From assembly GCA_963514005.1 (NCBI GenBank), contig OY740782.1, forward strand, positions 15,438,001 through 15,502,000: a stretch of 64,000 bases of DNA. The letters are read 5' to 3'. Shown here piece by piece: positions 1 to 64,000 of this stretch (positions within the stretch are counted from its first letter, which is position 1; the number at the start of each line of letters is the position of its first letter). The notes under the pieces were generated by a model. That model saw only the letters and a list, made by a program, of their open reading frames with translations. It made no database searches and was not told the origin of the DNA. The DNA comes from Raja brachyura (lineage: Eukaryota). Made by a program: the position numbers and the translations under genes.

Positions 1-336
1 CCCTATCTTTGCTGCTCACATTTTATACACTTCCATCAAGTCTCTGTCATGGGGCAGGGTTGATGAGAACATATTGTTCTGCCTAGAATTCAAACTCATT
101 GTCTCCCGGGTTCAGTCTGGGTCCCACCCAGCTTTCAACTTGAAATCTCTTTTTCCCTCTGTGGCTCAGCCAGGTTCACTTAAAACCAACAGCTGAAGCA
201 AGATTGACATCAGGGACTGCAATGGAATCGCCCTCTCGTGCACTTGAACAATTCATGTATTGTATTTCATTGACACATCCCATCTCTCTCTCTCTCCCAC
301 TAACACAGTCCATATCTTGCTCTCAATTACACACTC

Positions 337-470
337 ATAAGATCATAAGGGCATAAGTGATAGGAGTAGAATTAGGCCATTCGGCCCATCAAGTCTTCTC
401 CGCCATTCAATCATGGCTGATCTATGTCGCCCTCCTAACCTCATTCTCCTACCTTCTCCCCATAACCCCT
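337..470 (-). mobile_element. CR1 LINE 3' end
   Basis: Reverse complement of the CR1 tail (gatcagccatgattgaatggcgg...gggccgaatggcctaattct) also seen at 45600-45720 and 54360-54495. Confidence 0.85.
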
Positions 471-654
471 CCTCTCTGTCTCACTGACACACCATATCTC
501 TCTGATTCACTGATACACATTATCTCTCGCTCACTGACACACACTCCTCTCTCATTCACTGATACACCTTGTGACTCTCACTGACACACCATATCTTTCT
601 CATTCACTGGTACACCTTGTCTCTCTCTCTCTCTCTCTCACTGGCAGACTCCAC

Positions 655-1160
655 CAGTTGCATCGTGGCTTGGTTCGGCAACTTGAGCGCCCTGGAGAGG
701 AAAAGACTACAAAAAGTAGTAAACACAGCCCAGTCCATCATCGGCTCTGACCTCCCTTCCATCGAGGGGATTTACCGCAGTCACTGCCTCAAAAAAGCTG
801 GCAGTATCATCAAAGGACCCACACCATCCTGGCCACACACTCATCTCCCTGCTACCTTCAGGCAGAAGGTACAGGAGCCTGAGGACTGCAACGACCAGGT
901 TCAGGAATAGCTACTTCCCCACAGCCATCAGGCGATTAAACTTGGCTCGGACAAAACTCTGATAACTAATCACCCATTATCTGTTATTTGCACTTTATCA
1001 GTTTATTTATTCATGTGTGTATATATTTATATATGGTATATGGACACACTGATCTGTTTTGTAGTAAATGCCTTCTATGTTCTGTCTGCTGAAGCAAAGC
1101 AAGAATTTCATTGTCCTATCAGGGACACATGACAATAAACTCACAAACTTGAACTTGAAC
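655..1160 (+). mobile_element. Rex1/Babar-like LINE, ORF C-terminus plus 3' UTR
   Basis: SCIVAWFGN..RKRLQKVVNTAQSIIG..LPSIEGIY..CLKKAGSIIK, then frameshifted LLPSGRRYRS..TTRFRNSYFP; AATAAA and (CTTGAA)n tail. Confidence 0.85.
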
Positions 1161-1584
1161 TCTCCAACTAACACACACCATATCTTTCCCTCAATGATAC
1201 ACCCATCTCTCTCTCACTGACACAGTCCATCTCTCGCTCTGAATCACACACTTCATCTCTCTCTTACGAAAATATTCCACTCTTGCTCACTGACACACCC
1301 CACCCACCTCTCTCTCACTGACAGTCCATCTCTCTCTCACTAACACGGTCCATGTCTCTCTCACTAACACACCAACTCTCTCACTAACACACCATCTCTC
1401 TCGCTCTCAATTACACACCCCATCTTCCTCTCACTGACATATTCCACTCTCTCTCACTGACACAGTCCATCTCTCCCTTACTGACACAATCCATCTCTCT
1501 CTCACTGACATAGTCCATCTCTTCCCCACACTTCTCTTCCCTCACAGGCAAAACACAAAATCCAAAAGTCTGTGCAAGGACTAA

Positions 1585-1730
1585 ATATAGAAACATAGAA
1601 GATAGGTGCAGAAGTAGGCCATTCGACCCTTCGAGCCAGCACCGCCATTCAATATGAACATGGCTGATCATCCAAAATCTGCACCCCATTCCTGCTTTTT
1701 CCCTACATCCCTTGATTCCATTAGGCCTAG
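1585..1730 (-). mobile_element. CR1 LINE 3' end
   Basis: atagaaacatagaa tail followed by the complement of the CR1 3' UTR. Confidence 0.85.
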
Positions 1731-2036
1731 GAGCTTAATTACTGAAATTGAATTACTGAAGTCGTCGGATGGGGCACAGTTGCCATTCTTTCGGAGATCT
1801 GACAAAAATTATAACAGTCGCCGGCAGTCGCCTAAAAAGTCACCTCAGTGGGACAGGTTTACATTCCACTTGACCATAAATTCCAAGCTGATAATTCAGT
1901 GCCACACAGAGGAAATATTGCCTTTCAGACCAATGTTAATTCTATGCAGTGTCTGTTCTCTAAGATAAGAGTTCATCCAGTTACTTAATTTGCAGTGTTC
2001 ACAAATAGTTTTCAAGATTAAGGAAGTTACCTCTGG

Positions 2037-2277
2037 TGTAGGAAGGAACTGCAGATGCTAGTTTAAACAAAAAGTTAGACACAAAATGCCGGAGTAACTC
2101 AATGGTTCAGGCAGCATCTCTGCGGAGAAGGAATGAGTGGCGTTTCGGATCGAGACCCTTCTGTAGTCTGAAGAAGGGTCTCGATCCGAAATGTCGCCCA
2201 TTCCTTCTATCCAGAGATGCTGCCAGCATTTTGTGTGTATCTTCTGTTTAAACCAACATCTGCAGTTGCTTCCTACA
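2037..2277. mobile_element. Palindromic Penelope-like terminal repeat pair with hammerhead-like core
   Basis: gtaggaaggaactgcagatgc...gagaccctt / ctgaagaagggtctc...ctgcagttgcttcctac inverted arms. Confidence 0.8.
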
Positions 2278-2299
2278 ACACAAGTAGATAGATTAGTAA

Positions 2300-2815
2300 T
2301 CAAAGTGCATGATACGCTTGCCATCATCGGTCGAGGCATTGAGTATAAGAGTCAGTAAGACATAATGCAATTTTATGAATTTTTAGTTAGGTTTTACTTG
2401 GAGTAATGCATGGTGTTCTGGACACCCCATTGTAGTCAGCATGTGGAGAGGGTAAAGGATGGGTTCATGAGAATGTTGCCCGGACTAGAGGGTGTTAGCT
2501 ATAAGGAGAGGTTGGGCATACATGTATTGTTTTTGCTGGAATGGCAGAGGTTGAGTATATACAATTACAGGAGGCATGGAGAGGGTTGACAGTCAGAATC
2601 TTTTCCCAGGGTGCAAATGTCAAAGACTAGAGGGCACAGGTTTAATGTGCGAGAGTCAAAGTCTTAAAGGCCATGTGCGGGGGCAAATATTTTCACACAC
2701 ATTCAGGACCAACATCTGCAGTTCCTTCCTACACACTTCCACGAGTGGTGGTGGAGGCAGATTCGTTATTGGCACAGAAGTGGCTTTCAGAAAGGCACAT
2801 AGATATGCATGGAAT
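2300..2815 (+). mobile_element. Degenerate CR1 ORF2 C-terminal fragment
   Basis: Similar to the better-preserved CR1 at 57837-58358 (ttggagta..ttctgg..agaatgttgcccgga..ctataaggagaggttg). Confidence 0.75.
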
Positions 2816-3315
2816 TAAGTAAGTAAGTAGTAAGTAAGTAAGTACATTTTATTTATGTAGCACATTAAAATCAACTCGCGTTGAAACAAAAGTGCTTTAC
2901 ATAGAAGAAATAATAAAATAAATAATAAAGCTTCCGTACATCCATAGAAAAATTAAAAATAAGAAAAATGACACAACACATTATAGAATTCAACATGAAC
3001 GTCCCCCCACAACAGAATCAAAATTTTCCACTGTGGGGAAAGGCATAAAAAAGTTCAGTCCTCTTCCTCTGTGAAACACACGAGGTCGGGGCCTATTTGT
3101 GGCCTCCGCAGCCAGTCCGATGTTTGCAGGTCCTCTTTGCGGCCTCTGCAGCCAGTCCGATGTTTGCGGGTCCTCTTTGCCGGAAAGCTGGAACTCCGGC
3201 GTCGAGTGAACACTCCTCAGCGGCTTGGAAAATGGCTGGAGCGGCCGCTTCCTCCCCAGAGACCGTGGCGCCCGAAAGTCCCCAGGCCGCTCTGGTTGGA
3301 GCTCTGACTCTGGCT
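2816..3315 (-). mobile_element. Non-autonomous retroposon with L2-type tail and (TTAC)n end, 5'-truncated
   Basis: Close match to 6429-6772 and 37357-38295; internal ~40 bp tandem duplication at about 3100-3180. Confidence 0.8.
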
Positions 3316-3384
3316 TACGTGCAGACAGTGGCGATCAGTTTAAGTTAGCATCACGTTCCTACATAGATATTGTGGGCCGAAGGG

Positions 3385-3545
3385 AGTTAAATGTGGCACT
3401 TGTGGCTAAAGGGATCAGGGGGTATGGAGAGAAGGCAGGTACAGGATACTGAGTTCGATGATCAGCCATGATCATATTGAATGGCGGTGCAGGCTCGAAG
3501 GGCCGAATGGCCTACTCCTGCACCTAATTTCTATGTTTCTATGTA
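3385..3545 (+). mobile_element. CR1 LINE 3' end
   Basis: gctaaagggatcagggggtatggagagaaggcagg...tttctatgtttctatg; near-identical to 60500-60665. Confidence 0.9.
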
Positions 3546-4788
3546 AATATATACAATGCATGAACCGTGCATAAAATTCATCCGACATTTTCAGAGGCTA
3601 TACAAATTCCATACGGTTCTATACAGTCTATATACATTGCTCAAATTTCACGAATCTATCCCCCACCCGTGCCACTCATGTGGCCCCCTGGCGTGGGATA
3701 CCTTCCTTTATTTTGAGGAGCGTCTCCACCCGTGCCCCCCATGTCCAGCGGAAGGATCGTGAACCCATCCTGCACCCTCTCAAAATCCTCCACATGCAAT
3801 AAGAGATCTGCATGGGTGAAAGCCCTTGTTCCAGAGGAGACCCAGGTTGGGCCAGTATGAGTCACGTGATGGCAACAGATTCAAATGATGGCACAAGCAC
3901 ATCTGCAGGCTCAACATGTATCCAGGTTAAAAAAACTTTTTGTGAGATTAGTTTGACTTCTATATCTTTGTCAATCACAGCTTGTGAAAATGTTTAATTT
4001 ATTTGTCTTCCACTTAAGGGACTGTCCCACTTAGGTGACCTTATTGGCGAGTTCACGAGACTTTGCGTCGCCACATGGTCGCCACATGGTCGTAGGTGGT
4101 CTCTGGTGAGTCTCCTTCATGATCGAGAGTAGTTCCCGCATAGTGGTAACTAGTCGCGGCTTCAGAAATGGTCCCGTAAAATTTATTCAACATGCTGAAA
4201 ACGTTTCTGCGACCAAAAATTGATCGGCATGGAGAAAATCGATACATAGTCGTGCGTTTGGTCGTAGGAGGTCATAGTGGGTCGCCATGTTATCGTAGTT
4301 AATCGTAGGTAGTCGTGATAGTCGTAGGTAGTGTTAATTAATCGCCTTTGCTCGTTTCAATGGCTCGTTATGAAAAAAAAGGTATGTGAACAGCAGCACG
4401 AGATGCACTTTCACTCCAGTGCGCGGTCAGTGCATCAGAGGGTGAGTCATGGCTCTGAAGAGAAGGCAACTCTGCAGGGAAGGGCACAACCCTCAACAAA
4501 ACCCACCAGGCAGGTGTCGCTGACCCAGGAGGAGATGCAACAAGAGGAGAAAGTCCAGGAGGAGGAATCCCAGGAGGAGGATGTTGTACTTCGTGGTCCG
4601 GTATCTGTTATACCATTGTTCTGACTCTGGAATTACCACAAGTACACGTGTTTAGGGGTTTGTAGCTGAGCATAAATCAAAACTCTGTTTATTTCACTGC
4701 CATCTGGAACCAGACTTCCCTGCCCACATATGTCATTCCCATATATACATGTTGCTACGCAGGCAAACAGAGTAGTCCATGTGATATA

Positions 4789-5619
4789 GGCAAGGCAAGG
4801 CAAGGTAAGTTTATTTATATAGCACCATTCATACAAGCTGCAATTCATAGTGCTTTACAAATGAAACAAGAGAATAACATAGTTTAAAAACATTGCAGAA
4901 CCACAATACAACACAGGACAACAGAATAGCCAATAAGCCAATTGCATGAATAGTAAAACAAAATCACTAAAACATTAAGGCGATTTTAAAAGCACATAAA
5001 AGGGTTAAAACTAGAAGATTAAAATTACCCGCATGTTGGGTCATGAAAAAGCTACATCAAACAACAGTGTCTTTAGGCCTGACTTAAATATGGTTACTGT
5101 CTGTGCACACCTCAGGTGTTCAGGGAGCTTGTTCCACAGGTGTGGAGCATAGAAACTGAACGCTGCTTCAGCCCTTTTTGTTCTGACCCTGGGAACATGG
5201 AGTAAACCTGTCCCCGAAGACCTGAGGAGTCTAGGTGCCTCATAAACAACAAGTAAGTCAGAGATGTATTTTGGACCCAGACCATTCAGAGCCTTGTATG
5301 CCAGTAACAGAATTTTAAAATCTATCCTTTTACACACAGGGAGCCAGTGCAAAGATTTAAGGACAGGTGTAATGTGATCCATTTTCTTGGTGTTGGTCAA
5401 GACTCTGGCAGCGGCATTCTGGATAAGCTGCAGTTGTTTAATTGATTTTTTACTGAGACCTGTAAAGATATTATTACAATAATCTAACCTACTGAAGATA
5501 TATGCATGAACAAGTTTTTCAGTGTCTTCTTTGGACAGAAATCCCTTGATTCTTGCAATGTTTTTTAGATGGTAGTAGGCAGATTTGGTAATGGTCTTTA
5601 TATGGCTGTTAAAATTCAA
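4789..5619 (-). mobile_element. L2-clade LINE 3' part with uninterrupted ORF2 C-terminus (ORF 5041-5619)
   Basis: LVHAYIFSRLDYCN..LQLIQNAAARVLT..HITPVLKSLHWLPV..RIDFKILLL..LWNKLP..FKSGLKTLLF; tail tgtaaagcact..ataaataaac(ttgcc)n. Confidence 0.93.
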
Positions 5620-6228
5620 TAAAGTATAATAAAGTAGTCCTTGCAATATCACAACAGATGAAGCCCTGGAGAATTTACAGGAGGAGACCAGGTAGGTAGG
5701 TCATGTCCACACCACTACCCCATCCCAGACTGGCCAATTTAAAGCCAGCAATAGAGGCACTGCTGCTGTAGCATCAGCCACCAATGCCTCAATTGTAGTG
5801 AGGAAGGGCTGGAAGAAGGTTTGCCCTTAAACGTTCACCAGCGAGCAGGAAGGAGACCTGGTTGAATGGTACCAATACAACCCTCTCCTGTACGATAACG
5901 ACAACGAAAACTACAGGATGAGAATGAACAAGACAAAATTACTCCAGGAAAATGCCATGGAGTTCCCTGACTGCACCTGTAAGTACCTGCTTTTTTTTAA
6001 ACTTCAGTAGCTTTATCATTCTCTTGCAGTCAGGCAGGCAATTTGCAAAAGGTTCCTTTGGATTTAAAGTTCATAATTTTTTTCTGCAATACATCTTCCA
6101 TTCTCTTGCAAGCAGGCAATTACCACAGGATATATTTCTTTCAAAGATCCTACCTTTCTTAAATCTTCAGTACCTCCTCCATTCTCTTTGCCAAGCAGGC
6201 AATCAGGTTTTTATGAAGAAGAAGGGTG

Positions 6229-6326
6229 GGTCTGAAGAAGGGTCTCGACCCGAAACGTCGCCTATCTCCTTCGCTCCTTAGATGCTGCTGCACCCGCTGA
6301 GTTTCTCCAGCCTTTTGTGTAACCCC
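6229..6326 (+). mobile_element. Penelope-like terminal fragment, young subfamily, hammerhead-like core at 6232-6259
   Basis: CTGAAGAAGGGTCTCGACCCGAAACGTC then gcctatctccttcgctccttagatgctg; near-identical at 8190, 10852(-), 20036 and 39536. Confidence 0.8.
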
Positions 6327-6428
6327 AGGTTTTTATGATTTTTAACTGCCTCATTGTTGTTTGTCCACAGCACCTCTCCCATTCTCTTGCAACTTTCACA
6401 GGTTATGTTACTTTTAAAGTTCCAACTT

Positions 6429-6772
6429 TAAGTAAGTAAGTACATTTTATTTATATAGCACGTTGTTGAAACCAAAGTGCTTTACATAGAACAAAAATAT
6501 TTAAGTTTCCGTACATCCATAGAAAACATTTAAAAAGAGAAAAATGACACAACACATTATAGAATTCAACATGAATGTCCCCCCACAACAGAATCACAAA
6601 TTTTCCACTGTGGGGAAAGGCATCAGAAAGTTTCAGTCCTCTTCCTCTGTGATCACCCGAGGTCGGGGCCTATTTGTGGCCTCCGCAGCCAGTCCGATGT
6701 TTTCTGGCCCTCTTACCGGGAAGATGGAACTCCGGAATCGGGTGAACACTCCTCAGCGGCTTGGAAATGTCG
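6429..6772 (-). mobile_element. (TTAC)n-tailed non-autonomous retroposon, truncated
   Basis: Matches 2816-3230 and 37400-37760. Confidence 0.8.
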
Positions 6773-7829
6773 GGGATGGCCCCTTCCCCCCCGTATTTCC
6801 GCGAACTTTGTCTGCAATACCTCTTGTATTCTCTTGCAGGCCGGCATTTCATAGGTATTTTTTTCTTTTGGACTGATGTCCAGCTCTGCCAGTGGGTAAA
6901 GAGCCAGCGAACGATATATGACCAGCTGACTACCAGGGGGACAAAGTCGGGGTCTGCTGGAACTAGAACTGGAGAGGCAGATCGGAACGATCTGATCAGG
7001 ACTGTAAGTACCTTGTGTAAAAATTCTGTATATTCATCTTCTCATTCATCAATCCTTCCATCCATGCATCATTGCACTTTTGACATGGTCATTTATGTTG
7101 CAGCTCATGCAACGGGCAAAAGACGTGGGACAAATAATACTGGATGCCCCCGACACAAAGCCACCAATGGATGAATACATCCAGAGCTTAACCAGATTTA
7201 TCATCTCTTTGCTTCCATGTGCACCATCTACGAATATGCTCAGATTCACCAGAGGGCTTCTGACATATGTCATGGATTCCTGCGAACAGGTCAATATGTC
7301 ATTTCATTTGTCTTGTCATTCTGTCAAGGTTTGGCTGCAGTATTTGGCCTTAATATTTTTTTTTTAGATGAAATAATCACAATGATTTCATGTGGGTTGT
7401 AGTCTGAGCAGCCGATGCCACAAGTGGGGCAACAACATATGGCACCACGTCAGATGCCTTCGATGGAGCAACAACTCCAGTATGTTGAACAGGTATCAAA
7501 ATATAGCAAAACGCTTTGATAGTTGCAATTCTTTGCCACACAACTTCTGAGTGAGATATTTTAATTTTATTGGAGTTCCACTTACATATGATTCTGTGTT
7601 TCAAAAACAGTAATTGATGGAACAAGCACAACACATGCGAATGGGGGCACAACCAAATCTGCAGGCTAACCAGGTATACAATTTAGAAGAAAAAAAAATT
7701 GTGAGTTTAGTTTGGCCTTTAATTATTTGTCAATCACAGCTTGTTAAGATTTTTTAATTTACCTTCCTTCTAATCATAATTTTTTTTTGTGTTTCAAAAA
7801 TAGTCCATGATGGGACCACAAAGACATAA

Positions 7830-8286
7830 ACTCGGTCCTGGGCCTCCTCCACGGCCAGAGTGAGCAACACCCGCAAGTTGGAGGAACAGCACCTCATATT
7901 CCGGTTGGGGAGCCTGCATCCTCTGGGCTTAAACATTGAATTTTCTCAATTCTGTTAACCCTGGCTGTCTCCTCCCCTTCCCACCTCTCCCTCAGACCTC
8001 GGGCCCTGGCATTCCTTCTCTCTCTATCTCTCCCCCACCCAAGTCGCACTAGCTTCTCATTTTCACACTACAAACAGCTTACAATGGCCTGTTTCCTTTA
8101 TCATCGATACTTTTTTGCATATCTTTCATTCATTGTTCTTTATCTCTCCACATCACCGTCTATATCTCTCGTTTCTCTGATCCCTAGCCAGTCTGAAGAA
8201 GGGTCTCGACCCGAAACGTCGCCTATCTCCTTCGCTCCTGAGATGCTGCTGCACCCGCTGAGTTTCTCCAGCCTTTTGTGTACCCC
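7830..8286 (+). mobile_element. Penelope-like element 3' end (end of GIY-YIG ORF plus terminal repeat)
   Basis: VLGLLH..RKLEEQHLIFRLGSLHPLGLNIEFS; hammerhead-like core at 8193-8220. Confidence 0.85.
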
Positions 8287-8807
8287 CTAAACTTTTTATC
8301 AGTTTAGATTGAATTCAAATCTCTGTCGATCGATCGCAGCTCTTGAGGGTCTTTATTGTTTTTGCCTTTCAATTGATCTTGATTTTTTTTTTCACAGACA
8401 GCCTGTTGTGACACCACAACAGACATACATAGATACACGGCCTGCAAGATCTGTCTTCTGATTACTCAGAATACAATTTACATGAAAGACATCGACAGGC
8501 ACCAGTAGCACAAGGGGATAACACCATGGACCAGGGGCAAAATTGAGTTTGTCTTTCATGTTGATGTTTATATTAATGTTGACTGTTCGGAAACGTTATT
8601 TGTTTGAAGTTCTATAGATATATTTTGAAATTTTAAAATATTTTTAGGATTATTAAAATTACTTGTAAAAAATGCTTGTTTATAAGAATTTTGTATGTTT
8701 AATTACCGATAAAGGACATTCCTGACATTTTAACCTCAAATTGATGTATGGTTATCACTTTTTTTCATAGTAGTCCCTCATGTCATCACTTATATTTCAT
8801 TTCTCAT

Positions 8808-9345
8808 ACATTTTGATCATTGAAACAAACACAAAAGCAAGGAAGGAAGGCACTGTATTTACAGTTTTACCGTACACATTTACTTTGATGAAGAAAACAG
8901 ACACAAGCACTTCAAATGCACTGCATTTAAAAGGATTTTATTTTTATACATCTCGATAAATCTAACACTAAAACAAGCAGTGCACAGAATTTAAAAGAAC
9001 ATTTTCATACATTTTGATAAATCTAACACTAAAACAAGCAATACACTGAATTTCACAGAATATATTTATACACATTTTTATACATTTTGATAAGTCTAAC
9101 ACAAGCAAGCAATATACTGAATTTAAAAGAACATAATGATTATACATTTTGAGAAATCTGACACTAACACAAGCAATACACTGAATTCAAATGGACTTTT
9201 TCATACATTTTGATGAATCTAAAAAGAAGACACAAGCCATGAACTGTTTTTACGAGAATATTATTTTTTAATTTTTTGATTAATCTAAACAGTAAAACGC
9301 AATCAAAGATTTTAACAATAAAACAAGCAATGCAATGTTTTTAAA
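8808..9345. repeat. AT-rich tandem array, ~60 bp unit, ~8 copies, inside the Harbinger element
   Basis: Repeating atacattttgataaatctaacactaaaacaagcaatacactgaatttaaaagaac; shorter version at 11800-11945. Confidence 0.85.
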
Positions 9346-9359
9346 ATCTCCCAATCAAC

Positions 9360-9575
9360 CTTTACCATCAAAATTAGCCCTTTCCCAATTTAGGATTTTA
9401 ATCTGTCTTATCTCGTTCCATAACTATTTTTAAAACTAAAATAATTATAGTCACTGATCCCGAAGTGCTCCCCCAGTTTCATTTTCTTAAGAGAAAATCC
9501 AGCGTAGCCCCTTCTCTAGCAGGGCCATCCACATAATGCTTCAGAAATATTTCATGCACACATGGCTCCGAATGA
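9360..9575 (-). mobile_element. CR1 ORF2 endonuclease-region fragment
   Basis: Minus strand reads FLKHYVDGPAREGATLDFLL..GEHFGISDYN..LNWERANFDG with indels. Confidence 0.7.
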
Positions 9576-9721
9576 TTTTAAGCAACACCCTGCAAGCCAT
9601 TTTATAGTGAAATAACATATAAACATGACATCATTTTTTTAGGTGATCTTTTGAGCTGTAGCCAGTCGTAGCTTGTCGCAGTTTGCTTTCTGTGATCGTG
9701 GGTGTTGTCGTCTGTAAGTCC

Positions 9722-10270
9722 AGTCCTGGCCCGTTTGCCCTCAACTCATACTCGCAGCTCATACTCGTACTCATACACGAGGTCGTAGGAGATCTTTGTA
9801 TCTCTCCTTCATGCTCGAGAGTAGTCCCCGTGTACTCGAGGCCTCAGCTAGATCGCGGCGTATTTTTCAACATGTTTAAAAATGCCCGTGAGTAAAAAAA
9901 GGTCGCCATGGAAAAAAACTATTATTTTTCTACTTGAAGGTTTAGTCGTAGTAGGTCGGCATGTTAGTCGTAGGTAATCAAGGGTAGTCAAAGGTAGTCA
10001 AAGGTAGTCATAGATAGTTTTCATCATAGTCGGAAGGGAGGTCGAGGGAGATTGAAGGAGGTCGTCTTCATTCTTCACTATTCGGTGTCCGAGTTTTCCA
10101 AAGTTAGTCGTAGCTAGTCGTAGCTAGTCGGAGCTGGTCTTCAACATATTCGAAGGAGGTCGGAGGAGGTCTTCCACATAGTCGAAGGAGGTCTTCAACA
10201 TGACATTTTTTCAAACTCTCTGAAACTCTTCGAAACTCGCCAATTAGGTCGCCCAAGTGGGACAGCCCCT
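9722..10270 (-). mobile_element. Harbinger-family MITE, one end truncated
   Basis: Ends GTGGGACAGCCCCT followed by TAA; inverted homolog of 10381-10708. Confidence 0.7.
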
Positions 10271-10380
10271 TAAGTCATGGATAGTCGTTACAGGTCTTCT
10301 ACATACTCATAGGATGCCAAATCTTTGGTGATTAAACAAGACCATGACAGTCACCTGTACTCGCAAAACAAGTCGCCTAA

Positions 10381-10824
10381 AGGGGCTGTCCCACTGCGGC
10401 GACCAAATTGACGAATTTAGAAGAGTTTAGGAGAGTTTGAAAAAGTGTCATGTTGAAGACCTCCTTGGACTATGTGGAAGACCTCCTTCAATCTCCTTCG
10501 ACTATGTTGAAGACCAGCTTCGACTAGCTACGACTAGCTTCGGGAAAATTGGACACCGAATAGTGGAGAGTGAAGACGACCTCCTTCGATCTCCCTCGAC
10601 CTCTCTTTGACTATGATGAAGATTATCTACGACTACCTTTGACTACTTCGAGCCGAGGGCAAACGGGTCAGAACTCGCGGTTTAGGTCGCCCAAGTGGGA
10701 CAGCCCCTTTTATCGCCGATGCACTCGTGAAAATTGGAGACTCAATAGTGGGGACTGAAGACGGCCACCTTCGGCTTACAGGCGACAATACCCACGAATA
10801 GGTCGCCGCAATGGGACAGTCCCT
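10381..10824 (+). mobile_element. Harbinger-family composite MITE inserted into the right TIR of the large element
   Basis: TAA|AGGGGCTGTCCCAC...TGGGACAGTCCCT|TAA; extra internal terminus ending at 10708. Confidence 0.8.
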
Positions 10825-12132
10825 TAAGTGGGACAGGCCCTTTAATCTTTAGGGTACACAAAAGGCTGGAGAAACTCAGCGGGTGCAGCAGTATCTAAGG
10901 AGCGAAGGAGATAGGCAACGTTTCGGGCCGAAACCCTTCTTCAGACTCCTTTAACCTTTATATGTGTCTGTGTTACAAAAAAAGTCCATGATGAGACCAC
11001 CACAACTGATTCAAATGATAGCACAGCAACATCTGCAGGCTCAACAGGTATCGTATTCTAATAATACTTTTTTTGAGTTTAGTCGGACTTTAAATTATTT
11101 GTCAATCACAGCTTGTGAGGATTTTTTATTGTATTTGCCTTCCACTTAATCTTGATATGTCTTTTTTTCAGAAGCATTGCAGCCTGCAAGGTCTAACAGC
11201 TTATCTTCACTTGCTGCTGCCTACACAGACTACCATAGCCTTGATACACCCCACACAGGCACAAGTGATACCAGGGGGTAACCACATGGACCAAGGGGGG
11301 ACTTGCGTTGGTCTTTGATGTGAATAGTTATGTTAATGTTAATTGTTAATGATGTTGACCCTTTTGTACTAATTTTCTATTTTGATGTTTGAAGTTTAAA
11401 TCATGAAGTTTGAAGTTGATTTAAGTTTATTTAAAAGCTTATTTAAAGAATCTCCTTGTGGTATGGGAGGTACAATGTTAATGTATAATTTAATCTGAAT
11501 ACAAAAAGAAAATATTTTTGTGTGCCGTCCACTGTTTTTTGTTCTTTCTAATCTAATAATAATTCTAACTTTTATTGTTGTTAAAGTGATGATTCTTTAT
11601 AGATTTGTTATGGAAAATATTACATTTTATCTGGTTATAATACTTATTATGTACTATAGTATGTTGCCATATAAAACCTTTGTATGTTTCAATATCAATA
11701 AAGGAAATGCCAGATATTGTTACCACAAATTGATGTGTGAAGATATTTTTTTCAGAGTAGTTATCTCATGGCATCACTTATATCTCATATATTTCTTATT
11801 TCATATATTTAGATCAATAAAACAAACACAAGCAAAGCACTGCATTTAAAAGCAGATTATTTTAATATATTTTGATGAATAAAACAAACACAGACACAAG
11901 CGGTGCACGGCATTGAAAAGTAAATTATTTTTATATATTTTGATCACTATGGCGTGCACAGCCTAAATTTGCAGGACAACTTGTTCTATTTGATCTTATT
12001 TATGTGGCTGAAGTTTACAGGAATTTAGGAGAATGAGATACGATCCATATGAAACGTATACAGCATTTTGACCAAGGAGAATCGTGGAAATAAAGTGATA
12101 ACAGGCATTTTTGTTCTATTGGAATGTGTTGT

Positions 12133-12423
12133 ATGGTGGTGCAGTGGTGGAGTTGCTGCCTTACTGCACCAGAGACCGGCATTGATCCAGACTACAGCGT
12201 TTGCACCTTCTCCCCGAGTCCTGCGTGGGTTTTCCCTGGGTGTAGTTTCCTCCCACATGCCAAAGACATACAGGTTTGTAGGGTAATAGGCTTTGGTAAC
12301 ATTGTAAATTGTCCCAAGTGTGTTTCAGGCCGTGTTAATGTGCGGGGATCGCTGGTCAGTTAGACTCGGAGGGCCGAAGGGCCTGTCTCTGCAATGTATC
12401 TCAAAACTAAACTGAAGTAAACT
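12133..12423 (+). mobile_element. HE1/V-SINE-like tRNA-derived SINE
   Basis: tRNA-like head, V-domain-like core (tgcgtgggttttccc..gtttcctcccaca..ccaaagac), CR1-like tail gggccgaagggcctgt, (AAACT)n end. Confidence 0.85.
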
Positions 12424-12749
12424 ACTAGGGAGACACATTCAGGATAAAGGCTCAGACATTTTGGACTGATATGAGGAGATATTTCTGTACCCAGCATTGT
12501 AACTCCTAGGTATTCTCTACCCTTCAGGTTTCTGAATGCTCAGTCACTGAGTATACTTGGGACTAGAATCAGTAGATTCTTTGGACATCAAGGGACTCAT
12601 GTGCATTGGGTGAGATGAAGGACAAGACACAGGTTTAATCATGATCCTACTAAACTGCTGGAAGGGGGATATGGCCTGTACCTAGTCCATTATGGTATCA
12701 TTATAAAGGGAATTTTATTTTCATCTAGTGGATTTGCTTTGAGTTAGTC

Positions 12750-13065
12750 GTAAAATGCTGGAGTAACTCAGCCGGACAGGCAACATCTCTGGATAGGAGA
12801 AATGGGTGACATTTCAGGTCGAGACCCTTCTTCAAACTGAGAGTCAAGGGAGAGGGAGACACAGAAATAAGTATCAGGTGTGAAAACGAGATATCAAAGG
12901 GGACGAAGCTCAAGGGAAATGTAGAATAGATCATTGTTAGCAAGGAGAAAGTAATAACAAAGTATGCAGAAGTAATCAGGAGGACAGTGAAACTAGTTGA
13001 AGAACTAGGATGGGGGTGGGATGGAAAGAGAATGGAAGCAACGTTTTACTTGAAGTTTGAGAAGG
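12750..13065 (-). mobile_element. Penelope-like 3' terminal fragment
   Basis: Complement of the 3' UTR/terminal repeat seen at 25440-25755. Confidence 0.75.
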
Positions 13066-13289
13066 TTGAGTTCATCTTTCCAAAAGGTATTTACTGGCAA
13101 GAGTGTTTCTATATCAATGGAAGATATAATGAAATACTTACATGTTGCTTCGTCTTATTCCCCCTTCTAGAGTTTAGATCGATGGCATGGGAACAGGCCA
13201 TTCAGCCCATCAAGTCCACACCTACCACACATTCACACTAGTTCTATGCTATCCCACTTTCACATCCACTCCCCACACACACGAGGGGG

Positions 13290-13642
13290 GGCCTCATTGA
13301 AATTTAGGTTAACCTATGATGAGCATTTGACAGCACTGGGCCGGTACTCACTGGAGTTTAGAAGGATGAGGGGGAAACCTCATTGAAACTTACCAAATGG
13401 TGGAGAGGATGTTTCCACTCGTTGGAGAGTCTAGTCCCAGAGGTCAAAGCTTCTGAATTAAAGGACATTTCTTTAGGTAGGAGATGAGGAGGTATTTTTT
13501 TTACTCGGAAGGTGGTGAATCTGCGGAATTCTTTGCCACAAAAGGCTGTGGAGGCCAAATCAATGGATATTTTTAAGGCGGAGGTAGATAGATTCTTGAT
13601 TAGTATGGGTATCAGGGGTTAAGGGGAGAAGGCAGGAGAATG
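13290..13642 (+). mobile_element. CR1 ORF2 end and 3' UTR fragment
   Basis: tactcactggagtttagaaggatgagggg..gtggtgaatctgcggaattct. Confidence 0.8.
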
Positions 13643-14244
13643 AGCACAACCCTAACCATAACCCTGCCTTAAAACTGAACTAAAGTGCTAGGTCCTACCA
13701 AGGTTGCAATTTGGTTTGCATCCTTTTAACCTAAAATGTATTACATATTTTGCTTGGATAGCTTCCAAGCCAACTGTTACGAATATTCAATCCTCCAATT
13801 TCAAGTAACTAACCAACAAACCCTCCCCCATGGATGCACACCCATTTTTCCCAAAATCCACACTATTCCCTTCCTCCATTCTCTTCGAACTTCATCGCTT
13901 CCTCTGGCTTCTCATTTCATGTCACCTCTCTTTGTCTCCCTTGTCTCATAGCCTTTGATCGTTTCATCTCTGAAGTTTTGTCTAACTGTCTGCCAATCAA
14001 ATCCCCCATCATCTGTATCAATACATCCATTGAAGATAGACATGAAATGCTGGAGTAACTCAGCGGGACAGGCGGCATCTCTGGAGAGAAGGAATGGGTG
14101 ATGTTTTGGGTCGAGACCCTTCTTCAGAGTCTTGAGCCTGGCCCCAGGCTCATTCAGGCCCTCTAGTGACCCACTCCGCTGACGCGGCCTATCTGACGCC
14201 TCTTCAACATTGAGACACAAACAAGCCGCCCTCACCTCTGACAA

Positions 14245-14562
14245 GTTTAGTTTATTGTCACGTGTACCGAAGTACAGTCAAAAAGTGTCAACCAGTCAGC
14301 AGAAGGACTATACCTAATTACAATCGAGCCGTCCACAGTGTACAGACTGATGATATAGGGAATAAGGTTCAGTGCAAGGTAAAGTCTGATTGAAGATATG
14401 AGGTAGTTCTCCAGCTGGTGATAGGATGGTTCAGTGGCCTGGGAAGAAACTGTACCTCAATCTGATAGCTGCGCGTTTTTGCACTCTTGCCTGATGGGAG
14501 AGGGGAGAAGATGGAGTGACCGGGGTGAGACTCATCCTGGATTATGCTGGTGGCCTTGCCGA
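14245..14562 (-). mobile_element. Rex1-like LINE 3' end
   Basis: GKATSIIQDESHPGHSIFSPLPSGK; tail cacgtgacaataaactaaac. Confidence 0.75.
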
Positions 14563-14732
14563 GGCTCCATGAAGCCTCTTGCCCGCGAGCGCCTCCTGCA
14601 GTCAACCCTATACGCCACTAGGCGTCTCCGATGGCGCGGGAGGGAAGTCCTCAGCTCACTCGCCAGCATCGTTCTTTCCTTCCATCTGCTGCCCCCGCCA
14701 TCTTGAAGGTACCCCCAGACTCTTCCATGAAC

Positions 14733-14983
14733 GCCACATGTGTGGAACAGCATGTCCCTCCCCATTAGAACTGCCCCCTCCATTGACTCCTTTAAGTCTA
14801 GTCTAAAAATGTATCTGTTCTCCCAAGCCTTTCCTGACGTCCTCTGAGTGAGGGCTATTTGTATATATGTATGTAGCCTGTTTGCGTATACTACTCTTAT
14901 AACAAATGTAAAGCACTTTGGCCAATGAGAGTTGTTTTTTAAATGTGCTATAGAAATAAATGTGACTAGGCTTGACTTGACTT
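14733..14983 (+). mobile_element. L2 LINE 3' end
   Basis: PHVWNSMSLPIRTAPSIDSFKSSLKMYLFSQAF, then tgtaaagcactttgg..aataaa..(CTTGA)n. Confidence 0.85.
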
Positions 14984-16670
14984 GGACATGGCCCATGAAG
15001 CCTCTAATGCTGCAGTCTCTCTCTTATCACCCCCTGTTCACATCCTGCCAGGGTGCCCGAGGGTACTGCTACCCATCGAATTGGACACCATGACCCAAAA
15101 CGTCACCCATTCCATCTCTCCAGAGAAGCTGCCTGTCCCGCTGAGTTACTCCAGCATTTTGCGTCTATCTTTGGAATTCAAAATCGCACAAAAGGGAAGA
15201 GTAAAAGAGCAGGAAGGAATCGCAGATGCTGGTTTAAACTGAAGATAAGACACAAAATGCTGGAGTAACTCTGGCAGGACAGGCAACGTCTCTCAAGAAA
15301 AGGAATGGGTGACGCTTCGGGCCGAGACCCTTCTTTGTAGTCTGACGAAGGGTCTTGATCAGAAACATCACCCTTTCCTTCTCTCCAGAGATCCCATTTT
15401 GAGTCCGTCTTCAGAATAAAAGCATTGCAAACAGGGAAACCAAGACAACGTGAAAATGGTAAAACAGAAAAATAGGATGAAAGTGATAAAAGCAAGATGC
15501 AATTGTACAGCAAAATATGTACCAATAAAGCAAATGTGTTTATTAGTTCCAGAGTTCTTCCAATGCCAAAGGTCTTGACTATGAGTGTTCAATAAATGAA
15601 TCTGCTTGACCTTAGAGCAGCAGATGTGTGCTCCTTGTTGCCAGATATCTAGTACACCACAACACTGAGGAACATAAAACTACCTACTTGCGTCAATGGG
15701 CGCATTCCTATGATCTTCTGTCAAGCAAATTATTTCTGATGCAGCAAATTCCAACGGAAAAGTTCTGACTAATTGCTTCTTTTGTTATTGATTTCTGATA
15801 AGATCGCGTTTGTCCCACAGTCAACTCAAACAGCTCAGCTGCATCCTGCGTTAGGCCAATAAACAACCCGAAGCTCCATGTGCGAAAGATGAAACGAGCG
15901 CTCTGCATTCATTGATGTTCAAAGCAAGAGCAAGGAAATAAATGAATAACACATTCTTTCAAAAGGCAGGAAGAATGCAAGTTGCTCAGAGAGATTTTGT
16001 TTACAGCTCCACACAGTCATTCACACCCTTAGGTTAAAGGAAATAAATGGTAAAAAACAAAATTACACTTGGTGCTTTGTTTCATGGGTCATATTCAGTA
16101 GCTACCATCAAAGTTTTTCATTAGATGCCAAGTTATTTTCCATATCTGCCTTGAGGAAATGTCTAGGGCAACTTACACGCCAGTGATATGAATATTAACG
16201 TCTCTAACTTCAAGTAACCCTTGCGTAGGAAGGAACTGCAGAAGCTGGTTTACACCGAAGATAGACACAAAATGCTGGAGTAACTCAATGGGACAGGCAG
16301 CATCTCTGCATCTTCAGAATGAAGAAGGCCCTTGACTTGAAACGTCACCCATTCCTTCTATCCAGAGAAGCTGCCTGTCCCGCTGAGTCACTCCAGCATT
16401 TTGTGACTTTCTTCATTACCCTTGTTTCCTCTCCATTCCTAGTTTTCTGACCAGTCTGACCGTCTCCCTGATTACATTTTATCTCTGTATGCTTAGTCGT
16501 CACCTTCTCCTAGCTAATAATGATCTATTCTACATTTTCCTTGAACTGCGTCCCCTTTATTGCCTCGTTTTCACACCTGACACTACCTTATCTTTATGTC
16601 TCCCTCTCCCCTGACTCTCAGTCTGAAGAAGGGTCTCGATCCGAAACAACACCCATTCATTTGCTGCCAG

Positions 16671-17653
16671 TAGGTATGTTACAAAACTTACCTTTAGCGG
16701 TGCCGCTGGCCGTGTGTGCCACTTTGGCGCCTTTAAGGGGAGGGGGGGGGGGGGGGGGGGTTAAAATGCGGGTTTCTCCATGCAATCCAGAGCTTTCTGT
16801 TGTCGGAGTCCGATTTATTTTTGGAGATGTGTTCGGACTGCCGGTAAGTCCGTTTATTTTTATAAATAGCCCGACTACTTAATCACTGCAGTAAAATAAA
16901 AATTAGCTCCTAATGCCGTGAACGCCGACAACGGGGACCGATTTTACGTAGGGGACAGGTAAATGAAAGCTGTTTATTTTTACATATAAACTTGTTTTTT
17001 TAGGGGACTTTAATAAATATTTCATGTTGCGAAACGGTGATTTAACCCCCATATGAACCGGCAGAAAATTTCCTGGCGATATTGGGTTTAAATTCACTGC
17101 AACCGCAACGTTCTAATCCATCGCGTTCCAGAAAATCCCACTCGCAAGCTGTTTAAAATGCCCATTCATTTACAGGCATTAAACATTGAATTCCTTCAAT
17201 TTGGCCAATAAATTAATGACAATTAGATTTAAAAATCATGCTTGTGAATTATTGTGTGACTTTTAATTGGACACTTAGGCTTTAAATTTTTTTTAAATTT
17301 CTTCTTAAGAAATGGATAGATGTTTAGATCTAGTAATTGAATTTTGTAATTGGCTACAATTGGGTAACTAACTAATTATATGCTTTAATTTCAGGCCATC
17401 CAAGTAAGATTCCTTAATTTTTAAGGAAGTTATGGGCTTTTGACTGTTCTCGATCACAACCTTTGTGTTAAGTCAATAGAAAAGCAATAGGAAGCAAGTT
17501 GCTAATTTCCGAGTATGAAAATGGCCCTAACTTTTTTAACACTGAAGATATGAAAGTGAATTAGGTGTCAAATTAAACTTATTTTTATGCTTTATCTGAT
17601 GGGATAAATTGCTGACTTGATTTTTTAAATCTCAAAATTTTGTAACATTGCTA
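16671..17653 (+). mobile_element. Non-autonomous TIR DNA transposon (hAT-like), copy 1, 7-bp TSD
   Basis: Ends TAGGTATGTTACAAAA / TTTTGTAACATTGCTA; TSD CTGCCAG; splits a Penelope repeat. Confidence 0.9.
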
Positions 17654-18659
17654 CTGCCAGTCTCGCTGAGTTATTCCAGCATTATGTGCCTATCTTCGAT
17701 GATACCATGACTAGCCTCTTATTTGGTTCTAATTAGCGTACGATAAGGAAACCTCATGTAATTTTCCATTTGTTTGTCTAATGAACAAGGCCGCATTTAT
17801 AATTGAAGTAAAACTAGTTTTATGGGGAACTATTGACCTTGCTTTTACAGTGGCCCAAATTGTTCCCCCTGTGACCTGCATGGGTTTTCTCTGAGGTCTT
17901 CGGTTTCCTCCCACACTACAAAGACGTACAGGTTTGTAGTTTAATTGGCTTGGTACAAAACTGGCAGAGTTCCTCCAAAGAAGGACATTACTGAATCGAA
18001 TGGAAACATTTTTCAGCAGAAGGTATTTTTGTGATCAGTGCTCTGCTGACCGGTTAGCATGTAACAACAGCTTTTCACTGTTCCTCAGTACACATGACAA
18101 TAAAGTAAACTAAACTAAACTAATGACTAGGATTTATTGATAAATTAAGTAAAAATTCACAGCCATTATGCTGTGGATTTAAACTCCGGTTTACCAGTCT
18201 GGTAAATTAACCACTGCATCCACCTACATACACATACTCTCGTTACTGTAAGGTTTGCAATTGTCTTTCTCACTCACTGAGAGCATCAACTCAGCCAACT
18301 GCACAGTTTGCACTGGACAGCATGCAAAGAAAATTGTTGTCAACCAGCAAAAGCAAAGATTAACCTTAACTTTAAGCTCCTGGTTTGCAAAGAAAACACG
18401 TTACGACACAATTAAGTGCGACTTAAGAACACCATCCAACCGCTGGTCACATCTTCCCATCTCCACCTCTTTCCGCTTTCTGCGGAGACCTTTCCCTCCG
18501 CAAATCCCTGGTTCACTCGTCCCTTCCCGCCCAAACCGCCCGCTCCCCAGGCATCTTTCCCTGCAACCGCAGCAGTCTGACGAAAGGTCTCGACCCGAAA
18601 CGTCGCCTATTCCTTTTCTCCAGAAATGCTGCCTGACCCGCTGAGTTACTTATGTGCCT

Positions 18660-18870
18660 AGCGACAATTTACAACTTTACAAAAGCCAATTTACCTACAA
18701 AAACATGTACGTCTGTGTAGTGTGGGAGGAAACCGTAGCACCCGGGGAAAATCCACGCAGGTGATGGGGAGAAGGTACAAACTCCGTGCAGAACAGCACC
18801 CGTGGTCAGGATCGAACCCGGGACTCTGGTGTTGTAAGGCAGCTATTCTACCGTTGCAGCACCATACTGC
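18660..18870 (-). mobile_element. HE1/V-SINE-like SINE
   Basis: Complement of SINE head and core (gtgggaggaaacc..caggatcgaacccggg). Confidence 0.8.
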
Positions 18871-19629
18871 CCCTTACAACTTAAATTCTCTGCTGCTAAG
18901 ATGCTTTACAAATTCATGCTCCCTGGGTCAATTGCCCAGGTATTTGTACACTGGTGAAGTTTAACCCTTTTGCTGTTGTATTCACATACTCAGACCATTC
19001 AGCAAAACTAGCGCTGAAACATATTATAAGTTAGGATATAAGTGCGTGTTCTATTAAGTGCAGTGATACAATTTTCATACAGATACTATCTATACAGATC
19101 AAATCCTGATGGTCGGAGAAACATGAGGCATTACATTTTTCCACTGAGGTGCACAAATGACAGATTATGATTTTCCGTAGCACAATATTACAGCCATTAA
19201 TCCATTGCTTAAATTGCCTGGGTGTCTGGGTTGTAAAACCTTACAGTTGGATTAAAATGTCTTTGTTTAACTCGTCACCATCCCTGTAAGGGAATAGGGC
19301 ATCAGTCATTTATTTCATAAGATTGAAAATGGATTCATATTTCATGGAGTCTTTTATAACACCAGCAATGTCAATGTTTGTCTGGGATTCTCTTGCGATC
19401 ACGAGTAACCTTTAGCTACAGAACAGCCTGCCCTTTCCCCGGCTCAGTTTCCACAATCAAGCTCTATTGTACACAAAATCCACCTTTCACGAGCTACATT
19501 CAGATGGGTGAGATACCATCTGCTTCATGTTCAAAATATTTGACATTGGTGAAATTAAACAAAAGGTCATGGTCGAAATGAGGATGATGCACTGTGCACT
19601 CGTGGCCTTGTTGCATAGGCAAGGAAGTT

Positions 19630-20600
19630 TGTAGGAAGGAACTAGATGCTGGTTTACACCGAAGACAGACACAAGATGCTGGAATAAAGCAACGGGACTG
19701 GCAGCACCTCTGGAGAGAAGGAACGGTTGACGTTTTGGGTCGAGACCCTTCTTCAGACTGAGCGTCAGGGGAGAGGGATTTACAGAGATAAGAAAGTTGA
19801 AGCAATCAAAAGAGATGAAGGTCAACTAAAATATAGAATAAACCATTGTTGGCTAGGAGATGGTGACAACAAAGCAAACAGAGATGAAATGTAATCAGGG
19901 GGAACGTCAGACAGTCAGATGAGGAGTTAAAGAAGGAACTGCAGATGTTGGAGAATCGAGGGTTACACAAAAAGCTGGAGAAACTCAGCGGGTGCAGCAG
20001 CATCTAAGGAGCGAAGGAGATAGGCGACGATCAGTCTGAAGAAGGGTCGAGACCCGAAACGTCGCCTATCTCCTTCGCTCCTTAGATGCTGCTGCACCCG
20101 CTGAGTTTCTCCAGCTTTTTGTGTAACAGTCAGATGAGAAGGTTGACTGAACTTTGGTTCCTTCCCTCACAGTGGGGAACTTTGGTGCTGCTGTGGGGAT
20201 GTTTGTGTTGTGAGATACTGTGTTCAGTGTTCTGTGGTTTTTTAATTTTTTTTATTTTTTGTATGACTGTAAGGGAAAAATAATTTTGTTGTCTCTTCAT
20301 TGAAGACAATGACAATAAATTAAATCAAATCAAATCAAGTCAAGACTGGTCGGGGAACTGGAAAGGAGGAGGGACGGAGAGACAGGAAAAGCATGGGTAA
20401 CCTGAAGTTAGAGATGTCAATGTTCATACCGCTGGGATATGAGCTACCCAAGCAAAATATGAGGTGCTGTTCCTCCAATTTGTGCTGGGCCTCACTCTGA
20501 CAGTGGAGGAGGTCCAGGACAGAAAGGTCAGTGTGGGAATGGGGGGGACGTTGAAGTGTTGAGCTACCGGGAGATTAGGTAGGTCTGTATCCCCCAAGCT
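19630..20600 (-). mobile_element. Penelope-like 3' fragment with nested palindromic Penelope repeat (19925-20127) and hairpin-core retroposon (20130-20343)
   Basis: Minus strand LPVAQHFN..LSVLDLLHC..KLEEQHLIFCLG; terminal repeat at 19630-19770. Confidence 0.8.
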
Positions 20601-20935
20601 TAACAATTTACAACACTTTATCCTTTTAGCTTACACCTGTCTTTTCATCCCGACCTTTCACCAAAAATCCACCTGCGTTCACCGATTGCCGTCCATTTTC
20701 TGTCTTGTCCCCTTCCTCTTTTGCAGCTTTCTGTTCTGTTTCCCAGTAATCAGAATGAAGGAGGGTTCTGACCCAAAATGTCACCTATCCATGTTCTCCA
20801 GGGATGCTGCCTGACCTGTTGAGTTACTCCAGCATTTTGTGTCTATCTCTCAGACAATATTTAATATCAAGTCGGATGATGAAATTGACCTGGAGTTTGC
20901 ATGGAACAGTTTGGTGGTCTTGAAAAGAACAGTAA

Positions 20936-21282
20936 AGGGCCTGTCCCACTGTATGAGGTAATTCCCGAGTTTTCACCCGATTCGAACTTGGAGAATGTCT
21001 TTAGCGGGTCCGTAGGAGTACGTGGATGTCTCTAGCGGCTCGTAATGCTAACGGTAGGTACTCGGGGAAATCCGGTAAACTCGTGACGTTTTTTCAACAC
21101 TGTGAAAAATGTCCACGAGTTAAAAAATACTCGTGATTAAAAAAATGGTTACTTTTTACTTGTACGAGCCGCTACGAGACATCCACGAACTCCTACGGAC
21201 CCGCTACGGACATTCTCCGAGTTCGAATCAGGGGAAAACTCGGGAGAACTCTTGAATTACCTCGTACAGTGGGACAGGCCCT
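20936..21282. mobile_element. Palindromic Harbinger-family MITE
   Basis: AGGGCCTGTCCCACTGTA..TACAGTGGGACAGGCCCT with long internal inverted arms; flanks TAA/TTA. Confidence 0.85.
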
Positions 21283-21550
21283 TTAGTTAACACTTTACCT
21301 TTCAATACACTCCTTCTTACTTTCCCTTTATATGTATCCATACACTGTTAATGGCTCGATTGTAATCATATCCTGTCTTTCTGCTGACTGAATAGCAGGC
21401 AACAAAAGCTTTTCACTGTACCTTGGTACATGTGACAGTAATAAACGGAACTAAACTAAACTGTTGAATATCTCCCATTTGAATAATATTGTGTAGAATT
21501 GCCTCAGTATTCCAACAAGGGAATCAGTTATTGGGTTTCATGCTGGGTTA

Positions 21551-21766
21551 AGGGCCTGTTCCACTTACGCGACTTTTACTGCCGGCACCCGTCAAAGGTC
21601 GCCGAAATTTTCAACGTTGAAAATTCAGCAGCGACCAGAAAGATGATACGACTCTTTGGAGACTTCTCACGACCATGCAGGCGACCCCGGGCGACATGTT
21701 GCGGGTGACCTCTCACGACCGTAGGAGACCTCTCACAACCGTGGTCGCGATAGTGGGACAGGTCCT
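21551..21766. mobile_element. Harbinger-family MITE, internally deleted
   Basis: TTA|AGGGCCTGTTCCACT...AGTGGGACAGGTCCT. Confidence 0.75.
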
Positions 21767-22842
21767 GCAGATTGACCAGTCTGTTGGGATCTATAGTAAA
21801 GAGCAGATAGATTTCATTTAGTTCATAATTTGGTTAATGCCTTTCATTATTTTAAAGTGTTTATAATTGTTTCAGTTGATTTTTCATCCTAAACATTGTA
21901 CTCATAACTTCTCTTTTCTTTTAATTTGTTAACTTGTGTTTTTGATTGTCAAAGAAAGTGGATGAGTTTGCAGTATCAGGATGTGCTCTCATCTCAATTA
22001 TCCTGAGTTTGCACAGTGGTTAAAATTAGACCAAACTAAGATCAGAGGATGGACACAAAAAGCTGGAGTAACTCAGTGGGTCAGACAGCATCTCTGGAGA
22101 AAAGGAATGAGTGATGTTTCGGGTCGAGACCTTTCTTCAGAATTGACCTGAAACGGCATCTATTCCTTTTCCTCCAAATATGCTGTCTGACCCGCTGAGT
22201 CGCTGCAGCTTTTTGTGTCTATCTTCGGTTTAACCAGTGTCTGCAGTTCCTTCCTACAGAGGATGGAAAATTACTGGTGGAAAATGATGGGTCTTTATCC
22301 TTTATCCAATCATACAACAAGCACAGAAAATACAAAATTGCCACGCACAAATAATTATTCCCTGTCTATTCATGCTTGTTGGCAAAGTTCACTTGAACCT
22401 CAAATGATCCGACTTGGACCACTGTTCAATTGGTACTAAATGAACATTGGCTTTCAGCCTATGTTCTGTTCCCAGATTTTCAGCAAACATCAACTAATTC
22501 CCATCGTGTGGTTAGGTCTAATTTTAATCACCTCGTCTAATCTGAAGTTGATCGGCACAAATCACTAATAATTTATCAAGCCATAGGGATTGAGACTAGA
22601 TAATTCACCAGTGCACATTCGTACACTTTGGATTTCTAGATAACATGGGACATGGACACCATTAAATCAGCTAGTATCCATCACACGGCATTCATTGATC
22701 TGTTGGATCAGATATGCTCATCAAGCTCAAGTACTAACCTGCTTAATCTCATAAACGCCAACTACCAGCATGTTAATACACACACACACATTAATGACTG
22801 AAATACTAAATCCCTCACCAAACCCATGACCATCAATCATCA

Positions 22843-24132
22843 TCTAACTTCTAAAACTCTCGATGTTCGCTTGTGCAGATTCTTGCTTGCTTGCTTAAAC
22901 TTTTTCTTTGATTCACATCTCCTTGAAAACCCGACATGGTAACGGTGAAACTTTTCCATATTCCAGTAGAGATTTTCCTCGTGATTTCAAAAATACCTTA
23001 ATCTCTAAATTTGATTAATTATTTCCTGGGTTTTTTTCTAAAATTGTTCACTAATCTGACATCTGTTTAAAATCTAACCGTGCCGAAGCCAGCTGGATGA
23101 CATCACAATGCCACAATGAGGTCACAACGGCCAACTGTGCAGAATTTTCAATGCACAGCCACGAGCTGTGAGTAACGTGACCCAGCTGCCCTCTCCCCCT
23201 GTCCCTCCCCAGGCTCTGGATTTAAGCCGTTGAACACATGATCAAGTTGTGCTGTACGCTCCGCTGGGCTTATTGAATTTCAACAACATGGTGGCGTCAG
23301 TCGTTATTGCAGCGCAGCCGCGTACAAGCACAGTTGAAAAGTGGTCATCGCGGCTATCACTGGGGATGACCTCCTCTCCATCTCCCCCGCCCGATCGCCT
23401 GTCACGCTGGTGAGTGCGCTTACCCTCGTGGAAGCCAAGATCAGCCAGCCCTCCGCTGTTTTTCACTGTCCTCAAATCGCTCCGGGCATCGCTCTGGTTC
23501 ACGACAGCCGCAGCCTAGCTCGGGCCTGGCACCTGATGGGGAGGCTTGTGCTCTATGACATGGTCTATGCTCTATGGAGAGGGGGTGGGGGTGGAGAAGG
23601 GGGGATGGAAGGGGGGGGTGGAGAGGGTGGAGGAGAGGGGGGGGAGGGGGAGAGGGGGAGAGGGGGGAGGGGCCCTTCAACTCTGCCACCCACCCCTCTC
23701 TGCCCCTTCCCTCTCTGCCCTACTCCCTCTCTGCCTGTCCTTCCTCTCTGCCTCTCCCTTCATCTATTCCCTCCCCCCTCCCTCTCTGCCCCCCACTCTC
23801 TCTGGGGAGTGGTGAATATTGGGATCTATGGGTGAGTGGTGGAGTATTGCGTTCGAGAAGCAGCCCTCCCCAGTGATGTCACCCCCCCCCCTAATCTCTA
23901 ACCCCCTCCCTCTCCACCTCCCCCCCTTCTCCAGCCACACCTGCACAGTTGGGGGTTATGTGTGAGTGAATAAGGTGGGGATGAGATAAAAGCTGCGAAT
24001 TAATAATATTAATATAATATCAAGGGGGGGGGGGGGTTAGTGTGTTTGTGCGTGATGCTGGAGCCTCCCCCCCCCCCCCCCCCACAACCGCGCGTTCAGG
24101 GGACGGGACCCAATGGGTCCCCTTTGGTCTAG
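22843..24132 (+). mobile_element. Non-autonomous Helitron
   Basis: A|TCTAACTTCTAAAAC start; GGGACCC-AAT-GGGTCCC hairpin just before CTAG|T end; no TSD. Confidence 0.8.
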
Positions 24133-24534
24133 TTAATGTTATATCTTACATGCAACAGATACCAAGCCATAAAACCCTCACATACAAACGCAAGGCACCA
24201 ATGTTGAATTATCAAACTTGTTCCGTGCCAACATAAAATATGGCTGAGTTTCATGCAGCTTTCAGGAAGCGCTCTATCTTTCGCTTAGATTGTGGCTGAT
24301 CCAGCACTTCAAAGTGAAAGCTATTAAATCTTACACTAAAATACCAACTGTTCCATCAGTTAATCAGAAGCATTGGTTCCCTACGAGATGTAGAAGTATT
24401 GGCTATTGCAAACTATGTTTACATTGGTTTAACTTATTTGCCTTAACTGCAGCCAGTGATAGAGAATTTTCCTGTTCTGTTTTGATATTTTCTTTTCTCC
24501 ATGTCATTCACTCTATTAAAGAGGTTTACATGCA

Positions 24535-24830
24535 CATTAAGCTTTTCACAGCTGCAGGACTTCCCAAGGGGCTCTGGAGCAATCAAAGTGCATATGAAGT
24601 GTAGCCTCTGTCGTAAACTAGGGGAATTAACCTCTCAATTTGTACACAGCAAGGTTACACAAACAGTGAGATAAATTGTTGGATAATGTGTTTCGAAGAT
24701 GGTGCTTGAAAAATAAATATAGGGTATTGCGAAAATTATAATTACCTGTTCTTCACTGAAGTAGTGTCTGTGGATTATCTACAAGAGAGTTGACAGAACT
24801 TCTGTCTAACTTTTCATTTTATAAATTTGG
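24535..24830 (-). mobile_element. Old DeuSINE (SacSINE1/AmnSINE-like) relic
   Basis: gaagtgtag..ctgtcgtaa..aatttgtacacagcaag..cacaaacag..gataatgtgttt..aaatat matches the Deu-domain SINE consensus as I recall it. Confidence 0.6.
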
Positions 24831-24859
24831 CATGTTAGCACAATCGGGATACATTTACA

Positions 24860-25755
24860 TTCGCAACGGAGACAGAGTCCCCATAATGCTTACCTTTCAC
24901 CCCATCAGCCGTCGCATTCAACATATAATCCGCCGACATTTTTGCCACCTCCAACGTGATCCAAACACTAATCACACCTTCCCATCCCCACCTCTTTCCG
25001 CCTTCCGCAGAGACAGCTGCCTCCGCGACTACCTGGTTGACTCATCCCTTCCCACCCTTCCCACCCCCTCCCCAGGAGATGCAACCCCTGTACCTATACC
25101 TCCTCCCTTGACTCTGTCCAGGGACCCTGACAGTCCTTTCAGATAGAGGTTCACTTGAAGCTCCTCTAACCTCATCTACTGTATCCGTTGTTCAAGATAT
25201 GGACTCTTATACATCAGCAAGAGCAAACATAGACTGGGCGATTGCTTCACCCAACACCTTTGTTCAGTTTGCCTTAACCGACTTGATCTCCCGGTTACTA
25301 AACACTCCCATTCTCCTTCCCATTCCCACACAGACCTTTCTGTCCTCGGTCTCCTCCATTTCAGAGTGAAGCTAAACGCAAATTGGAGGAACATGCTCTC
25401 ATATTTCGCTTGGGCAGCTTACAGCCCAGTGGTATGATAGGGATTTCTCTAACTTCAAATAACTCCTGCATTCCCTCTCTCTCTCTCTATCCCTCCCCAA
25501 CCCAAGTCACACCAGCTTCTCGTTTTCATCAGACAAACAGCCGACAACGGCCTGTTTCCTTTATCATCGTTACTTTTTTGCATATCTTTCATTCATTGTT
25601 CTTTATCACTCCACATCATCATCTATATCTCTCGTTTCCCTTATCCCTAACCAATATCTGAAGAAGGGTCTTGACCTAAAACGTCACACATTCCTCTTTC
25701 CAGATATGCTGCCTGTCCCACTGAGTTACTCTAGGAATTTGTGTCTATCTTCGGA
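24860..25755 (+). mobile_element. Penelope-like retroelement 3' part: GIY-YIG endonuclease remnant plus terminal repeat
   Basis: RVPIMLTFHP..IIRRHFCHLQRDP..FPSPPLSAFRRD..SSNLIYCIRCSRYGLLYI..RLGDCFTQHL..EEHALIFRLGSLQPSGM, with frameshifts. Confidence 0.9.
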
Positions 25756-26429
25756 TTAATGTGAAATTGGGTGGTAATTTTCCTCAGGCATTGAAGGAAA
25801 CCACATTTCAATGTATTTAAGATTTTTGCTAGTTATAAACTAATTTAATTCATAGAAAAAGAATCTTATAGTATTTCAAACAATTGTAAAATCCTTCCAG
25901 GGATTGAATTATGCAAAATATTGTACTGTTTGAGAAGATGGAATTCATTTCAGCTTAAAAAATTATACACCTGGCTTCAATTACACAACATCTGTTAACA
26001 TCATTTCCTGTAATTTTCCAAATGTACTTATATAAGGAGAAGCTATTTTGTGAAAATTTGTGTGACCAGTTTAATTTCTGCACGTTACGATCTGATTCAC
26101 AAGTGGAAATATAAGATCATAATCACCTGGGCAACCTCAAAAGATTTTGGGGGGTTTTGCTATTGGAAATTATTTTGACGGTGAATAAAATATGTGTCAC
26201 ATGTGGAAATGTGAGTTTGTGTTTCAGTGCACAAGTCATTTTAGAAGATTGCCATCACACCACAGTCAGGTCCATAGTTTGTAGTTGAAGAAGATAAGAG
26301 AGCATCCATATTGGCCATGAAGAGACATGAAGGACTCTATTTGCGTGAAAGGGCATGAATTTCCAATTCCCCATGTTCAGAATCTGTCTTGTGCCTCCAT
26401 ACGCACTCAATAAAGGTATGGGTTTTAGA

Positions 26430-26940
26430 GTGTCTAAAGATACAGAGTGGAAATAGGATATTTGGCCCACTGTATCCAGTGCCGACAATTGATCATCAGT
26501 TTGCACCTAGTTCATTGTCATCGCACTTTTTCATCCACACTAGCGGCAATTTACAGAGGTCAATTAAGCTACAAGCCCACACGTTTTGGGGATGTGGGAG
26601 GAAATTGCAGCACATGGAGGAAACACACATGTTTACAGTGAGAGAACATCTTTGGAGAAAAGGAACAGGCGATGTTTCAGGGTCGAGACCCTTCTTCAGA
26701 ATTCTTCAGTCTGAAGAAGGGTCTCGACCCAAAACGTCGCCTGCTCCTTTTCTCCAGATATGCTGTCTGACCTGCTGAGTTACAACCAGCTTTTTTGTGT
26801 CTATCTATGGTTTAAACCAGAATCTGTGGTACATTCCTCCAATGTTTACAGTGAGAACGTGCAAACTCCACACCGATAGCAACCGAGGTCAGGATCAAAC
26901 CCGGATCTCTGGCGCTGTGAGACAGCAACTCCACCAACCG
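26430..26940 (-). mobile_element. V-SINE-like SINE interrupted by a palindromic Penelope repeat (26645-26830)
   Basis: SINE halves rejoin across a duplicated atgtttacagtgaga. Confidence 0.7.
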
Positions 26941-27744
26941 TTGTGATCAGGTTAGCTGTGCAACCAATCAGATTAAATAATTCTGACAAGTATCTGACTG
27001 ATGTGTTAAATGGGTGAGAAGTATATTCTGCACTGTGTATCCTTCTGTATCAAAGCAACATGCAACTAGTTTTAATTGGCCTTTGAAATATAATTAATAT
27101 AGTGTTATATCTAGTAGAGCTCTACTTCACAGCTCCAGTGATCCAGGTTCAATCGTAATTTATGGTGCTAATTTAGTGTTTAGGTTTATGATTGTAAAGC
27201 GTATTAAGTTACAGTGAAAAATGTTGTTTTCTAAACTATTCAAACAGATCAGATATACATACATAAATACAATAAATTAAAACTCAAGTACAATCGAGAT
27301 AGCAAAGGGAAGGATGCAGATTGCAGAATATAATTCTCAGCCATTTAACACATAGACAAGGTCCAATGTCCACCATGGATTAGAGGCGGTACGACAGTAC
27401 ACTAGCTTATGGAAGGACCAGAGATAGACACAAAATGCTGGAGTAACTCAGCGGGACAGCATCTCTGGAGAGAAGGAATGGGTGACGCTTTGGGTCGAGA
27501 CCCTTCTTCTGACTGATGGATTTATGGAAGGACCTTCCAGAAGCTTGATAACTGAGGGGAAGAAGCTGTACCTGACTTTGGTAGTGTGCACTTTTAAATT
27601 TCTGCAGTCAATGTGCAAGTTTCATGCATTCCCTGTGACTGCAAAGCCTCCCTCTAAGTACTCTGGTTTCTTCCCACATATGTGGCAGATTAATTAATCA
27701 CTGTAGATTTTCTCTAGTGTGTTGGTGAGTTGTAGAATAGAAAG

Positions 27745-28430
27745 TAAGTAAGAAAGTAAGTAAGTTTATTAGCTAAGTAGTCACATACAAGGAATTTGCC
27801 TTGGTGCTCCGCCCACAAGTAACAACATGACATACAGTGACAGTTATGAATGACTCAGGAAACACTAAACACTAATAATAATAAAACATTAATGATAAAA
27901 CACCATTGATCAAGCATGTGAACCAACAAAATACCAGATCAAAGGGAGGCTACAGATTTTTGGCTGTTGAGTGGAGCAACTACTCGTGGATAAAACCTGT
28001 TTTTATGTCTGGCTGTGGCAGCTTTGACAGTCCGGACTCACCTTCCAGAGGGAAGTGATTCAAAGAGATTGTGGCCAGGGTGAGAGGGGTCAGAGATGAT
28101 CTTGCCCGCTCGCTTCCTGGCCCTTGCAGTGTACAGTTCATCAATGGAGGGAAGATTGCAGCCAATAACCTATCTGACAGAGGGGTTCAGGCACAGTCAA
28201 CTCGGAAAGTTTGGAGTGTAGTAGCTCTGGCACAATGGTGTTGAATGCAGAGCGAAAATCAACAAACAGGATCCTCGCATAGGTCCCCTGGCGGTTTAGG
28301 TGCTGTAGGATGAAATGCAGGCCTAGGTTGACTGGATCATCCACAGATCTATTTGCCCAATATGCAAACTGCAGAGGGTCCAGCAGGGAGTTTGTGATAT
28401 TTTTCAGCTTGGCCAGCACAATCTGCAAAG
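27745..28430 (-). mobile_element. Rex1-like LINE, internally deleted (RT N-part joined to 3' end)
   Basis: LDPLQFAY..NRSVDD..YARILFVDFRSAFNTIVP jumps at about 28175 to the C-terminal region; (TTAC)n tail. Confidence 0.85.
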
Positions 28431-28499
28431 ATTTGATGGGTATGAGGGGAGACTAAAATTTGATTAGAATAGGATTAATGCAAATGGGTGCTTTATAAG

Positions 28500-28948
28500 T
28501 TGATAAATTTATGTGAAAGGAGCAGAATTAGGCCATTCGGCCAATCAGGTCTATTCCATCATTCAATCACGGTCGATCTATCATTCCCTCATAACCCCAT
28601 TCTCATACCATCTCCCCATAATCCCAGGCATCCATACAAATTAAGAATCTATCCTTCTCTGCCTTAAACATCTCCAGTGATGGCCTCCACAGCCTTCTGT
28701 GGCAATGAATTCCACAGATTAACCAACCTCAGAGCAGTGCAGTCAAACGCTCAATATATGTTAACCCACTCATTCCTAGGATCATTCTCATAAACCTCCT
28801 CTGTGCCCTCCCCAGCGCCAGCCAATCCTCCCTCAGATATGGCTCCCAAAATTGCTCACCCTACTCCATAAGTGGTCTGACCAGCACCTGATAGAGCCTC
28901 AGCATTACTCCCCTCTTTTTGTGTTTAAGCTCTCCCAAAATAAATGCT
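28500..28948 (-). mobile_element. CR1 fragment(s)
   Basis: Complement of CR1 3' UTR and LVRPLME..QFW region. Confidence 0.75.
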
Positions 28949-28949
28949 A

Positions 28950-29160
28950 GCATTTATATAAGTATATAAGTAGTTCAGAGCTTATTTGGAGATTGAAGTA
29001 TTTAATAGCCGAATGGCTGTCGGGAAGAAGCTGTTCCTGAACCTGAACGGTATCATTTTCATGCTCCTGTATCTTCTTCCCGACAAAAGCGCAGAGATGA
29101 CAAGAGACGGGCCTTTGAACTCTTGCGGCATGGATTCTGAGCTGCTGCACAGTGGAAAAG
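28950..29160 (-). mobile_element. Rex1-like LINE 3' fragment
   Basis: LLSGRRYRSMK..RFRNSFFPTAIRLLN. Confidence 0.75.
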
Positions 29161-29499
29161 AAAGATATTCAAACATGAGCAGCAAGTGTAAATGTGAAAG
29201 TGATGAAGTTGTCTTGAATCCAGACCAAGTGACTGCAGGGCGTGATGCCCCATAACAATTTTTTTATAAACATTCACATATGGAGTATGATTTACTGCCA
29301 GGGCGCAATCAAATACAAGTTCTGGAGATGGTGAAAATAATACTACTTCCAGAACAGATCAGTGCAATAAATCATCTCCTCCACCAAATCGCTAATAATT
29401 TTTCCCACTCATAATTTGACTTTGTAAGACCATAAATCATCTATGGCTTAGATTCAGCTGCGAAGATGCATTTACTCTATTTAATATAAAGTTGATAAT

Positions 29500-30190
29500 A
29501 GATGGTGATGAAGATGATGATGGTTATAATGATACCATATCGTTGCTTGCATCTAGCCAAGTGCAGTGAAATTCTTCGTTTTTGCGTACAAACCACGCAA
29601 AAGAGTTGCCACAAAGTGCCGACAAGGTTACATAAAGTGCTCACCCCTTCTTTGTCGCCCACCCCAAGCGTTCCTTTGTTCCCTGTGCCCACCCCATGCC
29701 TGGTCCCTCTGTGTTCTCGGGGCCCCCTTTGTTCTTGGTTTACTCCACCTCCTACTGGGTCCCCTTTGTTCTCAGTGGCCCCCCCTTCTTCCCCCACCCC
29801 CCCCCCCTCACTGGGTCTCCTATGGTTCTCACCAGACCCCCCCAGGCCGGGTCCAACTTTCTTCTCAGCCCCCCCCCCCCCCCTGTCTCCCCCCCACTGG
29901 GTCTCCTATGGTTCTCAGTGCCCCCCACATCTGGGGCCCCTTTGTTCTCGGTGACGCGGACCATCCGCCTGGGCCCGACCTTGTCCTCGGCCCATCTCGA
30001 CCCCAAGGCCTTGTCCTCAGCACGACTCCATTTGAGGCTCGTCTGCAGAGACTCTGACTCGATCACCTCGCTTCGACCACTCACTCCACGCCGGCTTCCC
30101 AGAGGCTGCGGTGCCCTGTGGGGCGAGTCCTCCTCTGCCATCTGACCACGGCCGGCTAGTCGGGCCTGCTCACCGGGAGTGTCCTCGCAC
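29500..30190 (-). mobile_element. GC-rich non-autonomous retroposon with internal CCTTTGTTCTC-type repeats
   Basis: Tail aagaatttcactgcacttggc; repeated ccc(t)ttgttctc units; related stretches at 34330-34760 and 46625-47240. Confidence 0.5.
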
Positions 30191-30197
30191 ACTGCTC

Positions 30198-30625
30198 ACA
30201 TTTTATTTTTTATTAATCCAAAATCCTTTTATTCAATTATACAGAAATACAGAGTTGTAACAAAATCAAGACTGCCATTGGCAGCTTACAATCAAACAGT
30301 TATCAGATAAAAATATTGTCAACTTTATCTCCAACACACTCGATCGCCCGCGGCAACCAGCGTTCACGGATGGCCTCCAGAGTCCCCGTGGACAGCGCAT
30401 GTGTGGTCCCTCTGCAGGGACACCCGGGCATGGACATAGGCCTGGGAGAGGGGCAGGCACCTGGGCAGAACCCTCGGCTGCTGCTGCATGTACACGCGAA
30501 TAGCCATCTTCGCCAGGCCGAGGTGAAAACCAACAGGGAGAATCCCCCCTTTCCCTCCCTTCCGACCCTCCCCCCTCCGTACCGGGTGACCCCCAACTCA
30601 CCAGGAAGGTCCCAGCCCCGCTGAC
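30198..30625 (-). mobile_element. Tx1/L1-clade LINE 3' end
   Basis: LGLAKMAIR..AYVHARVSLQRDH/ALSTGTLEAIRERW; A-rich tail. Confidence 0.75.
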
Positions 30626-32370
30626 ATCTTCAGACAACTGAAGAAGTGTCTCGACCCATTCCTTCTTTCCAGAGATGCTGCCTGACCCGCTGAGTTACTC
30701 CAGCATTTTGTGTTTATCTTTGATGTAAACCAGCATCTGCAGTTCCCTCCTGCACAGTGTAGGCACTACTTTGGTTTTCTGGGTTGATCGCTGATCCGAG
30801 TGTTACAGCCCAAGTAATTTGTGTTTTCATTGCAATTTTATCATTTGCTCATTTTCCTCCCAATCTCTTCGGGATGCTTTCAAAGCCATTTTGGACGGGA
30901 GTCCAAACACAGCAATGTAATACCTGCGACAATTGCTTCAATGTGCCTCATGAAATTCCTTTGCTTCATCAGTCATTTTTCTTACATTTTGTTAACACAC
31001 TTGAATCTGATAAAGAGGCATGATTTACTCTGATGTTCTGGTGCGATAAGAATCCAAATTTCAACAATAGTTTCTTCGCCATTTTCTGTCATGTTGAAAT
31101 TTGACCCCATGCTTTTTTGGTTGAGTAAACTAATTATATGCTCTGTGTTGGATGGAAAGGAATTTTGAGTGGTTTGTGGGACAACAAGAAAAAAAGTTCA
31201 ACTATCTGTTTTGAATTTTTGATTCTTATCGCACCAGAACATCCCGAGGCAGAGTAAATCATGCCTCTTTATCAGATCCAAGTGTGTTAACAAGACCCCG
31301 GTCATGAGCTTGTGGTCTGGACTCTCGATGATTAAAAACATTGCTCGAGATGCGATCTGTTTGCTGTCAGCTGACTGTCTGCCAAGCAAGTCATGTCAAC
31401 AGTGCGAAAGAAAAAAATGTTTTGTAAGCGTAGAAATTCTGTCCAGCGTGCAATAAGATGTTGCATGTATATAACAGAGTTATGCATGTGGTCTGGAAAT
31501 TTACAAAAATGTTGCATCCACTTTTTATTCTCCCCCTTTGTTGTGGCCACCTAAACTTGCATTGGCAAACCACGGAGGCAGCAGCTTCCCTATGCACTGA
31601 AAGCAGAATGTAATGATGCATGAGCAACAAGGAAGGAAGAGCCCAAAGCAAGCATAAAATGGGCAGGGAGGAACTGTAGATGCTGGTTAAAACCAGCACG
31701 GTTGTAATCATGCATTGTCTTTCAGATGGCTGGTTAGCCAGCAACAAAAGCTTTTAACTTGTACCTCGGTACACGTGACAATAAACTAACTGAACAGCAA
31801 AGATAGACACAAAAAGCTGGAGTAACTCAGCGGGTCAGACAGCATCTCTGGAGAAAACTAATAGGTGAACCCGATACCATCTGAAGTGGGGCTCCGACCA
31901 GAAACGTCACCTATTCTTTTTCTCCAGGGATGCTGCCTGGACCATGGAGTTACTCCTGGATGTTGTGCCTCTCTTCTGCATATTTTTAAATGTGGAAGCA
32001 ATCATTGTTCATCTTGGAAAGACATATTGCACCATGAGCTCGTTTTTTTTAATCCCATGAAAAGCTTCATCTCTCCCTGAATTGCAAGAGCCTTATAAAC
32101 GAATAGTAAGGGAAAATGAACAAGGATGATGAATAGGATCCAGCTAGTCTTTGAGACGGGGCGTGAAAGCAATCTGGCTGCAACATCTGTCACTCTCTGA
32201 TGACTCGGGTTGGTTTTGTTGATCAACTAGTGGACATATGAAACAACCCGATAATTTCATATATATATTCTGCCCTGAACTCAATATCTCCTTGTCAAGG
32301 GCAAAGTCTGCTACAATGACTTTCGCACTTCCCTACCCAGTACATACCCTTCGAATATTGCTGTTATAGT

Positions 32371-33420
32371 TAGGTATGTTACAAAACTTACCTTTAGCGG
32401 TGCTGGAGTTCTGCCGCTGGTCGTGTGCGCGACTTTGGCGCCTTTAAGGGGGGGGGGGGGGGGGGGTTAAAATGCGGTTTTCCCCTTGCCATCTGGAGCT
32501 TTATTTTCTTGGAGTGTGATCTATTTTTGGAGATTCGTTCTGACTGCGGGTAAGTCCGTTTTTTTGAAAAAACGTCCGACTATTTAATTGCTGCAGTGAA
32601 ATAAAAATGAGCTCCCAATGCCGTGAACACCGACAACGGGGACCGATTTTACGTAGGGGACAGGTAAGTGAAAGCTGTTTATTTTTTCATATAAACTTGC
32701 TTTTTTAGGGAACTTTAATCAATATTTCATGTTGCGAAACGGTGATTTAGCCCCCATATGAACTGTCAGAATTTTTCCTGCTGATATGGGGTTTAAATTC
32801 ACCGCTACCGCAACGTTCCAATGCAGCGCGTTCCACAAAATCCCACTCGCAAGCTGTTTAAAATGCCCATTAATTTGCAGGCATTAAACACTGAATTCGT
32901 TCAATTTGGCCTATTAATTAATGACAATTAGATTTAAAAATCATGTTTTAGTGTGAATTATTGGTTGACTGTTAATTGGACACATAGGCTCTAAATTCTT
33001 TTTTAATTTTTTCTTAAGAAGTTTGATAAATGTTTAGATCTAGTAATTGAATTTTGTAATTGGTACAATTGGGTAACTAACTAATTATATGCTTTCATTT
33101 CAGGTCATCCAAGTAAGATTGTTTCATATTTGTTTCAGAATACTTCAATCTATAATAACTGAAAATTTCTTTCAGTTCTCTTAAATTTTAAGGAAGTTAT
33201 GGGCTTTTGACTGTCCTCGATCACAACTTTTGTGACAAGTCAATAGAAAAGCAATAGGAAGCAAGTTGCTAATTACCGAGTATGAAAATGGCCCTAACTT
33301 TTTTAATACTGAAGATATGAAAGTGAATTAGGTGTCAAATTAAACTTATTTCTATCCTTTATCTGATGGGATAAATTGCAGACTTGATTTTTTAAATCTC
33401 AAAATTTTGTAACATTGCTA
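32371..33420 (+). mobile_element. Non-autonomous TIR DNA transposon (hAT-like), copy 2, 7-bp TSD
   Basis: Same termini as copy 1; TSD TTATAGT. Confidence 0.92.
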
Positions 33421-34589
33421 TTATAGTAAGGATCCTCCGTCCGAAGATCGACACAAAGAGCTGGTCAGTGGGGCAGGCAGCATCTCTGGAGAAAAAGCAA
33501 TAGGTGATGTTCCGGGCCGAGACCCTCCTTCAGACGGGGTCTTCTTCTGAAGGAGGGTCTTGACCCGAAAACTTCACCCATTTCCTTTCTCCAGAGATGC
33601 TGCCTGTCCGGCTGAGTTACCCCAGCTTTTTGTGTCTATCATCGGTTTGAACCAACATCTGCAGTTCCTTCCTGCACATCGTCTGGGTGAACATTGCCTG
33701 CCACACAAACTTAAAAATTGCAGAGCAATAAGATTGAAAATTATCCATAACAATATTATGTGTGGCATATTGTAAATGGTCAATGGTGCTTGTCAAAACA
33801 CACAGTGAAGTTCTTTTTTTTGCATTCAGTTAGTAAAGTATCACAATCCCTGATGTGCAAAACATACAGAAATAACCAATGATAACGCATGCAAGAGGAG
33901 CCTGGTTTTGGTGCCATTCCAAAATCTAGTCTGGTCTTCGCTGCAGTTCTTATGGAGCTGAGCCCAATCCAGGAGAGCCCTAGGCTGCTTAAGGACCTCC
34001 AGCTGTCGCCTTCATCCGGATCATCCCGGAAACCAAGTGTGACCCAAAACGTCACCCATTCCTTCTCCCCAGAGAGGCTGCCTGTCCCGCTGAGTTTGTG
34101 TCTATCTTCAGTGTAAACCAGCATCTGCACTTCCTTCCTTCACATCCAGAGAACCAACATCCCCCTCCTCGCACGTCCGCCGTTGTGCCCCGGGGGTGCC
34201 TCCCCCAGCCAATGTTGAGGTGATGCAGGGATCCTATCGCTGTTGAGGCAATGTGCTCCTGCATTTCATAACCACCCAGAATCAGAAGCATCCATTTTCT
34301 TGAGATTAGAATAAAGTTTTCAAATATAATGGAATGGAATACTTTATTGTCACATGTGACAAGGCCCAGTGACATTCTGTGCTTGCCTACCCAAGGTATG
34401 TAAATAGATGCCACGTAAAGGGCGATGACAGAGTTATAAAGTAGCCCCACCATTGTTCTTCCTCCTCACCCTCCTTCCTGGCAGTCCCCCCACGCTGGGT
34501 CCTCCATTGTTCCTCCCCCCCTCCCCCCCCATGGTGGTTCCCCAGCGCCCTCATCGACCGCCGATGCTCCACTGTCGCTGCTGAGGCCT

Positions 34590-34712
34590 CACTGCCACCG
34601 AGGCTCCACCATCGGCGAGGCTCCACCGCCACCAAGGCTCCGCAACCACCGAGGCTCCACCGCCACAGAGACTCCTCCACCACTGAGGCTCCACAACCAC
34701 TGAGACTCCATT
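34590..34712. repeat. Short tandem array (GAGGCTCCACCGCCACC-like, ~6 units)
   Basis: Directly visible repeats. Confidence 0.8.
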
Positions 34713-34934
34713 ACCGCAGGCAGGCTTTGCCGCCTGGCTTCTGAGGTTTTGCTCTGAACATCTGGGGATGTACTGCACTTATAAGGGTGGCGCCACAGAC
34801 TGTCCAAACCTGACAAAGTCATGCCTTTTAAGTCAGCATAGTACACCCTGCCATCTCCCTCACTGGATATATCTCAAGTTCATGGCAGACACACCAAGTG
34901 GAAGTGCTGGTGTGTAGATTCAGAAGGAAATGTT

Positions 34935-35260
34935 TAGTTTTTTTTGTTTAGTTTAGTTAATTTCAGTTTAGAGATACAGTGCGGAAACAGGCCCTTTAGC
35001 CCATCGAGCCCGCACCGACCAATAATCCCCGCACACAAACACACACTAGGGACAATTTACACTTACACCAAGCCAATGAACTGACAAAACTGTACATCTT
35101 TGGAATGTGGGAGGAAACCGAAGATCTCGGAGAATACCCTGGCAGGTCACAGCGAGAACGTACAAACTCTGTACAGACAAGCACCCATAGTCGTGATCGA
35201 ACCCCGGTCTTTTGTGCTGCAAGCACTGTAAGGCAGCGACTCTACCGCTGAGCCACCGTG
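34935..35260 (-). mobile_element. HE1/V-SINE-like SINE, near full length
   Basis: (GTTTA)n tail; complement of 46266-46592. Confidence 0.9.
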
Positions 35261-35474
35261 GGTTGTCTTGGTTGTCTTTGCACCTGACTCGGAAGGATAA
35301 CAAGGGCAGTTGAGCTCTGGTTGGGAGATTCTAATGCACATCACCAAGTCACTCAATAACACCACAACTGGTCCATTCACATAACAGTCAGAACCTTTCC
35401 TTGCAGTCAGAACATTTTCCCAGGAGGGAAAATCAAATCCTAGAAGACATAGATTTTAGGTGAGAGGGGTGATG

Positions 35475-35895
35475 TCTTATTTGTGCATGTGGCATGCACA
35501 GCCTACAGTTGTAGATCAAGGGTAGACATCCAGGCCAGGGCAGCATCAGTTACTGGGTGGATGGCTTTGATGTCACCAGGGAAAAGCCTCAGTGGGCAGT
35601 CATTCACGATGGTCTGGTCTGGATGTCCGCAGTCACAAGCAGGGCTGTCTGTCATCCCCCACTTATGCAGGTGATGGGCTGTTCTTGCATGGAGGGCGCG
35701 GATTCTGTTCAGGGTTAGCCATTGCTTGCGATGGAGGTCAAAACCCGGTGGTTCCACTGTGGGGTCTGTGAGGACATCTCCATTGATGGTGTTGGCATCT
35801 TTCCAGGCTCTGTGGCACTCTGTCTTGGAGTCAATGTCTTCCAGGGATTTAACGGAAGACCAGGAGGGTTCGTGGGACTTCAGGCACATGTTGGG
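35475..35895 (-). mobile_element. Vingi/Ingi-like LINE 3' end
   Basis: DPTVEPPGFDLHRKQWLTLNRIR..LHKWGMTDSPACDCGHPDQT..NDCPLRLFPG..AWMSTLDLQL; inserted in a CR1 fragment. Confidence 0.75.
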
Positions 35896-35979
35896 CAGTT
35901 GGGATGAAGTTTAAGGGAGGTGTCAGGGCAAGTTTTTTTACACGAAGGTTGGTGAGTGCCTGGAGCACGCTTTATGGGA

Positions 35980-36282
35980 TGGTTTAGAAGGGTGGAAACA
36001 GGTCCTTCAGCCCACCGAGTCCGCACTGTCCGCACATTAACACCACCCTGCTCACACACTGGGGACAATTTTACCATTTTATATTTTTATGCTAAGCCAA
36101 TTAACCTACAAACCTGTACGTCTTTGGAGTGTGGGAGAAAACCGAAGATCATGGAGAAAACTTATGCAGGTCATGGGTAGAACGTACAAACTCTGTACAG
36201 ATAAGCGCAATAGTCAGGATCGAACCCGGGTCACTGGCGCTGTGAGGCAGCAACTCAACTGCTGTTCCACCGTGCCACCGTG
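35980..36282 (-). mobile_element. HE1/V-SINE-like SINE
   Basis: Complement of SINE consensus ending ccaccgtgccacc. Confidence 0.85.
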
Positions 36283-36599
36283 CCGGGTGGTGGTTGAGGC
36301 CGATACAGAAGTGGCATATAAGAGACTTTTGGATAGGCATAATATAATGCAGGGTAAGGTTATTTTAATGGGGGGTACGGATTATGTGTAGGCAGATACA
36401 AATTGGTCTTGACATCATATTTGCCACCATCATTATGGGCTAAAGGCCCTGTTCTTGTGCCGCAGTGTTCTACGTTTCAACAGGCACCCCTGAATCTTTG
36501 GATGGTGAGAGACCCAACACAAAGAATCAATGAACTTGACATTGTCATCAATCTACTGACTGTAGTCCATGGTTATCAAATGGCCCTGCGAAGGATGTG

Positions 36600-37205
36600 A
36601 TTATGCTGAGGGGTGTACAAGGAGATTCTCCAGGATTTGGGCCGCATTGGACGACTTTAGCTACGAAGAGAGTTTGAACAGGCGGGGCTTGTTTGTCCAG
36701 GAGCAAAGAGGCTGAAGGGCTCTTGAGGAGGATTGTAGAATTCTCAGAAGCCTCGCTAGGTTAGAGGCTTTACCCCCATGGTAGGGCGATCAAAAATCAA
36801 GCGGGAAAAGGTTCAAGGCGAGAGGATATAGAGTTTTAAAGGGGATCTAAGGGGAAAGTTAATTTACACAGAGCAAGGTTGATATATGGAACATGCTGCC
36901 AGAGGAGGTGGTGGAATTAAATTCAATCACTATTTTTGAGAAACATTTATACAGTTATTTGAATAGACAAGGCATAAAGGGTTAATGACTAATGCATGCA
37001 ACTGAGATCAATGTAGATGCACAAATCTTGATTAGTACGGGTTGATTAGTAAGGGTGTCAGGGATTATGGGAAGAAGGAGAATGGGGTTAGGAGGGAGAG
37101 ATAGATCTACATAGATCAGATAGAGATTGATTGAATATTGGAGTAGATTTCATGGGATGAATGGCCTAAGTCTTCTCCTATCACATAACTTTATGACCTG
37201 ATGAA
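36600..37205 (+). mobile_element. Degenerate CR1 fragments
   Basis: CR1 ORF2 C-terminal and 3' UTR motifs. Confidence 0.65.
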
Positions 37206-37356
37206 CTTAAATAGGTCGGCATGAATATGATAGATCAAAGGGTTCATTTCTACGACCCATATCTCTATTAGTCCTAAATGAAGACCTATCTTAACGTTGA
37301 GAACATCTTCCACGAAGCAAAGTAGCACTTTCATCATGCTAAATGATAGATTCAGG

Positions 37357-37418
<62 letters not shown>

Positions 37419-38295
37419 TACATTTTATTTATATAACACGTTTAAATCAACTCACGTTGAAACCAAAGTGCTTTACATAGAGAAAAAAAAGTAAGTTTCC
37501 GTACATCCATAGAAAATTTAAAAAAGAGAAGAATGACACAACACATTATAGAATTCAACATGAACGTCCCCCCACAACAGAATCAAAATTTTCCACTGTG
37601 GGGAAAGACATCAGAAAGTTTCAGTCCTCTTCTCTGTGATCACCCGAGGTAGGGGCCTATTTGTGGCCTCTGGAGTCAGTCCGATGTTTTCACGCCCTCT
37701 TGCCGGGAAGACGGAACTCTGGCGTCGGGTGAACGTTCCTCAGCGGCTTGGAAATGTCTGGAGCGGCCGCTGCCTCCCAGGAGACCGCGGCACCCAAAGT
37801 CCTCAGGCAGCGCTGGCTGGAGCTCCGACTCTGCCGATCTCGAATCCCCGGCTCCGTGGTGTTTTAAATCCAGGGCCGCCCGCGGCTGGACGTCCGCACC
37901 CACAGCTCCTCGGATGTTGGAGTCGGCGGTCTCAGCACTTCGGAGCTTTCCGCACGGTGACCCGGCAAGGCATCGCCCGCTCCGTGTTGGTGTCCCAGTG
38001 CTGGGTCACCGCTGAAGCTGTTGTCCCGGAAACGCCGCTCCAGTCCGATGGTAGGTTTTGAGGAAGGGGCGAAGAAGCAGCTCGGAGAGAAGCCGCCTCT
38101 CCGACCAGGCAGGGACTAGGAAATAAAGTTTCCCTCTTCCCCTCCCCCCACCCACCACATAAAACAAGACCTCCAACAAACATTTTGTTGTATTGGACTA
38201 AAAATAAAAATAAAAAAGGGTGAAAGGACGGACTGCAGGCACAGCAGCCATACGCAACGGCGCCCCACTCCTGCAGTCCGCCATCTTTAGTGAAC
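37357..38295 (-). mobile_element. Near full-length non-autonomous retroposon: AAGATGGCGG head, GC-rich body, hairpin core, L2-type tail, long (TTAC)n
   Basis: About 15 AGTA units at 37357-37418; head reads aaagatggcggactgcagg on the minus strand; no tRNA head. Confidence 0.8.
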
Positions 38296-38811
38296 CTTTC
38301 AAAAGAAAAATCACTCCAATCAGTGCCCAAATGGCCCAGCAATCTCCCCACCCTCTCAGTTACCATCACGACAACCACAATGCTCATGATAGATGTCCTT
38401 TGTACAAGAGCATGCAAGGAAGACTAAAACTAAATAGGAGAAAAGTGACAAAGTAACATGTCATTCTCAGCTGTGACTGTATGCGCTAGGCAGAGCTATG
38501 ACGCCCTGCAACATATGGATCAGATCAAAGACCAGCAGTCCTGCCAAATCCAGACATGAATAGTGGGAAAAATTGAAATAAATTAATGAGAGGAATATTC
38601 TCTGAGAATTTCTCCACCATTAGCAATGATGGATGTCACCAGACAAGACCAAAGACAAGTCTGTAGCATTTTCATCCTCCTCCTTTCTGCTCCTCAAGTC
38701 ACCACAATTCAATTGCATTCACAAGTCCTCAGTCTTCAACTAATTTAGTTGACTCCAAGGTGACGGATGTGGCTGAGAAAACTTGCTACTTCAAGGGGAC
38801 TGATGTCCGGC

Positions 38812-39512
38812 CGGCACTGTGGCATAACGGTAGAACTACTGCCTTACAGCGCCTGAGACCCGGGTGCAATCCTGACTACGGATGCTTGCCTGGATGGAGC
38901 TTGTGACTGAGCTGCCACCCCATAAAATCCATTTGGCCCACAATGTCCATGCTAGCCCCCTGGAGACCAGCTCCTTCAGCCCACAACACCCATACTAGCC
39001 CTCCAGAAAGCCCCCCCCCCACCCCCACTGACCACCAATATTTGAATTGGTGGAGAGGTGGAATATTGCGTTGGGGGACCAGCCCTCCCGTGTGAACATG
39101 GACAATGAAAAAGAACACACAAAAACCAAAGACGTACGGGTTTGTAGGCTAATTTGCTTGGTGAAAATGTAAAATTGTCCCCAGTATCAATCAATCAATA
39201 TCAGTATCAGTTTTATTCGTCACTTGCACATAAAGTGCAAGTGAAATGAATTTTCCAGCAGCGGTACAATGAAAAAAGAACACACAAAAACACAATAAAA
39301 ACATTTAACACAAACATCCACCACAGCATTCATCACTGTGGTGGAAGGCACAACATTTGGCCAGTCCTCCTCCATTTTCCCCTGTGGTCGGGACCTCAAC
39401 CCAGTTTGTGTAGGGTAGTGTTAATGTGCGAGGATTGCTGGTGTGTGTGGAATCAGTGGGCCGAAGGGCTTGTTTCCGCACTGTATCTCTAAACTAAGCT
39501 AAAAGTAAACTA
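38812..39512 (+). mobile_element. V-SINE interrupted by a Helitron-like fragment (38905-39100) and a hairpin-core retroposon (39185-39402, minus)
   Basis: SINE head at 38812, core at 39126, tail at 39405-39512. Confidence 0.7.
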
Positions 39513-40317
39513 CCTGTATATAGAGTATATAGAGTCTGAAGAAGGGTCTCGACCTGAAACGTTGCCTATCTCCTTCGCTCCTTAGATGCTGCTACACCCG
39601 CTGAGTTTCTCCAGCTTTTTGTGTACCCCTATAGAGTTAATGAGGCTGGGGGAAAGCAATTGCAAGCAAAGTTCACATTTGATGGAATAATGCAATGTTA
39701 AACTATATGGACCTTGGATAGGTGTCTCTCGTGGCAGGTTGCACATTCTAGTTCCCCATGTTATACAAAGATTCAGAAGTACTGGAAGAGGCTGCAAAGG
39801 GATTGTAAGGATTGCAATGGAGAAGAGTCATTGAAACTAGCAGAAATTCTGATCATTCTGTTGGTGCAATCCTAACAATGTAAGTAAAAACTGACAAAAA
39901 ATTGGAGCGTGCGAGGTCATTCAGCCACTTGAGCCTGAGCCATTGTTCAAAGGGATAATGCCTCTTCTTCTTCAAATACCATTTTTCCATGTAAGGAGGA
40001 ACTGCAGGTGCTGGTTTAAACACAAGATAGACACGAATAGCTGGAGTAACTCAGCGGGACAGGCAGCATCTCTGGAGAGAAGGAATGGGTGACGTTTTGG
40101 GTCGAGACCCTTCTTCCCATTTTTCTGTTCTCTCCCCTCATCACAATACCTTTAAAATACTGAAGACTCTCAATCTTTCCTATGGGCAAAGGCTAGTAAA
40201 CACTACATCCTCCAAATAAGCTCTGAACTACATGGACTATTATTGTTATTACTGCACTATTACTGTTTGTTTGTGTGTTATGTGTATGAATGTATGCGTG
40301 CATGTGTATACACACAC

Positions 40318-40354
<37 letters not shown>

Positions 40355-40383
40355 TTATATTTATATATATATATATATATATA

Positions 40384-41080
40384 CTAGACTAAGTGGGACC
40401 CTCAAGCCTAATGTGCTGGCAGCTCACTCACGGCTGGTGGGCTGGCAGTTGACTCACGGCTATTCCTTGAAATTCCATTTCAAGCAGGGTGCAAGGCCAC
40501 AAAATTAAAGTGCAGTTTCCTAGCACTTCATGCAGAATGCAGAGCCACCAAACACAAGTGCAGTTTAATGCCACTTCAAGCAGGGTGCAAGGCCACCAAA
40601 TTAAGTGCAGTTTCATACCACTTCAGGCAGGGTGCAAGACAACCACATTCAAGTGCAGTTTCATACCATTTCAAGCAGGGTGCAAGGCCACCATATTCAA
40701 ATGCAGTTTCATACCATTTCACCACATAAAACACCACATAAACACCACACTCACAGTTTAGTAGAAATGTGTTCAGTTTTATTCACAGCTCAGACTGAGA
40801 GACGTGACCCTCTCACTCCCCCATTTTGCAGAGACTGACTGAGGCACTCAACACTTCCGGGTTTTATAGTCCCTCTGGAAGGGGTGTGGCCTTCAGGAGA
40901 GAATCTCAACATTTTTCAAACACTAATAACTCTTTTATTTTTAATCGATGGGAAAATCCTCTTGTCCTGCACAGCGGAGTAAGATGGCCAAAAATCATAG
41001 CCGTGAGCGGCAGCGTTTTTTCTAAAATCAATATACAGAACAACAGGAAGTGGTCAAGATCAGACTTTTAGCAATATATA
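40384..41080 (-). mobile_element. Non-autonomous Helitron inserted in an (AT)n/(CA)n microsatellite
   Basis: Minus strand starts TATATTGCTAAAAGTC and ends GGGTCCCACTTAGTCTAG|T, like 22843-24132; half of the terminal hairpin is missing. Confidence 0.75.
40478..40722. repeat. ~39-40 bp tandem array (~6 units) within the Helitron
   Basis: tttcaagcagggtgcaaggccaccaaatt(c)aagtgcagtttcatacca repeats. Confidence 0.9.
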
Positions 41081-42104
41081 TATATGTGTGTGTATAAATA
41101 ATATATATACGTTTATTTTAAAGTATGTGTATATATACACATGCTGAACTTTGTTTTCTCGTTTATTATGTTGTTTACAGTGTATTTGTTTACATATTCT
41201 GTTGTGCTGCTGCAAGGAAGAATTTAATTGGTCCATCTGGAACATAAAACAATAAAAAAAACTCTTGTGAATGAACTCACAATTGCAGAGCCTTCATAGA
41301 TATCCCACTGAACACTCCCCCACCCCCTCCACCCACTCACTTGGGTAAAGAATTCCACAGATTCTCCAGCATCCTAATGGAAAGCAGCTCTCCTTGTCTC
41401 AGTTCGATGTGTAGGAAGGAACTGCAGATGATGGTTTATTCTGAAGATAGACACAAAACACTGGAGTAACTTCAGTTCCACATGGTTTGTGTCTTATTTC
41501 AATCTGCGATTCTTTGTTCTACTTGCTGGGATCATGAGAAACATTCTTGCACCTGTCCGTGTGCCAGGTTTTGAACATTTCAGTCAGTAAACCTGTCTTT
41601 CATTTCTAAACTCCAGAGTATAGGGGCTTAGCCAACTGGAATCTCACTTGATACGCAAAACCCACCAACACAGCCTGATGAATCTTGGCTGCACTCTCTC
41701 TGTGGAGAATATTATCCTTTTGCAGATAAGTACAGAAAAGTCCTTTAAATTGTGAAGGATTCTTCTTGGGTGGGTGTGAAGAAAATACTTCTGTTACCAA
41801 GGGAATTCGAAGCCAGAGGCAATGGCTTTAAGATAATCAAATCTGCTAAAGAACTGAGGTGATGTTTCTTCACACACATCTATACTAATGACTAAGATGA
41901 ATTGACCATGTGTGTTCAATTGAAATCGCATGTGATGAAAAAGCAAATTATGAGAGAAAGCAAAGATTTAGTAAAAGAATGCAATTAGGTTAAGTGAGTG
42001 GCAAAAGACTTGGCAAATGATATTGGTATTGTTTTACTATTCCACATGTCCCCGCATAGAGTGGAACTCTTTGTTTGTGTGCTATCAAATCCAATCAAAT
42101 GACA

Positions 42105-42395
42105 CTTCACAGCGCTTACAGCACCAGAGACTCGGGTTCGATCCCGACTACGGGTGCGGTGTCTACGGAGTTTGCACATTCTCCCCGTGACCTGTGTGGG
42201 TTTTCTCCAAGATCTTCGGTTTCCTCCCACACTCCAAAGACGTACAGGTTTGTAGGTTAATTGGCTTGGTATCAATGTAATCATTGTCCCTAGGGTGTGT
42301 AGGGAGGTGTTACTGTGCGGGGATCGCTGGTCGGTGCGGACTCGGTGGGCCAAAGGGCCTTTTACTGTGCTGTATCTCTAAAGTAAACTAAATAA
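42105..42395 (+). mobile_element. HE1/V-SINE-like SINE
   Basis: B-box ggttcgatccc, V core, CR1-like tail. Confidence 0.9.
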
Positions 42396-42867
42396 ACATC
42401 TGAAGCCTGAAGAAGGGTCTCGACCCGAAACGTCACCCATTCCTTCTCTCCAGAGATGCTGCCTGTCCCGTTGAGTTACTCCAGGTTTTGTATCTACCTT
42501 AAACTAAACATATGGTGCATAGAGGAAAATACTAGAGAACAGAATGTCGTGTTACAGGGTTATACCATCACAGTTGCGTTCAACAGCCACAGTGAGATAG
42601 GTTGGAAGATTGGGATTACGCAGTAGTCTATGGGACGACTGTTCGGTAGTCTGATAACAGAGAGGAAGAAGTTGTTCCTGAAACTGGTAGTACGTGCTTC
42701 CAAGCTTTTGTTCCTTCTGCCCTCTCAATGCGAGAGGGTTGAAAAGGCAATGACTGGAGTGAAAATGGTCCTTGATTATTTTGGCTGCTTCCCAAAGGCG
42801 GTGTGAAGTTGCTGGAGTTGATAGAGAGGAAGCTGGTCTGTACGATGGACTGAGCTACAATCACAAC

Positions 42868-43168
42868 TTTAGTTTAGTTTAGTTTGGAGATACAGCGTGG
42901 AAACAGGCCCTTCGGCCCACCAAGTTCACAGCAATCCAGCGATCCCCGCACACTAACACTATCCTACACACACTCGAGACAAATTTTACAATTATACCAA
43001 GCCAATTAACACCTTGTACATCTTTGGAGTGCGGGAGGAAATCGAAGATCTCACAGACAACCCACAGGGAGAACGTACAAACTGCTTACAGATATCACCC
43101 GTAGTCGGGATCGAACCTGGGTCTCTGGTGCTCTAAGTGCTGTAAGGCAGCAACTCTACCACTGCTCC
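42868..43168 (-). mobile_element. HE1/V-SINE-like SINE nested in a Rex1-like fragment (42540-43235)
   Basis: (GTTTA)n tail; flanks continue as Rex1-like sequence (AWFGNSFIQD). Confidence 0.85.
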
Positions 43169-43664
43169 ATAGCAATTTCTCGCAGTCTTGGATGAAGCTA
43201 TTCCCAAACCAAGCAGAATGCTTTTTAAATGGAGGGGCGTCATGGATTGGTGTTATATAGACAGCATATATGTCTGCAAACATCAAACACAAATGGGGAC
43301 TGGCAGATGGGCAGTAATTCTGAAAGGAAAATTCCTGGGATGTAGGTGATGTTTTAACAGGAACGTTTGGGCTGTTTGTCCCTACATTCCCAGAAGTTTA
43401 GAAGAATGACAGATGATTTTATTGAAACATAATGTATTCTGAAACAATTTGAAGAGGACATTGTCTCTAATGGGGGATTCCAAAAATAGGAATCACAATT
43501 TCTGTAGAAGGGATCACATACTTAATCTGGAGATAAAGAGGAATTTCAGAAGGCTGCAAATCCTTGCGATTTTCTCCTGGAGGGAGCTGTGGAAGCATAT
43601 TCCAGACAAACGGGTATTTAGTATTTAGGGGGAGCTGAGGCTGGTGTGAAACATGGGAAGAAAA

Positions 43665-45262
43665 TGGATGACTAGTGGGGTGCCGCAAGGCTTGGTACTG
43701 GAACCCCAGTTATTTACAATATATATTAACCATTTAGCTGAAGGAATTAAAGGTAACATCGCTACGTTTGCAGGTGACACAAAGCTGGGTGGCAGTGTGA
43801 GCTGCGAGGAGGATGCTACGAGGCTGCAGGGTGACTTGGACAGGTTCGGTGAGTGGGCATATGCATGGTAGATGCAGTATAATGTGGATAAATGTGAGGC
43901 ATATTATTATCTGAATGGTGTCAGATTAGGAAAAGGGGAGGTGCAACAAGACTTGTAAGAATAAAGGTACAGCAGGCAGTGAAGAAAGGAAATGGCATGT
44001 TGGCCTTCAAGAGGATTTGAGTACAGGAGCAAGGAGGTCCAACTGCAATTGAACAGGGCCCATGTGAGACCACACCTAGAGTATTGTGTGCAGTCTTGGT
44101 CTCCAAATTTGAGGAGGGACATTATTGCTATTGAGGAAGTGCAGCATAGGTTCACCAGGTTAATTCCCGGGATGGCGAGACTGACATATGATGAAAGAAT
44201 GGATCAACTGGCCATGGCGTCACACGATGGCAGCCTCGCTGACAGATTGTCTCGTCCTTTTCTTCTTTTGTTGTTTTTAGTTTGTTGTTAAATGTATGTT
44301 TTAGCGTATCTTTAGTTTTGTATTATGTGGGGGGGGGTTGTGGCGAATCTTTTAAAAATCTCTTTCCTTGACGGAGATGTGACTTTTCCCGTATTGTATC
44401 TCCGTCCGCACTGCGGTCTAACGTCGTGGAGCTGGCGGTCCCTTTGCTGGGGATTGACTCCGGGAGCTCTAAACGCGGGAGCCTGCCGACTTAACATCGT
44501 GGAACTCGCGTTCCCTTTGTCTGGACTTTGGGAGCTCCAACCACACCAATCGCGGGAGCTTCGATCGCCCCAACGCAGGAGTTTCGATCGCCGTCTGCGG
44601 GAGCTTCGATCGCCCCGACTGCGGATGGTTCAACTGCTCCGACTGCGGGAGAAAAGGAGGAAAGAAGATAATACATTATTGCCTTCCATCACAGATCACT
44701 GTTGTGGATATTTATGTTAATATTTATGTAGTTGCGTGTCTTGCTGCTTCTTTGGAGTGACTGTATGACAAATCAAATTCCTTGTATGTTCTTACATACT
44801 TGGCAAATAAATTCTTGTATCTTGTTTCTTGTATCTTGTATTCACTGGAATTTAGAAAGATGAGAAGGGATCTTAGAGAAACATATCAAATTCTTAAGGG
44901 ATGGGAAAGGCTAGATGCAGAAAAAAATGTTCCCGATGTTGGGGGAGTCCAGAACCAGGGGTCACAGTGTAAGAATAAGGGGTAGGCCATTTAGGACTGA
45001 GATGAGGAAAAATATTTCCACCCAGAGAGTTGTGATTCTGTGGAATTCTCTGCCACAGAAAGCAGTGGAGACCAATTCACTGGATGTTTTCTAGAGAGAG
45101 TTAGATATAGCTCTTATGGCTAATGGAATCAAGGGATATGGGGAGACGGCAGGAACGGGGTATTGATTTTGGATGATTAGCCATGATCATATTGAATGGC
45201 AGTGCTGGCTTGAAGAGCCAAATGGCCTACTCCTGCACTTATTTTCTATGTTTCTATGTTTC
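43665..45262 (+). mobile_element. CR1 LINE RT and 3' end, split by an insertion at 44213-44840
   Basis: TSGVPQGLVLEPQLFTIYIN..FAGDTKLGG..LQGDLDR..VRPHLEYCVQSWSP; (TTTCTATG)n tail. Confidence 0.92.
44213..44840 (+). mobile_element. Non-autonomous retroposon (ATGGCG head, hairpin core, (CTTGTAT)n tail)
   Basis: Interrupts CR1; internal cgggagcttcgatcgccc repeats; tail catacttggcaaataaa. Confidence 0.75.
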
Positions 45263-45389
45263 TACAGTATGTATTAAACCAATCCTGCATGTTGAATATG
45301 AAAGAGACTCCAGAGGACATATGACATATAACCACTGCCCAATTTCCGTCCTGATAGATATTGCTTGAATCAGCGAGCAACTCTTGCAC

Positions 45390-45722
45390 ATAGAGTGGAT
45401 GTGGAGTGGATGTTTCCATTAGTGGGAGAGTCTAGGACTAGTGATCATAGCCTCAGATTTAAAGGACGTCCATTTGGGAAGGAGATGAGGAGAAATTTCT
45501 TTTGTCAGAGGGTGGTGAATCTGTGGAATTCTGTGCAAGTCAGTGGATATTATTAAGGCAGAGATGGATAGATTCTTGATTAATACGGGTGTCAGAGGTT
45601 ATGGGGAGAAGGCAGGAGAATGGGATTAGGAGGGAGAGATAGATCAGCTATGGTTGAATGGTGGAGTAGACTTGATTGGACAAATTGCCTATTTCTACTC
45701 TTATTCCTTGTGACCTTATAAC
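45390..45722 (+). mobile_element. CR1 3' end
   Basis: RVDVEWMFPLVGESRT..FFCQRVVNLWNS plus 3' UTR. Confidence 0.85.
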
Positions 45723-46265
45723 ATGCTATTTTTTTAATTTCACATTTTCAACATCTGCAGTTGTCTGCTTTTCACCAGCATCGAGCAGGTGGTTGTAAAT
45801 TTGAAGTAATTCCACTTAAAATTGTGGCAACTTCTAATTCTACCTGTAAATATGTCGCCAGTGGTGCTTGGTCCATTCTGTCACCTATACCCAAATCCAA
45901 ATTTGTCCTGGTCCCAATAGCATCATTACATTGTTTTAACCCACGAAACAAACCAAGTGTAAAAATGGTCTTGGAATATTTAATGGACAAAAAAAAGGTT
46001 TTGACATTAGTATGAGTTCAAATTCTGATATCATCATTACTTCATAAAAATAAACAGCGTAATGCCCTTGTTAATGTAATGCCCTTGTCAACCATCAGCA
46101 TGCAGTAATTTGACAAACATTCATTCACAAGCTGTACTTACACTGTACTGCGAAGCCTATTGTACCTAAGTTCCACAAGCCAGCAATTATGCAATGGCAT
46201 TGTGTTGTCGGCTTCACTGCCTGGGTGTTGATCACTGCCATGTTGAGAGGAAGATCAGGTAAATG

Positions 46266-46592
46266 GGCGACACTGTGGCGCAGCAGTAGAGTTGCTGCCT
46301 TACAGCGATTGCAGAGCCGGAGACACGGGTTCGATCCCCACTACGGGTGCTGTTTGTACGGAGTTTGTCTGTTCTCCCCATGACCTGCGTGGGTTGTCTC
46401 AGAGATCTTTGGTTTCCTCCCACACTCCAAAGACATACAGATCTGTAGGTTAATTGGCTTGGTGTAAAACATTTTTTTTCTAGTGTATGTAGGATAGTGT
46501 TAATGTGCAGGGATCACTGGTTGGCACGGACCCGTTGGGCCGAAGGGCCTGTTTCCGCGCTGTATCTCTAAACTAAACTAAACTAAACTAAA
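46266..46592 (+). mobile_element. HE1/V-SINE-like SINE, full length
   Basis: A-box tggcgcagcagtag, B-box ggttcgatccc, V core, (AAACT)n tail. Confidence 0.92.
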
Positions 46593-47829
46593 CAGGTGGA
46601 GAGGATTGTACTCTATTGGTGTTATTCAATGATTCAATGATACTGTATTGTCACATGTACCTAGGATACTGTGTTCTGCACGCAACCCGGTAAAATCACA
46701 CAGCAGACCTCATCGAGGCGGTGCACAAGAGTCCAACCTTTATAACTTTGTTGGTTCCAGAAAGGTGGCGGTTTTAAAAAAAAAATCAAAAATAGATTAA
46801 TTCAAGTATTTACGATATTATTTACAATACCAAAAACAAGACCCACCACCACAATACGTAAAAACAAAAATTCCCTAAATAATTATTAATAAGGTAGGGA
46901 AATAGCTGTTTAAGAAAAAATTGTTTTACTTGTATTATGGTGCTGGGTTTTGCTTTAAATAATTTGGCATTGCAATAGCATTGTAAATACTTGAATAAAT
47001 TTATTTTTGGTTAGAAAAAAAAAAGTCCTCACGTGTTTCTGCCGGCGACAAAGTTACCGATCGTTCCCCGAATGGTCCTTTCTTCTGCCTGCCGCCGCAC
47101 GTGGCAGCAGGCAGCCCCCCCACTGGGATCCCCCTTCATTTTCAGCATCCCCCCTGACTTCTCCCCCTTTTCTCAAATCCCCCCCATGGGTCCGCTCTTC
47201 GATCTCAGTGGCCCCCTTTGTTCGAGAAAAGTCAGAGAACCGCTAGGTTTTAAGCTGTCCAAGCAAAATATGAGATGCTGTTCCTCCAATTTTATGTTTG
47301 GCCTCTCTCTTACAATGGAGGAGGCCCAGGACAGAAAGGTGAGAGCGGGAATGGGAATATGACTTAAACCTCATATTTTGCTTGGGCAGCTTACAACCCA
47401 GCGGTATGAATATTAATTTGTCTGACTTCAAGTAACCCTTGCACCCCCTCTAATCTCTGCTCCCCCCCGCCCCCCTACCCTAGTCGCCGTACCAGTTTTC
47501 CAGTCTTCCTGATGAGTTTCACAGTTTGTATTACTTGTTATCACATTCCCCGCAGCCAACAATAGACCATTGTGTGCTCCGCCACTCCTTGATCATTGAT
47601 CCTGGCTTTGATCTGTCTTTTTTGCATGTCTTTCATTCATTTGCACCTTTTCATATCTCCCGGCTCCCTCTCCCCTGACTCTCAGTCAGAGAAAGGGTCT
47701 CAAACCGAAACGTCACCTATTCCTTCTGTCCAGAGATGCTGCTTGTCCCACTGAGTTACTCTAGTATTTTGTGTCTATCTTTGGCTTAAACCAGAATCTG
47801 CAGTTATTTCCTACACATATCTGTCTTTA

Positions 47830-48030
47830 TGTTGAATATAGGAATGTATAGCCTCTTCAATGCCAGCCACACTATCAATGGAATGATATTGTGTATACAG
47901 GCTGTCCAAGAAGATTCGAAGAATGTCATTATTCATGGCCTGTGCCGCGTCAAAAATAATTATTCTTTCACGCAACCATTGGTAATTCAAAGGGAGTTGA
48001 GTAACATTTGGGAAAACAGCTTGCAACGCA
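47830..48030 (-). pseudogene. Degenerate Helitron RepHel (PIF1-like helicase) fragment
   Basis: AVFPNV..NYQWLRERIII..MNNDIL..YHSIDSV..EEAIHSY resembles the VFPNI..NHxWLxERAIL..YKSIDTV..EAVNYP block. Confidence 0.6.
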
Positions 48031-48366
48031 TCATAAAGTGATGTGAAAGTTCAGTTTCAAACTTTTCAATGAAATCTTTGCAGTTGAGTCTTTGTGTTTA
48101 ATTTCCGCATTGTCAAATGTGAATAAATATGTAACAAACTCTCTGGTAGATGGATGGCCTGTCAAATGTTCTCACATGTTGTCTTTCAAGTTTAATCGTT
48201 GAACATTTTCCCAAATATACAATGCTTTAATCCTGACTTTCAATTAATATGGGTCGGTACCTAATAGAAGTACTGGCTGTTTCTGATGAAAATCTCCAGC
48301 TAGCACTAAAGTAATACTTCCAATTAATGTATTATTGTATCTAAGATCATGCAACGTTCGATCTAA

Positions 48367-48609
48367 AGGGCCTGTCCCACTTGGCGATTTTTTTCGGCGA
48401 CTGCCGGCGTCATTGACTGACATATCACGTCATCGAAAAAGTGACGCAGCGTGATGCGACGTGACGTGGCAGTGACGCAGCGTGATGCAGCGTGATGACG
48501 TGTGCAGTGTTTCTTCAAGTGTCGCAAATGTTGAAATCTTTCGACGACCCTGATACATCAGCCAATGACGCCGGCAGTCGCCAAAACAAATGGCCGTGGG
48601 GCAGGCCCT
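48367..48609. mobile_element. Palindromic Harbinger-family MITE
   Basis: TAA|AGGGCCTGTCCCAC...GTGGGGCAGGCCCT|TAA. Confidence 0.88.
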
Positions 48610-49241
48610 TAATGTTTCATTGCTTCATTGGTTGTTTTGTAAGCCATTGTACATTCTTCTCCGATATTGACTTTACGAACTTCCAGATTTTTTTTGTTTG
48701 TGTTTCCCTGACCATATTGTTTTATGTTGGAGGCCATATGAGTAGTTTCCCACCCTGTCAAAAGTATTGAGGAAATGCCTGATGATGCCACAACTAGGGC
48801 AACCATGCTGTGTGTTCAAAGTTCAGGCAACATAGAACATTATAACATAGAATATAGAACAGGATAGCACAAGAACAGGCCCTTCGTCCCGTTATGGCCC
48901 TGCTGGACATGACACCAAGGCCATCTCTTATCTACCATTAATTTAGTTTAGACACGAATTGCTGGAGTAACTCAGTGTGTCAGACAGCATCTCTGGCGAA
49001 AAGGAATAGATGATGTTTCGGGTTGAGACCCTTGATCAGACTCTTGTTTAGTTTAGGGAGGAAATGTAGATGCTGGTTTAAACTGAAGATAGACACAAAA
49101 AGCTGGAGTAAGTCAACGGGCCAGGCAGCATCTCTGGAGAGAAGGGATGGGTGATGTTTTGGAAAGGTCTCGACCCAAGACGTCACCCATTTCTTTTCTC
49201 TAGGAATGCTGCCTGTCCCGCTGAGTTCCTCCAGCTTTTTG

Positions 49242-49502
49242 TGTCGGGGTCACCAAATGTAGCGGACACGGAGCTGTCCGTTAAAGACCGAGGCAGACAC
49301 GAAGTTTGTCCAAAAATGCTGTTCTTTATTGCTAGGCTAAGTGCTACGCTAATTCTCCTCACTCACCAACCCCGTGCACACGCGTTTATCACCTTAAATA
49401 CTCCATAGGGGCACCCGTGCCTACCTCTCGTCATGGGGACACGTGACCCCCCCCCCCCCCCCCCAAGAGCTGAAGGTTATGTACAGAACGTGGCCCACCA
49501 CC
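49242..49502 (-). mobile_element. Possible solo LTR
   Basis: TGT start, CCACCAC end, AATAAA and TATTTAA on the minus strand in LTR-like order; TSD not clean. Confidence 0.45.
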
Positions 49503-50350
49503 TTGTGCCAACAAATTATCTTTGATTGGTTAATTTAGTTTAGTTTAGAGGTGCAGTACAAGCATGTTATGCTGCTGCAGGTAAGAATTTCATTATTCCA
49601 TTGTTGGTACAGATGGCACTTAATCACTGTTGATGGTATAGCAATACGTTCATTATTACAAATTCACAGTGTTTGTGCTGAAACCATGAAATAGGTACCC
49701 ACATAAGCAAAGAAGGCTAGCTTTAATTCCCAGCTGTAAATCAATTCCTGCACCACCTTTTATGGCTCAAGCGCAAATTGTTTTTTTTTGCAAATTACAC
49801 ATTTTGTGAAAAGAGATAATAATCAATAAAGGTAGTAATCAGTAATGGGCAAATCTAGGTTTTATGGCACATTTGTATTCTTTCCAACAAGTAATATGTC
49901 TGCTGGGGATTTTACAAGCACTGTTAATTTTAGCAAAATATTAAAGTCAGTTTCAGGTCGGGGCATTCTAAGTGAAACTTGTAAAATTTTAGGTGGTTTC
50001 CTACTCGTTGATCGGCCAGATTTAATAAATTGGGAATGTCATCCCGCTCCTTAAGCCTTATCTCTGGAAATGATGGTGGCAATTCCATCTGGAAGGGGAG
50101 TGCAGGGCAGGGCAGATGGAGAGAAAACAATATTTGCATTTATATGGGAATTTTGGTGACTTTAGTAAGCATCTCAAAAACTTTAAGATCATTAAGTACT
50201 TTCTGAAATGTTTGCACAACTGTTTTAGAATGTAGAAAATAGAACAGTTCAGGACAGAAACGGGATCTTTGGCCCCCAGTCTGTGTGCTGAACATGATGC
50301 CAACGCTAACTCAATTCTACTCATATCACTTATGAACTCTACACATAATC

Positions 50351-51518
50351 TAGGTATGTTACAATACCTACCTTTAGCAGCGCTGCAGTTCTGCCGCTGC
50401 CCGTGTGCGCGACTTTGGCGCCTTTCAGAGGGGGGCGTGTTTAAAATGACGATTTTTTCTAGGCAGTCCAAGTCGATCCATGTTGGGCGATTTCGTCGCT
50501 AAAGAGAAATCGCTCCGACATTTCATTCATAAAGGTATTTTTAAACTACGCTAGATTATTTATTAACTAGAGTAGTTTAAAAATCATCTTCTAAAGCTCT
50601 GAACGGTGACAGCGGAACGGACCTAACATAGGCGATAAAAGAAGCTACACAGTTTATTTTTACATAAAAACTTGGTTTTTAGGAAGGCTTTAATCACATT
50701 TTCATGTTGCGAAAAGGGGCCAAAAAAAAATGTATGAACCGGCTGTATTTTTCATACCGACTTCACCGCAAACCGCAACGTTCTAATCCACCACATTCCA
50801 CTAAAACCCACTCGCTAGTTGATTTAAATGGCCATTAATTTACAGGCATTAAACAGTAAATGCCTTCCATTTGGCCTATAAATTCATGAAAATGAGATAA
50901 AAAAATTATGTTATATTGTGGATTATTGTGTGAATGTTATTTGGACTCTTAGGCAATTAAAAAAAGTTTACCTTTTCTTAAGAAATGGATAGATATTTAG
51001 ATCTAGTCATTGAATTTTGTAATTAGCTACAATTAGATAACTAACTAATTAAATGCTTTAATTTCAGGTCATCCAAGTAAGATTGTTTCATATTTGTTTC
51101 AGAATGCTTCAATATGGACGGGAAGGGAATGGAGGGGTATGGTCTGAGTGCAGGTAGATGGGACTAGGGGAAAATAAATGGTCAGCACGGACTGGAAGGG
51201 CCGAGAGGGCCTGTTTCCATGCTGTAATTGTCATATGGTTATATGGTTAATAATAACTGAAAATGTCATTGAGTTCTCTTAATTTTTAAGAAAGTTATGG
51301 GCTTTTGACTGTCCTAGATCACAGCTTTTGTGTTAAGTCAATTGAAAGACAATGGGGAACAAGATGCTAATTTCCGAGTATGAAAATGGTCATAACTTTT
51401 TAAATACTGAGGATATGAAAGTGAATTAGGTGTCAAATGAAACTTCTTTTTATGCTTTATCTGATGGTATAAAGTGAAGACTTGATTTTTAAAATCTCAA
51501 AATGTTGTAACATTGCTA
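50351..51518 (+). mobile_element. Non-autonomous TIR DNA transposon (hAT-like), copy 3, 7-bp TSD, containing a CR1 tail (51114-51249)
   Basis: Same termini; TSD CATAATC; insert near-identical to 58235-58358. Confidence 0.9.
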
Positions 51519-51823
51519 CATAATCCATATCCCTCCATTACCTGCATATGTTCTATAGAACTGCTTCATTACTTCTTGACCCCTTAAACTCAAAGCTCCG
51601 ACCAATATTATTGGAAAGTTTTGCAGCTGTTCTTATAAATAGAACAAGAGTTGTCCTTAATCGGTCTTGCACCAAGACCACACTAAATGCCTTATAGAAA
51701 TCTTTAAGGCCTAAAGAAATTAAATGGAGCATAACTATTTGAATTATGCTCTCCTTGTCCTAGGCATCATTTTTCCTAAAACAAAATGTCCTTATTCTCC
51801 CCTCCTCTTCCTTGTGCACCCTA

Positions 51824-52125
51824 AGGGCAGCACAGAGGCGCAGTGGTAGATTTGCTGCCTTATAGCGCCAGACACTCTGGTTCGATCCTGACCACGGGTG
51901 CTGTCTGTACAGAGTTTGTACGTTTTTTCTGTGACTGGGTGTATTTCCTCTGGGTGCTTCGGGTTTCCTCCCACAGCCCAAAGACATACAGGTTTGCAGG
52001 TTAAATGGCTTCGATAAGAACAATCTATTTACAGGTTTGTCAGTTAATTTGCTTCTGTAAATTGTAAATTGTCCCTAGAGTGTAAGATGGTGCGAGTGTA
52101 CGGGGATGATCACTGGTCGGTGGCA
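51824..52125 (+). mobile_element. HE1/V-SINE-like SINE
   Basis: A/B boxes and V core. Confidence 0.85.
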
Positions 52126-52584
52126 GAGAGAGGGGAAGAGCTACAAGGACAGCGATGATTTGATTTCCCAGCCCCACCCATCGCGTATAACTAGCTATCC
52201 AAACCCTGTGAATGAGAATCAAAGAAACTGTGAAGATCTGTGATTAGAACAAAGAATGACTCCAAGATGCTGGAAACGCTCAGCAGGTGAGGCAGCATCT
52301 TTGGAAAGAGGAACCTTTATTATCCAAGGTTGAAGAGCCTTCATTCAAAACTTTGCCATTGTTGGCATTGGCCTCCGCATCCTCAGACCACCCCTGACTG
52401 GTCCAGCAAACTCAGAGGGGATGCTTGGGAGTGCTTTGTCCACCATAGTTTGCTGCTGTGTTCACCAAACATTTAATTAGTTATGAGGTGAAATCCTCAC
52501 AGAAGAGCCCTGGTCTCCTGTCGTCACATTGTGTATATTACTATTGCAGTTCAGTTTCTGGACAATGGATACCCCCAGAGTATT

Positions 52585-53785
52585 TGTTTAGTTCACTTTA
52601 GTTCAGATTAGTTTATTGTCACATGTACCGAGGTACAGTGAAAAGCTTTTGTTGTGTGCTAACCAGTCAGCAGAAAGACAATACATGATTACAATCGATC
52701 CATTTACAATGTATAGGCACATGATAAGGGAATAACATTTAGTGCAATGTAAACCCAGCAAAGATCGATCATGGATAGTCCGAGGGTCACCAATGAGGTA
52801 GATAGTAGTTCAGCGCTGCTTTCTGGTTGTGGTAGGATGATTCAGTTGCTTGTAAACAGCTGGGACGAAACTGTCCCTAAATCTGGAGGTGTGCGTTTTC
52901 ACAATTCTATAAATGTTGCCTGATGCGAGAGGGGATAAGAGGGAGTTGCCAGGGCGAGACCCATCCTTGATTATGCTGCTGGCCTTGCCGGGGCAGCATG
53001 AGGTATGAATGGGGTCAATGGAAGGCGGGTGTGAATTGTGTGATTGTTTGGGCTGCGTCCACAGTTTACTGCGGTCTTGGATGGAGCCGTTTCCAAACAA
53101 GCTGTGATGCATCCCAATAAAATGCTTTCTATGGTGCATCTGAAGGATTGGTGAGAGTTGTAGGGGACATGCCAAACCTCCTGAGCCGCCTAAAGGGCTT
53201 GTACCACTTAGCCGATTTTTTAGGCGACTGCCAGTGACTGTCTTAGTCGTAGCAAGCAGGTCGCCAAAAAAACTGGTCCCCCTCCGACAATGTCTACTAC
53301 AAGCTCCAACAACCTACTACCTAATCGACGTCAAGCTACCGACAACCGGCGACCCATTAGGACGTCCACCTACGACCATACCTATGACAACCTACGATCA
53401 TACAGGCGATGATCACACAGGCGACACAAGCTACGACCCTGTCGGCGACAACTGAAGACAACCGAAGACAATTCAGTCGCCGGTATCTGTCGCCGGTTGA
53501 CGTAGGTTGACGTAGGTTCATCGCCAATGGAATTCACTGCTCAGCACCGGCGACAACCTACATCAAGCTACACTCATTGGCATCAACACACTGTCGCCAA
53601 AATGTTAAAAATCCAGCGGCGACCAGAAAGACGCTACGACTCTTTGGGCGACTGGGGAGACTACTCACGACCATACAGGCGACACCCCACCGACCATGAG
53701 ACGACAGCCTAGTCAACTGTAGTCGCCTAAAAAATAGCTTAAGTGGGCCAAGCGCTTAAGGAAGTGGGGGTGTTGGTGTGTTAGA
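52585..53785 (-). mobile_element. Rex1-like LINE 3' part interrupted by a MITE
   Basis: CPGKASSIIKDGSRPGNSLLSPLASG..TSRFRDSFVPA. Confidence 0.85.
53194..53756. mobile_element. Harbinger-family MITE
   Basis: TAA|AGGGCTTGTACCACTTAG...TTAAGTGGGCCAAGCGCT|TAA; many cgac/gtcg subterminal motifs. Confidence 0.85.
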
Positions 53786-54204
53786 GGGTGTTCAGTGTTG
53801 GTAATGCCAGTTTAATGTCTGGGCTTGACAGGTCTTTCCCTTGTTGCATATCGTCATTGTCTGGCATTTGCAAGGTGCAGATGTTTCAGGCCTGGGTGAG
53901 GGGAAATGAGGGGCAGAGTACCCTCTCTGTACCACTTTAAAAATTAGGTAGTTGATAGAACTACCTAAGTTCTTCCTTAATCTCCTCCTGTCCTGGAAAA
54001 GAAAACAGATCCAGCTTCTCCAGTCTTTCTTCATAAGGGAAACGCACTGTTCCAGACAGCATCCTGGTGAACCTCCCCTGCAACCATCCGTTGCTGCCAG
54101 ATAGTTCTACTCATCGCTATTAAATCTGTGCACTGTGGACAGCTCGATTGTAATCATGTATAGTCTTTCCACTGACTGGTGAGGGTGCAACTAAAAGCTT
54201 TCCA

Positions 54205-54495
54205 GAATTAAAGGACGTTCTTTTAGGAAGGAGGTGAGGAGAAGTTTCGTTGGTCAGAGAGTGGTGAATCTGTGGAATTATTGGCCACAGAAGTCTGTGG
54301 AGACAAAGTCAGTAGATATTTTTAAGCCAGAGATATATAGATTCTTGATTAGTACGGGCGTCAGAGGTTATGGGGAGAAGACAGGAGAATGGGGTTGGGA
54401 GGGAGAGATAGATCAGCCATGATTGAATGGTAGAGTAGACTTAATGGGCCGAATGGCCTAATTCTACTACTATTACTAATGACCTTATGACCTTT
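54205..54495 (+). mobile_element. CR1 3' end
   Basis: QRVVNLWN plus 3' UTR and (ATGACCTT)n tail. Confidence 0.85.
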
Positions 54496-55691
54496 TCACT
54501 GTACCTCAGCACGTGTGCCAATAAACTAAACTAAACCAAATTGTCCCTTTCTTCTATGATCAACATTTTATTGAAGCTCAGTGTCATCCTTGACCATACT
54601 GTAAATACCAACCCCATGGCTAATAACCAATGACAATCCCCTTCCTAATTGTGTACTGACCTAACCTTGATGCAAAACTTACCAAGATGTTTCCGAGCCA
54701 ACCCCTCCTAATCCTAGGACTCAGAATATCCCCCCAACCCATCCCTCAGTTATGACTCCTTGACACTATTGCTAGGCATATCTCCCCTGCAGGTATCAAT
54801 ATCATAGCCCTCATAGTAATTTAATTAGTGAAAGGTGAGAGCCAGATCTGTAGACGTAGGTAACACTATTCATAAGATAATCTGATCATGAGACGTAGGA
54901 GCAGAATCAGCCCATCCGGCCCATCGAGTAGCTCTGTCATTCAATCATCTATTTTTCTGGCCAGGGTGTCCGCAGCCATCAATGGCACAATGGTGCGGCA
55001 GGTGGTGCTGCTGCCTCATGGCTCCAGCAACCTGGGTTCACACTTGACCACCCGTGTTGCCTATGTGAAGTTCGAACCTTCTCCCGTGCGGGTTTCGCCT
55101 CAGAGGTGCTCCAGTTTCCTCCCACATCTCAAAGATATACCAGTTGGTGGATTGATTAACTGATGTAAATGCACTCCCCACCAAGCATAGGTAAGTGGTA
55201 AAGTCATAGAGAGTTCATGAGTATCTGAGCGAGAACTGGTTCTCAGGAAATAAGTTGGGGGGGGATGGGGTTACTGGGAGTGCATTAAGAACTATCAAGG
55301 ACTTGATGGGCTGGTTGGTCTCCTTTTATGCTGGGAGGAAAGATATTGGGCCCAACTGCAGTAGGCAAAAAATAAAGACCATTTCAAGAAAAAAAAAAAT
55401 TATGGTTCTGAATAGAGTTGACATTCAATGCATTTTACAAATTGACAAATGCTTCCAGTGCAGGTATGCACTGTAAATTATTGGAAATATTACTTGCCAC
55501 AAATATTGACTCATATTAATTGTATAAGCTATTACAATAAACCTTCCCTGTATTCTTTGAAGGATTACTCAATGGGGGTGAGTGACCAAGGACAGAAATT
55601 AGTTAAGGAAAGAGAAAGAAAAATTATCACGCTTTTCCTTTAACACCCTGGGTTATGCAGCGAAAGAAAATCCATTCAATGCAACGCCATA

Positions 55692-56625
55692 TGGGCCTGT
55701 CCTACTTTGGTGACTTTTTAGGCGACTGCAGGAGACTATGCAGTTGTCATATGGTCGCCACATGTACGCGGGTGGTTGCCGGGGAGTCGGCTTCATGGTC
55801 GTGAGGAGTTCCCGCATTCTGGGAACTAGTCGCAGCATCCTTATGGAACATGTTGAAAAATTGGCGGCGACCAGAATGAAATTGGCGGCGACCATGGAGA
55901 GTAGCGAGAATTCTCGTGCCGTCGGTGGGTCGCCAGGAGGTCCTAGTGGATTTCCAGGACGTTAATGGTTCTCGTAGGTTCTCGAAGGTTGTAGCCGGTG
56001 CTGACCGGTGAATTTCGTTGGCTCATTGGGTAAAAAAAAGGTAAGCAGTAGTTTTCAGAACCAAGGATAACTGACTGGTAATGTTAAATGTCCGCCGAGC
56101 TTCACAGCCGTGTATCTCTGGCTTCTTCAAAGTTGTCTCCACTCCTTCTCCCCCCTCTTTTAAAGGACTTACCGTACACTGTGCTTTATCCATCTTAATT
56201 ACAGCGCCAACCTTCCTGTTCATCGCGGTGTCTGTCTGGATCACATTGGCTTTGCACTATGGGAATTTCACTCAGACAGCGCTCCCCNNNNNNNNNNNNN
56301 NNNNNNNNNNNNNNNNNNNNNNNNNNNNNNNNNNNNNNNNNNNNNNNNNNNNNNNNNNNNNNNNNNNNNNNNNNNNNNNNNNNNNNNNNNNNNNNNNNNN
56401 NNNNNNNNNNNNNNNNNNNNNNNNNNNNNNNNNNNNNNNNNNNNNNNNNNNNNNNNNNNNNNNNNNNNNNNNNNNNNNNNNNNNTGCGCGTGTGCGCATG
56501 CGCGTGTGTGTGTGTGTGTTCCACTCTGACTGTCGCCGTTCCCTTTGCCGTTTTTTCAGGCAACTGCTGGCAACTTGACAGTCGCCGGCTGTCACCTGAA
56601 AAATCGTCCAAGTGGGACAGGCCCA
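55692..56625. mobile_element. Harbinger-family non-autonomous element spanning an assembly gap
   Basis: TGGGCCTGTCCTACTT...AAGTGGGACAGGCCCA termini. Confidence 0.7.
56288..56484. other. Assembly gap (N run)
   Basis: 197 N. Confidence 1.
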
Positions 56626-57189
56626 TTATCAAGCAAACTCCTCTGTTGTTCTGCGAGGAGACCTGAGCATTAAAGTTGTGAAGATTCAATCTCTTCTTTC
56701 TGATTAAATCCTCCCTTTGAAATAAATATGAGCAGTTTCTAATGAGGCGTGTCCACGGCATAAAGAACTGGATAGAATTAGCACACTTTTCCAAAAGTGC
56801 GCAAGGGGAATACAAGAATGTTTGGTGTTGGAATGAACTGCAGATGCTGGTTTAAACCGAAAATAGACACAGAAAGCTGGAGTAACTTAGCGGGTCAGAC
56901 AGCATCTCTGGAAAAAAAAAGTGACGTTTCAGGTTGAGACCTTTCTTCATTATTCCGTCACATATTCCTTTTCTCCAGAGATGCTGTCTGACCCACTGAG
57001 TTGCTCTAGCCTTTTTTGTCTATCAACAAGAATGTTTGGTATAGTTGACAGAGATATCGTATGGGGGGGACAGTGATCTATCAGCACTGAGCTTCTACAC
57101 TGCTGGAGAAAGTCTCAATAGATTTTACACCAAATATTGCCATGCACACTTTACCACATGAAAGCACTATCGCCTACTATGTTGAGCAA

Positions 57190-57690
57190 AGGTAGACACA
57201 AAATGCTGGAGTAACTCAGCAGCACAGGCAGCATCTCTGGATAGAAGGAATGGGCGATGTTTTTGGTCGAGACATCTTCTGACTGAGTCAAGGGAGGTGG
57301 AAATACAGAGATAAGGAAGTGTAAGGTGTAAAAACGAGACAAAGGGGATCGTGATTAAGGAAAATCATTGAGTAGATCATTGTTAGTTAGGAGAAGGTAA
57401 CAACAAAACACACAGAAATAAAATGTAAACAAGGACAGTTAGACAGGTCGGAGAACTGTGAAAGGGGAGGGATGAAGAGTGAGGGAAAGCAAGGGTTACT
57501 TGCAGGTAGAGAAGTCAATATTCATACCGCCCAAGTGAAATATGAGGTGCTGTTCCTCCAATTTACACTGGGCCTCACTTGGACAATGGAGGAGGCCCAG
57601 GACAGAAAGGTCCGTGTGGGAATGGGAGGGGGAGTTAAAATGTTTAGCAACCGGGAGATCAGGTATATTTAGGCAGACTGAGCAGAGGCG
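57190..57690 (-). mobile_element. Penelope-like 3' fragment
   Basis: Complement of GIY-YIG end (tatgaggtgctgttcctccaat..ggaggaggcccaggacagaaagg) and terminal repeat. Confidence 0.8.
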
Positions 57691-57836
57691 TACTTTATAG
57701 CATCACTAAGGTAAACAAACCTTCTGTCCTATTGTACAAAGCAATTTTTGTTTTATTGATGTTTAAGAAGCACAGCAGACGCTGTAAAATCATAGGTAGA
57801 CAAAAGTGTTGGAGAAACTCAGCGGGTGCGGCAGCT

Positions 57837-58358
57837 ATAATTGGTCGCCTAATTATAGGAAGGATGTCAACAAAATACAGAAAGTACAGAGGAGATTTAC
57901 TAGAATGTTGCCTGGGTTCCAGCAACTAAGTTACAGAGAAAGGTTGAACAAGTTAGGTCTTTATTCTTTGGAGCGCAGAAGGTTAAGGGGGGACTTGATT
58001 GAGGTCTTTAAAATGATGAAAGGGATAGACAGAGTTGACGTGGATAAGCTTTTCCCATTGAGGGTAGGAAAGATTCAAACAAGAGGGCATGACATGAGAA
58101 TTAAGGGACAGAAGTTTAGGGGTAACATGAGGAGGAACCTCTTTACTCAGAGAGTGGTGGCTGTGTGGAATGAGCTTCCAGCAGAAGTGGTGGAGGCAGG
58201 ATCGATTTTAACACTTAAAAGTAAAGTGGATAGGTATATGGACGGGAAGGGAATGGAGGGGTATGGTCTGAGTGCAGGTAGTTGGGACTAGGGGAAAATA
58301 AATGGTCGGCACGGACTGGAAGGGCCTGTTTCCGTGCTGTAATTGTTATATGGTTATC
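57837..58358 (+). mobile_element. Young CR1 LINE 3' end with open ORF2 C-terminus
   Basis: WSPNYRKDVNKIQKVQRRFTRMLPG..LERRRLRGDLIEVFK..TRGH..FTQRVVAVWNELP. Confidence 0.93.
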
Positions 58359-59142
58359 TGTGGTTCTTTATTATCACATGTATCAAGGTAGAGTGAAATT
58401 ACTTTCTTTGCATACTGGTCAGTAAAGTTATTGCCATACATAAATACAATCCCAGATTAAGTAATGATTGTATTGAAGCAGCCATTGAGTCCATAGGCAA
58501 GAGGCACCAGGTTTAGGGGTCATTTTCAAAGTCCTAGCTGCAATCCCAATCACCTGAAGGCCTGTTGCAGCCGTCGCCTCCACCTGGATCTTCCAGTGAA
58601 CCCTCGCCCCTCTCCTCACCTGGCCACAAAAATGCAATGCTCGCATTCATTTCAAGAAGGCAGGAATGTAATGCACTGGTGAGGCCTCATTTGGAGTATT
58701 GTGAGCAATTTTCGGCTCCATTTCTGAGGACGGATGTGCTGGCTCTGGAGAGGGTCCAGAGGGGGTTTACAAGAATGATCCCAGGAATGAGTGGGTTAAC
58801 ATATGATGAGCGTTTGTCAGCACTGGAACCCATACTCACTGGAGTTGAGAAAAATGAACTTACCGAATGGTGACCCGTCTTGACCCGAAACATCACCTAT
58901 TCCTTTTCTCCAGAGATGCTGCCTGACCCACTGGGTTTCTCCAGCTTCTTGTGTCTGTGGCTTAAACCAGCATATGCGGTTCCTTCCTACACCTGTAGAA
59001 TACTGTTGGCTTTACAAATGGGTTTAGGTTTGTTAGCATAGCGGTTAAGTCATTGGATCAGCATCCAAAGACTTGACCACTGTTCTGAACACATGAGTTC
59101 AAGTCCCCCTAGAACATTTAGAGAATGTAAATTCAAGTAACT

Positions 59143-59458
59143 GGGGAGCACGGTGGCACAGCGGTAGAGTTGCTGCTTACAGCGCTTGCAGCGCCGGAGA
59201 CTGACTATGGGTGCTGTCTGTAAGGAGTTTGTACGTTCTCCCCATGACCACGTATGTTTTCTCCGAGATCTTCGGTTTCCTCCCACACTCCAAAGGCGTA
59301 CAGGTTTGTAGGTTAATTGGCCTGGTACAAGTGTAAATTGCCCCTGGTGTGTGTGTTTGTATTAATGTGAGGGGATCGCTGGTTGGCACGGACTCGGTGG
59401 GCTGAAGGGCCAGTTTCTGCACTGTATCTCTAAACTAAGCTAAACTAAACTAAATAAA
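59143..59458 (+). mobile_element. HE1/V-SINE-like SINE
   Basis: gcacggtggcacagcggtagag head, V core, (AAACT)n tail. Confidence 0.9.
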
Positions 59459-60367
59459 TATAGAGTGAAGAGTTGAGAGGTTAATATCCTACAAGGAAAT
59501 AATGTTCGTGGAAGCCAATGTTTTTACAATTTATGTCTGTCAAATTGACACACACACCGTGTTAGTTATCTGGTCCTTTTATTCACACTGCCAGAAGCAT
59601 CCTTTGTTGACCACTTGGAATTTCTACCAGGCAGGAGTGGGTTAAAACGTGAGCATAATGCACTGCTTTGTTTTACATGAAAGCAGGCAGGGACTAATTG
59701 CTCAGCTGTCACCTTCTTTTTCCAAACCAGTGCTCAGATTAAGTATTTTGTGAAACAATACTATTATTCAAGTGCCAGATGAAGATGTATGGTCAGGCTT
59801 GCTGCCGGTGTGTAATCTGGGGGACTTTTCTTTCTCCGAAGAGGCCCCTTGGGTAATTACATTGTGAAGTAATCATTATAATTGGTGAAGTTATAATCAA
59901 GGACGAGTCTTACCCGGTCACTCCCTCTTCTCCCCTCTGCTATCAGACAAGAGGTATGGAAGTGTGAAAATGCACACCTCCAGATTCAGGGACAGTTTAG
60001 TACCCAGCGTATGAATATTGATTTTTCTAACTTCAAGTAACCCTTGCATCTTCTCTCTCTCCGTCCCTCCCCCACCCATGTTGCCGTACCAGCATCAAAG
60101 TCGTCTTGTTGAATCTCATTGTCGGCAACTTGTTTTCACCTAGCATACAGCTAACAATTATTACTTTTTTGCATGTCTTTCATTCATTTGATCTGTATCT
60201 CTCTACATCACCGTCTATATCTCTCGTTTCCATTTCCCCCGACTCTCAGCCTGAAGAAGGGTCTCCACCCGATACCTCACCCATTCCTTTTCCCCAGAGA
60301 TGCTGCCTGACCCGCTTAGTACTTCAGCTTTTGGTGTCTATCTTCAGTTTTTTCATAGCTGTTATCA

Positions 60368-60665
60368 GTTTAAGGATAAGGGGGAAATCTTTTAGGACCG
60401 AGATGAGAAAAACATTTTTCACATAGAGAGTGGTGAATCTGTGGAATTCTCTGCCACAGAAGGTAGTTGAGGCCATTACATTGGCTATATTTAAGAGGGA
60501 GTTAGATGTGGCCCTTGTGGCTAAAGGGATCAGGGGGTATGTAGAGAAGGCAGGTATAGGATACTGAGTTGGATGATCAGCCATGATCATATTGAATGGC
60601 GGTGCAGGCTCGAGGGGCCAAATGGCCTACTCCTGCACCTATTTTCTATGTTTCTATGTTTCTAT
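60368..60665 (+). mobile_element. CR1 3' end
   Basis: SLRIRGKSFRTEMRKTFFT plus (TTTCTATG)n. Confidence 0.9.
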
Positions 60666-62629
60666 CAGGCAAATGAACCATCCTATAAACAACTAGAGAG
60701 CGGTCCTGAGCTACCATATAGTCACAGGAGACCCTCGGAATATATTTGTTGGACGTTCCTGAACTTTATCTTGCATTAAACAATATTCCCTTTATCATCT
60801 ATCTGAACACTGTGGGAGACTCAATTGTAATCATGTTTTGTCTGTCCACTGACTGGTTACAAGCAACAAAAGCTTTTCACTGGTCTACAGTATACGTGAC
60901 AATAAACTAAACTAAACTGAACTAAACTAATCTAACCTAAACTAACTCAAGTATAATTTCCAAACTGTAGTTTGCTTGCGTGAGAGAGACAGACCAGGTT
61001 GTCAAACCCTTGCCTTGGACTGGGAACCCACCTGGAAGGCCCGTTTCACCCGCCTAGAGAGGAAGGAGTAGACGGAGGGCCAGTAAGCAGACCGTCTGCG
61101 GGAGAGAGTGCACACCCTGGATGGTGGAGTGGGCCGCTGGAGGGGCTGCAGCAGCCTGGGGCTCGGCTGGACCGGGCGCTGCTCCAAGAGGCCGAGTGAG
61201 TGGACTGGACACGGCCTACAGTGGTGGAGCAGGGGCCGAGGACACCAAGGCTACGCTTGGCCAGGCCAACCCTGCAACGTCACCAGGACAACAAACCTTC
61301 ATGGTCAGATCAAGAACCCTGCACTTGCAACAAATGGGACTTGAAAATGGTGCCAAATCTGGCGACTGTATGCTGTTTAAGAAAGAACTGCAGATGCTGG
61401 AAAATCGAAGGTGGACAAAAATGCTGGAGAAACTCAGCGGGTGAGGCAGCATCTATGGAGTGAAGGAAATAGGCAACATTTCGGGCCGAAGCCCTTCTTC
61501 AGGCAGCATGCTGTCTCAGTGTACTACTGCTATACACTTGTGCTATATCTGGAACGCTCATCTAAGATGTATCTGAGTGTTTATGTATGGTACTGCACTC
61601 AACTGGATACAAAATGCTGTAGATAGACAGAAAATGCTGGAGTAACGCAGCGGGTCGAAGGAATAGGTGATGTTTCAGATCGTAACCCTTCTTCAGACCG
61701 ACAAGATCCGGTCCGAAACATCACCAATTCCTTTTCTCCAGAGATGCTGCCTGATCTGCTGAGCTACCACAGTGTTTTGTGTCTATCTTCGGTATAAAGT
61801 AATATATGCAGTTCCTTCCTACACATGAATGTCACTGTACTGTGGTACATGTGATAATAAAGACTTATTGAACATCCTCATGCCAAGACTGGGCAACATG
61901 GGGCCACATAGTGGTTCAGTGAGTGGAGGTAACATATGGTCCGGGGACTGTGTAAAAATGAACCCTAATCTCTGCTGTTATTTGATCACAGCCACTTCAC
62001 CCCCAGAAATGATTTATTTCCCATTGATAATGGAGAGTGGTTTATCTCAGAACCCAAATAAACTGAACTAAACTGGTAGGAAACTCATGCAGTCACAGAA
62101 TGAACATGCAAACTCCACACAGCCAGCACTCAGGGTCAGTATGGAATTGCCGGAGCTGTGAGGCAGTGGCTCTACTGCACTTCCATGTCTGTAGCTTGCT
62201 GGCTCCAAAGATGCTCACAGCCCTGTTGCAAAGGGGTCAGGGGTGGGGTGGAATCTTCGCCCCTTTGGTCTACCTGTTCCACTGGGGCCAGACAGCGGTG
62301 AAGCAATAGTCCGGCTGATATATTTTCTATGTGCAGGAAGGAACTGCAGATACTGGTTTAAACCTAAGATAGACACAAAAACCTTGAGTAACTCAACGGT
62401 CTGAAGAAGTGTCTCGACCCGAAACGTCACCTGTTCCTTTCCTCCAGAGATGCTGTCTGAGCCGCTAAGTTATTCAAGCTTTTTGTGTCTATCTTTGTTA
62501 TATTTTCCACTTTTGTCAGGAAGGCAACACATAGGGAAACCAGCGAGACTGTAGATGCAGGAATATAGAATAAATACAGAATACTAGAAGAAGAATGCTG
62601 GAATCAAAATCCAGAGGACATCAGAGGAG

Positions 62630-62880
62630 AAATATAATGGGAACCTGAAGGGCAACGCTCTTCTTTAAACAAAGGGTGGTGGGTATATGGAACAAACTGC
62701 CATAGGTGGTGGTTGAGTCAGGTACTATTACAATGTTTAATAACACATTTGGACAGGTACATGGATAAGATAGGTTTAGAGGGATATGGGTTAGTTTCAG
62801 GCAGGTGGGATTAGCTAGCGTAGGTTGGTCATGTTGGTCGGATGGGCAAGTTGGGCCGAAGGGTCTGTTTCCACGCTGGC
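62630..62880 (+). mobile_element. CR1 3' end
   Basis: agggtggtgggtatatggaac..gggccgaagggtctgtttcc. Confidence 0.8.
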
Positions 62881-63644
62881 CAAGGCTCAACTGTTGTCCC
62901 TCTGTGCTCTAAGCTTCACCTCATTCCGATCAAGGATCTTGGCCTGAAATGTCATCCGTCAATTTCCCTCACAGATGCTGCCTGACCCGTTGAGTTCCTC
63001 CAGCAGTTTGCAGTCTCTTGTGTCTTCGGCTTTCCAAGTGACTTGTCGCGATAAATATTTACTTTCCTACCAAAGCAGCCAACTTTACTTCTTCCCACAA
63101 TTATTCACAAGATCTGTTGTCACTCACTCAACCTCTCCACATCCCGCGAAGGCCAACATCTGACCCCTCCACTACGTAGTTTCCTACCAATCATTATCAT
63201 CAGCCAGATTCACCAGGAATGCCATTCCCTCAGAGATTTGCCCTCGAAAATTTGGCACGTCAATAGAGAGATGACAGTGTAGGAAGAACAATGGCCTTTT
63301 GGAAAGAGACGACTTTACAAGCCGGGGACCCCATTTCCAACAACATTAGTTTCAGGACTCGAAAAGCAATATTCTTCCAGACTGAGAAATAATCTTTCGC
63401 CTTCACTCTTCTTCCTGTTACTTGAACTACTTGCTGTCCAAATGATTTTAAAAAATCATAATTGTATTCGCTTCTTTAGAATCTGGCAGCTTATTCCAGA
63501 TATAGAGTGAAAAAGCTGCCATGAGATCTCCAATGAAGGTGTATAATGCGATGAGGGGAATTGATAGATACAATGCAAAGAGTCTGTTACCCAAGGTATC
63601 CGGAAGCAGGGGACATAGGTTTAAGGTGAAAGGTAAGGAGCGAG

Positions 63645-64000
63645 AATAGTAAGATTGAACGAGAACTTACCAGTTCGAAGGTTGATCTTTATTTTATGAG
63701 GAGTCGAAGTGAGGGATTTCGTGAAGAGCCCGCCGGCACGCATGCTCGACATACTTCAAACTAGCGGCGTGGGATCACAGAACCAACAATAGAAATGACT
63801 TCGCATAGTATGATTGAAGTGACTAAGATTACCAGATGAAGGTGATTGAGGGTTGGGCGAGGAGGGCACGAAATCCCTCACTTCGACTCCTCATAAAATA
63901 AAGATCAACCTTCGAACTGGTAAGTTCTCATTCAATCTTACTATTTCATTTCGGAGTCACGTGAGTGACTTCGTGAAGACTTCAAAGCTTCTGTGATTAC
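63645..64000 (-). mobile_element. DIRS1-like (tyrosine-recombinase retrotransposon) terminal region, continuing beyond the window
   Basis: 79-bp inverted repeat 63645-63723 / 63867-63945 with one mismatch; GGTAAGT..AATCTTACTATT terminus; interrupts a CR1 fragment. Confidence 0.7.

Follow-up and report, generated by a model that had tools for sequence, protein, structure and literature searches.

Nested PIF/Harbinger-type elements and Tourist-like MITEs at a locus of the skate Raja brachyura

Tourist-like MITEs are known to form multimers, for which the primary paper is reportedly that of Jiang and Wessler from 2001. In maize and rice, Castaway, Gaijin and Ditto are nested in other MITEs or in their own family via independent insertions, and over 10% of the 6,600 MITEs of rice sit in multimers, as stated in the accessible text of PMC5172404. 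PIF/Harbinger transposons also have an extended target preference, of 9 bp in plants and 15 bp in vertebrates (PMC2836001, in part). Both an extended target preference and the self-insertion of MITEs have thus been described before, in these two sources. In Medicago, MtPH-M-2-IIa combines two related PIF/Harbinger elements, an ancient copy having been hit by later nested insertions, and we found the same at the locus studied here; a sister subfamily of MtPH-M-2-IIa holds ~60-bp tandem repeats (PMC2213677). TIR-targeted insertion, in contrast, is not among the features described in the available parts of that paper. Harbingers have been reported absent from elephant shark (PMC9179366), but both whale shark and grey reef shark have them listed (PMC8455134, PMC12498223), again in the portions of these sources that we could consult.

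We analysed a window of 64 kb from Raja brachyura, in which an element, here called X, lies within an older relic and carries further insertions of its own. The borders of X are as follows:

4017 to 10841, plus strand: element X, non-autonomous and of PIF/Harbinger type, with TIRs starting AGGG and a TTA/TTA duplication
4017 to 4356, plus strand: left TIR of X with its subterminal region, showing 65.8% identity with the left end of another element, at 55692
10271 to 10380, plus strand: right subterminal remnant of X, ending GTCGCC plus TAA (TSD 10378-10380), with 31/42 nt matching the subterminal repeat 10116-10157
10825 to 10844, plus strand: second copy of TAA (10825-10827), the outermost 14 bp of the right TIR of X (10828-10841) and second copy of TTA (10842-10844)

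X is 6.8 kb long, and the gene inside it is a broken Myb/SANT-like (MADF) gene. As the earlier note on this DNA had proposed, excising 4017-10841 regenerates CTTCCAC-TTA-ATCTT, with TTA present at both borders. The left TIR and the restored right TIR are identical at 38/48 nt, and the left TIR itself contains CCAC-TTA-G (TTA at 4031). TIRs of the group start AGGG, with similarity spanning about 26-48 nt; one element outside the locus starts with T at both ends. The six locus termini reached TIR-profile scores of 32.5-37.8, inflated because the profile was made from those same matches, while 10 Markov-simulated windows gave 0-3 matches above 12 each. A chance origin of these termini is excluded.

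The duplication was exact at four of the seven outer TIR pairs in the window, had one mismatch at two and was lacking at one. Kolobok and piggyBac elements make a 4-bp TTAA duplication. We rejected such a reading for X: TTAA does flank 4018-10269, yet no empty site is restored, and both M (the MITE described below) and the elements outside the locus have 3-bp TWA flanks. X shares with PIF/Harbinger elements in general a 3-bp TWA duplication, TIRs below 60 bp starting with A, and a Myb/SANT-like ORF (accessible text of PMC4482050). In the superfamily at large, TIRs mostly stay below 60 bp and their first base is A or G. It differs from autonomous members in having no detected DDE transposase among selected frames: Pfam gave no such family in 13 + 14 window frames (of 87 + 22 listed), so that membership of the superfamily rests on TIR, TSD and MADF. 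Rfam gave 0 matches across the window at the gathering threshold. X is classed only as a PIF/Harbinger-like non-autonomous derivative, and the anatomy of the locus is that of non-autonomous PIF/Harbinger-type elements plus Tourist-like MITEs.

The interior of X holds the gene, a repeat region and several later inserts, listed here with one tail just outside X:

4359 to 8546, plus strand: broken multi-exon MADF (Myb/SANT-like) gene, whose blocks are matched in order by relatives P0001 and P0029
4788 to 5627, minus strand: insert in MADF intron 1 with a 219-aa open frame (5041-5700, minus); borders approximate
6217 to 6325, plus strand: SINE/LINE-like tail insert with a 13-bp direct repeat (6204-6216, 6326-6338)
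6429 to 6792, plus strand: dispersed-repeat insert, 87% to 37407-37778 and 77% to 2831-3257
7816 to 8287, plus strand: retroelement-like insert with the same SINE/LINE-like tail at its end, 71.6% to 25326-25744
8785 to 9350, no strand assigned: 61-bp tandem repeat region 3' of the MADF gene (TRF 8940-9222, period 61)
10852 to 10948, minus strand: SINE/LINE-like tail, 7 bp right of the TSD of X, 95.7% to the copy at 6230

Coding blocks of the MADF gene lie at ~4359-4600, 5660-5977, 6872-6967, 7104-7289, 7403-7492, 7611-7673, 7803-7815 and ~8433-8546; the second bears two in-frame stops and the seventh is split by the insert at 7816-8287. Pfam family PF10545 matched the half-domain exon with E=3.1e-4 (21.5 bits, slightly below the cut-off of 22, which 6/7 full-length MADF relatives passed). 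The closest named relatives of the protein are skate proteins. A profile-free HMMER scan with the 50-aa MADF exon returned 22 matches, and a search for this exon among longer proteins gave three candidates, none significant. The intron 1 insert, with 0 Pfam families matched, is presumably a LINE-type 3' fragment. The tail at 6217-6325 is 98.9% to the copy at 8191-8284, and that at 10852-10948 has a candidate 5-bp flanking repeat, CTTTA.

On both sides of X lie the remains of an older element:

3873 to 4016, plus strand: left piece of the host relic, comprising the 3' part of a Gln-rich exon and the 5' part of an intron of a paralogous MADF gene
10949 to 11945, plus strand: right piece of the host relic, comprising the remainder of the intron, the next exon (10986-11048), the last exon and the 3' region

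The left piece ends with CTTCCAC plus TTA (TSD 4014-4016), and, with the SINE-like tail at 10852-10948 left out, the intron resumes collinearly past X. Between host units 3873-4016 and 11003-11148, identity amounts to 81.9% (118/144 ungapped columns; 0/100 shuffles reach the score). The intact CTTCCAC-TTA-ATCTT unit cited by the earlier note is indeed present, at corrected coordinates (11139-11153 rather than 11141-11152). We considered whether ATCTT to the right of X might belong to the SINE tail and rejected this, as other tail copies diverge past the tail end and the 5-bp repeat brackets the insert. The left piece is 74.6% to the inner region 7629-7770 and was matched by relative P0001 in tblastn (E=4e-5); the right piece is 64-72% to inner 7586-7799, 8291-8689 and 8547-8957; the 61-bp tandem repeat region is likewise common to X and the relic (11799-11944). 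An element within its own family had been claimed. The nesting itself is confirmed, but with 64-82% identity, a start at ~3873 and no TIR end in the window, the host proves to be a diverged paralogue, better called a related family than the same family. A TIR-profile scan of the window found no TIR that could serve as the relic's end, and blastx of 3540-3872, 8601-9700 and 11946-12400 against a set of 30 proteins gave no match; the relic is therefore not visibly longer, and no second gene was seen.

The right end of X was in turn the site of smaller insertions:

10381 to 10824, minus strand: MITE M, 444 bp, with a TAA/TAA duplication, at positions 15-17 of the right TIR of X
9696 to 10270, plus strand: Y', second copy of the MITE family, whose right TIR is the terminus at 10270, followed by TAA (10271-10273)

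Excision of 10381-10824, with TAA on both sides, regenerates the right TIR, and the minus-strand target reads GTCCCAC-TTA-GGCGAC, in agreement with the earlier note. That M sits inside its own TIR does not follow: the TIRs of M carry TGC at positions 15-17, without TWA, and M occupies the TIR of its host element X. The outer TIRs of M match at 23/26 nt, an internal duplication (10725-10773 and 10540-10588) is 84% conserved, and no frame above 71 aa overlaps M. We also found a right-facing fourth terminus at 10708, within M, which had been overlooked and is identical to the terminus at 10270 over 26/26 nt. The terminus at 10270 followed by TAA had been recognized as a third one, and is best read, from sequence similarity, as the surviving end of a second, inverted copy of M's family. 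Y' is 90.4% identical to the inverse of M (245/271 ungapped columns), with further blocks of 21/23 and 22/26, and its segment 9776-10008 is homologous, in the same orientation, to the left end 4083-4332 (73.8%). A left TIR and TSD of Y' were searched for and not found. M is a short, non-coding element with TIRs and a TWA duplication, as expected of a Tourist-like MITE; Y' lacks a left TIR. Two copies of this family, 90% identical, lie at the locus; other short elements of the window belong to other subfamilies. Unlike in the Tourist multimers, the target here is the TIR and subterminal end of a long, MADF-coding vertebrate relative, and a TIR variant holds the preferred site.

The order of events is not unique, because the left TIR and TSD of Y' were not found and the left TIR of X fits both right ends equally well (39/48 nt with 10270; 38/48 with 10841). 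The MADF element proper could have been 4017-10270, inserted at TAA in the subterminal region of a related element, its left end and the outer right end later moving jointly into the relic and giving the TTA duplication. Another composite of this type would then be the MITE, with its own inner terminus at 10708. The slightly closer match of the left TIR to 10270 over 35 nt (31/35, against 29/35 for 10841), the missing left end of Y' and the twofold occurrence of an inner right end, ~115 bp and an outer right end (10270/10841, 10708/10824) speak for this composite transposition. We nevertheless consider it unlikely: segment 9776-10008 is a MITE-like left-end copy in the same orientation, Y' shares 90% identity with a MITE that has TIRs at both ends, and at TIR positions 15-17 the left TIRs match the outer right ends (TTA/TTA; TGC/TGC) and not the inner ones (TTG). 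The two spacers are moreover unrelated (120/300 shuffles reach the score), a result that also leaves a built-in double-TIR family architecture unsupported.

Repeats are plentiful here and an N gap occurs once in the window (56288-56484), so that an assembly artefact could also be suspected. We regard it as extremely improbable, as 3600-12200 is free of N, the junctions give exact targets, and the repeated parts are 74-90% alike and not identical.

To describe the target, we used 14 half-sites overall from 16 termini (two dropped for want of a TWA flank), of which nine were held out as lying outside the locus, in the five other TIR-paired elements of the window, a tiny sample of mixed subfamilies. 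The extended preference suggested earlier found some support, in sites too few for a target logo: C adjoined TWA in 5/9 held-out half-sites against a background of 0.171 (p=0.01), and in 9/14 overall (p=1e-4). Held-out two-sided sites had C on at least one side in 4/4 cases (p=0.011), and across two-sided sites the form C-TWA-G was present on both flanks in 2/6 and on at least one in 6/6. CCAC-TTA specifically was found in 0/9 held-out half-sites and is rejected as a family consensus. A likeness of target to TIR drew modest post hoc support from CGCC, the other half of the TIR motif, which precedes TWA in 2/9 held-out half-sites (p about 0.001; background for CCAC or CGCC before TWA 0.0054), and the corresponding similarity score fades from p=0.007 over 4 nt to p=0.06 over 7 nt.

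Zebrafish Harbinger3_DR is likewise a vertebrate Harbinger with a sequence preference beyond the TSD, but its 15-bp palindrome centred on CWG is far stricter than the loose C-TWA-G bias found here (accessible text of PMC3016246). The NuwaII group of PHIS transposons has a conserved C-TNA-G target and, like X, a Myb/SANT ORF, according to the parts of PMC4482050 at hand; its TIRs mostly start GG, in contrast to AGGG here under a symmetric 3-bp TSD parse, and here the middle base is W and the C/G flanks are a bias (9/14) and not conserved. For mPing in yeast, a hand count in the site table of PMC2836001 (supplement 3) gave C/G beside the TSD in 11/42 half-sites (one duplicate row dropped), a mild bias and hence weak support for a common C-TWA-G rule. 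A maize PIF consensus was absent among the matches listed in our literature search, and its letters are not relied on here. The TIR core was absent from three supplements of PMC4482050, and among the matches listed in full-text searches with four 12-nt TIR words, titles and abstracts were on other subjects.

Free sites of this kind are concentrated in family ends, which hold 8/21 free CCAC/CGCC-TWA sites against 3.1% of all TWA sites, a descriptive figure as the motifs derive from the TIR. Within the X backbone there are 166 free TWA sites; the single CTWAG among them lies in the left TIR and is the counterpart of M's target. A weak C-TWA-G bias alone, however, leaves unexplained why two MITEs both landed in the final 125 bp of a backbone of 4 kb.

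Could the family be steered to its own ends? The earlier note had pictured it as piling into itself. At least eight insertions of this element group lie in the 64-kb window; family DNA, which holds 13.2% of TWA sites, took 3/8 events (p=0.08) and family ends took 2/8 (p=0.024), both counts being subject to ascertainment bias, as the locus was chosen for being nested. None of the five other paired elements was nested, and 11 flanks of 200 bp yielded one 20-bp match (E=0.03). The claim of piling is not shown by these counts. A true self-targeting would have the transpososome guided to family ends by a long, TIR-core-like target consensus or by MADF binding to resident subterminal motifs, and favoured by selection since host genes are spared or copy number limited. 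Three, possibly four, junctions of family DNA with family DNA at the locus are in line with it, as are the CGCC-TWA half-sites, the density of GGCGAC (10.3 per kb in family ends, 0.28 elsewhere) and the report that the Harbinger3_DR ORF1 protein binds its own TIRs (PMC2836001, in part). The unnested elements and the lack of CCAC at held-out half-sites count against it, and TTA occupies TIR positions 15-17 in only 5/16 termini, the MITE family's own TIRs being without it. X would not necessarily be immobilised either, because the TIR insertion creates a new TWA-flanked end at 10824. We hold self-targeting to be very unlikely.

Local hopping, in which one MITE copy arose from the other by reinsertion at short range, or a chance pile-up in neutral, repeat-rich DNA singled out by the earlier note, would fit two inverted copies of one family 110 bp apart, the insertion density of the window and the non-significant nesting. 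However, mPing, the best-studied relative, is reported to lack local transposition (accessible text of PMC7584900), Y' and M show 10% divergence and reciprocal indels, so that, as they now stand, neither is copied directly from the other, and the C bias at held-out sites would be left unexplained. This account is not a likely one either.

The nest is confirmed as real, and its kind is already known. We favour as the probable explanation an ordinary multi-step PIF/Harbinger-type nest, in which an extended target preference of C-TWA-G type brings about self-nesting as a by-product, and not through a dedicated strategy. X was first cut and pasted into an intronic TTA of a relic that is older, belongs to a related element and has no TIRs, as the restored empty site shows. 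M then entered the last 125 bp of the right end of X at the TTA of the TIR, where excision restores the target; Y', a copy of the same MITE family in opposite orientation, presumably entered this stretch at GAC-TTA of a subterminal repeat, its left end probably being lost afterwards. The transposase may have been supplied in trans, favouring TWA with a 5' C and a 3' G, perhaps within more C-rich flanks. Self-nesting would arise because family TIRs and GGCGAC/TAGTCG-rich subterminal repeats happen to hold C-TWA-G-type sites, and under so weak a bias finding none of the five other members nested is as expected.

It is quite unlikely, in our judgement, that the extended target consensus is matched by the CCAC-TTA-GGCG core that some TIRs of this skate-type Harbinger-like clade carry, with relatives repeatedly inserting at TIR positions 15-17 genome-wide and building double-ended composites (10270/10841, 10708/10824). 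The available portions of PMC10288884, PMC12595863 and PMC5738225 hold nothing on TIR-targeted nesting, and the phrase of insertion into an element's own TIR was in none among the matches listed in the literature. If this reading were true, one motif would serve both target choice and end recognition, and each insertion would not destroy the host's end but swap it for a new, TWA-flanked one; double-ended composites could then transpose as single units and give rise to new MITE families. A genome-wide preference for the TIR core would thereby account, at the sequence level, for the self-insertion of MITEs and open a route to composite ends. As it stands, the locus is a clean example of known behaviour, that of nested PIF/Harbinger-type elements and MITE multimers, and it documents MADF-coding Harbinger-like elements in skate.

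Cut-and-paste insertions with TWA duplications lie nested at 3873-11945, together with a MADF gene. The large element X, whose TIRs start with AGGG, is flanked by TTA/TTA at 4017 and 10841 and has CTTCCAC-TTA-ATCTT as its empty site, the same sequence as an intact intron unit (11139-11153). The 444-bp MITE M is flanked by TAA/TAA at 10381 and 10824, and deleting it rebuilds the right TIR of X. A third terminus, at 10270, is directly followed by TAA. These observations of the earlier note all held; it had overlooked a fourth right-facing terminus at 10708, within M, identical to 10270 over 26 nt. A retroelement-like tail is inserted 7 bp right of X's TSD; we considered ATCTT as part of it and rejected this on checking, as ATCTT is intron. 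Mis-assembly of the locus is unlikely, because it contains no N and its repeats are diverged, not identical. The nest is confirmed with corrections, and its interpretation in terms of target sites is partly supported.

Scanning the whole window for the 14-nt terminus (≤2 mismatches) gave 15 termini, 6 of them within the locus, and a profile scan contributed two more, 53756 and a degenerate one at 1861. The 64 kb hold 8 or more insertions of this TIR group, and the five outside the locus share the TIR core.

Host relic, and family members outside the locus
3873-4016, host relic, left piece; the two pieces together form the 3' half of a MADF-gene paralogue
10845-11945, host relic, right piece
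20936-21282, TIR-paired element, other subfamily
21551-21766, TIR-paired element, other subfamily
48367-48609, TIR-paired element, other subfamily
53194-53756, TIR-paired element, other subfamily
55692-56625, TIR-paired element, other subfamily
1861, orphan degenerate end, other subfamily

Two of these elements are merely 269 bp apart (21282/21551). TSDs differ by one base at 20933-20935/21283-21285 (TAA/TTA) and at 55689-55691/56626-56628 (ATA/TTA), mutation being the simplest cause; the TAA/TTA flanks of 20936-21282 are inverse complements, as are those of 4017 and 10270. Element 55692-56625 contains a 197-base N gap (56288-56484) adjoining a CG/TG-rich repeat.

Some 340 bp in from the left TIR of X begins a multi-exon gene whose second coding block matches half of the MADF domain (PF10545, E=3.1e-4, 21.5 bits for a cut-off of 22). 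Among 1.84 billion representative proteins scanned, 22 matched the MADF exon. The best match, P0001, follows six coding blocks in order from 4484 to 7790 (52-66% identity), the last coding block is covered by P0029, and the MADF cut-off is passed by 6 of 7 relatives. Ten of the 12 relatives tabulated carry NCBI names of the skates Leucoraja erinacea and Amblyraja radiata; a skate is therefore the probable source of the window, and since there are several loci per species, the gene probably belongs to a multi-copy family. Stretches resembling the MADF exon occur seven times in P0002 (1674 aa) and five times in P0015 (1030 aa), i.e. in a tandem multi-domain form. X's own gene has two in-frame stops in its second block, is broken up by four retroelement-like or dispersed repeats and, judged from its sequence, is dead. 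PIF/Harbinger elements are described as having TWA duplications, short TIRs with A as first base and an ORF of Myb/SANT-like type (PMC4482050). X has all three, for which we call it a PIF/Harbinger-like non-autonomous derivative, but differs in its lack of a detected transposase (none in 27 selected window frames scanned with Pfam).

The claim that X sits inside its own family needs narrowing: the host is related, being collinear with X's exons 6-8 and 3' region, but at 64-82% identity it is a relic of a related subfamily. The profile scan found no TIR for it within the window, and it does not visibly extend beyond its two pieces. The Gln/Met/Pro-rich tail of the MADF gene consists of repeated 63-90 bp exon-plus-intron units (7403-7815, 3873-3917, 10986-11048), in whose introns CCAC-TTA recurs (at 7582, at 11146 and at 4014, where X inserted). 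Both element (8785-9350) and relic (11773-11944) have a tandem repeat of 61 bp on the 3' side of the gene; ~60-bp repeats are known from a Medicago PIF/Harbinger subfamily (PMC2213677).

Other repeats include a ~95-bp SINE/LINE-like tail with more than 30 copies in the window (e.g. 6230-6324, 8191-8285, 10852-10947, 20033-20127, 39534-39629), an inverted pair of which lies at 19960-20127. Copies inside and beside X are 96-99% alike and therefore younger than the transposon nest. There are also two tandem arrays, one purine- and C-rich with period 17/51 (34595-34710), which could encode a repetitive peptide, and one with period 48 (40471-40721).

M was thought to lie inside its own TIR; its TIRs lack TWA, so that it sits in the TIR of X. 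Upstream of it, Y' (9696-10270) aligns with inverted M at 90.4% identity (271 ungapped columns), with two further blocks in common, and its segment 9776-10008 is a left-end homologue in the same orientation (73.8%). By its sequence, Y' is laid out like a MITE whose left TIR is gone, and the following 10271-10380 resembles the family subterminal repeat (31/42 nt). In the simplest history, two copies of one MITE family would have entered X's last 125 bp in opposite orientations. We think it unlikely that what moved was instead a composite, bounded by the left end of X and an outer right end of foreign origin: X's left TIR does fit 10270 (39/48 nt) about as well as the restored 10841 (38/48 nt), and the left TSD of Y' was not found, but at TIR positions 15-17 each left TIR matches its outer partner. 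Linked mPing copies are reported to join rearrangements via single termini (PMC7584900), a possible cause of end loss in Y'. Within 10709-10824, M has a 97-bp extra piece that is absent from Y'; in it are a TIR matching 10270 at all of 26 nt and a 49-bp copy of 10540-10588.

To the claim of an extended, TIR-like target preference we applied a held-out set of 9 of the 10 flanks of the five other paired elements, with 4,635 window TWA half-sites as background; 21766 (no TWA flank) and the orphan end were dropped, and 55692 was kept despite its ATA flank. CCAC itself failed (0/9), but C at -1 was found in 5/9 (background 0.171, p=0.01), and in 9/14 with the locus included (10708 and 21766 dropped). 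CGCC, which forms the remaining half of the TIR motif, gave a modest signal (2/9; CCAC-or-CGCC background 0.0054, p=0.001, chosen post hoc). Similarity to TIR halves had p=0.007 at 4 nt and p=0.06 at 7 nt. The family is not shown to pile into itself: none of the five other elements is nested, 11 flanks of 200 bp yielding one 20-bp match (E=0.03). Of the TWA sites, 13.2% lie in family-derived DNA and 3.1% in family ends; 3/8 events are nested (p=0.08) and 2/8 lie in family ends (p=0.024), both uncorrected for the locus being picked for nesting. The sole CTWAG among 166 free TWA sites of the X backbone lies in the left TIR, as the twin of M's site, which speaks for the target sequence as the cause of M's location. 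TTA occupies TIR positions 15-17 in 5/16 termini, and GGCGAC density is 10.3 per kb in family ends vs 0.28 elsewhere.

Target preference beyond the TSD is a stated hallmark of the PIF/Harbinger superfamily, whose Harbinger-type elements require ORF1 and transposase jointly, with ORF1 binding the TIRs (PMC2836001); mPing excision depends on TWA flanks (PMC4561436). Comparable cases are the strict extended preference of Harbinger3_DR (PMC3016246), the C|TNA|G target of NuwaII (PMC4482050), MITE multimers with frequent self-insertion in rice and maize (PMC5172404) and a Medicago composite formed by two related PIF/Harbinger elements (PMC2213677). PIF-Harbinger elements are already recorded from shark genomes (PMC8455134, PMC12498223). 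In open-licence full text, covered mostly at listing level, we found no account of X's TIR family, nor of insertion aimed at an element's own TIR core.

Nothing here supports a safe-harbour or self-limiting strategy. A bolder reading, in which the TIR core is targeted throughout the genome and mobile double-ended composites are built in this way, seems improbable. M in the TIR would provide another TWA-flanked end (10824) and so need not have immobilised X. We rather favour a target bias of C-TWA-G type, possibly with C-rich extensions, which motifs in TIR variants (TTA at 15-17) and GGCGAC-bearing subterminal repeats would satisfy; relatives would for this reason probably hit family ends at a higher rate than random TWA sites.
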